Virus genome (UHGV): UHGV-0112872
Origin: a virus
DNA length: 12,499 nt
Reading direction: 5' to 3' (one strand)
In this document: piece by piece, positions 1 to 12,499 of the stretch
Position numbering within the stretch: the first letter of the stretch is position 1
How the letters are laid out: each line of letters starts with the position of its first letter
Translations under genes and position numbers: made by a program
The notes under the pieces: model-generated
What the model was told of the DNA's origin: nothing
Databases searched by the model: none
Seen by the model: the letters and a program-made list of their open reading frames with translations, nothing else

Positions 1-51
1 GGATGGTTGAGAGGGTTGCAGGGTAGTAGATAAGTTTTAGATAACAAAAAA

Positions 52-69
52 CCCATTTATGTAAATGGG
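52..69. terminator. Hairpin, possible bidirectional terminator in flanking DNA
   Basis: Inverted repeat cccattt (52-58) / aaatggg (63-69) with 4-nt loop, A-run upstream and T-rich downstream. Function not established. Confidence 0.25.
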
Positions 70-176
70 TTAATGAAAACAATAAGTTAGAGTAAAAACA
101 ATAAGTTGGGTTGGTGGTCAGTGGTGGTTATTACGGGGTAATGCCAACCGCTGCCGCCACTTTGTCGCCACTTGTT

Positions 177-446
177 TTACCTTAGACGCCAGGGGCCTCT
201 ATCTTCAATCTGTTCGACTAACCCCTCCTCTTCTAGTTCACGCAATAGTGCAACAACCCAATATTGTTGGTTCGAACTTGTTGCTTTCCGTTTTTCTCCC
301 CAATCGAGGCCGCTTAGACGAAATACCTCAGCTTGCTTAACGCCGTTGCCGTTTTTTTGGGCATCTGGGTGAGTTTTAAGTACGGATAAAGCCAATTCTT
401 TGGCTCTGTTGCGCAATTCCGCTCCCTGATGCTGAAACTTATTCAT
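177..446 (-). CDS. Hypothetical small protein (89 aa), flanking or host-side gene
   Basis: ORF with GGAG about 9 nt upstream of the ATG on the minus strand; protein-like composition with a helical acidic segment (VVALLRELEEEGLVEQIE) reminiscent of winged-helix proteins. Lies beyond the 3' end of the integrase, so probably outside the prophage. Family not recognised. Confidence 0.45.
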   Translation of the reverse strand: MNKFQHQGAELRNRAKELALSVLKTHPDAQKNGNGVKQAEVFRLSGLDWGEKRKATSSNQQYWVVALLRELEEEGLVEQIEDRGPWRLR

Positions 447-504
447 TGATAGTGCTCCATGTGAAAAAAAAGAATATTAGCTCAACAGGGCAAAATACGC
501 ATTT

Positions 505-1536
505 TCAAAAACTTGCTATTGATGTTGGTAGTGTTGCCAGCGGATTAAACCGTAATGCAGTTTCCAGGTGATCCGGTGCCAGATGTGCGTAACGCATAGT
601 CATTTTTATATCGTGGTGTCCGAGAATTTTTTGTAAGGCCAGAATGTTTCCACCCGACATCATGAAGTGCGCCGCAAACGTATGGCGCAGAACGTGTGTC
701 AGTTGACCGCGAGGGAGCACGATAGACGTTTTTTCCATCACGGATAAAAATTGAAAATAGCAGTCTGTAAAGAAATTGAACCCATCAAGCGCCATGATCT
801 CTTCGTAAAGCTCTTTACTGATAGGGATGCTTCTGTTTTTCTTCCCCTTCGTTCTTACAAAGGTAATTCGGTATTTGGTCACCTGTGAGCGGGTAAGATT
901 TACGGCTTCACGCCAACGTGCGCCTGTGCTTAAGCATATCTTAACTACCAGTGCCAGAATTGGGTCCTGACGTTTGCAATCAGCCAGCAATTCAACAATC
1001 TGCTCATGGGTAAGCCATGCCATCTCTTTTTCTGCGATGGTGAATTTTCGCATGTTCTCCAGTGGGTTCGGATACGACCATTCGCCCAGGCGGGATAGTT
1101 CGCTAAAAACACTACTTAGATAGCTTTGCTCCAGGTTAATGGTGACCGGGCTTGCTCCTTTCTTCCATTTCTCGCTGAAGTAGATCTCACCTGTCAGGCG
1201 TTTATCTCGATAGTGGGCAAACATTTTAGATGTGAGATCAGTTGCAAGGGGATTGCCCAGAGCGTCAACCATCAGCAGCAATTTGTCATAGACATGCTGC
1301 CCAGCTGTCAGAGATTTACCATGTAGTTTGAACCATAGCTCAACCACGTCTTTCAGTGTTCGACGATCCACTGATTCACCCAGCCAGGGCTTTGCTTCGG
1401 TTTCTTCCATCGTGTGGCGCTCAAAAGCCAGTGCTTCGCCTTTGGTGACGAATTGTTTACGCACACGACGCCCACTACGTCCGGCGGGGTAACATTCGCA
1501 AAGCCATTTTCCTGTGGTGAGTTTTCGTACAGCCAT
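505..1536 (-). CDS. int: Tyrosine integrase, P2/186 family
   Basis: Six-frame ORF 505..1692; start assigned to the internal ATG at 1536, preceded by GGAGGG (product begins MAVRKLTTGKW). Tyrosine-recombinase signature segments present: ICLSTGARWREA (Arg), HVLRHTFAAHFM (H-x-x-R), GHHDIKMTMRYAHL (catalytic Tyr region). Overall pattern matches my recollection of the P2 Int C-terminal domain. Confidence 0.9.
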   Translation of the reverse strand: MAVRKLTTGKWLCECYPAGRSGRRVRKQFVTKGEALAFERHTMEETEAKPWLGESVDRRTLKDVVELWFKLHGKSLTAGQHVYDKLLLMVDALGNPLATDLTSKMFAHYRDKRLTGEIYFSEKWKKGASPVTINLEQSYLSSVFSELSRLGEWSYPNPLENMRKFTIAEKEMAWLTHEQIVELLADCKRQDPILALVVKICLSTGARWREAVNLTRSQVTKYRITFVRTKGKKNRSIPISKELYEEIMALDGFNFFTDCYFQFLSVMEKTSIVLPRGQLTHVLRHTFAAHFMMSGGNILALQKILGHHDIKMTMRYAHLAPDHLETALRFNPLATLPTSIASF

Positions 1537-1724
1537 AAAAAATGCCCTCCAATAGAGAGCATTTTTACTGTATGTATAACCAGTGTCAATGTATGAAATC
1601 CTGCGACCATACATCTCACTGAAGCCATAATGAAGTAGGCTATTCTTTTTGCTATGTGAGCATGTAACTTTTGCGGTTAACCTGTGGCTCATTTTTATTT
1701 TAGGCGCAGATATAAAAGCAAAAG

Positions 1725-1916
1725 TTATCGTGAGTTTTTAGTACAGATTTTTTTGGATTTACTAATAGTTCCATCATTGCAAACGAATTTGCCATCAGAG
1801 GTACAGTGAGAAACACCTCCCTTTTTCCCTGAGCAGGGATAATTTCTAGCATAGGTAGCTAGTGGGTTTAATAACAAAGAACATGACAAAACCACAAAAA
1901 ATACCTTACCAAGCAT
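1725..1916 (-). CDS. Small (63 aa) predicted secreted cysteine-containing protein, moron-like insert between int and cI
   Basis: Strong RBS (GGGAGG about 7 nt upstream of ATG on minus strand). N-terminal hydrophobic signal-like segment [23 protein letters not shown] followed by a polar, Lys-rich region with four further cysteines. Embedded in a conspicuously AT-rich stretch (1693-1931). Confidence 0.5.
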
Positions 1917-1931
1917 AGTTTCCTCCCGGTA

Positions 1932-2501
1932 CTATTTAACATACTTGACTGTTAAACTTATAATTTTACCAATTATTTCAATGTCTTCTATCTTGCATTC
2001 GAAGGCTCTGTTTCCACCCTCGACGAAGATTCTTCCACCGGGTAAACGAGTAATGTCACGGATCGTTATTTCGCCATCAATACTTATTACCCATTTACCA
2101 TCACGTATATCATCAAATTCCTTATCACAAATAAATTCAGAATTATTATCTGTGATTACAAAAAGATTCTTGAATGCCGACGGTAGAAATTCTCTATCGA
2201 AAATATAAAAACCGTCTTCACACAAGGCCCCATCAGATAATACATATTTAGCAACTTCCATAGTATTTGTATTACCTGAAGTTTGCTTTGAACCATGCCC
2301 GGTTGTGAGCCAATTAAGCGAGGTGCCTGTTTCAAGGGCGCACTGGATTACCCATTCTGCTGGGAATGAGTCACGCATGTAGCGTGTGGCGAGTGTACTT
2401 TTAGAGATTCCTAAATGATCGCACAACGCCTGTCGAGTCTTGAATCCATAAGCTTCTACCATGCGCTCTATAGCGCCTCGTCCGCCTTTCTCCAAATTCA
2501 T
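1932..2501 (-). CDS. cI: CI-like immunity repressor (186-type), HTH DNA-binding protein
   Basis: About 189 aa from ATG at 2501 (GGAG 7 nt upstream; an alternative in-frame GTG lies at 2507). Helix-turn-helix-like segment TRQALCDHLGISKSTLATRYM near the N-terminus. Leftward orientation upstream of int and divergent from the Apl/CII operon matches 186 architecture. Confidence 0.75.
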   Translation of the reverse strand: MNLEKGGRGAIERMVEAYGFKTRQALCDHLGISKSTLATRYMRDSFPAEWVIQCALETGTSLNWLTTGHGSKQTSGNTNTMEVAKYVLSDGALCEDGFYIFDREFLPSAFKNLFVITDNNSEFICDKEFDDIRDGKWVISIDGEITIRDITRLPGGRIFVEGGNRAFECKIEDIEIIGKIISLTVKYVK

Positions 2502-2507
2502 GGTCAC

Positions 2508-2626
2508 TCCAAGTGAACTTTTATCTTGACGATTTCACTGTGCGATCGTATGTTTATGGTGTTCACAAAATACAAACGATCCGTATTCGTCCTGATTAAT
2601 CATCATTAAACGAGGAATGTTGCATC
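2508..2626. promoter_or_regulatory. Lysis-lysogeny switch region with candidate rightward early promoter (pR-like)
   Basis: Candidate sigma70 promoter reading rightward: -35 TTGACG (2526-2531), 17-nt spacer, -10 TATGTT (2549-2554). Hexamer repeats GTGAAC (2513-2518), TTCAC (2534-2538), GTTCAC (2561-2566) flank and overlap it, consistent with operator half-sites. Confidence 0.5.
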
Positions 2627-2848
2627 ATGAGACCTAACATTTCAATCACTCTTACCACGCCTCATGTGACTATTGAACGCTATAGCGAGCTGACAGGGCT
2701 ATCCATCGATACCATCAATGACATGTTGGCTGATGGACGCCTTATCCGTCACCGTCTGCGCAAAGATAAAAAACGCGAAAAAGTGATGATCAACATAGCA
2801 GCAATGACCGTTGATGCGCTTTCAGAATGCAATCTAAACCTTAATTAG
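2627..2848 (+). CDS. Apl/Cox-like small DNA-binding protein (excisionase / early regulator)
   Basis: 73-aa ORF, first gene after the switch, GAGGA upstream; HTH-like segment [26 protein letters not shown]. Assignment rests on position and size. Confidence 0.55.
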
Positions 2849-2880
2849 TTCGATTCTGAGATACATCAGAGGCATTGACC

Positions 2881-3390
2881 ATGTTTGATTACCAAGTTTC
2901 CAAACATCCACATTTTGATGAAGCCTGTCGTGCATTCGCATTGCGCCACAACCTGGTGCAACTGGCAGAACGTGCTGGCATGAATGTGCAGATTCTGCGG
3001 AACAAGCTGAACCCAGCTCAACCTCATTTATTAACCGCACCAGAAATCTGGCTGCTTACCGATCTGACTGAAGATTCAACGCTGGTAGATGGTTTTCTGG
3101 CACAGATTCATTGTCTGCCATGTGTACCGATTAATGAGGTGGCAAAAGAGAAACTGCCACATTACGTCATGAGTGCAACCGCAGAGATCGGGCGTGTTGC
3201 TGCAGGTGCGGTATCTGGCGATGTAAAAACCAGTGCAGGCCGTCGTGATGCGATCAGCAGCATTAACTCTGTTACACGACTGATGGCGTTGGCTGCTGTT
3301 TCATTGCAGGCCCGTTTACAGGCTAATCCTGCGATGGCGAGTGCAGTTGATACCGTGACTGGCCTCGGTGCTTCATTCGGTTTGCTGTGA
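2881..3390 (+). CDS. cII: CII-like transcriptional activator (phage 186 CII family)
   Basis: 169 aa from ATG 2881 (AGAGG upstream; the ORF track begins at an in-frame TTG at 2875). Sequence [24 protein letters not shown]...[32 protein letters not shown] closely matches what I recall of 186 CII; length agrees. Confidence 0.8.
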
Positions 3391-3397
3391 GGTGCTT

Positions 3398-3694
3398 ATG
3401 CTGACGAAAGAACCATCATTTGCATCGCTGCTGGTAAAACAAAGCCCGGCAATGCACTACGGTCACGGCTGGATCATGGGTGAGGATGGTAAACGCTGGC
3501 ATCCATGTCATTCACAAGATGAATTGCTGTCTGAATTGACCACGAGGAAACGGAGAAAGTCAAAATGTATGCAGCGGAAAGTGAAGTGGTTTATCAGTTT
3601 CGTTACAGAGGGGAGAGTTATTCAGTACCTGAAGATGATTTGCTCTGTTGTTATCCGTCGTTGTCGGGCGATGGCAGTTACTTTTTCACGCTAA
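3398..3694 (+). CDS. Hypothetical small early protein; 3' extent uncertain
   Basis: ATG 3398 preceded by GAGGTG. The first ~55 codons look protein-like; the remainder overlaps the next ORF in another frame and reads as Arg/Cys-rich low-quality sequence. Confidence 0.35.
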   Translation: MLTKEPSFASLLVKQSPAMHYGHGWIMGEDGKRWHPCHSQDELLSELTTRKRRKSKCMQRKVKWFISFVTEGRVIQYLKMICSVVIRRCRAMAVTFSR

Positions 3695-3789
3695 GGGATG
3701 GGACGTTTTTACGGGGAGAGCAGGTTAAAGAAACGATACGAAAAAATGTATCTCCTCTTGAACGTTACCGTAAGAACAAAGAACGATAG
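3565..3789 (+). CDS. Hypothetical small early protein (74 aa)
   Basis: Strong RBS GGAGAAAG about 6 nt upstream of ATG 3565; balanced composition (MYAAESEVVYQFRYRGESYSVPEDD...). Confidence 0.55.
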   Translation: MYAAESEVVYQFRYRGESYSVPEDDLLCCYPSLSGDGSYFFTLRDGTFLRGEQVKETIRKNVSPLERYRKNKER

Positions 3790-3811
3790 TTGCGTTTTGG
3801 GGATATGAATT

Positions 3812-4153
3812 ATGGCAATTAATGGCGCTGCGGCGACTGTTCCATTAAGCCCCGGTGAACGCCTGAATGGACTTAATCACATTGCGGAGTTAAGGGCGAA
3901 AGTATTTGGCCTGAATATTGAGTCAGAGCTTGAGCGGTTTATTAAAGATATGCGTGATCCACGGGATATCAATAACGAACAAAATAAACGAGCACTGGCT
4001 GCCATATTCTTTATGGCAAAAATTCCAGCTGAACGTCATAGCATCAGCATTAATGAGCTGACCACTGACGAAAAGCGGGAGCTGATTAAAGCAATGAATC
4101 ATTTTCGTGCAGTGGTGAGCTTATTTCCCAGACGGCTAACCATGCCGAATTAA
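3812..4153 (+). CDS. Hypothetical early protein (113 aa)
   Basis: ORF with GGGGA upstream of the ATG; same orientation and tight packing within the early operon. No motif recognised. Confidence 0.55.
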   Translation: MAINGAAATVPLSPGERLNGLNHIAELRAKVFGLNIESELERFIKDMRDPRDINNEQNKRALAAIFFMAKIPAERHSISINELTTDEKRELIKAMNHFRAVVSLFPRRLTMPN

Positions 4154-4220
4154 CCAATAAATAAAATTCATGGCGTAAACCCGCCGGGCATCCCTTTATC
4201 TAAATTCAGGAGAATTGATT

Positions 4221-4454
4221 ATGCGTAATATTGAAACCCTCACGACTAAAACCGGACCGGATGATGCAGGTCTTAATCTTTTACTGACAGAGGCCCGACT
4301 TGAAGAACGTCGGGCAAGGGCTGAGGCAATGGCTGCCCGCCTTGATAGCCTGGCGTGTCATATCACATCCCGCCAGCTAAACCACGTCGAAGCAGCAGAA
4401 CTGCTGCGTGTGACCGCTGAAGCAATCCAGAACGAAGCGCAGGAGATCCACTAA
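4221..4454 (+). CDS. Hypothetical early protein (77 aa), helical and Ala/Arg/Glu-rich
   Basis: AGGAGA 7 nt upstream of ATG 4221; its TAA stop overlaps the next start (TAATG). Confidence 0.55.
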   Translation: MRNIETLTTKTGPDDAGLNLLLTEARLEERRARAEAMAARLDSLACHITSRQLNHVEAAELLRVTAEAIQNEAQEIH

Positions 4455-4681
4455 TGGCTGATGCAATGGATCTCGTACAGCAGCGCGTTGAAGAAGAACG
4501 CCAGCGCCATATCCGTGCTGCCCGTGCCAAAACACCGGGCGTGTCTCGCGTGCTTTGCATTGAATGTGAAGCACCAATTCCGCCAGCACGCCGCCGTGCC
4601 ATTCCTGGAGTGCAGCTTTGCATTACCTGTCAGGAAATCGCAGAGCTGAAAGGCAAACATTACAACGGAGGTGCTGTATGA
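4454..4681 (+). CDS. TraR/DksA-family C4 zinc-finger protein
   Basis: 75 aa with paired CxxC motifs (CIECEAPIPPARRRAIPGVQLCITCQ), typical of DksA/TraR-type zinc fingers found in P2-like early regions; AGGAGA upstream. Confidence 0.8.
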   Translation: MADAMDLVQQRVEEERQRHIRAARAKTPGVSRVLCIECEAPIPPARRRAIPGVQLCITCQEIAELKGKHYNGGAV

Positions 4682-5535
4682 GCACCATCCTGAAATGGGC
4701 GGGAAATAAAACCGCAATTATGTCCGAACTGAAAAAATACCTACCTGCTGGCCCGCGACTGGTTGAACCTTTCGCGGGTTCCTGTGCTGTGATGATGGAG
4801 ACGGATTACCCCAGCTATCTGGTTGCGGATATTAATCCTGATTTAATCAACCTCTATAAAAAGATTGCCGCTGATTGCGAGGCGTTTATATCGCGGACCA
4901 GAACTTTGTTTGAGGAAGCAAACAGTGACCTAGCTTATTACAACATAAGGCAGGAGTTTAATTACTCAACTGAAATTACTGATTTCATGAAAGCGGTATA
5001 TTTCCTGTATCTCAATCGTCACGGTTACCGTGGTTTATGTCGCTATAACAAGAGCGGGCATTTCAACATCCCCTACGGTAATTATAAAAATCCGTATTTC
5101 CCTGAAAAAGAAATTCACGCATTTGCAGAAAAGGCCCAGCGAGCAACGTTTATCTGCGCCAGCTTTGATGAAACGCTGGCGATGTTGAAGGCGGGGGATG
5201 TGGTGTATTGCGATCCGCCGTATGACGGCACGTTTTCCGGTTATCACACTGACGGCTTCACTGAAGATGACCAGTATCACCTGGCATCCGTTCTTGAACA
5301 TCGGTCATCAGAAGGACATCCAGTCATTGTTTCTAACAGTGACACATCCCTGATCCGTTCGCTGTATCGCAATTTCACTCACCACTACATCAAGGCAAAA
5401 CGCAGCATCGGCGTGTCAGCTGGCGAGAGTAAATCTGCAACAGAAATCATTGCTGTTTCCGGGTCGCGCTGCTGGATGGGATTTGATCCTTCGCGTGGCG
5501 TGGATAGTTCTGCCGTGTACGGAGTACGTGCATGA
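4678..5535 (+). CDS. dam: Dam-like DNA N6-adenine methyltransferase
   Basis: 285 aa; ATG 4678 overlaps the upstream stop (ATGA). AdoMet-binding motif I ([11 protein letters not shown]) near the N-terminus and catalytic DPPY ([10 protein letters not shown]) downstream, the Dam-type arrangement; N-terminal KWAGNK is Dam-like. Confidence 0.85.
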
Positions 5536-7946
5536 GTCATGCCGATATGAACAACTGCTGCGGCTTTAACGAGGCTGCCGCAGCATTTTCATGGAACGGC
5601 CCGAAAAAGGCCATTAACCCTTATCTGGATCCGGCGGAAGTTGCGCCGGAGTCTGCACTTTCAAACCTGATCACTCTGTACGCTGCCGATAACGAGCAGG
5701 AACAACTGCGCCGCGAGGCACTGAGTGAGCAGGTCTGGGAGCGTTATTTCTTTAATGAATCCCGTGATCCTGTCCAGCGCGAAATGGAGCAGGATAAGCT
5801 CATTAGCCGGGCAAAGCTGGCGCATGAGCAGCAGCGTTTTAACCCGGACATGGTCATTCTGGCAGATGTCAGCGCCCAGCCTTCTCATATCAGCAAGCCG
5901 CTGATGCAACGTATCGAATACTTCAGCAGCCTGGGCAGGCCAAAGGCTTATTCCCGCTATTTGCGTGAGACGATTAAGCCATGTCTGGAGCGACTGGATT
6001 GTGTACGTGACAGTCAGCTATCTGTTTCTTTCCGTTTTATGGCAAGCCATCAAGGGCTGGAGGGGCTGCTGATCCTGCCTGAAATGAGCCAGGATCAGGT
6101 GAAACGCCTGTCCACCCTGGTAGCAGCGCATATGAGCATGTGTCTTGAGGCCGCTTGTGGTGATTTGTACGCCACCGATGACGTTAAGCCAGAAGAAATC
6201 CGCAAGACATGGGAAAAGGTGGCAGCGGAAACCCTGCGTCTGGATGTTATCCCGCCTGCGTTTGAGAAACTTCGTCGGAAAAGAAACCGCCGCAAACCTG
6301 TGCCCTATGAACTCATACCGGGTTCGCTGGCACGTATGCTTTGCGCCGACTGGTGGTATCGAAAATTGTGGAAGATGCGTTGCGAATGGCGGGAAGAGCA
6401 GTTGCGTGCTGTCTGTCTGGTCAGCAAAAAAGCATCTCCCTATGTCAGCTATGAAGCAGTGACGCATAAACGTGAGCAGCGCCGCAAGTCGCTGGAGTTT
6501 TTCCGTTCTCATGAACTGGTGAACGAAGACGGAGACACGCTGGATATGGAAGATGTGGTAAACGCCAGCAGCAGCAACCCGGCACATCGCCGCAATGAGA
6601 TGATGGCCTGCGTTAAAGGTCTGGAGCTTATCGCGGAAATGCGCGGTGACTGCGCCGTTTTCTACACCATCACCTGTCCGTCACGTTTCCATTCCACGCT
6701 CAATAACGGCAGACCAAACCCGACCTGGACAAATGCGACGGTAAGACAAAGCAGTGATTATCTGGTCGGCATGTTTGCTGCATTTCGTAAGGCGATGCAC
6801 AAAGCCGGATTGCGGTGGTATGGCGTGCGGGTGGCTGAGCCGCATCATGACGGTACTGTGCACTGGCATCTCATGTGCTTCATGCGTAAAAAAGACCGCC
6901 GCGCCATCACTGCATTACTGCGTAAGTTTGCCATCCGTGAAGACCGCGAGGAACTGGGCAATAACACGGGGCCACGCTTTAAGTCTGAGCTGATTAACCC
7001 GCGCAAAGGAACGCCGACAAGCTACATCGCGAAATACATCAGTAAGAACATTGACGGGCGTGGTCTGGCTGGCGAGATCAGCAAGGAAACGGGTAAATCC
7101 CTGCGTGATAACGCTGAATACGTTAATGCCTGGGCGTCTCTGCATCGTGTTCAGCAATTCCGCTTCTTTGGCATTCCGGGGCGTCAGGCTTACCGTGAAC
7201 TGCGATTGCTGGCTGGTCAGGCGGCAAGGCAGCAGGGTGACAAAAAAGCAGGTGCGCCGGTACTGGATGATCCGCGTCTTGATGCCATTCTGGCTGCTGC
7301 TGATGCTGGCTGTTTTGCCACCTACATTATGAAGCAGGGCGGCGTGTTGGTTCCCCGCAAATATCACTTGATCAGAACCGCTTATGAAATCAACGAAGAG
7401 CCGACCGCCTATGGTGATCACGGTATTCGTATTTATGGCATCTGGTCACCCATTGCAGAGGGCAAGATCTGCACTCATGCAGTGAAGTGGAAAATGGTTC
7501 GTAAGGCCGTTGACGTTCAGGAGGCGGCAGCCGACCAGGGCGCTTGCGCCCCTTGGACTCGTGGCAATAACTGTCCCCTTGCTGAAAATTTGAACCAACA
7601 AGGGAAAGACAAATCAGCTGATGGGGATACCAGGACGGACATTACCCGCATGGATGACAAGGAGTTGCACGATTACCTGCACAGTATGAGCAAAAAAGAG
7701 CGCCGGGAACTGGCTGCAAGGTTACGCCTGGTGAAACCGAAACGGCGTAAAGACTACAAACAGCGAATTACAGACCATCAGCGACAGCAGCTCGTCTATG
7801 AACTGAAGTCCAGAGGATTTGATGGCAGCGAGAAAGAGGTCGATTTACTCCTTCGCGGCGGCAGTATTCCGTCAGGAGCAGGCCTGCGTATCTTCTATCG
7901 GAACCAGCGTTTGCAGGAAGATGATAAGTGGCGAAACCTGTATTAA
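5532..7946 (+). CDS. A: Replication initiation endonuclease, gene A type (rolling-circle / HUH)
   Basis: 804-aa ORF, ATG 5532 overlapping the dam stop (ATGA) with GGAG upstream. HUH-type metal-binding motif (HWHLMCF) and downstream paired tyrosines (YIAKYISK), as in P2 gpA-family proteins. Confidence 0.9.
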
Positions 7947-8014
7947 TTACGCGGGTTAACAATTCGTGCTCTTAATAATACCAGGCATATCAGGCTGATG
8001 AACGTAAAAAAACG

Positions 8015-8058
8015 TTTTACATCAGTAAGATTATTATATACTGTAAATATAAACAGTG
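8015..8058 (+). promoter_or_regulatory. SOS-regulated promoter with LexA box
   Basis: Near-consensus LexA operator TACTGTAAATATAAACAGTG (8039-8058; CTGT-N8-ACAG). It overlaps a candidate -10 TATACT (8037-8042); -35-like TTTACA at 8016-8021. Immediately upstream of the Tum-position gene, as in the 186 SOS operon. Confidence 0.7.
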
Positions 8059-8099
8059 GTTATGCATACAGTATTGCTTGTGGTGTCATAGGAGGAAAG

Positions 8100-8288
8100 A
8101 TGCAGGACTATTTTTTGGAGTCTTTGAAGCTCCAGCGCATTGATTTTTTTCTTAAGCTTGTAGCGGCTAGTGAGTGTAGTGATGAAGAGAAGGGGCTGGC
8201 CCTGCAATGGGTTTCTGAACTAACAGATGAACTCATGGCAAAAATCAGAACCCACGAATACAACCGCTCAATGGATGTCATCAGCTGA
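8100..8288 (+). CDS. Small protein (62 aa) in LexA-controlled operon, occupying the position of the 186 Tum antirepressor
   Basis: ATG 8100 preceded by GGAGGA; first ORF downstream of the LexA box. Identity as a Tum-like antirepressor is positional inference only. Confidence 0.5.
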   Translation: MQDYFLESLKLQRIDFFLKLVAASECSDEEKGLALQWVSELTDELMAKIRTHEYNRSMDVIS

Positions 8289-8298
8289 GGTGACTTTT

Positions 8299-8532
8299 AT
8301 GCGCATTGAAATAATGATCGATAAAGAGCAGAAGATTAGCCAGTCTACCCTGGATGCCCTTGAATCCGAGCTTTACCGCAATCTGCGCCCCCTGTATCCC
8401 AAAACGGTAATTCGTATCCGCAAAGGTAGCTCTAACGGTGTGGAACTGACCGGACTGCAACTGGACGAAGAAAGAAAACAAGTGCTGAAAATTATGCAGA
8501 AGGTGTGGGAAGACGACTGCTGGCTGCATTGA
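8299..8532 (+). CDS. dinI: DinI-family protein
   Basis: 77 aa beginning MRIEIMIDK and ending WEDDCWLH. It aligns by eye with E. coli DinI (MRIEVTIAK ... ETWESADDWF): shared MRIE start, DAL..EL motif, central hydrophobic core, C-terminal acidic W-containing tail. GAGGTGA upstream. Confidence 0.8.
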   Translation: MRIEIMIDKEQKISQSTLDALESELYRNLRPLYPKTVIRIRKGSSNGVELTGLQLDEERKQVLKIMQKVWEDDCWLH

Positions 8533-8668
8533 TAGGTTTCGTTTGTAATGAGTCATGTTTTTTGAGTCCGATAGTAGACAGCTAGAGGGATAAATGATTA
8601 ATAGATAGATTAAACATAGTGATGGGCGTAAAATCGCGCGCATTTTATTGGCAACGGATCTGAACTCA

Positions 8669-9562
8669 ATGGCGGATAAGACTCAATCAGTAAGTATTGT
8701 GTATCAAGGCAAAGCTCTCGACGATCATAAGATGGATATTCTTTCGTTTGCGAAAAGTTTGCAGGGGCTAGGTGAGGCTATCTACTCTGCAAATGAGATT
8801 GTAAACGGAGGGCGAGACATTGAAGTTAACGTTGACGCTGAATTGATAGCCGGTTCCTTTGGGTTTGATATTGAGGTTGTACAACATCTAGCTAATGCTA
8901 AAGATGTTGTACAAATTTTAGGTTTGTCAGCCATTCCTTTAGCCGTTGGCGGTGCTACAGTTTTAGAGGTTCTCAAGAAGCTTAACGGGCGTAAGATCGA
9001 CATAGTCGAGAAAGCTAACGGTAGTGACAAAGTTAAGCTGAAAGTCGATGGTGAAGAGATTGTTTGCTCTGAAGATGTCGAAAAAATCGTTAATGCCCCA
9101 GAGATTCGTAAGGCTGTTGACGCGTTTGTCAGACAGCCTCTGTTACAAGATGGTATCGACAATTTTGTGGTAAAAAAATCGCGCACCTCTAAGAAAGAAA
9201 TCCTCAAAATTCATAAAGATGAGGCAGAAGAGTTTAAGTCGCCAAAAGTTCTCTTTGAAACCAAAGAAGAAGTTGACGAATTTGAAACAACCGTGACATT
9301 CGTTTCGGCGCATACTGACAAAAAAAGTGGCTGGCGTGTTGAGTTTGGCGGTGAAAAGCGCAATGTCAGAATGGAAGATAATGAGTTCATCAAGCTTGTT
9401 ACTGGACCAGACGCCCCCAAAATTTTTGGCGAATTGTTTGCTGTGAAGATGAAGAAAATTGTGAAAGATTCCGGTGGCCAGGTAGACGAAAAGTTATCGA
9501 TCATCAAAGTGGGTCGACACTTTGCCGCCAAAGATAGAAAAATAAAACCTGATGCGGATTAA
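8669..9562 (+). CDS. Cargo module 1, gene 1: uncharacterised 297-aa Lys/Glu/Asp-rich protein with one internal hydrophobic segment
   Basis: Long ORF (ATG 8669; alternative in-frame TTG 8648) in an AT-richer block. Hydrophobic stretch ILGLSAIPLAVGGATVLEVL around residues 85-105, then a long highly charged region. No catalytic motif recognised. Confidence 0.6.
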   Translation: MADKTQSVSIVYQGKALDDHKMDILSFAKSLQGLGEAIYSANEIVNGGRDIEVNVDAELIAGSFGFDIEVVQHLANAKDVVQILGLSAIPLAVGGATVLEVLKKLNGRKIDIVEKANGSDKVKLKVDGEEIVCSEDVEKIVNAPEIRKAVDAFVRQPLLQDGIDNFVVKKSRTSKKEILKIHKDEAEEFKSPKVLFETKEEVDEFETTVTFVSAHTDKKSGWRVEFGGEKRNVRMEDNEFIKLVTGPDAPKIFGELFAVKMKKIVKDSGGQVDEKLSIIKVGRHFAAKDRKIKPDAD

Positions 9563-9564
9563 AA

Positions 9565-9828
9565 ATGTCTATAGATATTAGTGTGTTAGGATGGTTGGGG
9601 CTGCTTGTTGCAGCTCCAGCTATATTTATAGGTGCTAGAGTGGCTATACGTAGCCTGCTCGATCGAGTTATTGTCGAAACAAAAGTTTCTATCACTTATA
9701 CTGATGCAAACAAAAATGTCTATAAAACAAATATTTATATAAACAATGATGATGAGTTAATAAAGCTCATCGATGATATAGCAGAGAAAAATAAGCGTGA
9801 GAGGAAGGAGTCAGCCTCTCATGCCTGA
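9565..9828 (+). CDS. Cargo module 1, gene 2: small single-pass membrane protein (87 aa)
   Basis: ATG 2 nt after the upstream stop (tight coupling); N-terminal hydrophobic helix GWLGLLVAAPAIFIGARVAI followed by a charged soluble tail. Confidence 0.55.
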   Translation: MSIDISVLGWLGLLVAAPAIFIGARVAIRSLLDRVIVETKVSITYTDANKNVYKTNIYINNDDELIKLIDDIAEKNKRERKESASHA

Positions 9829-10237
9829 ACAAAAGAAAACAAGCGGTAAAGCAGTCGGTGTTACAGGTGGCGGCGGTGTAGGCCTTTTCCTAATAAAGCT
9901 GGCTAGCTTCATTACAGATCCAACATGGAAAGACCTTTACATTGCTTCAATACCGATGGTGTCAATTCTTTTAAGCGAAGTTTTTACTTTTGCATGGACG
10001 ATTTATGCTGTTGATCCGCAAGAAATCAAACTGAAAAGGCGGTTGAAGGCTCTGAAGAAGCAAGCCGAAGCAGTTTTAAATGCACCATCGTCCCCTGTTT
10101 CTCCAGAAATGCGAGAGAAAGCGCAGGCTCGTTACGACGTGATCTGTGGAATTGAAATGGGAATTTACCCCCTCTCAATTGTAAATACGCTAGATGGAAA
10201 AGTATCCCCCACAGCGCAAACGCCGGACGTTAAATAG
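9821..10237 (+). CDS. Cargo module 1, gene 3: small two-helix membrane protein (138 aa)
   Basis: ATG 9821 preceded by GGAAGGAG and overlapping the upstream gene by 8 nt. Two hydrophobic segments (GVGLFLIKLASFI; IASIPMVSILLSEVFTFAWTIYAV) followed by a Lys-rich helical tail. Confidence 0.55.
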   Translation: MPEQKKTSGKAVGVTGGGGVGLFLIKLASFITDPTWKDLYIASIPMVSILLSEVFTFAWTIYAVDPQEIKLKRRLKALKKQAEAVLNAPSSPVSPEMREKAQARYDVICGIEMGIYPLSIVNTLDGKVSPTAQTPDVK

Positions 10238-10300
10238 CAGTTTCTACTTTGCATGACTATGCTGCATGAAATCGCATGATCGTTTGAGGATCGTTTTTGC

Positions 10301-10328
10301 AAAAGCCCGCCAGAACTGGCGGGCTTTT
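10301..10328 (+). terminator. Rho-independent terminator closing the right-arm operon
   Basis: GC-rich inverted repeat GCCCGCC (10305-10311) / GGCGGGC (10318-10324) followed by TTTT (10325-10328) and preceded by AAAA. Confidence 0.7.
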
Positions 10329-10373
10329 GCGTAGAGCATGCATCTGCATGAAAACCACTACATAAAGCGGGCA

Positions 10374-10392
10374 GGCGTGGCGGGGATACGAG
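10374..10392. other. Candidate cos site (cohesive-end motif of P2/186-type phages)
   Basis: GGCGTGGCGGGGATACGAG followed by GCGCGCGCT. The first 13 nt match the 186 cohesive end as I recall it (GGCGTGGCGGGGAAAGCAT; P2 is GGCGAGGCGGGGAAAGCAC), and the flanking GCGCGCT resembles the sequence next to the P2 left end. These reference sequences are from memory. Confidence 0.6.
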
Positions 10393-10522
10393 CGCGCGCT
10401 AACTCTTGGCTTTGTTTCATAATCAAAAATGTGATCATTGAGATTATTCTTAAATTTGTGTTTGTCTATGAAATATCATTTCGCTTAACATTGTTTGAGT
10501 TAGGACTACATGAGAATAAAGA

Positions 10523-11098
10523 ATGCTTTTACCCGTAAGTATTACATCGTGTGGCTTGTATCACCCCTACTGGCATTTGGGAGAGCGCAACCCTCATAGC
10601 GATGAACTATCAAGGCAGATGATGGATTTTAAGGATGAAAATAATCGTAATCATCAAAGGGCCATTAACCGTTTTTCTCGATTAGCTATAGATAAGGTTG
10701 GGCGGTTAGTAATCAGAGGTGGCGGTGGGCGTTTTGTTGAGTCTCCTTTTTCGATAGCAGTTGTCCCGTCTCACACTGAAGGCAGAATTTCACCGGCTTT
10801 GATTGAGGTCGCCGAGCGAATCGTAAATGTTCACCGTCGGGGCATTGTTGATTGCTGTTTGGAAAGAACACGCACTGTTCCTAGCGCACATCGTGAAGGT
10901 GGAGATCGCTCAATTACTGGTCACATGTCTAGTATCAGAGTTAGGGGTGGTAACCTCATGGGGCGAAATGTGTTACTACTAGATGATGTTAAAACAACAG
11001 GCGGTAGTTTGTCTGCGTGTTTTTATTTACTGGAGTCTGCAGGAGCTGGAGTTATAATGCCATTAGCTCTGCTAGAAACTGCAAACTATGAGGAGTAG
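10523..11098 (+). CDS. Cargo module 2, gene 1: phosphoribosyltransferase (PRTase, type I) domain protein
   Basis: PRPP-binding signature VLLLDDVKTTGGSL near the C-terminus, the classic type I PRTase motif also seen in ComF-like proteins. Start uncertain: ATG 10523 has a weak RBS; in-frame ATGs at 10619/10622 are alternatives. Confidence 0.7.
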   Translation: MLLPVSITSCGLYHPYWHLGERNPHSDELSRQMMDFKDENNRNHQRAINRFSRLAIDKVGRLVIRGGGGRFVESPFSIAVVPSHTEGRISPALIEVAERIVNVHRRGIVDCCLERTRTVPSAHREGGDRSITGHMSSIRVRGGNLMGRNVLLLDDVKTTGGSLSACFYLLESAGAGVIMPLALLETANYEE

Positions 11099-12062
11099 CA
11101 AAGTGCACTCAGAAGAATTAAAAAATACACTTGGATTAGCTATTCAAATCGGGAAGCTAGCATCTGATCAAAGTGTATTAAAATTCTTTGAGCTTATCGA
11201 TTTTGATGTTATTCGTGATATACGCGACTTAACTGAGATGGTTAATAGCCACGGGTTTCTAAAAGATAAAATATCTGAGACTGATTTTCTAATAGCGAAC
11301 GCTGAATTGGAGAACCACCATGTTAATGGTGTGGAGCTAATACCATATGGGTCTGAATTCTATCCTCTTAGTTTAGCTTTTACTCCTAATCCACCATCAA
11401 TTCTCTACATAAAAGGGGATAAAAGTATACTCAAAGAATTGCCGGGTGTCGCAATTGTAGGATCCCGTGATACCTCCCCTGCAGGGGAAGAAATAACGAG
11501 GCGGATCACTAATCAGATAGTGTCTGCTGGGTATATTGTTGTAAGTGGGTTAGCAATAGGCACTGATGCGAATGCTCACAAGGCAACGTTACAGGCAAAA
11601 GGAAAAACCATTGCTGTCTTGGCGCATGGTCTTGAGGAGGCTAAGCCGAAGCAAAACAGTCGACTTGCTCAAGAGATTCTGGATAAAGGTGGTGCATGGA
11701 TTTCTGAGTATCCTATGGGTCGGCCGGCCCAGAAACAATCATTTGTACAAAGAAATCGGATACAAGTTGGATTATCTGCAGGTTCAATTTTAATCGAGGC
11801 TGCGTTAAATAGCGGAACGATAACTCAAGCTGAGTTTGCAAATAAGGCGAAAAGACCAGTGTTTGCGGTTGTACCTCACCTACCTAATAATCCGCTTAAT
11901 CTTAATTGTGAGGGAACAGTTGATTTAGTTAAGAGCAACATGGCTAGAGCGCTAAAAACAAAACGGGATTATGATGATGTGATTATGATCATAAATGAGT
12001 CCCGGGAGTATTTGTTAGAGCTAAAATGGCCAGGGAAACAGAGTACATTAGACTTGATTTAA
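11088..12062 (+). CDS. Cargo module 2, gene 2: DprA/Smf-like (SLOG / Rossmann-fold DNA-processing-A domain) protein
   Basis: Segments GVAIVGSRDTSPAGEE, VVSGLAIGTDANAHKATL, KTIAVLAHGLEE, SEYPMGRPAQKQSFVQRNRIQVGLS and RPVFAVVPHLP follow the conserved order of DprA/Smf cores. Overlaps the PRTase gene end; an in-frame GTG at 11103 with AGGAG 7 nt upstream is a plausible alternative start. Confidence 0.8.
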   Translation: MRSSKVHSEELKNTLGLAIQIGKLASDQSVLKFFELIDFDVIRDIRDLTEMVNSHGFLKDKISETDFLIANAELENHHVNGVELIPYGSEFYPLSLAFTPNPPSILYIKGDKSILKELPGVAIVGSRDTSPAGEEITRRITNQIVSAGYIVVSGLAIGTDANAHKATLQAKGKTIAVLAHGLEEAKPKQNSRLAQEILDKGGAWISEYPMGRPAQKQSFVQRNRIQVGLSAGSILIEAALNSGTITQAEFANKAKRPVFAVVPHLPNNPLNLNCEGTVDLVKSNMARALKTKRDYDDVIMIINESREYLLELKWPGKQSTLDLI

Positions 12063-12085
12063 AGCGCCTCTTTTAGAGGCACTTT
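12061..12085. terminator. Hairpin between convergent genes, possible bidirectional terminator
   Basis: Stem GCCTC (12066-12070) / GAGGC (12076-12080) with TTTTA loop, extendable with one mismatch, followed by T-rich sequence. Sits in the 24-bp gap between the DprA-like stop and the convergent portal-like stop. Confidence 0.4.
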
Positions 12086-12086
12086 G

Positions 12087-12499
12087 CTAAATTTGATATC
12101 TCTCGAATTTTATAATTTCTTCACCGCTCCAATGATTAAATTCTTTCATTCTTTTTTGTAATGGTAATAATTCATTTTTCACAAATACCTTACTAGCTTT
12201 TTCTACATCCCCAAATCCCCCAACATTATTAGGCATTATCCCCATCATTTGTGGCGGCACACGATGCGCTGCCATCATGTCATCCCGACTCACGTTCTTG
12301 ATGTTAAGAAATTCATCCTTCGCCGCGACTTCTGACAACGGGATGATCTGAAGCCCGTCCTTTTTGCCGTTAGGCGAGTACATAAACAGGTTGCGGAAGT
12401 TGCCAGGGCCTTTGGCGCTTTTCATCGCATTGCGGAGGTTGTTCACATCCTCCTGGTTCTGCGCGGCATCGGTCATGTACATGATGAAGCCTGCATGAC
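12087..12499 (-). CDS. Portal-like protein (P2 gpQ position), C-terminal part; gene continues beyond the window
   Basis: Minus-strand ORF open to the window edge (...PPQMMGIMPNNVGGFGDVEKASKVFVKNELLPLQKRMKEFNHWSGEEIIKFERYQI). Leftward orientation next to cos matches the Q/portal position in P2/186; family assignment is by position and general resemblance only. Confidence 0.55.
   Translation of the reverse strand, partial: HAGFIMYMTDAAQNQEDVNNLRNAMKSAKGPGNFRNLFMYSPNGKKDGLQIIPLSEVAAKDEFLNIKNVSRDDMMAAHRVPPQMMGIMPNNVGGFGDVEKASKVFVKNELLPLQKRMKEFNHWSGEEIIKFERYQI

Follow-up and report, generated by a model that had tools for sequence, protein, structure and literature searches.

The window, by which we mean the whole stretch of 12,499 nucleotides analysed here, is the left end of a P2/186-like E. 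coli prophage integrated just downstream of rcdA. Two genes frame the region of interest, both on the minus strand and both assigned from Pfam and RefSeq: the 186-type immunity repressor gene cI (1932–2501) lies upstream, and the integrase gene int (505–1536) lies downstream in the same operon. The repressor matches Phage_CI_repr (E 3e-33) and Phage_CI_C (E 3e-27), the integrase matches Int_N and Phage_integrase, and the product of cII matches Phage_CP76. Strain PEC41 carries DNA that is 99.8% identical to the window over positions 1400–2600, and its annotated gene order is rcdA, a hypothetical gene, phage integrase, YdcA family protein and phage repressor CI, followed rightward beyond CI by Apl-like, CII, Fil and further genes.

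Between cI and int lies a short ORF at 1725–1916 on the minus strand, consisting of 63 codons and a TAA stop at 1725–1727. It appears in the ORF list, its product matches NF007463 and PHROG 6000, and it corresponds to RefSeq entry WP_001513672.1; we refer to it as the ydcA-like gene. A sequence-only reading of this DNA had boxed positions 1693–1931 as an AT-rich insert within about 395 bp separating int from cI, and had proposed that it holds a 63-residue ORF with a strong ribosome-binding site. The ORF is real, and the box corresponds to the ORF plus its flanks. The distance from the int start at 1536 to the cI stop at 1932–1934 is 395 bp, as proposed. Direct reading of the sequence places the cI stop codon (TAG) 15 nt from the ydcA-like ATG at 1914–1916, and a Shine–Dalgarno GGAGG at 1922–1926 on the minus strand stands 5 nt after the end of the cI stop and 5 nt before the ATG, which agrees with the description of a strong site. 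The region is also AT-rich, with a GC content of 37% in the cI–int gap compared with 45.8% for the whole window, but low GC does not single out the insert, since the value falls further, to 33.6%, in the C-terminal half of cI.

The sequence between the ydcA-like stop and int falls into two parts, both read on the minus strand. Positions 1597–1724 are the 3' untranslated tail of the cargo module, delimited with the help of a repeat scan, a terminator scan and prophages that share int, and positions 1537–1596 are a conserved int leader that contains the int Shine–Dalgarno and forms the right-hand boundary of the variable slot. The repeat scan identified an imperfect inverted repeat in the tail (1665–1679/1713–1727). 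The terminator scan predicted no canonical terminator on the minus strand between cI and int, in keeping with the earlier suggestion that the ORF belongs to the lysogenic cI–int operon. We also noted a promoter-like TTGACA-17-AAAAAT at 1589–1561, close to int, in the promoter scan, and claim no promoter there; both the terminator and the promoter scans gave site counts no higher than those in shuffled sequence. A search of the whole window against Rfam returned nothing at the gathering threshold and thus gave no sign of an RNA element between cI and int. In phage 186, the pL lysogenic transcript covers cI and int. The ydcA-like gene would accordingly be co-transcribed with cI from pL in lysogens, and expression in the lysogen is likely because of its position in the cI–int operon, the 15-nt gap, its own Shine–Dalgarno and the lack of a predicted terminator.

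Homology searches, which had been suggested as a check on the ORF, place its product in a family that is already catalogued. The NCBIfam model NF007463 (PRK10040.1-2) matches residues 5–63 with a score of 114.6 bits against a curated cut-off of 93, with weaker scores from two sister models of NF007463, and PHROG 6000 matches with an E-value of 3e-34. In strain PEC41, the RefSeq entry with matching coordinates is called 'YdcA family protein'; older records call it 'hypothetical protein'. The 90% cluster to which the window protein belongs has a precomputed match to PF27300 and contains 355 member sequences from at least 1000 contigs, and PF27300 is likewise precomputed on 63 homologues. The UniRef label for this cluster is 'Conjugal transfer protein', on which we do not rely. 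The window ORF is a functional gene of the already catalogued YdcA family, and hence is not new; because the family is catalogued (YdcA family, PHROG 6000, PF27300) and common, its presence here is not in itself a discovery. Two further sets of candidate relatives were rejected. A GULLO2-like Pfam match (E 0.076) is a sub-threshold chance hit, the Pfam copy searched being one that predates PF27300, and plant Pin-II protease inhibitors and lectins in the PDB (E 0.2–6) reflect cysteine-pattern noise. A search of the literature for the prophage protein accessions, PF27300, phrog_6000, NF007463 or PRK10040 found no paper. Papers dealing with the gonococcal genetic island, with the ColV plasmid pS88 and with Bacillus also use the name 'ydcA', which we take there to be a systematic locus name that has nothing to do with the present family.

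The gene is present in 648 of 5,426 complete E. coli genomes and is intact, covering at least 80% of the query, in 592 of these 648. The gene thus occurs in roughly one complete E. coli genome in eight, including those of the laboratory strain BL21(DE3), other B strains and the commensal HS, and in those lysogens the protein is probably made constitutively. In IMG/VR, relatives were found on at least 534 contigs, although the best 80 of these loci are near-identical copies only. A family profile run against 1.84 billion representative proteins recovered 468 clusters at 50% identity (E ≤ 1e-3), some of which contain the YdcA domain two or three times in tandem, and two diagnostic peptide patterns matched 148 species of Alpha-, Beta- and Gammaproteobacteria in data with one genome per species. 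Comparison of the ORF in the window with that of BL21(DE3) revealed 13 differences, of which 11 are synonymous and two are non-synonymous (pN 0.014, pS 0.257), corresponding to a pN/pS of ∼0.05 and pointing to strong purifying selection on the coding sequence. These data bear on the simplest alternative, namely that the ORF is a chance or decaying functionless reading frame in an AT-rich spacer. The ORF is indeed short, its surroundings are AT-rich, and many records describe a 'hypothetical protein'. However, the low pN/pS, an NF007463 score above the cut-off, the strong Shine–Dalgarno, the spread of the family over 468 clusters across Proteobacteria and the intact state of the gene in most E. 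coli carriers are those of a maintained gene. This conservation refutes the chance-ORF reading, to which we give practically no credence.

The N-terminus of the YdcA-like protein is hydrophobic, with a maximum nine-residue Kyte–Doolittle mean of 2.7. A rule-based prediction, combining hydropathy with the −3/−1 rule, places cleavage after residue 23 (TYA/RN), the sole plausible signal-peptidase-I site ahead of the conserved core. The predicted Sec signal peptide (residues 1–23; 1848–1916, minus strand) is thus supported by hydropathy, the −3/−1 rule and the homologue alignment, and the predicted mature peptide (residues 24–63; 1728–1847, minus strand) by its composition, its conserved core and an AlphaFold model. 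Across 27–28 aligned homologues, the N-termini are hydrophobic and unrelated in sequence, each closing with an A-x-A-like site; Ala23 at the −1 position is invariant, and it is followed by a near-fixed stretch of 12 residues, x(2,3) and a further 17 residues. Divergent hydrophobic N-termini joined to a near-fixed core are the pattern expected when a signal peptide is cleaved from a folded domain. The signal-like hydrophobic segment proposed from the sequence is therefore found in the same arrangement in the homologues, and the four cysteines assigned to the mature part (C28, C38, C46 and C58) are all invariant among them.

The mature peptide would be 40 residues long (4.3 kDa) and strongly cationic, with a pI of 9.7, a net charge of about +7 and four cysteines. 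Its conserved core, PCSGxKGG..C..F.C.DG..S.SK..C, has a mean column identity of 75% among alpha-, beta- and gammaproteobacterial members, and all of the invariant family-core columns are present in the window protein. AlphaFold predicts a small two-stranded sheet, with a pLDDT of 77 for the full-length protein and 80.5 for the mature part. The signal peptide and the conserved cysteines suggest that the peptide resides in the periplasm and is disulfide-bonded. The precursor would be exported by the Sec pathway and cut after Ala23, and the 40-residue mature peptide would then be locked by two disulfides in the periplasm.

A fifth cysteine, C12, lies inside the signal peptide and is not conserved. 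Because residues 8–12 (VVLSC) loosely resemble a lipobox, we considered whether the protein could be an outer-membrane lipoprotein of the Cor/Llp type, acylated at Cys12 and blocking a phage receptor. The lipobox rule (PROSITE PS51257) specifies that the stretch before the lipid cysteine is uncharged. In the window protein, Lys4 lies in this stretch, the leader would be only 11 residues long, and the A-x-A site that is common to all homologues is located ∼11 residues further on. Cys12 itself is missing in most homologues, including chromosomal YdcA and the HP2, Moraxella and Acinetobacter members, and this lack of conservation rules out a lipobox. The lipobox prediction suggested in the sequence-only reading thus has a negative outcome; the lipoprotein model is largely refuted, and we regard it as extremely unlikely.

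The E. coli chromosome encodes a paralogue of the prophage protein. The chromosomal gene, ydcA, has 57 codons' worth of product (57 aa) and is located between hokB and cybB, next to rydC. YdcA has been described as a predicted periplasmic protein of 57 residues whose function is unknown (PMC11340327). Deletion of ydcA renders E. coli W sensitive to 300 mM 3-hydroxypropionate, and the gene is reported to be acid-induced under YdcI (PMC7642389). This sensitivity was the sole phenotype that we found in the literature on YdcA-family members, where we found no function-defining experiment. The chromosomal and prophage proteins belong to the same family (the PRK10040 group) and share the arrangement of a signal peptide followed by a 23-residue core, and their mature parts are ∼70% identical. 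They differ in that chromosomal ydcA is not linked to phage genes for a repressor or an integrase, the two signal peptides have unrelated sequences, and the best model is NF007462 for the chromosomal protein but NF007463 for the prophage protein.

The only relative in the PDB is Dis2 (Lpg0823) from Legionella pneumophila, which was identified by phmmer as chain AN of 7MUC and 7MUD with an E-value of 3.2e-5. The family profile also detects Dis2 (E 1.3e-4), PF27300 is precomputed on five Dis2 homologues, and Dis2 is the top PDB match in Foldseek searches with both the full-length and the mature models (query-normalised TM ∼0.6). An alignment of Dis2 proteins contains two lobes with ten conserved cysteines, and each lobe has the motif C-[CS]-x-x-GG-[VI]-x-x-C-x(3,4)-G-x-x-V-C-N-[DN]-G-x-x-S-x(2,4)-C. 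When mature-only YdcA was compared with 21 Dis2 homologues using hhalign, 28 columns of lobe 1 were aligned with a probability of 91.4% and an E-value of 8.9e-7; in an earlier comparison with three Dis2 sequences, lobe 2 was aligned instead, at 79.5%. Based on these sequence and model comparisons, homology between YdcA and Dis2 is probable. Dis2 has been described as a component of the Dot/Icm outer-membrane cap that lies close to the outer membrane and has two similar lobes, five disulfides and no structural relatives (PMC8486379). It has been called specific to Legionellales, and assembly is reported to proceed in its absence, with translocation subtly affected (PMC12716638). Like the YdcA proteins, Dis2 is exported and contains a lobe domain with detectable homology to YdcA. 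However, Dis2 is a stoichiometric T4SS part composed of two degenerate lobes with five disulfides, whereas the prophage protein has only one domain, for which two disulfides are predicted. No T4SS genes are present in the window, and the prophage protein has neither the two-lobe form nor the Dot/Icm genome that characterise Dis2-type members.

A second secretion-system context comes from ∼13 Enterobacterales species in which a protein of ∼135 residues with an N-terminal YdcA domain is encoded inside a T6SS cluster. Pooling two Pfam-annotated loci gives the order TssF, TssG, TssJ, TssE, x, YdcA-like, T5orf172 protein, NERD/UvrD helicase and VasL, with tssJ one or two genes upstream of the YdcA-like gene in the two loci. 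If confirmed, a link between Dis2 and a domain that is widespread in Proteobacteria would be useful for the secretion-system field.

The distribution of the family, together with its chromosomal and secretion-system members, also bears on whether the lysogen could release the prophage protein as a toxin, bacteriocin or antimicrobial peptide. A toxin-like peptide was among the products proposed in the sequence-only reading, and the mature peptide is indeed small and cationic and would be disulfide-rich, with a weak and non-significant similarity to plant Pin-II protease inhibitors (E 0.2–1.8). In E. coli, however, a Sec signal peptide delivers its cargo to the periplasm only, and the gene has no dedicated exporter, immunity or lysis gene next to it. 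A paralogue is present on the E. coli chromosome, many family members are tandem or fused to other periplasmic domains, and some lie inside T6SS structural clusters. The mature part is also conserved far too strongly for an arms-race toxin. The toxin proposal is therefore not upheld, and we consider it very unlikely.

Comparison with related phages indicates that the cI–int junction differs widely in content. The junction is empty in two phages: in 186, the stop codon of cI overlaps the start of int, and in SopEPhi only 1 nt separates the two genes. In HP1 it contains four small ORFs (orf4 to orf1), and in HP2 and S2 an unannotated 60-aa ydcA-like ORF followed by the exported orf1(S). Klebsiella phage 4LV2017 encodes a 349-residue unknown protein at this position, and vB_EcoM-813R9 encodes a 558-residue protein that matches PD-Lambda-1. 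Three further E. coli prophages occupy the rcdA site. LD91-1 has the same int (96.5%) and carries a PDC-S20 KAP-family NTPase gene in place of the ydcA-like gene; TUM13773 carries the ydcA-like gene and then PDC-S20; and in SOI121 a related cI precedes, in this order, a ydcA-like remnant of 9 codons (MLGKAFVVV, stop), a second CI-like gene and a PDC-S20 NTPase gene. Approximately 470 E. coli genomes match the window at positions 1400–1596 only, which puts the end of the variable module ∼60 bp upstream of int. Klebsiella phages match positions 1502–1594 with 95.7% identity.

By these sequence comparisons, the cI–int junction is a variable cargo slot that is shared with known and candidate defence genes. 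A comparison of related prophages for the presence or absence of the insert had been proposed earlier, and it reveals that the insert is optional, with the slot empty or filled by other cargo in relatives. Such a pattern is classically associated with lysogenic-conversion genes, or 'morons': the ydcA-like gene is an accessory gene between conserved phage core genes and varies among close relatives. PADLOC (PADLOC-DB 2.0) assigned neither the window protein nor its TUM13773 homologue to a defence family.

To place the gene more broadly, we surveyed the best 80 species-level loci with YdcA-like genes. Eight of these best 80 loci adjoin a 186-type cI and/or int. Three Yersinia loci have the order cI, ydcA-like, int, with cI 34–39% and int 48% identical to those of the window, and the same order is found at two near-identical Escherichia-type loci. 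Only cI and cII were detected at a Buttiauxella locus and only a partial int at a Citrobacter locus, and at one Atlantibacter locus the ydcA-like gene is downstream of int instead. Another eight of the best 80 loci, all betaproteobacterial (Comamonas, Iodobacter, Deefgea and others), have the ydcA-like gene on the same strand as, and just downstream of, an HTH-type repressor-like ORF. Pfam annotation of the Comamonas testosteroni locus identifies this ORF by HTH_3 and Peptidase_S24 domains and the element as a P2-like prophage with Ogr/Delta and gpD.

The HP2/S2 ORF provides a further example of the same arrangement. It belongs to the YdcA family (PHROG 6000, E 7e-23), lies directly after cI at positions 2486–2668 of the HP2 record with its ATG overlapping the cI stop, and precedes int within the pL operon of its P2-like phage. 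In contrast to the window, however, the host belongs to the Pasteurellaceae, cI is only 33% identical, orf1(S) follows the ydcA-like ORF, and the ORF is absent from HP1. Taken together, the 186-type, HP2 and betaproteobacterial loci represent at least three phage lineages, whose repressors are divergent or of different types, that carry the gene in the lysogeny operon. YdcA-like genes are also found in the morphogenesis/tail-gene region of Moraxella and Acinetobacter phages, and among the very few genes carried by mobilisable plasmids of 3.9 and 5.4 kb. We looked for a conserved partner gene of the kind that might accompany ydcA-like genes in phages and small plasmids and found none in the window. 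Two membrane proteins encoded near ydcA-like genes on Acinetobacter and Psychrobacter plasmids have a weak mutual similarity (E 2e-8).

The proposal that the insert encodes a lysogenic-conversion product is thus retained in part: it contains a real gene for a small, predicted-exported cysteine protein that is optional cargo in a lysogenic operon, and the toxin-like version of the proposal is abandoned. As a whole, the explanation that we favor, with moderate confidence, is that the prophage encodes an operon-expressed, exported envelope factor of the YdcA family. The mini-domain may work from the periplasm at the inner surface of the outer membrane, by attaching to a conserved component of the envelope or to a trans-envelope machine. 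This is the weakest step of the model and is based on analogy and context: action close to the outer membrane is suggested because Dis2, the only relative whose location has been determined experimentally, sits in the Dot/Icm cap, and because of the T6SS context. The prophage would then use the protein as an envelope-modifying conversion factor for the lysogen.

By analogy with the other occupants of the slot, the single most likely benefit would be exclusion of superinfecting phages. The presence of defence genes in this slot makes phage exclusion our leading guess, although it is one that we hold tentatively and with well under even confidence. The slot argument is guilt by association, and the lack of a PADLOC match counts against it, as does the very high conservation of the mature peptide, unlike that of typical fast-evolving exclusion or immunity proteins.

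The main rival to phage exclusion is a role in host fitness, as hinted for chromosomal ydcA, in which the prophage supplies an extra, constitutive copy of a periplasmic YdcA and the lysogen gains better tolerance of envelope, acid or organic-acid stress. The similarity of the mature core to that of chromosomal YdcA (∼70% identity) is consistent with this model, as are the 3-hydroxypropionate sensitivity of the ydcA deletion and the acid induction of ydcA (PMC7642389). The extreme conservation of the mature peptide on chromosomes, plasmids and phages would likewise suit a housekeeping ligand. However, only one study has reported the phenotype, and no mechanism accompanies it. The repeated occurrence of the gene in lysogeny operons, in tail-module moron positions and on tiny plasmids points to a benefit that is tied to mobile elements, and defence genes occupy the same slot in sister prophages. 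We therefore regard the host-fitness model as unlikely.

A broader version of the favored explanation can be offered as speculation, and we give it a lower probability still. The YdcA/Dis2 mini-domain could be a widespread periplasmic module, close to the outer membrane, whose task is docking to trans-envelope nanomachines or protection against them, and which P2-like prophages of Gamma- and Betaproteobacteria repeatedly place behind their repressor as a lysogen shield against phage genome delivery, T6SS attack or conjugative entry. If the shield model were true, it would define a new class of very small exported exclusion factors, and E. coli YdcA and Legionella Dis2 would each gain their first assigned function. 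Two leads appear to go beyond the existing annotation: the gene recurs behind the repressors of P2-like prophages, at a site that defence genes also occupy, and its product is probably related to Dis2 and to proteins encoded in T6SS clusters.

Two groups of known systems provide the closest comparisons for the prophage gene. The first is the cargo of P2-like defence hotspots (Rousset 2022, PMC9122126; PMC13586616); the integrase–primase interval is listed as a minor hotspot that accounts for ∼8% of the defence systems of P2-like prophages (NAR 2026, PMC13586616). Such cargo consists mostly of cytoplasmic NTPase or nuclease systems, whereas the ydcA-like product is a 63-residue, predicted-exported protein with no PADLOC match; the likeness lies in the position, since sister prophages carry PD-Lambda-1 or PDC-S20 at the cI–int junction. 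The second group comprises small phage genes that alter the lysogen or the infected cell. Established examples of superinfection exclusion and lysogenic conversion include Sp of T4, Cor of phi80 and N15, Llp of T5 and old/tin/fun of P2. The ydcA-like protein has no sequence relationship to any of these and is neither a lipoprotein nor membrane-anchored. Like them, however, it is encoded by a small accessory gene that lies among core phage genes, varies between relatives and is placed for expression in the lysogen.

In the Haemophilus phage HP2, a 60-aa ydcA-like ORF lies directly 3′ of cI on the minus strand (2944–3126 of the HP2 locus, L002, which corresponds to NC_003315 2486–2668), and it has been left unannotated in the GenBank records of both HP2 and S2. 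HP1 lacks this ORF and carries orf4 to orf1 in its place. In E. coli SOI121, a related cI is followed by a nine-codon remnant of the 5′ end of a ydcA-like gene (MLGKAFVVV, then a stop, at about 2500–2530 of locus L015) and then by different cargo, consisting of a second CI-like protein and a PDC-S20 KAP NTPase. The presence of the remnant together with different cargo suggests that replacement occurred through recombination within the signal-peptide region of the ydcA-like gene.

The 60 bp upstream of int (window 1537–1596, minus strand) are kept in prophages where cI and the cargo are entirely different. This segment is 95.7% conserved in Klebsiella phages and contains a promoter-like TTGACA-17-AAAAAT at 1589–1561 on the minus strand; it may be an int leader or a promoter that is independent of pL, where the lysogenic transcript covering cI and int starts in 186. 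The int-att slot, which separates int from the prophage end at the attachment site, encodes a hypothetical protein of 89 aa (177–446, minus strand) with no significant match in Pfam or PADLOC, and the same slot in BL21(DE3) holds a different protein of 110 aa. Further along the window, the plus-strand stretch flanked by the DinI-like and portal genes (8648–12062) is the known GpA–GpQ defence hotspot of P2-like phages. It encodes a candidate defence protein of type PDC-S42 (8648–9562; E 8e-44) and a Shosta system, with ShosT (10523–11098; E 4e-14) and ShosA (11088–12062; E 3e-70; Pfam DNA_processg_A).

The UniRef cluster of P0001, to which the window protein belongs, is named 'Conjugal transfer protein', a label for which no basis was found. 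Plasmid matches to the ydcA-like gene are mostly to Acinetobacter and Rhizobium plasmids, and in the three plasmid contexts inspected the only adjoining transfer gene is a TraD-like gene on pApiMCR53a. The gene is one of only five annotated on each of two small plasmids, a 3.9-kb Acinetobacter plasmid (region L011 728–1697) and a 5.4-kb Psychrobacter plasmid (region L012 2932–4091), where it is followed on the 3′ side by membrane proteins that are weakly related to one another (E 2e-8).

The domain also occurs within larger proteins. The T6SS clusters of about 13 Enterobacterales species encode ∼135-aa proteins between tssJ/tssE and vasL (L124 4995–5399, L165 4971–5381 and about 11 more loci), in which an N-terminal YdcA domain is joined by a low-complexity linker to a C-terminal CAPLYMASKPGYTHLPIC tail. 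Betaproteobacterial members (L162 4986–5348; P0056–P0062) have a second, C-terminal cysteine motif, C.C....C.GPRGG.YC, for which the L162 protein gives a weak Pfam PBCV_basic_adap match (E 3e-4). In some family members (P0081–P0085 and P0171) the domain is present two or three times in tandem, with Ser/Lys-rich linkers between the copies, and the 37-residue unit therefore behaves as a repeatable module.

Legionella Dis2 (Lpg0823) has been published as a protein without structural relatives (PMC8486379) and as species-specific, or Legionellales-specific (PMC12716638). In an hhalign comparison (alignments A3 and A5), Dis2 (chain AN of PDB 7MUC/7MUD) matches the YdcA-type domain at 91% probability with an E of 9e-7, and matches to PF27300, the Pfam model of the YdcA family, are already present on some Dis2 homologues. 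Dis2 thus appears to be a tandem pair of YdcA-type domains in degenerate form.

Follow-up and report, generated by a model that had tools for sequence, protein, structure and literature searches.

The window analysed here is the whole stretch of 12,499 nucleotides of the virus genome UHGV-0112872. On its + strand four genes overlap one another in the order DUF2732, TraR-like zinc-finger (zf) protein, Dam-family DNA methyltransferase (phage Dam in the following) and replication initiator A (Table 1). The identities TraR-like, Dam and replication protein A, which had been proposed in a preliminary description of the locus, are confirmed by Pfam, TIGR, PHROG and PDB matches. The same description had noticed overlapping stop and start codons at three junctions, and all of them are present where it had placed them, with overlaps of 1, 4 and 4 nt. 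Its left border, in contrast, has to be moved: the block does not begin with the zf gene at 4454 but one gene earlier with the DUF2732 gene at 4221, which opens the overlapping chain after a gap of 67 nt. This gene is the homologue of P2 orf80 and 186 orf79, and PGAP calls the same gene in an E. coli relative. In the program-made list of open reading frames the methylase ORF reaches back to a TTG at 4618; the start of Dam is ATG 4678 in every annotated relative (KP12, Fels-2 and, by PGAP, E. coli NCTC 13148).

Table 1 Features of the four-gene block and of its predicted promoter (positions are those of the window)
Feature	Position	Strand	Basis or remark
Predicted early lytic promoter pR, TTGACG-N17-TATGTT	2526..2554	+	Promoter scan; position as 186 pR
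Shine-Dalgarno sequence (SD) of DUF2732 gene, AGGAG	4209-4213	+	Sequence reading
DUF2732 gene, first of the chain	4221..4454	+	Pfam PF10809 (4e-29); phrog_128
SD of zf gene, AGGAG	4441-4445	+	Within upstream ORF
DUF2732/zf junction, TAATG	4452..4456	+	Stop TAA 4452-4454, start ATG 4454-4456, one base in common
TraR/DksA-family C4 zinc-finger protein, 75 aa	4454..4681	+	PF01258 (3e-11); TIGR02419
SD of Dam, GGAGG	4667-4671	+	Within upstream ORF
zf/Dam junction, ATGA	4678..4681	+	ATG 4678-4680 over TGA 4679-4681
Dam-family (D12 class, alpha group) N6-adenine DNA methyltransferase, 285 aa	4678..5535	+	PF02086; TIGR00571
Dam motif I, PFAGS	4768-4782	+	AdoMet-binding motif (FxGxG)
Dam recognition hairpin, GYRGLCRYN...NIPYGNYK	5023-5088	+	Sequence
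Dam catalytic DPPY (motif IV), aa 179-182	5212-5223	+	Sequence
SD of A, GGAG	5521-5524	+	Within upstream ORF
Dam/A junction, ATGA	5532..5535	+	ATG 5532-5534 over TGA 5533-5535
Replication initiator A, P2 gpA-type HUH rolling-circle nickase, 804 aa	5532..7946	+	PF05840; phrog_91
Hairpin followed by UUUU, about +25..+58 of A	5556..5589	+	RNA fold; 9-bp stem TGCTGCGGC/GCCGCAGCA, 12-nt loop
A HUH motif HWH, aa 444-446	6861-6869	+	Sequence
A paired tyrosines YIAKY, aa 498-502	7023-7037	+	Sequence
Predicted origin (nick region) within A, CCCTTGGACTCGTGGCAATAACTGT	7550..7574	+	Alignment with annotated P2 nick site and 186 origin

The initiator matches PF05840 (3.5e-128, 427.6 bits) and phrog_91, 'nicking at origin of replication' (7e-291). 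It combines the Phage_GPA domain, the HUH motif and the paired tyrosines with a predicted origin inside its own gene, as is characteristic of P2 gpA and the HUH family. The zf protein belongs to the TraR/DksA family with scores of 43.5 for PF01258 (cut-off 24.9) and 65.8 for TIGR02419 (cut-off 59.7); its zinc ribbon CxxC-N17-CxxC is made up of CIEC (4556-4567) and CITC (4619-4630). Matches in the PDB are YbiI (5e-11) and F TraR (5W1S/6N57, 3e-9). With F TraR and E. coli YbiI the protein shares the C4 ribbon, the core PIPxARR...PGVxLCxxCQ, a similar length and a short N-terminal helix with acidic residues (MADAMD in the phage protein), although this helix is not confidently alignable and the TraR equivalog model gives a score of 40 against a cut-off of 108. 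By analogy with F TraR (6N57), the protein would probably bind the secondary channel of RNA polymerase.

The methyltransferase carries a D12 domain far above threshold (PF02086, 256 bits against a cut-off of 22, E 5e-76) and reaches 321 bits with TIGR00571 (cut-off 114.85). Both motif I and the catalytic DPPY are present, the former with its second glycine substituted (PFAGSC). T4 Dam, with FCGGL as motif I, likewise tolerates a replacement of this glycine. The identity to E. coli Dam (EcoDam; PDB 2G1P/4GOL) amounts to about 50% over residues 4-260 (E 3e-73), and the two enzymes have the D12 alpha-group fold, DPPY and the EcoDam residues K9, Y119, L122, R124, N126, N132, P134 and Y138 in common. 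Among these, the GATC-reading residues K9, L122, R124, P134 and Y138 correspond in the alignment to K6, L120, R122, P132 and Y136 of phage Dam; the roles of EcoDam residues in reading GATC were reportedly worked out by Horton and colleagues in 2006. Phage Dam differs from EcoDam in being phage-borne, with expression predicted for the lytic cycle, in two substitutions (N120 to R118 and R137 to N135, thus N120R and R137N), in missing five residues after DPPY and in a C-terminal extension of 25 residues. Because it stays under the cut-off of the chromosomal Dam equivalog NF008152 (286.9 bits against 441), it is, judged by its sequence, a Dam-family paralogue and not the chromosomal orthologue. 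Furthermore, the gene looks acquired, since its GC content is low (47.1% against 53-55% for the neighbours) and its identity among near relatives is below that of the flanking genes.

Both the shortfall with the host Dam model and the differences at N120, R137 and in the loop after DPPY could be read as signs of an enzyme that methylates some site other than GATC. Such a change of specificity is most improbable in view of the conserved base-contacting residues, the TIGR00571 score and the 94% identity to a protein of the same cluster that bears the name 'retron EC67 DNA adenine methylase'. For the Ec67 element itself a Dam methylase function has been reported (Hsu et al. 1990, cited in PMC8989520 and PMC7826664). 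KamA, considered as a possible methylase of a Klebsiella prophage, was discarded; KamA-G (PMC9684165) are restriction-modification enzymes and unrelated. Nothing about a Dam of the P2 family was found in PMC11126057, PMC12455584 and PMC9826266.

The block is real, was correctly read and is already known as a routinely annotated prophage module. Of 5,426 complete E. coli genomes, 1,217 (about 22%) carry an annotated block with identical boundaries, and identical annotated blocks exist in the phages Fels-2, SopEPhi, KP12 and RE2010 as well as in E. coli NCTC 13148 (PGAP). All of the 80 close IMG/VR relatives contain it, and the architecture is kept across P2, 186, Fels-2 and prophages of about 40 enterobacterial species. 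Fels-2, SopEPhi, RE2010, the Klebsiella phage KP12 and the retron-Ec67 prophage agree with the window in the four genes, their order and their overlaps (1/4/4 nt or 1/4/10 nt), and the differences are allelic only. The block of KP12 is 95.7% identical to the window at the DNA level, and the Fels-2 proteins show 73% (Dam) and 89% (A) identity. In the window A starts with ATG and a 4-nt overlap, whereas in Fels-2 and SopEPhi it is annotated with GTG and a 10-nt overlap.

Across the related loci the slot between the zf gene and A is variable. It is empty or contains Dam, a second D12 methylase, a C5 methylase, a PAPS-reductase-like protein, a DnaQ-like exonuclease, DUF3850/ASCH or DUF5405, and the cargo genes are joined in by -4 overlaps. 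Dam is one of several interchangeable cargo genes upstream of A, most of which encode DNA-modification enzymes.

This exchange leaves the overlaps in place. In 41 related loci 77 of the 89 junctions from the zf gene to A overlap, whatever the gene content, with 58 at -4, 11 at -10 and three at -1. The zf-to-Dam junction is -4 in 19/19 related loci in which both genes are adjacent, the 1-nt DUF2732/zf overlap is common to P2, 186, Fels-2 and KP12, and the gene upstream of A overlaps it by 4, 10 or 1 nt in most relatives. A single 4-nt ATGA overlap would be commonplace, being the commonest overlap type in bacterial operons, and it is by its conservation that the pattern exceeds chance. In addition, the record of phage 186 states that translation of the A protein appears to need translation through the end of orf84. 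Stop/start overlaps, SDs within the upstream ORFs and retention among relatives together fit a coupled chain. The coupled expression of Dam with the initiator, as it had been proposed in the preliminary description, is supported by the conservation of the overlaps and by the 186 record. With 186 as the model, A translation in this block would depend on translation of the upstream ORF. Ribosomes ending each ORF would reinitiate at the next start or open it up, and the synthesis of A would depend on translation through a cargo gene.

Such coupling may be reinforced by the hairpin in the 5′ end of A, which ranks 1 of 50 windows within the gene. Counterparts that are unlike in sequence occur in Fels-2, SopEPhi, P2 and about 20 species loci, and the rank is 0-4 of about 50 windows in 12 of 13 lineages. 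In 11/11 lineages the hairpin beats the mean of synonymous resamplings (individual p 0.01-0.29). The resampling also indicates that its stability owes much to the encoded Gly...Ala peptide, and because this peptide itself favours the hairpin, selection at the RNA level is not proven. Covariation in fixed columns is weak to modest, the score being reached by 16 of 500 shuffles, as pairing registers differ among lineages and the inner helix is mostly invariant; this analysis was based on GTDB species genomes, the IMG/VR relatives of A being too close (97-99%). According to the 186 record, tM1 in the 5′ end of A is the expected terminator of the lytic transcript when the A gene is untranslated, and by this analogy the hairpin of the window is a candidate counterpart of tM1. 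Both phages have the 4-nt overlap of the upstream ORF with A and a hairpin or terminator in the 5′ end of A. However, tM1 is located at +85..+112 of A with an unrelated sequence, and in the slot of 186 Dam is replaced by an exonuclease, DUF5405 and a PAPS-reductase-like protein. Translation of the first A codons would cover the hairpin and the U tract; if A is not translated, transcription would end there, as the 186 record has it for tM1. In the gap 4154-4220, where a counterpart of 186 tR1 or of the P2 terminator might be expected, no stable structure was detected (z = -0.03).

The overlaps could also be mere genome compaction, with each gene driven by its own SD and neither coupling nor attenuation. 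All genes possess good SDs, those before the three overlapping starts are strong, and independent initiation is therefore possible; the frequency of ATGA overlaps in bacterial operons points in the same direction. Furthermore, the terminator scan makes no call at the hairpin (12-nt loop, four U only), which the encoded peptide largely explains. Nevertheless, compaction as the whole explanation is unlikely, given that the overlaps persist with every cargo combination, that the remaining junctions of the operon within the window are gaps (+32, +7, +22 and +67) and that A translation is reported to depend on the upstream ORF in 186.

The only promoter-like site on the + strand between 2400 and 8400 is the predicted pR, whose position matches that of the phage 186 pR between cI and apl, and no internal promoter for Dam or A was found by the promoter scan on the + strand from pR to the end of A. 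Taken together, the region probably forms the downstream end of the early lytic (pR) operon in an E. coli prophage of the P2 family that resembles Fels-2 and 186, with genes chained by overlaps and with a predicted translational coupling, attenuation and lytic GATC methylation.

The methylase of this operon would be made in lytic growth only, together with A. It would methylate GATC on the fast-replicating phage DNA quicker than the limited host Dam, and packaged genomes would be fully methylated and protected from enzymes cutting unmethylated GATC. Full methylation would also leave no hemimethylated GATC for MutH and SeqA to recognise. The known hosts are all Dam-positive, so that the need for a second Dam is something we infer. 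The GATC count, suggested as a check in the preliminary description, gave 48 sites in the window against 44.9 +/- 6.3 expected and 117 in the whole of Fels-2 against 111.5 +/- 9.2 expected. Neither avoidance nor enrichment, and hence no signature of selection, is visible in the window or in Fels-2, and the result speaks neither for nor against a role in anti-restriction. Packaging depends on methylated pac sites in P1, but P2-family phages use cos sites for it. For this reason a role of Dam in packaging, which had also been considered, is unlikely in its P1-like version (cosR is annotated in the P2 record). Orphan Dam enzymes without a partner nuclease are known from several phages (P1 Dmt, T4 Dam, VT-2 and HP1), and their roles are debated (PMC12707154; PMC7556043). 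The present enzyme resembles them as a phage-borne methylase of the GATC type with no partner nuclease, but its identity to T4 Dam is only about 22%.

Instead of restriction evasion, Dam might serve replication or regulation by converting hemimethylated to fully methylated GATC, which would block SeqA and MutH and set the state of a GATC in pR. This site (2544-2547) lies 1 nt upstream of the -10 hexamer, and a GATC is present at the same spot in 29 of 30 distinct related switch regions representing about seven immunity types. The co-expression of Dam with the replication initiator agrees with such a function, as does the Dam-positive state of the hosts, in which few barriers keyed on unmethylated GATC are to be expected; reviews call the role of phage Dam not understood (PMC7556043, PMC12707154). 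On the other hand, GATC sites do not cluster at the predicted origin, the nearest being at 7466, and the GATC in pR shows no correlation with the carriage of a phage Dam: in six loci the site is present although Dam is not, and SopEPhi shows the reverse. In addition, slot methylases of other specificities fit a general role in modification and anti-restriction better. On balance, a purely replicative or regulatory purpose appears somewhat unlikely. That Dam is a gene of lysogenic conversion, expressed from the prophage to alter the epigenome of the host, is very unlikely. The wide occurrence of the block among complete E. coli genomes (about 22%) and the lower GC content, typical of acquired cargo, would suit it. 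But Dam has no promoter-like site upstream of it within the operon, it lies in a CI-repressed lytic operon flanked by genes needed only lytically, and GATC is already methylated by the host.

The module is very common, and its methylase family has been known since 1990; the value of the module is that of a natural system for studying the purpose of a second, phage-borne Dam in GATC-methylating hosts, and for testing whether P2-family phages tie initiator synthesis to the translation of exchangeable DNA-modification cargo. The published cargo hotspots of the P2 family are A-to-portal, Z/fun and tail/int-to-cI. As a tentative and rather doubtful idea, the zf-to-A slot may be a fourth, unlisted hotspot that ties A synthesis to the translation of counter-defence cargo, with enforcement by the hairpin and a GATC-sensitive pR. 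If this were true, synthesis of the initiator would require prior translation of the counter-defence cargo, a terminator hairpin at the very start of A would enforce this requirement, and the GATC beside the -10 of pR would make the promoter of the operon sensitive to the methylation provided by the cargo. The slot would then be a hotspot inside an operon, in which DNA-modification and nucleic-acid enzymes are swapped, always via 4-nt overlaps.

The window (12.5 kb) covers the left arm of a 186/Fels-2-type prophage in the P2 family (Peduoviridae).

Genes, ORFs and predicted elements of the window
Feature	Position	Strand
Integrase	505-1692	-
63-aa ORF	1725-1916	-
CI repressor, 186-type	1932-2507	-
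pR, predicted early lytic promoter	2526-2554	
Apl/Cox	2627-2848	+
CII	2881-3390	+
Fil	3398-3694	+
74-aa ORF, phrog_4312	3565-3789	
DUF5347	3812-4153	+
DUF2732	4221-4454	+
TraR/DksA zinc finger	4454-4681	+
Dam	4678-5535	+
gpA	5532-7946	+
Hairpin in A	5556-5589	
Predicted origin core in A	about 7550-7574	
AT-rich cargo region	about 8000-12062	+
DinI-like (Tum-like) gene, listed ORF	8227-8532	
304-aa protein	8648-9562	
Small ORFs	9565-9828, 9797-10237	
PRTase-like protein	10523-11098	
DprA-like protein	11088-12062	
Portal gene, 3' end	12087-12482	-

The preliminary description had proposed a translationally coupled block of a TraR-like gene, a Dam methyltransferase and the replication protein A. 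All three overlapping junctions are found in the sequence (TAATG at 4452-4456, ATGA at 4678-4681 and at 5532-5535), and a Shine-Dalgarno sequence lies 6-8 nt before each start within the preceding ORF (AGGAG 4441-4445, GGAGG 4667-4671, GGAG 5521-5524). The beginning of the block has to be corrected: the chain opens one gene upstream, at the DUF2732 gene, which follows an unstructured gap of 67 nt. Annotated relatives start the methylase at ATG 4678; TTG 4618 comes from a mechanical ORF list.

Domain and family models bear out the three gene identities. The methyltransferase matches PF02086 (E 5e-76) and TIGR00571 (321 bits, cut-off 115) and aligns with E. coli Dam over residues 4-260 at about 50% identity (E 3e-73). 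It keeps the DPPY motif and, in E. coli Dam numbering, K9, R95, Y119, L122, R124, N126, N132, P134 and Y138, positions with roles in the EcoDam-DNA structure; N120 and R137 have given way to other residues, and a stretch of five residues is lost after DPPY. Its NF008152 score (287 against a cut-off of 441) shows that it is not the orthologue of the chromosomal enzyme, and its 90% cluster, with 4,038 members chiefly of E. coli and Salmonella origin, contains a 94% identical mate with the source name 'retron EC67 DNA adenine methylase'. For the Ec67 element, a 186-related prophage, a Dam methylase function was reportedly described in 1990. The zinc-finger protein scores above the cut-off of the TraR-family model TIGR02419 and matches YbiI and the TraR of F, the latter solved bound to RNA polymerase. 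The A protein, a P2 gpA-type replication nickase, possesses the Phage_GPA domain, the HWH motif and the YIAKY tyrosine pair, and the predicted origin core in its gene can be aligned to the nick site annotated in P2 and to the origin of 186.

Coupled expression of Dam and the initiator is probably right, as the overlaps are kept in relatives and the phage 186 record agrees. The operon end abuts tightly into A in P2, 186, Fels-2, SopEPhi, ENT90, EtG, FSL SP-004, ESSI-2, SEN5 and SI7. In 41 loci (4 phage/window sequences and prophages from GTDB species genomes), ORFs were chained from the zinc-finger gene through to A with heuristically chosen start codons; the 89 junctions comprise 58 of -4, 11 of -10, 3 of -1 and 12 gaps, and the handful of large overlaps probably reflect starts miscalled by this heuristic. 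The 186 GenBank record states that 'translation to end of orf84 appears necessary for translation of A protein', and places 85-112 nt into A 'tM1; expected terminator for lytic transcripts in absence of translation of A gene'.

The module as such is already known and routinely annotated. The block (3.8 kb) is 95.7% identical to that of Klebsiella phage KP12, at least 80% of it is covered in 53 phage records, and the same holds for 1,217 of 5,426 complete E. coli genomes. There PGAP names a DUF2732 family protein, a TraR/DksA family transcriptional regulator, a DNA adenine methylase and a replication endonuclease, which overlap by 1, 4 and 4 nt as in the window. Relatives of A are encoded on at least 594 IMG/VR stretches, and in the best 80 of these (A 97-99% identical) Dam always lies directly upstream. 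Single loci deviate: L071 (about 3148-3998) has an apparently frameshifted Dam, whose uninterrupted alignment is limited to residues 129-284, with flanking coordinates shifted by 1 nt, and in L032 (about 2870-3147) an apparent deletion fuses the DUF2732 gene to that of the zinc finger. About 12 close IMG/VR relatives carry an extra gene of DUF3850/ASCH size (about 300 nt) between zinc-finger gene and Dam.

The position between the zinc-finger gene and A (4681/4678 to 5532 in the window; compared in L095-L135, L002, L003, L085, L088 and L090-L094) is a variable slot, even where the A proteins are 76-89% identical. It is empty in ENT90 and 8 species loci, holds Dam alone in 14 loci, and in other species loci Dam with a PAPS-reductase-like protein, with a C5 cytosine methylase or with a second, distant D12 methylase, or else a PAPS-reductase-like protein alone, a DnaQ-like exonuclease, DUF3850/ASCH or proteins of unknown family. 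DUF5405 occupies it in P2 and FSL SP-004 and forms part of it in 186. These genes are nearly always linked via 4-nt overlaps, and methylases just before A are also found in SI7, SEN5, ESSI-2 and 3LV2017. Dam behaves as exchangeable cargo because its GC content (47.1%) is below that of its neighbours (53-55%; zinc-finger gene 54.8%, A 53.2%) and it is less conserved among near relatives (92-96% identity vs 97-100% for zinc-finger gene and A), which would fit separate acquisition or faster turnover. Published surveys of P2-like hotspots name the A-to-portal interval, Z/fun and the stretch from tail/integrase to cI as the three regions (bioRxiv 10.1101/2024.10.15.618418), and a further survey places 8% of defence systems somewhere between integrase and GpA (PMC13586616); neither describes the slot upstream of A. 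We regard this modification-gene slot as a lead, not a finding.

On the most economical reading, Dam would methylate the phage's own DNA while it replicates rapidly and before it is packaged. Its gene lies within the CI-repressed lytic operon, and no promoter-like site of its own was found. Orphan methylases protecting only DNA due for export, and temperate phages expressing modifying enzymes upon induction, have been described (PMC12707154), and reviews hold that what phage Dam enzymes do in vivo is not understood (PMC12707154, PMC7556043). The suggested role in packaging is unlikely in its P1-like version, as the phage is of the cos type. Dam may instead act in replication or regulation, via SeqA, MutH or the promoter GATC; no GATC cluster occurs at the predicted origin. 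The proposed GATC count reveals neither avoidance nor enrichment in the window (48 against 44.9 +/- 6.3 expected) or in whole Fels-2 (117 against 111.5 +/- 9.2). At pR, one GATC (2544-2547) lies exactly 1 nt upstream of the -10 hexamer and a second at 2578-2581. The layout TTGACA-N12-GATC-N-TAnnnT recurs in 29/30 distinct related switch regions of about 7 immunity types with unrelated surrounding sequences; it is absent in 186, SopEPhi, ENT90 and L121 and does not correlate with carriage of Dam. pR may be a Dam-sensitive promoter, and the fixed GATC is likewise a lead, not a finding.

A further lead rather than a finding is the positionally conserved hairpin 24-57 nt into A, a 9-bp G+C-rich stem followed by UUUU. 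Hairpins of -17 to -21.5 kcal/mol exist in Fels-2, SopEPhi, P2, FSL SP-004 and about 20 species loci and stop 4-12 nt upstream of the conserved (F/Y)xW(N) codons, with varying arm sequences and encoded peptides (CCG..AAA, TTGG..AAVV, KGGP..EAAG, PGSV..TTG, AVAD..KAMA, KRSAG..AAAS). The hairpin ranks 0-4 among about 50 segments of its own A gene in 12/13 lineages. Resampling of synonymous codons gave a weaker mean in 11/11 lineages, but the complementarity of Gly (GGN) and Ala (GCN) codons leaves individual p values at no better than 0.01-0.29. In a fixed-column test 72.7% of cells were paired against 27-60% in slid controls, with few double changes, and where A has a short N-terminus (186, ENT90, EtG types) there is no hairpin at the corresponding place. 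Given these caveats, attenuation by the hairpin is only plausible.

The DinI-like gene follows A, an arrangement shared with 186, Fels-2 and SopEPhi, and its real start is probably inside the listed ORF. PDC-S42, a candidate defence family, is the match of the 304-aa protein (7.8e-44); the two small ORFs after it matched no Pfam or PADLOC family. The PRTase-like (PADLOC ShosT, 3.7e-14) and DprA-like (ShosA, 2.8e-70; Pfam DNA_processg_A) genes overlap by 11 nt and are a Shosta / DprA-PRTase anti-phage system within the known A-to-portal defence hotspot (bioRxiv 10.1101/2024.10.15.618418). The Fil-family ORF encodes 98 aa vs 75 aa for 186 Fil and overlaps the phrog_4312 ORF by 130 nt in a different frame; in a near-identical E. 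coli prophage PGAP annotates Fil alone. In the E. coli relative the 63-aa ORF is annotated as a YdcA family protein. In KP12 a 1.7-kb ATPase gene takes its place, which makes the integrase-cI interval a further variable site.

Follow-up and report, generated by a model that had tools for sequence, protein, structure and literature searches.

A Fels-2/186-type SOS operon with a double LexA operator and plausible read-through into a defence-like cargo cassette

Introduction

Does the SOS-induced switch of a Fels-2-like prophage also feed transcription into the defence-like genes that lie next to it? P2-family phages carry a cos-proximal defence hotspot, the tin/old locus, in which variable anti-phage cargo is found between gpA and the portal gene gpQ (Rousset et al. 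2022). LexA, SOS, Tum and DinI go unmentioned in the P2-family defence-hotspot literature that we examined. We analysed a 12,499-nt stretch of viral DNA (UHGV-0112872, here called the window), for which an earlier sequence-only reading had proposed that a LexA-controlled operon at 8015-8668 could be read through into a cargo module. The SOS switch is already characterised in 186/Fels-2-type prophages, and reading these genes as such a switch is right but not new. The point that goes beyond it is whether the SOS transcript reaches defence-like cargo before the next real terminator.

Results

Sequence comparison identifies the window as a Fels-2-like prophage and its region 8015-8668 as a P2-family SOS operon of the Fels-2/186 type. 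The backbone was matched in 1312 of the 5426 complete E. coli genomes searched, about one quarter. The CI repressor is 33% identical to 186 CI (E 8e-38) and contains the Phage_CI_repr and Phage_CI_C domains, while Peptidase_S24 scored 16.3 bits, below the cut-off of 23.3. Judged by domain content, it is a 186-type CI and probably not a RecA-cleavable S24 repressor. Replication gene A (gpA) ends at 7946, upstream of the SOS promoter. The features that follow it are listed in Table 1. Rfam returned no hits for the window, for L007 or for the right end of 186.

Table 1 Features of the SOS operon, cargo cassette 1 and the cos region in the window
Feature	Position	Strand	Basis
-35 hexamer TTTACA of the SOS promoter (186 p95 equivalent)	8016-8021	+	own promoter scan, conservation
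LexA box 1, TACTGTAAATATAAACAGTG	8039-8058 (core 8041-8056)	+	heterology index, conservation, 186 p95 layout
LexA box 2, CAGTGGTTATGCATACAGTA	8054-8073	+	15-bp phasing with box 1, colicin-type pattern
tumA, 62-aa antirepressor	8100-8288	+	phrog_698; homologues; Shine-Dalgarno AGGAGG at 8090-8095
dinI-like gene (tumB equivalent), 77 aa	8299-8532	+	Pfam DinI PF06183 E 4e-21; phrog_189
Leader of cargo cassette 1, 136 bp	8533-8668	+	cross-backbone conservation
Predicted cassette promoter	-35 TAGATT 8606-8611; -10 TAAAAT 8629-8634	+	pattern conservation
Weak hairpin, sole candidate terminator in the gap	8622-8643	+	dG -8.1, tail TTTATTGG, followed by TTTATT
Cargo cassette 1, three closely spaced genes of one orientation	8669-10237	+	PADLOC, recurrence in other prophages
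Cargo gene 1, PDC-S42-like	8669-9562	+	PADLOC PDC-S42 E 9e-44
Cargo genes 2 and 3	9565-9828; 9821-10237	+	in cassette 1
First strong intrinsic terminator 3' of the SOS promoter, AAAAGCCCGCCAGAACTGGCGGGCTTTTG	10301-10328 (hairpin 10305-10324)	+	stem dG -16.1; fold z-score -5.7
cos site, GGCGTGGCGGGGATACGAG	10374-10392	+	match to 186 cos GGCGTGGCGGGGAAAGCAT and left flank

The near-consensus LexA operator that had been proposed to overlap a candidate promoter was borne out. CTGTAAATATAAACAG (8041-8056) is the sole exact CTGT-N8-ACAG in the window, and the -10 hexamer TACTGT (8039-8044) forms the first six bases of box 1, which thus overlaps a sigma-70 promoter. The same layout, with the LexA box starting at the -10 TACTGT, is annotated for 186 p95. 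In 17 of 18 Fels-2-like loci TTTACA is kept and stands exactly 17 bp from TACTGT, and 23 of 24 related loci retain box 1. The spacer between the promoter hexamers, by contrast, diverges. Scored with a matrix of about 20 operators, the 20-mer at 8039-8058 has a heterology index of 4.2-4.7, inside the range for genuine E. coli operators and better than the best value in 100 shuffles of the window (7.8); we use the index for ranking only because it does not reproduce published absolute values (recA 5.45 here versus 4.31 published).

A second box overlaps the first, so that two 16-bp cores share one base, the second having a degenerate left half (8041-8071). The combined pattern CTGT-N9-CAGTGG-N8-ACAG occurs at this position and at 5063-5093 of ColE1, against a chance expectation of 0 matches. 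The ColE1 cea operator is likewise made of two CTGT-N8-ACAG-type boxes that share one base, with GTGG as the left half in the second, and its 31 nt are identical to the window at 25 positions and to Fels-2 at 28. By this pattern the two overlapping LexA boxes form a colicin-type operator, a detail new to this locus. In 17 of the 18 Fels-2-like loci box 2 has a heterology index of 9 or less; the corresponding position in 186/PsP3-like loci scores 23-33. Double operators of colicin genes bind two LexA dimers and are very tightly repressed (PMC2994835). The context there is a bacteriocin and here a prophage switch, at which the binding of two dimers is predicted. Such a double operator would predict late, all-or-none prophage induction relative to 186.

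In a MAFFT alignment of the promoters, box 2 of the window fell opposite the 186 box; we set this ambiguous pairing aside, as the promoter architecture, in which the -10 is the start of the box, identifies box 1. A further candidate LexA box lies at 1566-1585, in the minus-strand int promoter at 1561-1589. Box 2 (8054-8073), the terminator at 10305-10324 and the cos site at 10374-10392 had been absent from the sequence-only reading.

Downstream of the operator, two small genes had been read from the letters, the first in the position of the SOS-induced antirepressor gene tum of 186 and the second a separate DinI-like ORF. Both assignments held, with gene coordinates corrected by 1 nt. The 62-aa product of the first is 98% identical to Fels-2 STM2728 and to ECHS_RS04495, the tum of the E. 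coli HS prophage DuoHS. In DuoHS, deletion of tum blocks mitomycin C induction, and lexA(Ind-) does likewise (PMC12055606); experimental support for the dependence of induction on tum and lexA thus comes from a 98% identical gene and not from the window gene itself. Neither 186 Tum nor PSP3 TumA was matched by the 62-aa protein in BLASTP. At the profile level, a relationship to the N-terminal half of Tum was found with a profile HMM (E 0.003 at Z=1000) and with hhalign (P 8e-5 across residues 1-44), and an intermediate sequence from Mixta matches both the window-type and the 186-type Tum groups (6e-16 and 3e-9). Identity to the Tum N-terminus is only about 20%. These comparisons indicate that the 62-aa ORF is a distant yet demonstrable homologue of the Tum N-terminal half, at the profile level only.

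The second gene matches PF06183 over all 63 profile positions (1-63) with 75.4 bits, against a cut-off of 24.2, and is 40% identical to residues 71-145 of 186 Tum (E 2e-23). From its family membership, its product presumably modulates RecA. The tool scan called one hairpin terminator-like at 8277-8294, where it spans the end of tumA and the Shine-Dalgarno sequence of dinI; it is weak (6 bp, 3 GC) and lacks conservation among relatives, and we rejected it.

Homology to the phage backbone ends at the stop codon of the dinI-like gene. The 136 bp that follow travel with the cargo: in divergent backbones, the gap keeps 85-95% identity while dinI has 76-85% or no match. The 3' 80 nt of this leader are near-invariant, and the leader is more conserved than coding sequence. 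Its -35/-10 pattern persists in unrelated prophage contexts of Klebsiella and Proteus. On these comparisons, the gap is part of the cargo cassette, and the conserved promoter-like site within it makes it probable that the cassette has a promoter of its own. The consensus scan of the tool called no + strand promoter in the gap. The leader element of the slot-1 cassette comprises a hairpin and GGTTGAACAACGAG.

We also examined the gap for signals that would end the SOS transcript. The earlier statement that no convincing terminator is present at 8533-8668 stands: the tool scan, our own scan and folding (z -1.2) agree, and a stable GC-rich hairpin with a U-tract, of the kind found as t95a in 186, was not found in the stretch from the dinI stop to cargo gene 1. 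The one candidate, at 8622-8643, is weak, short and interrupted, with a folding energy close to that of the annotated 186 terminator t95b (-8.6), and could terminate part of the SOS transcript. With 12.5% C and 25% G, the gap has more G than C and is therefore a poor Rho loading site.

The cassette itself recurs as the same set of three genes in E. coli 13E0767 and in further prophages. Behind it, the hairpin at 10305-10324 is the first strong terminator, 49 nt before cos; it was overlooked by the tool scan and found by our own scan and by folding. In about 20 of 23 loci a terminator is conserved 46-49 nt ahead of cos, and the loop and stem changes seen there preserve the hairpin. Two further hairpins from a loose version of our own scan (8878-8913 and 9592-9622) were set aside, as they lie inside translated ORFs and have poor U-tracts.

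Discussion

The operon of the window has close and more distant counterparts. In Fels-2 (STM2728/STM2726.1/STM2726) and DuoHS (ECHS_RS04495, which is tum, and ECHS_RS04500) we find essentially the same operon, with tumA and dinI split and with the promoter and double operator, like TumA, 98% identical to the window. The passenger differs: an orf97-like gene follows dinI in Fels-2 and DuoHS, whereas the window has a three-gene PDC-S42-like cassette and, across cos from it, ShosTA. By its title, a study by Bunny et al. 2002, cited in PMC3121763, reports that loss of lexA in Salmonella is lethal owing to Fels-2.

Phage 186 has the order p95 - tum - t95a - orf97 - t95b, likewise between gene A and cos. 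As in the window, its LexA-controlled unit codes for an antirepressor against a 186-type CI and for a DinI-like module; in 186 it also includes a passenger gene, as is predicted for the window. LexA-dependent transcription and the relief of CI repression by Tum have been demonstrated in the close relatives DuoHS and 186. However, 186 fuses the antirepressor and DinI parts in the 146-aa Tum, with internal starts that yield the DinI part alone, and has a single LexA box instead of an overlapping pair. Directly after tum it carries t95a (dG -18.5), annotated as a partial terminator beyond which the SOS operon continues into orf97, and for which the window has no counterpart. PSP3 has split tumA/tumB genes behind a LexA box, as in the window, but the box is single, the promoter is 186-like and its TumA is very divergent, matching the 186-like profile only (E 8e-4). 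The split of tum in Fels-2 and PSP3 has been described, and the upstream gene was reported to be the antirepressor (PMC3121763). LexA-repressed operons of the Gifsy type in Salmonella also combine a DinI homologue with a small antirepressor directed against a non-cleavable repressor (PMC3121763); these belong to lambdoid phages, begin with dinI and use antirepressors and repressors of unrelated families. The window also fits the P2-family hotspot, with ShosTA-type and PDC cargo present. Here the hotspot is divided by cos into two slots, of which the left would lie inside the SOS transcription unit.

Together, these data suggest the following model. In the lysogen, LexA bound to the two overlapping boxes would cover the -10 and the start region of the sigma-70 promoter. 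DNA damage would remove LexA, and TumA and the DinI-like protein would be expressed; TumA would inactivate the 186-type CI so that lytic growth begins, while the DinI-like protein presumably modulates RecA. The three-gene cassette appears to have been inserted exactly at the dinI stop codon, and the SOS transcript would meet no strong terminator before 10305-10324, just ahead of cos, which would place cassette 1 inside the SOS transcription unit. Since the cassette brings its own predicted promoter, read-through would add to cargo expression and would not be required for it. Given that a double LexA operator implies tight repression, the SOS promoter could not supply cargo expression in the uninduced lysogen. 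Cargo expression is thus probably basal in the lysogen and raised by read-through in the SOS response.

Read-through into cargo is plausible and has precedents in 186 and Fels-2. In Fels-2, the slot-1 gene STM2726 as well as STM2727 and STM2728 rose 2.6- to 14.8-fold after mutagen treatment (PMC2225428), although the rise of STM2726 on the array could alternatively reflect prophage replication or an early lytic transcript. With a strong cassette promoter, the contribution of read-through might be negligible. Overall, we consider this model, an SOS operon with the cargo in its transcription unit and read-through adding to expression from the cassette's own promoter, to be the probable one, with moderate confidence.

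The most serious alternative, which we regard as rather unlikely, is that a genuine SOS operon in effect stops behind dinI and that the cassette is an autonomous moron expressed from its own promoter only, the SOS transcript being stopped by the hairpin and T-run at 8622-8643, by RNase processing or by occlusion at the cassette promoter. The cassette does occur in the Klebsiella and Proteus prophages with opposite-strand flanks, where it must be capable of its own expression; its leader combines the conserved -35/-10-like pattern with a T-rich tract after a small hairpin that is comparable in dG to t95b; and hotspot systems are active when cloned with their native upstream DNA alone (PMC9122126). 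However, the hairpin is short and interrupted, with TTTATTGG as its tail, in a gap that folds no better than its shuffles and whose low C content argues against Rho loading, and even the far stronger t95a terminates only partially in 186. The increase of the Fels-2 slot-1 gene after DNA damage (PMC2225428) also speaks against this alternative.

It appears improbable that the cassette lacks a useful promoter and is an SOS-only gene set, read through at induction and serving, for example, to exclude superinfecting phages in the lytic cycle, a role proposed for 186 orf97. Such an arrangement would agree with the missing terminator between dinI and the cargo, with the tool scan of the gap and with 186, whose record places orf97 in the SOS operon and whose infection is blocked by plasmid-expressed orf97. 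Yet the leader is conserved above the coding level, its -35/-10 elements are kept in non-P2 contexts that have no SOS operon upstream, and a defence silent in the lysogen would leave the host unprotected, contrary to the usual rationale for such cargo. Finally, we give almost no credence to the LexA-like sequence being a chance AT-rich palindrome, with both small ORFs expressed as the tail of an early lytic operon via gene A: there is indeed no strong terminator between the end of gene A at 7946 and 8100, the weak hairpin at 7989-8031 being the only candidate, but just three 20-mers in the 12.5 kb have a heterology index of 12 or less and two of them form the 8039-8073 operator, the boxes and the -35 are conserved amid divergent flanking bases, and the near-identical DuoHS promoter and gene depend on LexA cleavage (PMC12055606).

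As a switch, the locus follows textbook 186 biology; its potential interest lies in the wiring of the adjoining defence hotspot. We tentatively suggest, as a possibility that falls short of being likely, that the cos-adjacent, dinI-side cargo slot is built into a LexA-controlled unit in Fels-2/186-type prophages, so that any cassette there would be boosted by SOS. If this is true, the P2-family defence hotspot is tied to the SOS response, and DNA damage or prophage induction would automatically boost the cassette in the slot, in coordination with the double LexA lock and a separate LexA-controlled int promoter. Were cassettes co-induced in this way, antibiotics and other DNA-damaging stress would alter phage defence and superinfection exclusion in many lysogens, and defence assays with "native promoter" clones would miss an SOS layer of regulation.

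Among related loci, the block of terminator and cos is conserved with variable cargo upstream of it, and cos lies at a variable distance of about 100 to 3500 nt past the dinI-like stop codon. A survey of 15 distinct filled slots found 12 whose first cargo gene is on the operon strand. In the other three, most or all of the cargo is encoded opposite to the operon, and the design therefore does not universally provide for co-transcription. The sequence symmetry of the terminator at 10301-10328 suggests that it could act in both directions.

Gene layout and relatives of the window

The open reading frame (ORF) map and family scans identify the window as the early region of a P2-family temperate phage, in which the gene order is int, CI, apl/cox and CII, Dam methylase, gene A, SOS region, cargo and Q. 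Over its full length, the CI repressor is 33% identical to that of phage 186 (E 8e-38). At the DNA level, the post-gene-A intergenic region and the two small genes that follow (7947-8533) are 97-98% identical to the Salmonella prophage Fels-2, several Klebsiella phages and E. coli prophages. The stretch 7000-12499 has matches in 1312 of 5426 complete E. coli genomes.

Features of the window, with coordinates and supporting evidence
Feature	Coordinates	Strand	Evidence or description
int	true start ~1533	minus	ORF map and family scans
186-type CI repressor	1932-2507	minus	Phage_CI_repr and Phage_CI_C domains
apl/cox and CII (CP76) gene	after CI in map order		ORF map and family scans
Dam methylase	between CII gene and gene A in map order		family scans
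Replication gene A	5532-7946		ORF map and family scans
tumA ORF	8100-8288	plus	62 aa, Shine-Dalgarno AGGAGG in front
dinI-like ORF	8299-8532	plus	77 aa, Pfam DinI E 4e-21
Predicted cassette promoter elements	8606-8611 and 8629-8634	plus	pattern match to Klebsiella/Proteus upstream DNA
Slot 1	dinI to terminator and cos block		three genes 8669-10237, first PDC-S42-like
Terminator hairpin	10301-10328	plus	AAAAGCCCGCCAGAACTGGCGGGCTTTTG, symmetric sequence; stem dG -16.1, fold z-score -5.7; ends 49 nt before cos
cos site	10374-10392		GGCGTGGCGGGGATACGAG matches 186 cohesive end GGCGTGGCGGGGAAAGCAT; flanks match too
Slot 2	cos to Q		ShosT and ShosA, 10523-12062
Portal gene Q	12087 onwards	minus	ORF map and family scans

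The SOS operon and its promoter

The sequence-only reading had described a LexA operator overlapping the promoter of two small genes, the second of the DinI family, in the position of the 186 antirepressor gene tum. This operon interpretation is correct and already in the literature: earlier publications cover the division into tumA and dinI, the control by LexA and the dependence on Tum. The sole exact CTGT-N8-ACAG within the window, CTGTAAATATAAACAG (8041-8056), lies in a promoter whose -35 hexamer TTTACA (8016-8021) is followed after 17 bp by TACTGT (8039-8044), where the box starts; the 186 p95 record annotates exactly this layout. Matrix scoring, which the same reading had proposed as a check, gave the 20-mer 8039-8058 a heterology index of 4.2-4.7, inside the range of genuine operators and compared with 7.8 for the best of 100 shuffles; these values come from a matrix of roughly 20 E. 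coli operators and are suited to ranking only. An index of 12 or below is reached by just three 20-mers of the window. In a comparison of 24 related loci (from Escherichia, Citrobacter, Enterobacter, Pantoea, Serratia, Erwinia and others), the spacer has diverged but its two neighbours, the -35 hexamer and the box, have been retained, a pattern that reads as a clear phylogenetic footprint.

The DinI-like protein is 40% identical to residues 71-145 of 186 Tum (E 2e-23). By BLASTP, the 62-aa product of the first gene has no similarity to the N-terminus of 186 Tum or to PSP3 TumA, the PSP3 record being one that annotates a split tumA and tumB. For both PSP3 and Fels-2, Lemire et al. (PMC3121763) describe a split tum in which the antirepressor is the upstream gene. 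We built TumA profiles from the first ORF of the operon in all related loci. Three of these (L026, L027 and L030) have a separate, clearly 186-like TumA, and that of a Mixta locus (L029) is intermediate between the Fels-2-like and 186-like groups. Hits of the Fels-2-like profile were L029 (6e-16) and 186 Tum (0.003, Z=1000), those of the reciprocal 186-like profile were L029 (3e-9) and the 62-aa protein (0.002), and hhalign aligned residues 1-44 of the two groups (P 8e-5). On the strength of the reciprocal profiles, the L029 intermediate and the hhalign result, the 62-aa protein is, by sequence, homologous to the antirepressor half of Tum, though divergent. It is also 98% identical to Fels-2 STM2728 and to E. 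coli HS ECHS_RS04495, the latter being the locus tag of the 'tum' deleted in prophage DuoHS in the Phollow study (PMC12055606), where this deletion and a lexA(Ind-) allele each prevented induction by mitomycin C. The promoter and operator of DuoHS are likewise 98% identical to those of the window. Fels-2, DuoHS and the window have one and the same operon, which belongs to the 186 p95-tum family.

A colicin-type double operator

Directly after the first box lies a second LexA-like site, CAGTGGTTATGCATACAGTA (8054-8073), which has one base in common with the core of the first. The resulting 31-nt pattern CTGT-N9-CAGTGG-N8-ACAG has one match in the window, with 0 expected by chance, and also occurs at the cea promoter of plasmid ColE1, whose operator CTGTATATAAAACCAGTGGTTATATGTACAG shares 25 of 31 bases with the window and 28 of 31 with Fels-2. 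When the second box was rescored with a matrix that leaves out colicin sites, 17 of 18 Fels-2-like loci had an index of 9 or below. At the same offset, 186, PSP3 and their closer relatives scored 23-33, so their operators have a single box. Colicin operators of this type are bound by two LexA dimers and repress very tightly (PMC2994835). We infer that two LexA dimers would bind the window operator; if true, induction should be tighter and come later than in 186. The double operator may have gone unremarked so far, an incremental addition.

Cargo slot 1 lies inside the predicted SOS transcription unit

Backbone homology breaks off exactly at the stop codon of dinI (8530-8533) and returns as a 150-bp block (10250-10400) shared with Fels-2 and more than 1200 E. 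coli genomes. This block contains a terminator hairpin and the cos site. The hairpin, overlooked by the built-in scan, is the first strong plus-strand terminator past the SOS promoter. About 20 of 23 loci retain the hairpin and its T-tract 46-49 nt upstream of cos, and loop and stem changes among the loci leave the structure intact. Among relatives, the distance from the dinI-like stop to cos varies from ~100 to ~3500 nt, and some slots are empty while others hold unrelated genes; accordingly, cos cuts the gpA-gpQ hotspot (Rousset et al. 2022, PMC9122126) into two independent slots.

By construction, slot 1 is inside the predicted SOS transcription unit. The same logic is found in 186, where t95a, annotated as a partial terminator, is followed by orf97 and then t95b. 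The first gene is on the operon strand in 12 of 15 distinct filled slots surveyed, and in the remaining three most or all of the cargo runs on the opposite strand. In a microarray of Salmonella carrying Fels-2 after 30 min with a mutagen (PMC2225428), STM2726-STM2727-STM2728 were listed as an operon and all three rose, with fold changes of 2.6 to 14.8 (all p <=0.01). This rise is compatible with read-through into the slot-1 gene, and prophage induction could contribute. As the hotspot papers checked, including Rousset et al. 2022, make no mention of LexA, SOS, Tum or DinI, the placement of a defence slot within an SOS unit may be unremarked; it would be an incremental point, with a functional consequence that is predicted.

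The slot-1 products are a PDC-S42-like protein of 297 aa with a weak DUF7946 match and proteins of 87 and 138 aa. In slot 2, ShosT is PRTase-like (PADLOC E 4e-14) and ShosA is DprA-like (E 3e-70; Pfam DNA_processg_A E 1e-60); their genes overlap by 11 nt and have a 28% GC leader in front.

The cassette is predicted to carry its own promoter

Exactly as the sequence-only reading had it, the 136 bp between the dinI stop and the next ATG (8669) hold no convincing terminator according to a tool scan, a ViennaRNA-based scan and a fold of 8520-8680 (z -1.2). The sole candidate is a small interrupted hairpin (8622-8643, dG -8.1) followed by TTTATTGG, with an energy similar to that of the annotated t95b of 186. 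This hairpin and T-run overlap the predicted cassette promoter and are possibly a partial terminator. Since the gap is C-poor (C 12.5%, G 25%), Rho-dependent termination is disfavoured.

The three-gene cassette (8669-10237 in the window; also in related loci L048-L053) is a mobile unit. In three viral contigs where the backbone is only 74-85% identical, the gap is exactly 136 bp and 85-95% identical, and its 3' 80 nt are almost invariant, with conservation above that of coding sequence; judged by this pattern, the gap is part of the cassette. The unit also occurs, at 54-62% protein identity and in quite different neighbourhoods, in unrelated non-P2 Klebsiella and Proteus prophages. Its neighbours on both sides in the Klebsiella prophages are opposite-strand genes, so it must express itself there. 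The upstream DNA in these contexts retains T(A/T)G(A/G)TT, a 17-18-bp spacer and TA(A/G)AAT. Because the leader moves with the cassette, its 3' end is almost invariant, the unit must express itself in the Klebsiella prophages and the pattern is kept, we conclude that the cassette has a predicted, modest promoter of its own, to which any SOS read-through would be additive. The cargo thus probably does not depend on the SOS promoter.

In most relatives, a conserved element of ~75 nt stands directly after the dinI/tumB stop, with cargo inserted downstream (L007 6232-6320; equivalent sites in L010-L029; 186 (L002) 4340-4425; PsP3 (L003) ~5000), whereas in 186 it comes after orf97. It consists of a 17-bp hairpin, in which nine pairs have compensatory double changes, and an invariant GGTTGAACAACGAG-N4-5-GCGAGGCGTTAG; a T-tract is lacking, and an Rfam search gave no match. 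The element is absent from the window, the cassette-sharing relatives, Fels-2 and DuoHS. If it is an insulator or processing site, its loss from the window would favour read-through. Right after GCGAGGCGTTAG, L013, L014, L022, L023, L025 and L026 have a small conserved ORF (63-89 aa, MGKKD..YQI..) with GAGG in the Shine-Dalgarno position, which makes it a possible third conserved gene of the SOS operon in these phages.

A LexA box at the int promoter

A second strong LexA box, TACTGTATGTATAACCAGTG (1566-1585, minus strand), has a heterology index of 3.6, again for ranking only. It fills the 17-bp spacer between a perfect TTGACA (1589-1584) and AAAAAT (1566-1561), ~30 nt before the int start codon. 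DuoHS has an identical box. Together with the -35 hexamer, the box is also retained, between diverged flanks, in the divergent phage ESSI2_ev129 and in Klebsiella phage 4LV2017; in ESSI2_ev129 it is a perfect CTGT-N8-ACAG. This suggests that integrase expression is SOS-controlled. The literature searched yielded no account of LexA control over an int promoter in P2-like phages.

While int and cI abut in 186, in the window they are separated by a 63-aa ORF (1725-1916, minus strand) without a Pfam match. Its hydrophobic N-terminus, followed by a cysteine-rich mature part, resembles a signal peptide by eye, and a counterpart is annotated in E. coli HS (ECHS_RS23290).

Follow-up and report, generated by a model that had tools for sequence, protein, structure and literature searches.

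The three genes at positions 8669 to 10237 of a 12,499-nucleotide stretch of viral DNA (UHGV-0112872, hereafter the window) are best read as a cassette with a defence role. Our preferred explanation, to which we give a probability of roughly 0.55, is a lysogen-protecting cassette of the abortive-infection or exclusion type that would be a three-gene proteobacterial variant of the MichelleMyBell (MMB) system gp29/gp30 (PDC-S42). Judged from sequence relationships, it is probably an E. coli variant of a known defence system and not a wholly new one. A previous sequence-only reading had proposed an undescribed system. This proposal had to be abandoned since the trio is system #37 of Rousset 2022 (Table S5B) and its first product is a remote homologue of the defence protein gp29.

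Organization and boundaries of the cassette

The three genes, designated A, B, and C, are located between a DinI-like gene and the cos site. The cassette and its surroundings comprise the following features.

8533 to 8668, + strand: upstream intergenic region of 136 nt, putative cassette promoter
8669 to 9562, + strand: gene A, ATG to TAA, 297 aa
9565 to 9828, + strand: gene B, ATG to TGA, 87 aa
9821 to 10237, + strand: gene C, ATG to TAG, 138 aa
10305 to 10332, + strand: intrinsic terminator, GCCCGCCAGAACTGGCGGGC and TTTTGCGT, hairpin (-16.3 kcal/mol) and downstream T run
10374 to 10392, + strand: cos cohesive-end site, GGCGTGGCGGGGATACGAG, edge of the cargo slot and outside the system
10523 to 12062: Shosta, a second defence system, on the other side of cos and ahead of the portal gene

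Genes A and B are separated by 2 nt, and genes B and C overlap by 8 nt (ATGCCTGA). For gene C, the ATG start codon was adopted, as in RefSeq and Rousset 2022; the mechanical list of open reading frames has a GTG at position 9797. The tight coupling of the three genes and their location had been noted from the sequence, and both agree with the coordinates and with the match to the cos site of Salmonella phage SEN8. The higher AT content noted for this block was also confirmed: the GC content is 41.7% in the cassette, 50.2% in the early operon, and 53.2% in the replication gene (50-53% in the phage core).

The sequence at 10374-10392 exactly matches the 19-nt 'putative cos site' annotated at nucleotides 1-19 of SEN8, and the right end of SEN8 was alignable with the window through position 10373. 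This alignment ruled out the possibility that cos does not adjoin the cassette. The terminator at 10305-10332 ends the transcription unit. It belongs to the conserved phage backbone and not to the cargo: the block at 10250-10404 in which it lies is 90-94% conserved in 88 P2/186-like phage records and in about 590 E. coli genomes.

The best promoter match in the upstream region was TAGATT-17-TAAAAT, the -10 element ending 34 nt upstream from the ATG codon of gene A. This match to 8 of the 12 consensus positions is not significant alone and counts against the defence reading; sigma-70 promoter scans of the region gave equally high scores with shuffled sequence. A gap of 128-298 nt was present 5' of gene A in all homologous cassettes, including those embedded in compact late operons. 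Klebsiella prophages carry the cassette on the strand opposite to that of both of its neighbours, and it must therefore be transcribed from its own promoter.

Distribution of the cassette among prophages

Identical A, B, and C proteins were found on at least 1000 contigs across genera of the Enterobacteriaceae. In E. coli, the full cassette was detected in 7 of 5426 complete genomes, and 79% of it in one additional genome, versus the approximately 590 genomes harboring the flanking terminator and cos block. These counts support the view of the site as an accessory cargo slot. Cargo at these sites also differs between related prophages, SEN8 and PEC148 carrying other genes; in PEC148, SieB and not Shosta accompanies the trio. 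Most 186/P2-like phages lack the cassette and are viable all the same. Near-identical cassette DNA was not found in deposited phage genomes, in which the 80-bp terminator block alone was matched. A tblastn search with protein A of 50,697 deposited phage genomes returned a single match, in a Vibrio element of the Vinavirales.

The trio is hosted by P2-like, Mu-like, and lambdoid prophages and by a tailless Vinavirales prophage of Vibrio. In these unrelated viruses, it occupies accessory or lysogeny-related slots, which in the lambdoid prophages means a place just behind CI. In P2/186 prophages, it occupies the hotspot adjoining cos. In Proteus prophages, it lies immediately 3' of the CI repressor gene, which is the position of rexAB, and relatives in Pseudomonas and Caballeronia are also located 3' of CI, with one small gene between. 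The A homologue of the Vinavirales prophage is beside the integrase gene. In Mu-like prophages, the cassette is found in the G-I junction, an accessory site for anti-CRISPR genes in Pseudomonas phages (PMC3993853). Genes for Imm_superinfect and SieB are among the neighbours of the cassette in other prophages. Late structural operons surround the cassette in Mu-like phages and one Proteus phage, making lytic expression possible, an observation that counts against the defence reading. Together, these results indicate that the cassette is a real, autonomous, and horizontally mobile piece of prophage cargo.

Validated defence systems are overrepresented at the P2 hotspot (PMC9122126), among them a DprA+PRTase system validated by Rousset 2022. 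Shosta (ShosT/ShosA) is cargo of the same hotspot, but it consists of unrelated PRTase and DprA-like proteins and forms a separate transcription unit. As mentioned above, the trio itself corresponds to P2-hotspot system #37, with three identical protein sequences and 104 occurrences in P2 hotspots. It is absent from the tables of tested systems in the same study, Table S2 included.

The catalogue also contains a validated system of three genes lacking predicted domains, Rst_3HP in DefenseFinder, that protects against P1. Membership of our trio in that system was rejected: the validated system is #32 (MAKKLYFATDK...), is listed in Table S2, and has other sequences.

The three proteins and their relation to MichelleMyBell gp29/gp30

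Protein A was initially thought to match no family. A PADLOC run assigned it to PDC-S42 (PDLC05015; E-value of 8.8e-44, 148.2 bits, residues 5-288 aligned to positions 3-293 of the 302-position model), and it also matched NCBIfam NF053583 (1.8e-56, 191.7 bits versus a curated cutoff of 60) and PHROG 3243 (3.7e-59). PDC entries of PADLOC are unvalidated candidates (PMC12988326), a point counted against the defence reading, and publications present PDC-S42 as a candidate consisting of one gene. All three models are single-protein models without validated function, whereas A is tied here to B and C. A literature search on PDC-S42, 'LAPAL motif', DUF7946, the RefSeq accessions, and NF053583 retrieved nothing.

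The only match in a Pfam scan of A was a weak N-terminal match to DUF7946, which was detected in 20 of 81 diverse family members; DUF4747 was detected in none of the 81. Residues W222 and D237 were invariant across the same set. The family comprises 1963 clusters at 50% identity (E≤1e-3). A profile search of a 5.8-billion-protein set with a diverse A-family alignment gave an output dominated by close relatives, and searches of viral contigs with single distant A-family proteins recovered no related loci.

Protein A is highly charged (47 K+R and 52 D+E). The sequence-only reading had described one hydrophobic segment and a long charged region. The charge and a single moderately hydrophobic stretch (residues ~79-103, Kyte-Doolittle 1.83) were recovered, but not a conserved transmembrane helix: this assignment was rejected because close homologues have K or E inside the stretch and a best 19-residue hydropathy as low as 1.05. 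The AlphaFold2 model of A (pLDDT 81) shows what may be an OB-like C-terminal domain. A had no match below E = 0.1 to the PDB by sequence, and its model had none at E≤1e-3 by Foldseek. A Foldseek search of BFVD identified a protein of the cluster-N mycobacteriophage Pipsqueaks (E-value of 3.7e-6). A is a soluble, highly charged protein and the conserved core of the system, belonging to the gp29/PDC-S42/NF053583 ('LAPAL') family. Genes of the A family occur alone or without a transmembrane partner in Pseudomonas, Caballeronia, and Melainabacteria, supporting the notion that A is a self-sufficient core.

The predictions of a single-pass protein B and a two-helix protein C agreed with hydropathy analysis, and with the annotations in Table S5B of Rousset 2022 (one transmembrane segment for B, two for C). 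B has one N-terminal segment (residues ~5-30; hydropathy of 2.15 over residues 1-32) and is predicted by the positive-inside rule to be bitopic, with a small soluble C-terminal domain in the cytoplasm. It matched PHROG 36230 weakly and had no match in Pfam, NCBIfam, or PADLOC. C has two segments (residues ~11-32 and 38-64), the first being glycine-rich (AVGVTGGGGVG) and the second containing a conserved IP...F.F motif, followed by a basic amphipathic C-terminal tail. Its predicted topology is a hairpin with both ends in the cytoplasm (N-in/C-in). C had no match in Pfam, NCBIfam, PADLOC, or PHROG. The topology alone resembles that of a class II holin or pinholin; identification of C as a holin was rejected because no holin family was matched and because a complete lysis cassette (holin, endolysin, and spanin) is already present elsewhere in the P2-like host phage. 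Profile HMMs detected a copy of B directly 3' of A, and a copy of C overlapping the end of B, in all 37 loci of the trio branch. The enterobacterial A branch is therefore an obligate three-gene unit with B and C.

MichelleMyBell gp29/gp30 is a validated prophage defence system of a mycobacteriophage (reported by Dedrick et al. in 2017; MMB_gp29_gp30 in DefenseFinder). Alignment by hhalign of the 81-sequence A-family profile with gp29 gave a probability of 98.9% (E-value of 2.4e-17) over 270 of about 300 columns. The PDC-S42 HMM also matched gp29 (1.6e-16), and the Vibrio prophage homologue carries the depositors' note 'MMB_gp29_gp30__gp29'. On the strength of these profile comparisons, A is a full-length remote homologue of gp29 (297 versus 310 aa), with an identity of only about 20%, a value that counts against the defence reading.

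In MichelleMyBell, the gp29 gene is followed by an overlapping small gene on the same strand that encodes a membrane protein with two transmembrane segments, as membrane protein genes lie 3' of A. This protein, gp30, is a 67-aa hairpin, and the N-terminal part of C is a hairpin of the same predicted topology. The relation between C and gp30 is one of analogy, as the B and C HMMs did not match gp30 at E≤1e-3, which likewise speaks against the defence reading. The MichelleMyBell system has two genes instead of three, the additional one here encoding the single-pass protein B between A and the two-segment protein. C is twice as long as gp30 and has a long basic cytoplasmic tail. Both systems are prophage cargo, genes 29 and 30 of MichelleMyBell being located between the lysis genes and the integrase and immunity-repressor genes. 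The host of the trio is Gram-negative, unlike that of MichelleMyBell, and the defence phenotype is known for the mycobacterial system only.

The MichelleMyBell prophage reduces plating of phage Tweety by 4-5 logs (PMC8549241). Defence by gp29/gp30 is abortive-infection-like, adsorption and injection being intact (PMC6426606). According to a second-hand report, the toxic component is gp29, and gp30, a putative membrane protein, aids defence against lytic phages (PMC11856565).

Proposed mechanism and alternative functions

For the lysogen-protecting cassette that we favour, A would be the conserved core and would itself arrest growth. As long as the lysogen is not infected, A would be kept inactive at the inner membrane by the cytoplasmic parts of its partners, namely the tail of C (C corresponding to gp30) and the soluble domain of B. 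Infection, through a phage protein or a perturbation of the membrane, would release or switch the complex. Freed A might then halt the cell before progeny are produced, possibly via its OB-like C-terminal domain around the invariant residues W222, D237, and F240.

More tentatively, the gp29/PDC-S42 family, whose roughly 2000 clusters at 50% identity range from actinobacteriophages to P2-like prophages of E. coli and tailless Vinavirales, may form a widespread and mechanistically new class of prophage immunity in which a non-enzymatic protein A acts both as sensor and as effector. A would be ferredoxin-like in its N-terminal part and OB-like in its C-terminal part, and the enterobacterial and Vibrio branch would have recruited a dedicated two-protein membrane module. 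This module (one transmembrane segment plus a glycine-zipper pair) would either detect the entry of a phage at the inner membrane or carry out depolarisation. To our knowledge, such an architecture has not been described for any characterised defence system.

A close alternative, which we nevertheless regard as somewhat improbable, is a wiring similar to that of RexAB. A would be a cytoplasmic sensor gating a glycine-rich pore formed by the two segments of C, B would be a partner in assembly, and depolarisation would abort infection. Lambda RexAB, Sbash gp30/31, and CarolAnn gp44/43 combine, as here, a soluble protein of about 280-370 aa with one or more membrane proteins. They are expressed from the prophage, and several of the homologous cassettes are at or near the post-CI position, in Proteus at that of rexAB itself. 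The strict linkage of B and C to A and the features of C (class-II-holin-like hairpin, GGGG motif, and basic cytoplasmic tail) are consistent with this wiring. An abortive-infection logic has been proposed for the analogous Sbash and CarolAnn systems, which are modelled in this manner (PMC6426606). The trio has no sequence relation to RexAB or to these two systems, and its membership in RexAB was rejected: A lacks DUF4747, and B and C have one and two transmembrane segments, respectively, versus four in RexB. In addition, the toxicity reported in the mycobacterial system is that of gp29, gp30 being described as a putative membrane protein and not as the killer, and membrane partners are lacking in large branches of the A family, making it unlikely that the effector resides in C alone. 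For the same two reasons, the earlier suggestion of a soluble partner combined with a membrane-disrupting effector is still plausible, but not as the sole reading.

Superinfection exclusion is an unlikely explanation. B and C, aided by A, would bar the entry of phage DNA without killing, in the manner of T4 Imm/Sp, P22 SieA, or Charlie gp32. The presence of two small inner-membrane proteins encoded in a prophage cargo slot fits this proposal, as do the Imm_superinfect and SieB genes found as neighbours in other prophages. It is at odds with the homologous MichelleMyBell system, which permits adsorption and injection (PMC6426606), and with the nature of the conserved core, a soluble protein of 297 aa that is also found without membrane partners.

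We consider it still less likely that the cassette serves the lytic cycle of its own phage, be it through a protein of the virion or its morphogenesis, through lysis timing, or through an anti-defence activity. A virion role is suggested by the RefSeq name of A in PEC148, 'LAPAL motif-containing putative phage structural protein' (NF053583), and by the presence of the cassette in the head and tail gene clusters of Mu-like phages and one Proteus siphophage. A holin gene lies 3' of the cassette at one locus (L035), and the Mu G-I slot holds anti-CRISPRs in Pseudomonas phages. Against these points, the trio occurs with unrelated virions (P2-like, Mu-like, lambdoid or other tape-measure prophages, and tailless Vinavirales) and at non-structural positions (3' of CI, next to the integrase, and in the cos hotspot). 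It is also missing from most related phages, matched 1 of 50,697 phage genomes, and coexists with a complete lysis cassette. The virion-structural role implied by the NF053583 name was not borne out, and the spread of the trio over unrelated prophages and tailless Vinavirales makes the name itself doubtful. Finally, a plain addiction (toxin-antitoxin) module stabilising the prophage, with no anti-phage role, is very improbable: the reported toxicity of gp29 and the tight coupling with overlapping reading frames would fit, but a prophage carrying the homologue provides strong phage defence, the P2 hotspot is enriched in validated systems (PMC9122126), and stabilisation and defence are compatible with each other.

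The analysis links an E. coli P2-hotspot cassette (Rousset #37, PDC-S42) to the validated mycobacteriophage defence system MMB gp29/gp30 and thereby provides a tractable E. coli model for systems of this type. It corrects the RefSeq product name 'putative phage structural protein' as probably misleading. Current detection tools treat as a single-gene candidate what is an obligate trio in this branch, a distinction that matters for the annotation of thousands of Enterobacteriaceae genomes. The core family of A is a large one, spread across phyla and even across viral realms.

Layout of the prophage and of its cargo slots

The window is a prophage of the 186/P2-like type, which also encodes a CII-type regulator and a Dam methylase. 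The features relevant to the cassette, formed by the coupled genes A, B and C, are the following.

Features of the window
505-1692, minus strand: integrase
1932-2507, minus strand: CI repressor
5532-7946: replication endonuclease A
ending at 8532: DinI-like gene
8669-9562: gene A, 297 aa
9565-9828: gene B, 87 aa, after a 2-nt gap 3' of A
9821-10237: gene C, 138 aa, overlapping B by 8 nt (ATGCCTGA)
10305-10332: strong intrinsic terminator, 3' of the cassette
10374-10392: cos, 19 nt, same sequence as the cos annotated in Salmonella phage SEN8
10523-12062, plus strand: complete Shosta system, between cos and the portal gene
12087-12482, minus strand: portal gene, 3' part

The coordinates, the gap and the overlap are exactly those proposed in the sequence-only reading, and the cassette is more AT-rich than the phage core, as stated there (GC content of 41.7% versus 50-53%). 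The position given there, with the DinI-like gene on one side and cos on the other, was also correct, since the 19-nt cos matches that of SEN8 and the right end of SEN8 can be aligned to the window as far as position 10373. Elsewhere in the window, the most AT-rich region (about 35.5% GC) contains a 63-aa ORF (1725-1916, minus strand) between the integrase and CI repressor genes. Its product has an N-terminal signal-like hydrophobic segment, several cysteines and no Pfam match; the ORF may be spurious or may encode a small secreted protein of lysogenic conversion.

The block comprising the terminator and cos (10250-10404) is phage backbone, being 90-94% conserved in 88 P2/186-like phage records. 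This block was found in about 590 of the 5426 complete E. coli genomes versus only seven for the full cassette (one additional genome contained 79% of it), confirming that the cassette is accessory cargo. The block cleanly separates two slots of the hotspot, DinI-to-cos and cos-to-portal, and the cargo of both slots differs among SEN8, the window and PEC148, a strain with a RefSeq-annotated trio. The DinI-to-cos slot holds different genes in other relatives; in SEN8, a gene for a DNA-binding protein lies there on the opposite strand. The cos-to-portal site is occupied by SieB in PEC148 and by Shosta in the window. PADLOC matched ShosA (DprA-like, 2.8e-70) and ShosT (PRTase, 3.7e-14), encoded by overlapping genes, in addition to model PDC-S42 for A; ShosA also matched Pfam DNA_processg_A (1.4e-60). 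A DprA and PRTase system from the same hotspot has been validated against T7 and lambda (Rousset et al., 2022). Since Shosta is located on the other side of cos, this site is flanked in the prophage by two separate cargo units.

A strictly linked trio in unrelated viruses

Downstream of the homologues of A (27-97% identity), there was always a B-like gene of about 85 codons and, overlapping it, a C-like gene of about 135-160 codons, and HMMs for B and C matched directly downstream of A in 37 of 37 loci. The trio was found in 186-like prophages of E. coli and Pantoea, in a Klebsiella prophage with a tape-measure gene, on the strand opposite to both neighbours, in Proteus lambdoid prophages, immediately 3' of the CI repressor gene, and in the tail module of a Proteus phage. 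In two very different Mu-like phages, it lies between G and the protease gene I, a junction known as an anti-CRISPR accessory site in Pseudomonas Mu-like phages (PMC3993853). The trio also adjoins the integrase gene of a tailless Vinavirales (PM2-like) Vibrio prophage, the 14-kb temperate element 10N.286.45.F8_PE001 (PQ189332), where A-B-C is at 7980-9584. It is thus present in two viral realms, Varidnaviria and Duplodnaviria. Proteins identical to A, B and C were each present on at least 1000 contigs from Enterobacteriaceae genera, all labelled 'hypothetical'. The cassette is mobile, moves as a trio of strictly linked genes and occupies accessory slots.

A function in the lytic cycle of the phage itself (structural, lysis timing or anti-defence) is less likely than defence. 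The structural version was rejected because the trio is common to viruses with unrelated virions, in lysogeny-associated or accessory slots.

Additional genes were observed next to some trios. A lipoprotein-like cargo gene is located 3' of the Proteus trios, whose product has either 136 aa and a Gly-rich hydrophobic segment at its C-terminus (L006 and L008, 7707-8117) or 283 aa (L007, 7678-8529). In a metagenomic locus (L035), the A homologue (130-1422, 430 aa) is extended N-terminally by about 140 residues in front of the family domain and is followed by B- and C-like genes and a Holin_2-3 gene.

Relationship to a validated prophage defence

The sequence-only reading regarded the cassette as a candidate for an undescribed system and could not match it to a known family, which proved incorrect. 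Gene product A matched PADLOC PDC-S42 (8.8e-44), PHROG 3243 of unknown function (3.7e-59) and, well above cutoff, NCBIfam NF053583, named 'LAPAL motif-containing putative phage structural protein' (1.8e-56), with a weak Pfam DUF7946 match at its N-terminus. PADLOC PDC entries are unvalidated candidates from a guilt-by-embedding approach (PMC12988326). Exactly these three proteins form P2-hotspot system #37 (104 occurrences, no domains, '2 TM in protein 2, 1 TM in protein 3') of Rousset et al. (2022); their sequences were not found in the tables of tested systems of that study. The three-gene system that the same study validated, and that lacks predicted domains, is a different one, matching entry #32.

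The Vibrio homologue of A carries the depositors' note 'MMB_gp29_gp30__gp29', and a BFVD fold search with A returned a cluster-N mycobacteriophage protein among its matches. A profile built from 81 diverse A-family members aligned with gp29 of mycobacteriophage MichelleMyBell (310 aa) over 270 columns (98.9% probability, E-value of 2.4e-17), and the PDC-S42 model matched gp29 at 1.6e-16. These sequence comparisons establish the homology of A with a validated defence protein. The gp29/gp30 pair has been validated experimentally as a prophage defence, and a summary of it names gp29 as a toxic protein and gp30 as a putative membrane protein (PMC11856565). It is described as an abortive-infection system leaving adsorption and injection intact (PMC6426606), and a DNA-entry block is a less likely explanation for the cassette. 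Plating of phage Tweety is reported to be 4-5 logs lower on the MichelleMyBell prophage, with Tweety gp54 acting as counter-defence (PMC8549241). The mycobacteriophage system comprises two genes, gp30 (67 aa, a two-TM hairpin) overlapping gp29, whereas the cassette comprises three.

An exhaustive profile search (E<=1e-3) recovered 1963 A-family clusters at 50% identity, nearly all members having a single-domain architecture of 280-320 aa. The large LAPAL branch, with the N-terminal motif ...MDVR(E/D)LAPALLA..., comprises at least 1289 clusters (90% identity), among them members from Pseudomonas, Caballeronia and Melainabacteria, and lacks membrane genes downstream of the A-like gene. In Pseudomonas (L038-L041) and Caballeronia (L044) prophages, the A-like gene lies downstream of the CI repressor gene, separated by one small gene whose product, soluble and non-TM (113 aa) in the former and lipoprotein-like (164 aa) in the latter, may be an alternative partner. 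In a Melainabacteria genome (L042), the A-like gene stands alone. Taken with the toxicity reported for gp29, the A-like genes devoid of membrane genes suggest that A is the self-sufficient core and that the membrane proteins are partners specific to individual lineages.

Protein anatomy and proposed mode of action

In the AF2 model of A (pLDDT of 81), the N-terminal unit has the order beta-alpha-beta-beta and is followed by a Gly/Ala-rich linker; next comes an alpha/beta unit in the middle of the protein, and residues 199-284 form the C-terminal unit, with the order beta-beta-beta-alpha-beta-beta. The hydrophobic stretch previously noticed in A is present and corresponds to the linker, not to a conserved TM helix. 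W222 and D237 are invariant in 81 diverse members of the family, and F240 is nearly so. As previously noted for enzymatic motifs, no recognisable catalytic motif was found in A; none of its domains is strongly basic, and neither Foldseek nor a sequence-profile search detected a significant match in the PDB. B and C are membrane proteins. B has a TM anchor at its N-terminus and a small domain, whereas C has a Gly-rich TM1 (AVGVTGGGGVG), TM2 and a tail that is basic and amphipathic. The positive-inside rule predicts that the soluble parts of both are cytoplasmic.

The cassette would be expressed in the lysogen from its own putative promoter, as suggested by weak consensus matches upstream of A, by the conservation of a gap of 128-298 nt at this position across homologous cassettes and by the opposite orientation of the Klebsiella trio. 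A would be kept inactive at the inner membrane by B and by C, the proposed counterpart of gp30. Infection by another phage would release or switch A, which would then arrest the cell ahead of progeny formation. In the main alternative, the wiring would resemble that of RexAB, and A would gate C, which would act as a depolarising pore. A pure addiction module is less likely.

The sequence-only reading was thus right in proposing cargo, probably for defence, and wrong in considering it a candidate for an undescribed system. The cassette is probably a defence system and is a catalogued, candidate three-gene variant of the gp29/gp30 (PDC-S42) family, to which the present analysis adds the obligate three-gene architecture and the breadth of the A family.

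Follow-up and report, generated by a model that had tools for sequence, protein, structure and literature searches.

A conserved cos-like block between two separately exchanged cassettes in a Fels-2/186-like P2-family prophage

Does a cohesive-end-like motif that lies far from the portal gene, with accessory genes on either side of it, mark a working packaging site, and would such a position be out of the ordinary for a phage of the P2 family? This question is raised by the viral genome UHGV-0112872, of which we analyzed a stretch of 12,499 nucleotides, referred to here as the window. The window represents the left part of a P2-family prophage, with an integrase-length ORF and an early region located upstream of a Dam methyltransferase gene, and it ends on its right side within the gene for the portal protein. 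Our analysis indicates, with a probability of roughly 0.9, that positions 10250–10399 form the ordinary, functional cos packaging site of a Fels-2/186-like P2-family (Peduoviridae) prophage. The features on which the argument relies are the following.

4618–5535: Dam methyltransferase of the D12 class, directly upstream of gpA and overlapping it
5532–7946, + strand: gpA replication endonuclease (Pfam Phage_GPA, E=3.5e-128), the left anchor of the gpA–gpQ variable region
8227–8532, + strand: DinI/Tum-like gene (Pfam DinI, E=8e-21), the last conserved gene before the A-side cassette
8533–10249, + strand: A-side accessory cassette (module 1), with boundaries taken from pairwise BLAST breakpoints
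8648–9562, 9565–9828 and 9797–10237, + strand: ORFs of module 1, the first a PADLOC PDC-S42 candidate
10250–10399, + strand: cos core, a conserved 150-bp block bounded by the breakpoints of both cassettes
10299–10330, no strand assigned: inverted repeat with perfect 15-bp arms, inside the cos arm and in conserved columns
10374–10392, + strand: 19-nt cohesive-end sequence, unique and homologous to the annotated P2/186 cohesive ends
10400–10522, + strand: leader of module 2, AT-rich, unconserved (about 20–30%) and outside cos
10523–11098, + strand: PRTase (ShosT-like), gene 1 of module 2 (PADLOC ShosT, E=3.7e-14; Pfam Pribosyltran, weak)
11088–12062, + strand: DprA-like protein (ShosA-like), gene 2 of module 2 (Pfam DNA_processg_A, E=1.4e-60; PADLOC ShosA, E=2.8e-70)
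12063–12086, no strand assigned: spacer of 24 bp that separates the convergent genes for DprA and the portal protein and contains a small hairpin
12087–12499, − strand: 3′ part of the portal gene (gpQ/W; Pfam Phage_portal), the right anchor

The cos-like motif that the original prediction had placed at 10374–10392 is real. This 19-mer, GGCGTGGCGGGGATACGAG, is found on the + strand; a search of the window that tolerated up to three mismatches returned this one copy alone, and none of 200 shuffles of the sequence gave a match to it. It is G+C-rich and has the GGCG(A/T)GGCGGGG... form of P2-family cohesive ends, and it is positioned, as in that family, between the side of the replication gene A and the portal gene Q, the latter being encoded on the opposite strand. 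For alignment to the window, we joined the ends of the P2 and 186 records to restore their circular junctions. Compared with the experimentally mapped cohesive ends, the 19-mer is identical at 15/19 positions in 186 and at 14/19 in P2, while the ungapped interval from −37 to +7 around it shows 51/63 (81%) and 45/63 (71%) identical positions, respectively. The similarity to the P2 and 186 cos regions, on which the original prediction depended, is therefore clear. It begins about 125 bp to the left of the 19-mer, continues through GCGCGC and then ends, as the identity to 186/P2 from +8 to +120 on the right (30–31%) is that of background. TGCAT motifs, which are candidate binding repeats for the terminase small subunit, are shared by the window and both phages at offsets of −124/−123, −111 and −29 from the nick; P2 and 186 display an additional TGCAT at −101. 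The window thus resembles these two phages in its 19-nt ends of the type GGCG(A/T)GGCGGGGA..., in the flanking core with GCGCGC after it, in the offsets of the TGCAT motifs and in the placement of cos between the gpA side and the portal gene. P2 and 186 differ from it at the last six positions of the 19-mer, in having their cargo (old/tin; orf97) confined to the A side, and in a portal stop codon located merely 167/176 bp from cos, with a terminator and no gene in between. The record of the Salmonella phage SEN8, in turn, begins with the identical 19-mer, annotated there as “putative cos,” and its last base corresponds to 10373, such that its termini coincide with the predicted nick. By analogy with these phages, the top strand would be nicked before 10374 and the bottom strand after 10392.

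The conserved block has sharp edges on both sides. A blastn search of a phage collection returned 96 records that match the window at 10250–10404 and none further out; the best matches are 90–95% identical and belong to P2-family phages of Escherichia, Klebsiella and Salmonella, including Fels-2 and RE2010. In a per-column profile of prophages from 69 other species, the rise in conservation occurs at 10250, the first ten bases of the 19-mer are 98% conserved, and the values drop to about 25% (20–30%) after 10399. From the gpA side toward the portal gene, the block comprises a 124-bp arm, the 19-nt cohesive-end sequence and a further 7 bp (CGCGCGC), and because the profile over 69 loci has such sharp edges, the functional core is predicted to have just this extent. 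It includes the core, some 55 bp surrounding the cohesive ends, that is conserved among P2-family phages (Ziermann & Calendar 1990, as reported in PMC5694545). The cos interval had originally been drawn from 10301 or 10329 to 10522; the part up to 10399 holds, whereas 10400–10522 has to be given up as the AT-rich, unconserved leader of module 2, and the true block starts at 10250. An ORF of 66 aa that extends across cos (10338–10538) was assumed to be spurious. Within the arm, the inverted repeat at 10299–10330 folds at −31.8 and −27.9 kcal/mol (z about −7.6) and looks like a bidirectional terminator, which probably ends the DinI/module 1 transcript in the manner of t95b, annotated before cos in the 186 record.

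On the portal side of the block, foreign DNA takes the place of the sequence that leads from cos to the terminator and the portal gene. Homology to 186/P2 ends 7 bp past the 19-mer, and from this point a low-GC cargo of 1.69 kb runs to the 24-bp hairpin spacer before the portal stop codon, while the ~140 bp that separate cos from the tQ/tW terminator in P2/186 are missing from the window. The distances in the original prediction are borne out, with 1694 bp from cos to the portal stop (about 1.7 kb had been given) and a gap of 24 bp between the end of the DprA-like ORF at 12062 and the portal stop at 12087–12089. So is the identity of the gene pair in between, on which the Pfam and PADLOC assignments agree. 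A PRTase-domain gene adjacent to a DprA-like (DNA_processg_A) gene, the combination found in ShosTA/DprA-PRTase systems, makes module 2 a candidate ShosTA-like defence cassette, for which an anti-phage function may be proposed from these domain assignments. A scan of the + strand of the leader (10400–10522) for sigma-70 promoters found nothing at a threshold of 9/12. The spacer at 12063–12086 folds at −12.9 and −15.5 kcal/mol (z −3.3 and −4.9), and in these models it is a candidate bidirectional terminator that would stop both convergent transcripts in place of tQ/tW. The GC content is 34% in 11950–12249, the portal 3′ end being AT-rich.

Is a long interval between cos and the portal gene exceptional, as the original prediction implied? 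We compared 80 loci, one genome per species, whose portal genes are 70–90% identical to the fragment in the window. A cos block is present downstream of the portal stop in 71/80 loci, and the distance between the two is bimodal, with 22 loci at ≤300 bp, none at 300–600 bp and 49 at >600 bp (up to 3499 bp). The comparison of spacing in related prophages thus speaks against any unusualness, as the long spacing is the commoner one (49 vs 22) and cargo at this position, present in 49/71 loci, is both the majority state and long published. The 89 portal-side ORFs of the relatives are mutually unrelated (mean column identity 5%), with matches to many defence families, among them PDC-M11A, AbiLi, AriA, Old, bSEFIR, PD-T4-9, TIR and AbiC. 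Their orientation is strongly polar: 81/89 of these ORFs (≥90 aa; loci L005–L084) read from cos toward the portal gene and are convergent with it, like the PRTase/DprA pair. Among the 56 loci for which both distances are available, cargo is found on both sides of cos in 23, on the portal side only in 18, on the A side only in 14 and on neither side in 1. In these 56 loci, the larger the A-side spacer, the smaller the portal-side spacer tends to be (Spearman −0.58, p=3.5e-6, with no phylogenetic correction), and the two spacers together reach a maximum of about 5.1 kb, which suggests that the total cargo is limited by packaging or capsid capacity. Two contigs with portal genes 88–89% identical to that of the window carry labels from other bacterial groups, namely a 4.5-kb contig of a “Bacillota bacterium MAG” (L005, JAEYLX010000057.1), which has the identical cos 19-mer, and a 683-bp contig of “Actinomadura rugatobispora” (L029, NZ_JBHSON010000280.1); both are probably due to contamination or mis-binning of those assemblies.

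These data also bear on whether the site is still in use. The insertion of module 2 could have removed the P2/186 cos-to-tQ spacer and left a defective prophage with a cos that is an unused relic, and both the loss of this spacer (about 140 bp plus the terminator) from the window and the fact that the window shows part of the prophage alone, ending inside the portal gene, would fit such a history. However, 49/71 related prophages of different species lack the spacer and carry cargo while still conserving the 150-bp core, SEN8, in which 2.2 kb separate cos from the portal gene, was recovered as a plaque-forming phage, and the layout is common to Fels-2 and RE2010. We therefore regard a relic as improbable, and the ~140-bp stretch of P2/186 appears, from the comparative data and the viable relatives, to be dispensable. 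A functional cos site remains the preferred reading.

As the original prediction proposed, cargo is present on both sides of cos. The two flanking modules exchange separately, with homology breaking at the edges of the cos block. Module 2 (10405–12086) is found in 23/5426 complete E. coli genomes, reaching 100% identity, and module 1 (8560–10245) in 8/5426, at 100% identity and never alongside module 2. No record among the complete E. coli genomes covers the combined interval of modules 1 and 2, and none of the 1289 E. coli genomes with the same flanks matches the full interval. Strain ECO8855 (L085) has module 2 but another small gene at the A-side position, and module 2, the cos block and the portal fragment are contiguous there at 99.4% identity. 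Conversely, module 1 is present in strains 11899A_LBHALD and 13E0767 (L086 and L087), whose portal-side gene is a small hypothetical one or encodes a DUF262 protein; the former matches the window at 98.6% identity over module 1 and its flanks, and the leader at 10400–10522 has no homology to either strain. All three prophages thus harbor other cassettes among the variable genes between conserved gpA and gpQ, the hotspot of Rousset 2022, and in all three the gene homologous to the fragment in the window is annotated as portal, with the terminase genes next to it. The breakpoints of pairwise BLAST alignments delimit the A-side cassette at 8530/10250 and the portal-side cassette at 10399 and at 12102–12181, in the 3′ end of the portal gene. 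The boundary of the portal-side cassette thus seems to reach into the portal gene, since homology resumes at 12102 or 12181. The portal 3′ end (12087–12250) is 99.4% identical to that of the prophages that share module 2 and 85–92% identical to that of prophages with other portal-side cargo.

That module 2 is instead a mobile element in its own right (a transposon, an integron cassette or a retron-like element) that targeted a cos-proximal site, and did not come in by homologous exchange, is highly improbable, for although the junction is very precise, at 7 bp past the 19-mer in many lineages, is shared in its offset by P4-like satellites, and lies at a site where retrons were the first cargo found, 10400–12086 neither encodes a transposase or integrase nor is flanked by direct or inverted repeats, the cargo families are mutually unrelated, the contiguity with ECO8855 (99.4%) and 11899A_LBHALD (98.6%) fits recombination in shared flanks, and selection on cos explains the sharp junction equally well.

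On the gpA side, the conserved sequence extends to the DinI/Tum-like gene, of which relatives annotate a 234-nt version equivalent to about 8298–8531; homology to the prophage of ECO8855 stops at 8530, and tum occupies the same place in 186. The 304-aa protein of module 1 matches the PADLOC candidate family PDC-S42 (E=7.8e-44), and by this assignment the cassette is an uncharacterised candidate defence module. Its two small ORFs (87 and 146 aa) encode proteins that look hydrophobic by eye. Upstream of both the DinI/Tum-like gene and the small ORF that lies between it and gpA, we found a perfect palindrome similar to a LexA box, CTGTAAATATAAACAG, at 8041–8056, which resembles the LexA-controlled p95 promoter of the SOS operon in 186. 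It is the only exact match in the window, where the loose LexA-box pattern is not enriched (5 found vs 4 expected). Given that module 1 lies on the same strand downstream of CTGTAAATATAAACAG and ahead of the hairpin at 10299–10330, its expression may be SOS-induced, as judged by analogy with 186. The arrangement of the Dam methyltransferase gene directly before gpA is the same in SEN8, and is likewise found in the retron Ec67 prophage (PMC7826664).

The layout of the window is the normal, published organisation of Fels-2-type P2-family phages and is in this sense already known. The Felsduovirus members Fels-2 (NC_010463), RE2010 (HM770079) and SEN8 (NC_047753) have cos blocks 89–92% identical to that of the window and display its gene order, namely gpA, a small ORF, DinI, an optional A-side gene (annotated in Fels-2 and SEN8), the cos block, portal-side cargo (annotated in all three) and the portal gene. 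They differ in the cargo itself, which is STM2726 and STM2723.1 in Fels-2, an AIPR Abi protein in RE2010, and in SEN8 a DNA-binding protein on one side with a hypothetical protein and an HNH endonuclease on the other. Earlier still, the retrons Ec67 and Ec86 were reported between cos and the portal gene of 186-related prophages (Dodd & Egan 1996), as was the ctx cytotoxin cargo of phiCTX (Nakayama 1999), and this literature is credited with proposing the position as a hot spot for extra genes; these cases differ from the window in carrying a retron or a cytotoxin where the window has a ShosTA-like PRTase/DprA pair. More recently, Rousset et al. 2022 (PMC9122126) described gpA–gpQ as a defence hotspot close to cos, for which they give 1,650 arrangements in E. 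coli, and reported a validated DprA+PRTase defence system. Their hotspot corresponds to the same interval with the same kind of cargo, and among their cloned sequences, in which cos is present, pFR109 carries the cos block of the window. The validated system itself (pFR105, from APEC O1) flanks a P2-type cos on its A side and includes a long HAD-PRTase; we rejected its identity with the pair in the window, as the DprA proteins are 36% identical, the PRTase architecture differs and the genes lie on the other side of cos. Two P4-locus clones, pFR83 and pFR86 (Table S2 of Rousset et al.), are near-identical through the 19-mer and TGCGCGCC and then diverge, and the P4 hotspot therefore starts about 8 bp past the cohesive end, at the equivalent of 10399/10400. 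A split of the gpA–gpQ hotspot at cos does not appear in the available text of Rousset 2022 (PMC9122126), which treats it as one hotspot “adjacent to cos,” nor in a 2026 NAR paper on P2/P4 hotspots, where cos is mentioned in the introduction alone.

Based on the homology to P2 and 186, we propose that the phage terminase would recognise 10250–10399 on the circular replicated genome, through contacts with the left arm, and would generate 5′ cohesive ends by staggered nicks 19 nt apart, one before 10374 and one after 10392. The recognition determinants would be asymmetric, with about 124 bp on the gpA side, including the TGCAT motifs and a strong hairpin, followed by the 19-mer and by just 7 bp toward the portal gene. 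Because the determinants would be limited to the right-end arm and these 7 bp, the DNA immediately after the left cohesive end would be free to vary, and both flanks would tolerate accessory DNA because no further sequence is needed on either of them. One cassette site would thus extend from dinI to cos, occupied here by three PDC-S42-like module genes, and the other from cos to the portal stop, occupied here by the ShosTA-like PRTase/DprA pair reading from cos toward the portal gene; recombination would swap the cassettes, with dinI, the cos core and the portal 3′ end serving as conserved anchors. Virion DNA would have module 2 at its left end and module 1 at its right end, an arrangement that the original prediction had put forward and that the P2/186 convention, in which cosL is next to Q/W, supports.

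Compared with the published picture, what is mildly new is quantitative, namely the sharp 150-bp core, the independent assortment, the polarity of the cargo and the negative correlation of sizes. We lean slightly toward viewing the gpA–gpQ “hotspot” as two independently assorting cassette sites, separated by an asymmetric 150-bp cos core that would double as a recombination anchor. The portal-side site would start 7–8 bp past the cohesive end, match the position of the P4-satellite hotspot and be strongly polar, and the sizes of the two sites would trade off as if limited by the capsid. Such a view is at most a quantitative refinement, as both sites were already named separately in the older literature.

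The locus therefore matters little as a discovery, since its layout is standard and its cargo position was described decades ago. Its value is practical: the cos core is fixed at 10250–10399 and the virion ends are predicted, and the prophage has two separate candidate defence cassettes, one PDC-S42-like and one ShosTA-like PRTase/DprA. Surveys of the gpA–gpQ hotspot could divide it at cos to follow cassette exchange on each side.

Follow-up and report, generated by a model that had tools for sequence, protein, structure and literature searches.

A putative minimal ShosTA gene pair as prophage cargo between cos and the portal gene

Gene layout between cos and the portal gene

We examined a 12,499-nucleotide stretch of viral DNA (UHGV virus genome UHGV-0112872; "the window" below means this whole stretch), in which two adjacent, co-oriented genes at 10523-12062 encode a phosphoribosyltransferase (PRTase) and a DprA-like protein. 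The features of the locus, in window coordinates, were as follows.

10299..10330: inverted repeat of 15 bp, GCAAAAGCCCGCCAG / CTGGCGGGCTTTTGC, 100% complementary with a 2-nt loop, terminator-like
10374-10392: cos cohesive-end sequence GGCGTGGCGGGGATACGAG, 19 nt, placed by the ends of phage genomes and by an annotated cos
10393..10522, + strand: AT-rich spacer of 130 bp between cos and the PRTase gene
10523..11098, + strand: PRTase gene, 191 aa, taken from the open reading frame list
11090..11095, + strand: GAGGAG Shine-Dalgarno sequence of the DprA-like gene, formed by the conserved final Glu-Glu codons of the PRTase
11088..12062 (ATG start) or 11103..12062 (GTG start), + strand: DprA-like gene, 324 or 319 aa
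12066..12080: short hairpin, GCCTC-TTTTA-GAGGC, within the 24 nt that separate the convergent DprA-like and portal stops
12087..12482, - strand: 3' part of the portal gene (gpQ homologue, Phage_portal), which runs past the window and forms the right hotspot boundary

The last base of the deposited SEN8 and EtG genomes corresponds to window position 10373, the Midge and P24C9 records end at 10382, and positions 5-59 of Cartapus, annotated there as 'putative cos site', are identical over 55 nt to window 10346-10400. The cos sequence lies inside a conserved packaging region of ~150 bp (about 10250-10400), and it is over 10250-10400 only that Fels-2, RE2010 and Klebsiella P2-like phages show >90% identity to the window. 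A direct search of the window with the cos 19-mers of P2 and 186 (up to 3 mismatches allowed) found none. The coordinates of gpA (5532-7946), cos (10374-10392) and the portal gene (from 12087) put the cassette between gpA and gpQ and next to cos, in full agreement with the sequence-only reading that had placed it between cos and portal; this is the slot of P2-like hotspot cargo, which extends from gene A to gene Q, is cos-proximal and varies in content. The same reading had called the pair AT-rich, which holds in moderation: GC was 45% for the PRTase gene and 41% for the DprA-like gene versus 53% for gpA, and GC3 was 36% and 33% versus 57%.

The terminator-like repeat is read as the end of the rightward early/accessory operon, directly ahead of cos. 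Because this terminator and cos both lie upstream of the PRTase gene, we infer that the cassette's own promoter must sit in the spacer 10393..10522; a sigma-70 consensus scan of the + strand of the spacer gave no promoter match. The hairpin at 12066..12080 was missed by the consensus scan and may be a weak terminator, possibly a bidirectional one.

Two starts were compared for the DprA-like gene. ATG 11088, the RefSeq call, gives a protein of 324 aa and an 11-nt overlap with the PRTase open reading frame. GTG 11103 (319 aa) lies 7 nt past the consensus GAGGAG Shine-Dalgarno sequence (11090-11095), agrees with the homologue N-terminus, and fits a junction conserved in four other loci; the form TATGAGGAGTAx(4-5 nt)GTG/TTG is common to the Pectobacterium, Hafnia and SopEΦ loci. 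On these grounds GTG 11103 appears the likelier start, and the cassette genes are probably 4 nt apart and translationally coupled; the overlap noted earlier would apply to the ATG 11088 start.

A DinI-like RecA modulator gene was seen in the same region as the cassette. The three upstream genes at 8648-10237 correspond to catalogue system 37 of Rousset et al. 2022; their identification with the validated 'HP+HP+HP' system of that paper was rejected, the one 3HP protein sequence visible in a supplementary excerpt being different.

A stand-alone PRTase and its DprA-like partner

The PRTase open reading frame (10523-11098, + strand, 191 aa) carries NVLLLDDVKTTGGSLSA at residues 148-164, and its PRPP loop, LLLDDVKTTGGS, includes D154 and D155. 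Pfam Pribosyltran aligned with the PRPP loop only (18.6 bits, under the 26.3 cut-off), and the AlphaFold model (pLDDT 90) has a complete PRTase fold. Invariant residues in the family include Y13 at the N-terminus, P82, R115, G127-D128-R129-S130 and H134, and S83 and H84 reach at least 90% conservation among the sequences; the invariance of the catalytic DD pair and of other residues of the active-site region argues for an active enzyme. Homologues are 189-193 aa long with identity down to ~40%, a DprA-like gene of ~320 aa comes after each of them, and the two genes diverge in parallel. Values of dN/dS against homologues were ~0.03-0.08 for both cassette genes, figures that are only approximate because dS is saturated. 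Both genes are, from these alignments, real, conserved and under strong purifying selection.

RefSeq leaves the PRTase gene unannotated in most cassette-carrying E. coli genomes, including EPEC E2348/69, and the PHROG 7188 version starts at M34. A reading of the open reading frame as a truncated pseudogene was rejected in view of the constant homologue length (189-193 aa), the conserved N-terminus, the low dN/dS, and an E2348/69 frame that is intact and identical to that of the window. A profile search of the PRTase gave no match to a HAD/pyrophosphatase domain; the protein has 191 aa and an upstream in-frame extension is impossible. No HAD gene was found near the cassette in the window, where the portal gene comes 24 nt past the DprA-like gene and so leaves none in the cassette. 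We take the protein to be a stand-alone type I PRTase, ShosT-like and ComF-like, and a putative toxin.

The DprA-like protein matched Pfam DNA_processg_A at 204.5 bits (E 1.4e-60), NCBIfam dprA at 186.4 bits (cut-off 191.15) and PRK10736 (Smf) at 168.6 bits (cut-off 495). The identification of a type I PRTase followed by a DprA/Smf-like protein was thus borne out by the profile searches (Pfam, PADLOC and NCBIfam), which place both proteins there. The protein consists of a SAM-like helical N-terminus, a DprA Rossmann domain, a C-terminal helix at 292-310 and a low-confidence tail. Its model (pLDDT 92) had as best folds DprA 3maj (E 1e-19) and ShosA 8zva (E 6e-19), and ends after the one C-terminal helix without the canonical DprA winged-helix domain, as in ShosA; by sequence and by fold the protein is equally near canonical DprA and ShosA. 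R127 and R222 align with ShosA R139 and R234 and are invariant across the DprA-like family alignment. The position of ShosA R261 is E249, leaving two of the three ssDNA-binding arginines, and the ShosA dimer-interface residues L181/F182 are Q169/A170 and thus not conserved by position. Given the invariance of the arginines aligned with R139/R234, the putative antitoxin looks like a DprA-type ssDNA binder more than a SLOG nucleotide sensor. The match of this protein to SLOG LDcluster4 (22.7 bits) is weak and under its cut-off of 26.3.

A Thoeris- or CBASS-like signalling pair, in which the PRTase would make or destroy a nucleotide-derived signal and a SLOG-fold partner would sense it, is most improbable: the SLOG superfamily does include DprA, ThsA SLOG structures turn up low in the DprA-like fold-search list and the Rousset catalogue includes a short LDcluster4 + PRTase pair (system 98), but the LDcluster4 score stands against 204 bits for DNA_processg_A, DprA and ShosA lead the fold search at E 1e-19, with LOG and ThsA at about 1e-4, the DprA ssDNA-binding arginines are invariant, and neither protein has a separate effector domain.

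Relation to ShosTA and distribution of the cassette

The sequence-only reading had mentioned a report of a DprA-PRTase pair as a candidate defence system in P2-like hotspots. That report is Rousset et al. 2022 (PMC9122126), in which a DprA+PRTase system, taken from the cos-proximal hotspot between gpA and gpQ in a P2-like prophage of E. coli APEC O1, was cloned and protected against T7 and lambda; Millman et al. 2022 named the family ShosTA. Two later papers (Pu 2025, Yang 2026; PMC11961720, PMC12961424) describe ShosTA crystal structures (PDB 8zva-8zvd, 9vzo, 9w2p) and a partial mechanism, which overtakes the earlier remark that the mechanism would be open either way; they differ in the trigger proposed, and the ShosT acceptor substrate is named in neither. 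Mutation of ShosT D331/D332 abolished toxicity, the pyrophosphatase point mutant R56A reduced it marginally only, and the other PRPP-binding residues H240, K280 and R285 are needed for it. Toxicity, neutralisation and lowered phage plating efficiency were shown for long-form ShosTA only (PMC9122126, PMC11961720, PMC12961424).

We compared the cassette with the broad ShosTA family as modelled in PADLOC-DB v2, judging matches on E-value and bits rather than on PADLOC coverage thresholds. The broad ShosT model PDLC03962 matched the PRTase (E 3.7e-14, 51 bits, profile positions 62-211 of 237) and the broad ShosA model PDLC03961 matched the DprA-like protein (E 2.8e-70, 235 bits), so that the PADLOC check proposed earlier came out positive for both; with these models the validated KTE181 proteins reach 180 and 285 bits. 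The adjacent, co-oriented PRTase and DprA-like genes are the arrangement that defines the broad family. The narrow E. coli-type ShosT model PDLC03012, on which the validated protein scores 914 bits, gave no match to the PRTase.

In the fold search with the PRTase model, the top three PDB matches were ShosT 8zvc, 8zvd and 8zvb (E 6e-6 to 4e-5, rmsd 2.8-3.6 Å), followed by H. pylori ComF (fourth) and then housekeeping PRTases; ShosT led ordinary PRTases by no more than a factor of 10 to 100 in E-value. A phmmer search of PDB sequences with the PRTase gave no match, the PRTase family profile hit ShosT at E 0.005, ranked under many housekeeping PRTases, and hhalign aligned the PRTase with ShosT over the PRPP loop only (45 residues), no better than with housekeeping PRTases. 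Since sequence alone cannot tie the PRTase to characterised ShosT, we relied on the fold search and the PADLOC broad model. D154/D155 align with ShosT D331/D332, and H84, R115, R129 and H134, by their place in the family alignment, may correspond to ShosT H240, K280 and R285. The DprA-like protein is 36% identical to KTE181 ShosA over 198 aa.

Like the characterised ShosTA pairs (APEC O1, KTE181), the window pair comprises a PRTase, here the putative toxin, and a DprA-like protein, here the putative antitoxin, in two genes in the P2-like cos-proximal slot; the validated cloned fragments have P2 cos sequence upstream and thus occupy the same slot. The PRPP-loop DD pair and a SAM + Rossmann antitoxin without winged helix are common to both, the latter with two of three ssDNA arginines in the window protein. 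In contrast, the characterised toxin has 424 aa with an N-terminal HAD-like pyrophosphatase fused to the PRTase, whereas the window toxin has 191 aa without HAD and detectable sequence similarity to ShosT in the PRPP loop only; the gene order is A then T in characterised ShosTA and T then A in the window; and ShosA R261, L181 and F182 are not conserved in the window antitoxin. The cassette protein accessions are present in Rousset's Table S5A. In the accessible part of the Millman preprint, E2348/69, MS 85-1, Shewanella algae and Hafnia are absent from Table S10 (ShosTA), for which the genome set differs.

PsyrTA/RqlHI resembles the window pair in that the PRTase is the toxicity-determining domain, the antitoxin is DprA-like and the toxin precedes the antitoxin (rqlHI operon). 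PADLOC gave secondary matches to PsyrT (E 4.9e-6) and PsyrA (E 1e-30), of which the PsyrT match covered only profile positions 577-686 of 689; unlike PsyrT, which has a RecQ-like helicase N-terminal to the PRTase, the window PRTase has 191 aa and no RecQ. The RqlH/PsyrT PRTase domain is non-toxic in isolation (PMC4670107), so toxicity of a stand-alone PRTase cannot be taken for granted. The PRTase effectors of type III retrons and OpnC of Ophion are likewise defence-associated and are reported to share a single clade with the PRTases of ShosT and PsyrT (bioRxiv 10.1101/2025.09.30.679545), but their partners are reverse transcriptase + msDNA, or radical-SAM + PHP, and none is DprA-like.

Of 5,426 complete E. 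coli genomes searched, 1,275 match this cos/portal region, and 22 of those carry the cassette; among 50,697 phage records one carries it. Its hosts are P2-like prophages (Pectobacterium, Citrobacter, SopEΦ), a P4-like satellite (Hafnia), Mu-like prophages (Shewanella, metagenome) and another E. coli locus; E2348/69 shares the cassette with the window and has different genes left of cos. The cassette travels, as read from these loci, as a unit between mobile elements. Its patchy, mobile occurrence, including the P4-like and Mu-like contexts, is the behaviour of cargo, as the sequence-only reading had it, and not of a universal competence or core packaging function.

Among distant stand-alone PRTases, a DprA gene was next in all three sampled, with a separate HAD gene after it in two; other distant relatives are HAD-fused. 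The two are metagenomic loci (L015, L016) with PRTase, then DprA, then a stand-alone HAD hydrolase; their PRTases (~180-185 aa) belong to the same clade as the window's (E about 1e-37 to 1e-40 against the profile of the window family), and they keep HAD as a separate third gene, whereas the window has none. With the HAD module fused, separate or absent among relatives, the family is built around a PRTase-DprA core. For the cyanobacterial homologue P0040 (294 aa) a DprA neighbour was not found, and the pairing is thus not universal at the family edge.

Proposed working, alternatives and meaning

We consider it likely that the window pair belongs, as a minimal version, to the ShosTA (DprA-PRTase) family of toxin-antitoxin / abortive-infection systems, and that a P2/186-like prophage carries it as accessory cargo between cos and portal. 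The family is already described; the window pair is a short, HAD-less form outside the characterised subtype, with a putative function. Most likely the cassette is abortive-infection cargo in which a PRPP-dependent genotoxic PRTase is restrained by a DprA-like antitoxin linked to RecA. By sequence, the two genes make up a single small operon that has its own upstream region. The Shine-Dalgarno sequence before the PRTase ATG is weak, and that of the DprA-like gene is a consensus one inside the last codons of the PRTase gene, so antitoxin would be expected in excess of toxin. From its fold, its motifs and characterised ShosT, the PRTase would bind PRPP-Mg through the intact PRPP loop (D154/D155) and, as proposed for ShosT, move the phosphoribosyl group onto some acceptor, upsetting nucleotide metabolism or DNA and leading to replication damage and filamentation. 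In characterised ShosT the HAD domain drives the reaction forward; it is missing here, and the pyrophosphatase job would therefore fall to a host pyrophosphatase.

The DprA-like protein, by analogy with ShosA, would bind ssDNA (R127 and R222 being conserved) and, together with RecA and the recombination machinery, repair or prevent the damage, a type IV logic in which binding of the toxin is unneeded. Infection by another phage would then upset the toxin/antitoxin balance: the host might be shut off and a labile antitoxin decay, or the ssDNA or SSB of the phage might draw the DprA-like protein off RecA. The infected lysogen would die or stall ahead of maturation of the invader.

A rather unlikely extension is that the stand-alone ComF-like PRTase plus DprA represents the ancestral core of the PRTase-DprA defence family (HAD-fused ShosT, RecQ-fused PsyrT), with a toxin that acts directly on DNA and not on the free nucleotide pool. 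The toxin might phosphoribosylate, for example, bases or ends of ssDNA (compare the speculation of Russell and Mulvey on RqlH), and the DprA-like partner would recognise that lesion and, with RecA, repair it.

We also weighed a plain addiction (post-segregational killing) module, one that would keep the prophage or satellite in the lineage without acting against phages to any meaningful degree, and regard it as unlikely. The cassette is located on integrative mobile elements and its weak-SD toxin / strong-SD antitoxin design is a generic toxin-antitoxin layout; moreover, by the account of later papers, ShosTA was introduced as a toxin-antitoxin pair, its defence role coming to light only afterwards. 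However, the occupied hotspot is enriched in validated defence systems (PMC9122126), relatives of the long form give protection from T7, lambda and SECphi phages, and plasmid-style addiction is of little gain to integrated prophages. Addiction and defence roles are compatible and not mutually exclusive.

The cassette could instead be the phage's own DNA-handling module, a ComFC+DprA-like pair of a non-catalytic ssDNA-binding PRTase fold and a RecA-loading DprA-like protein, which would help the phage genome to recombine or circularise, or protect it on entry or induction. ComFC + DprA of natural transformation is likewise a PRTase-fold and DprA-fold pair, H. pylori ComF is the fourth-best structural match to the PRTase, and NCBIfam comF aligns over residues 28-183; the partner has a genuine DprA fold in which ssDNA-binding arginines are conserved, and the DinI-like RecA modulator is in the same region. 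But the comF score is 25.5 bits, far under the cut-off of 233.55, the dprA and Smf scores are under theirs, the partner lacks a winged helix, and no ComF-type four-cysteine zinc finger was seen in the N-terminal part of the PRTase family alignment. The DD pair and other active-site-region residues are invariant, which speaks for an active enzyme; and the cassette, unlike the ComFC + DprA of the competence regulon, is on mobile elements, occurs in unrelated ones and is missing from most P2-like prophages (counts above). We judge such a role very unlikely.

The reading of the pair as a minimal ShosTA member adds no new category, the family being already known as an anti-phage system. RefSeq omits the PRTase gene in most E. 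coli carriers, so that annotated-protein surveys see an orphan "DprA" and undercount the system. What the window offers is a natural two-gene version, with a 191-aa PRTase without pyrophosphatase or helicase domain, as a test case for the PRTase alone as toxin, and the short cassette could aid the search for the acceptor substrate. Should the stand-alone pair indeed be the ancestral core, this smallest version would be the cleanest system for finding the acceptor of the defence PRTases.

Layout of the gene pair beside cos

The 12.5-kb window is the early and regulatory half of a P2/186-like prophage, with a near-identical arrangement of the early region in the annotation of E. coli E2348/69.

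505-1692, minus strand: integrase
1932-2507, minus strand: CI-type repressor
plus strand: CII, DUF5347, TraR/DksA-like protein, Dam methylase
5532-7946, plus strand: replication gene A (gpA)
8648-9562, 9565-9828 and 9797-10237, plus strand: three-gene cassette left of cos, same hotspot
10299-10330: perfect 15-bp inverted repeat ending the preceding operon
10374-10392: cos sequence GGCGTGGCGGGGATACGAG, placed by phage genome ends and the Cartapus annotation
10523-11098, plus strand: PRTase ORF, 191 aa, containing LLLDDVKTTGGSL
11088-12062, plus strand: DprA-like ORF, 324 aa
12087-12482, minus strand: portal gene, 3' end

The order 3' of gpA is a variable stretch, cos, the PRTase and DprA-like genes (the cassette), and the portal 3' end. 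The base matching window position 10373 is the terminus of two deposited P2-like phage genomes, and an identical 55 nt is annotated 'putative cos site' in phage Cartapus. The sequence-only reading of a type I PRTase gene, within a pair lying between cos and portal, was borne out; its description of the pair as AT-rich cargo is moderately true, the cassette being AT-richer than the phage core (GC3 33-36% in the cassette, 57% in gpA).

Pfam Pribosyltran matched the PRTase over the PRPP loop only, below the gathering score; the AlphaFold model (pLDDT 90.1) has a complete PRTase fold. Upstream in-frame extension of the 191-aa ORF is impossible, and homologues in Citrobacter, Enterobacter, Dickeya, Yersinia, Hafnia, Pectobacterium and Shewanella stay at a constant 189-193 aa even where identity falls to about 40%. 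Across their alignment 22 residues are invariant, with Y13 among the N-terminal 30 and others in the active-site region; the PRPP loop is intact. Ratios of dN/dS against homologues were about 0.03-0.08 for PRTase and DprA-like genes alike (approximate, with dS saturated). Both ORFs are real genes because of the constant homologue length, the invariant residues and these ratios.

The second protein is, by its profile match, clearly DprA-like (Pfam DNA_processg_A, 204.5 bits); of the proposed DprA/Smf-like (SLOG) assignment this half stood, but the SLOG signal (LDcluster4, 22.7 bits) fell below cut-off. Its ORF overlaps that of the PRTase, as had been read, but the gene probably starts at GTG 11103, which argues against an overlap of the genes themselves. 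This codon lies 7 nt 3' of GAGGAG, itself the PRTase's last two Glu codons, gives an N-terminus like that of homologues, and belongs to a junction (TATGAGGAGTAx...GTG/TTG) conserved in Pectobacterium, Hafnia and SopEΦ; residues 1-5 of the ATG-start version had pLDDT <50, and gene callers differ on the length (319 vs 324 aa). The ribosome-binding site is weak for the PRTase in all loci inspected and consensus for the DprA-like gene. The cassette is a compact operon.

Elsewhere in the window, a 63-aa ORF (1725-1916, minus strand) between integrase and CI repressor sits in the lowest-GC part (about 35-36%). Its N-terminus is hydrophobic and signal-like, the protein contains six cysteines and had no match in Pfam, and the ORF could be a moron for a small secreted protein or lipoprotein.

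Probable kinship with ShosTA

The DprA-PRTase defence candidate of P2-like hotspots was traced to Rousset et al. 2022 (PMC9122126), who studied the cos-proximal gpA-gpQ hotspot of P2-like prophages and cloned "DprA + phosphoribosyltransferase" from E. coli APEC O1, which protects against T7 and lambda; Millman et al. 2022, working with E. coli KTE181, validated the type under the name ShosTA (toxin ShosT, antitoxin ShosA). The P2 cos sequence lies just upstream of the genes in both cloned fragments, so the tested systems share their slot with the window pair, whose protein accessions are present in Rousset's hotspot table (the DprA accession at least 13 times and the PRTase accession at least 3 times). 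Pu et al. 2025 (PMC11961720) solved structures of both proteins: ShosT is a 424-aa fusion of an HAD-like pyrophosphatase and a PRTase that binds PRPP, with toxicity abolished by D331A/D332A and the pyrophosphatase mutant R56A having barely any effect; its expression leads to perturbed purine metabolism, filamentation and genome duplications, while ShosA is labile and binds ssDNA without binding ShosT, and the system is triggered by T7 Gp0.7. Yang et al. 2026 (PMC12961424) described ShosA as a dimer whose RecA binding is ssDNA-sensitive, and stated that the PRTase acceptor of ShosT is still unknown. [quoted passage not shown]

The PRTase-DprA kind is known, catalogued and mechanistically studied, and existing HMMs flag the window pair: the domain searches proposed earlier, besides Pribosyltran and DNA_processg_A, matched PADLOC-DB ShosT to the PRTase (E 3.7e-14) and ShosA to the DprA-like protein (E 2.8e-70). 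PADLOC has a narrow and a broad model pair. On the narrow pair the KTE181 proteins scored 914 and 765 bits, while the DprA-like window protein reached 113 bits and the window PRTase had no match; on the broad pair the scores were 180 and 285 bits for KTE181, against 51 and 235 bits in the window. The putative window toxin, at 191 aa, lacks the HAD domain of the 424-aa ShosT, and no HAD gene was found near the pair. Sequence similarity to KTE181 ShosT covers a 45-residue PRPP loop only, and when the PDB was searched with the PRTase family profile, ShosT (E 0.005) ranked behind many housekeeping PRTases; at this level the similarity is generic.

Kinship is supported by the predicted structures. 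The top three PDB matches to the PRTase model were ShosT structures (E 6e-6 to 4e-5, rmsd 2.8-3.6 Å), followed by H. pylori ComF and then ordinary PRTases. The DprA-like model (pLDDT 91.9) matched DprA (3maj, E 1e-19) and ShosA (8zva, E 6e-19) about equally, and is ShosA-like in its helical N-domain, Rossmann domain, single C-terminal helix, low-confidence tail and absence of a winged helix; family alignment and fold search predict a DprA-type ssDNA-binding surface. Its identity to ShosA is 36% across 198 residues, and R127 and R222 (aligned with ShosA R139 and R234) are invariant in its family, whereas the R261 position is Glu and the dimer contacts L181/F182 are not conserved. In the window the putative toxin gene comes first and the antitoxin gene second; an inverted order has precedents, since Millman's table marks such cases in other taxa "Genes are inverted". 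These architectural differences from known ShosTA are worth noting, and no test or description of the minimal HAD-less form was found in the literature searched. On this evidence we consider the pair likely to be ShosTA-family toxin-antitoxin or defence cargo.

Distribution and mobility of the cassette

P2-like prophages of Pectobacterium and Citrobacter carry the cassette in the same slot, as does Salmonella phage SopEΦ (its orf14/orf15, described there as "unknown"), the only carrier among the 50,697 phage records searched. A P4-like satellite in Hafnia has it in its hotspot, a Mu-like prophage of Shewanella algae has it between mor and the lysis genes, and it also lies beside head genes in another phage and at one further E. 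coli locus. When 5,426 complete E. coli genomes were searched with a cos-cassette-portal query, 22 of the 1,275 matching genomes carried it, so a universally conserved competence or packaging function in this phage group does not fit.

E2348/69 has an identical cassette with different genes left of cos. Identity per 25-nt block was 25/25 from 10373 rightward, 19-24/25 at 10248-10372, and random left of about 10248; the two sides of cos were therefore shuffled independently. The accessory genes left and right of cos have separate histories, which suggests that recombination took place within or close to the conserved packaging region (about 10250-10400). The patchy, independently shuffled cassette behaves like accessory cargo and unlike a packaging or competence function.

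The 8648-10237 cassette corresponds to Rousset's system 37, listed in Table S5B with 104 occurrences, was not found among the portion of tested-system sequences examined, and is present in 8 of 5,426 complete E. coli genomes, none of these strains being among the best matches listed for the ShosTA-like cassette. Its 304-aa protein matched PADLOC candidate PDC-S42 (E 7.8e-44), PHROG 3243 (function unknown) and NCBIfam 'LAPAL motif-containing putative phage structural protein' (E 2e-56), a name that looks doubtful because the gene occupies an accessory slot; the small proteins have 2 and 1 TM helices. At 7998-8532 two small conserved genes are overstated by mechanical ORFs: PHROG 698 covers only residues 35-96 of ORF 7998-8288 (a 62-aa hypothetical protein in E2348/69), and Pfam DinI covers residues 38-100 of ORF 8227-8532 (a 77-aa DinI-like protein). 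The latter, a presumed RecA-filament modulator, lies about 2 kb from the RecA-linked DprA-like putative antitoxin, a closeness that may be due to chance in the P2 backbone.

That the cassette is purely an addiction module seems improbable. ComFC/DprA-like DNA handling on the phage's own behalf is very improbable given the patchy distribution, sub-threshold competence-family scores and invariant catalytic residues, and an SLOG nucleotide-signalling pair is hardly credible against the strong DprA-specific signal.

Proposed working and family architecture

As ShosTA-family cargo, and by analogy with ShosTA, the PRTase would use PRPP, with a harmful product or pool depletion leading to replication damage; the DprA-like protein and RecA would counteract this damage, and a superinfecting phage would strip that protection, so that the cell aborts infection. 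Each of these details is held less firmly than the family assignment. That the minimal pair is the ancestral core, acting on DNA directly, we regard as rather unlikely.

The PRTase ORF of E2348/69 (NC_011601.1, 6274-6849, equivalent to window 10523-11098) is intact and identical, and RefSeq leaves it unannotated; in 19 of the best 20 E. coli matches the annotation under the match lists 'DNA-processing protein DprA' and the portal protein alone. A defence survey that works from proteins would thus overlook the system.

A short-PRTase profile search of 1.84 billion representatives gave 191 clusters with E ≤ 1e-30, rising to 1,245 when the limit was relaxed to E ≤ 1e-10. Of the best 150 matches, most are PRTases standing alone at about 180-200 aa; N-terminal extensions occur in a minority, with HAD (P0236), TPR (P0268) or regions without a match, and the 708-aa P0181 shows, N-terminal to its PRTase domain, a partial match to the PsyrT model (positions 485-688 of 689). 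In every close homologue looked up, the PRTase gene is followed by one for a DprA-like protein of about 320 aa; a DprA neighbour was absent for a 294-aa cyanobacterial homologue. Among distant stand-alone PRTases DprA came next in all three looked up, followed in two metagenomic contigs by a separate HAD hydrolase gene (PRTase 181-185 aa, HAD hydrolase 170-177 aa):

L015, 626-2825: PRTase, DprA-like (329 aa), stand-alone HAD hydrolase
L016, 3166-5744: PRTase, DprA-like (490 aa), stand-alone HAD hydrolase

This order amounts to the HAD-PRTase fusion of characterised ShosT in 'split' form; together with the fused and HAD-less forms it shows a core of PRTase and DprA that stays constant while HAD is fused, encoded separately or missing.
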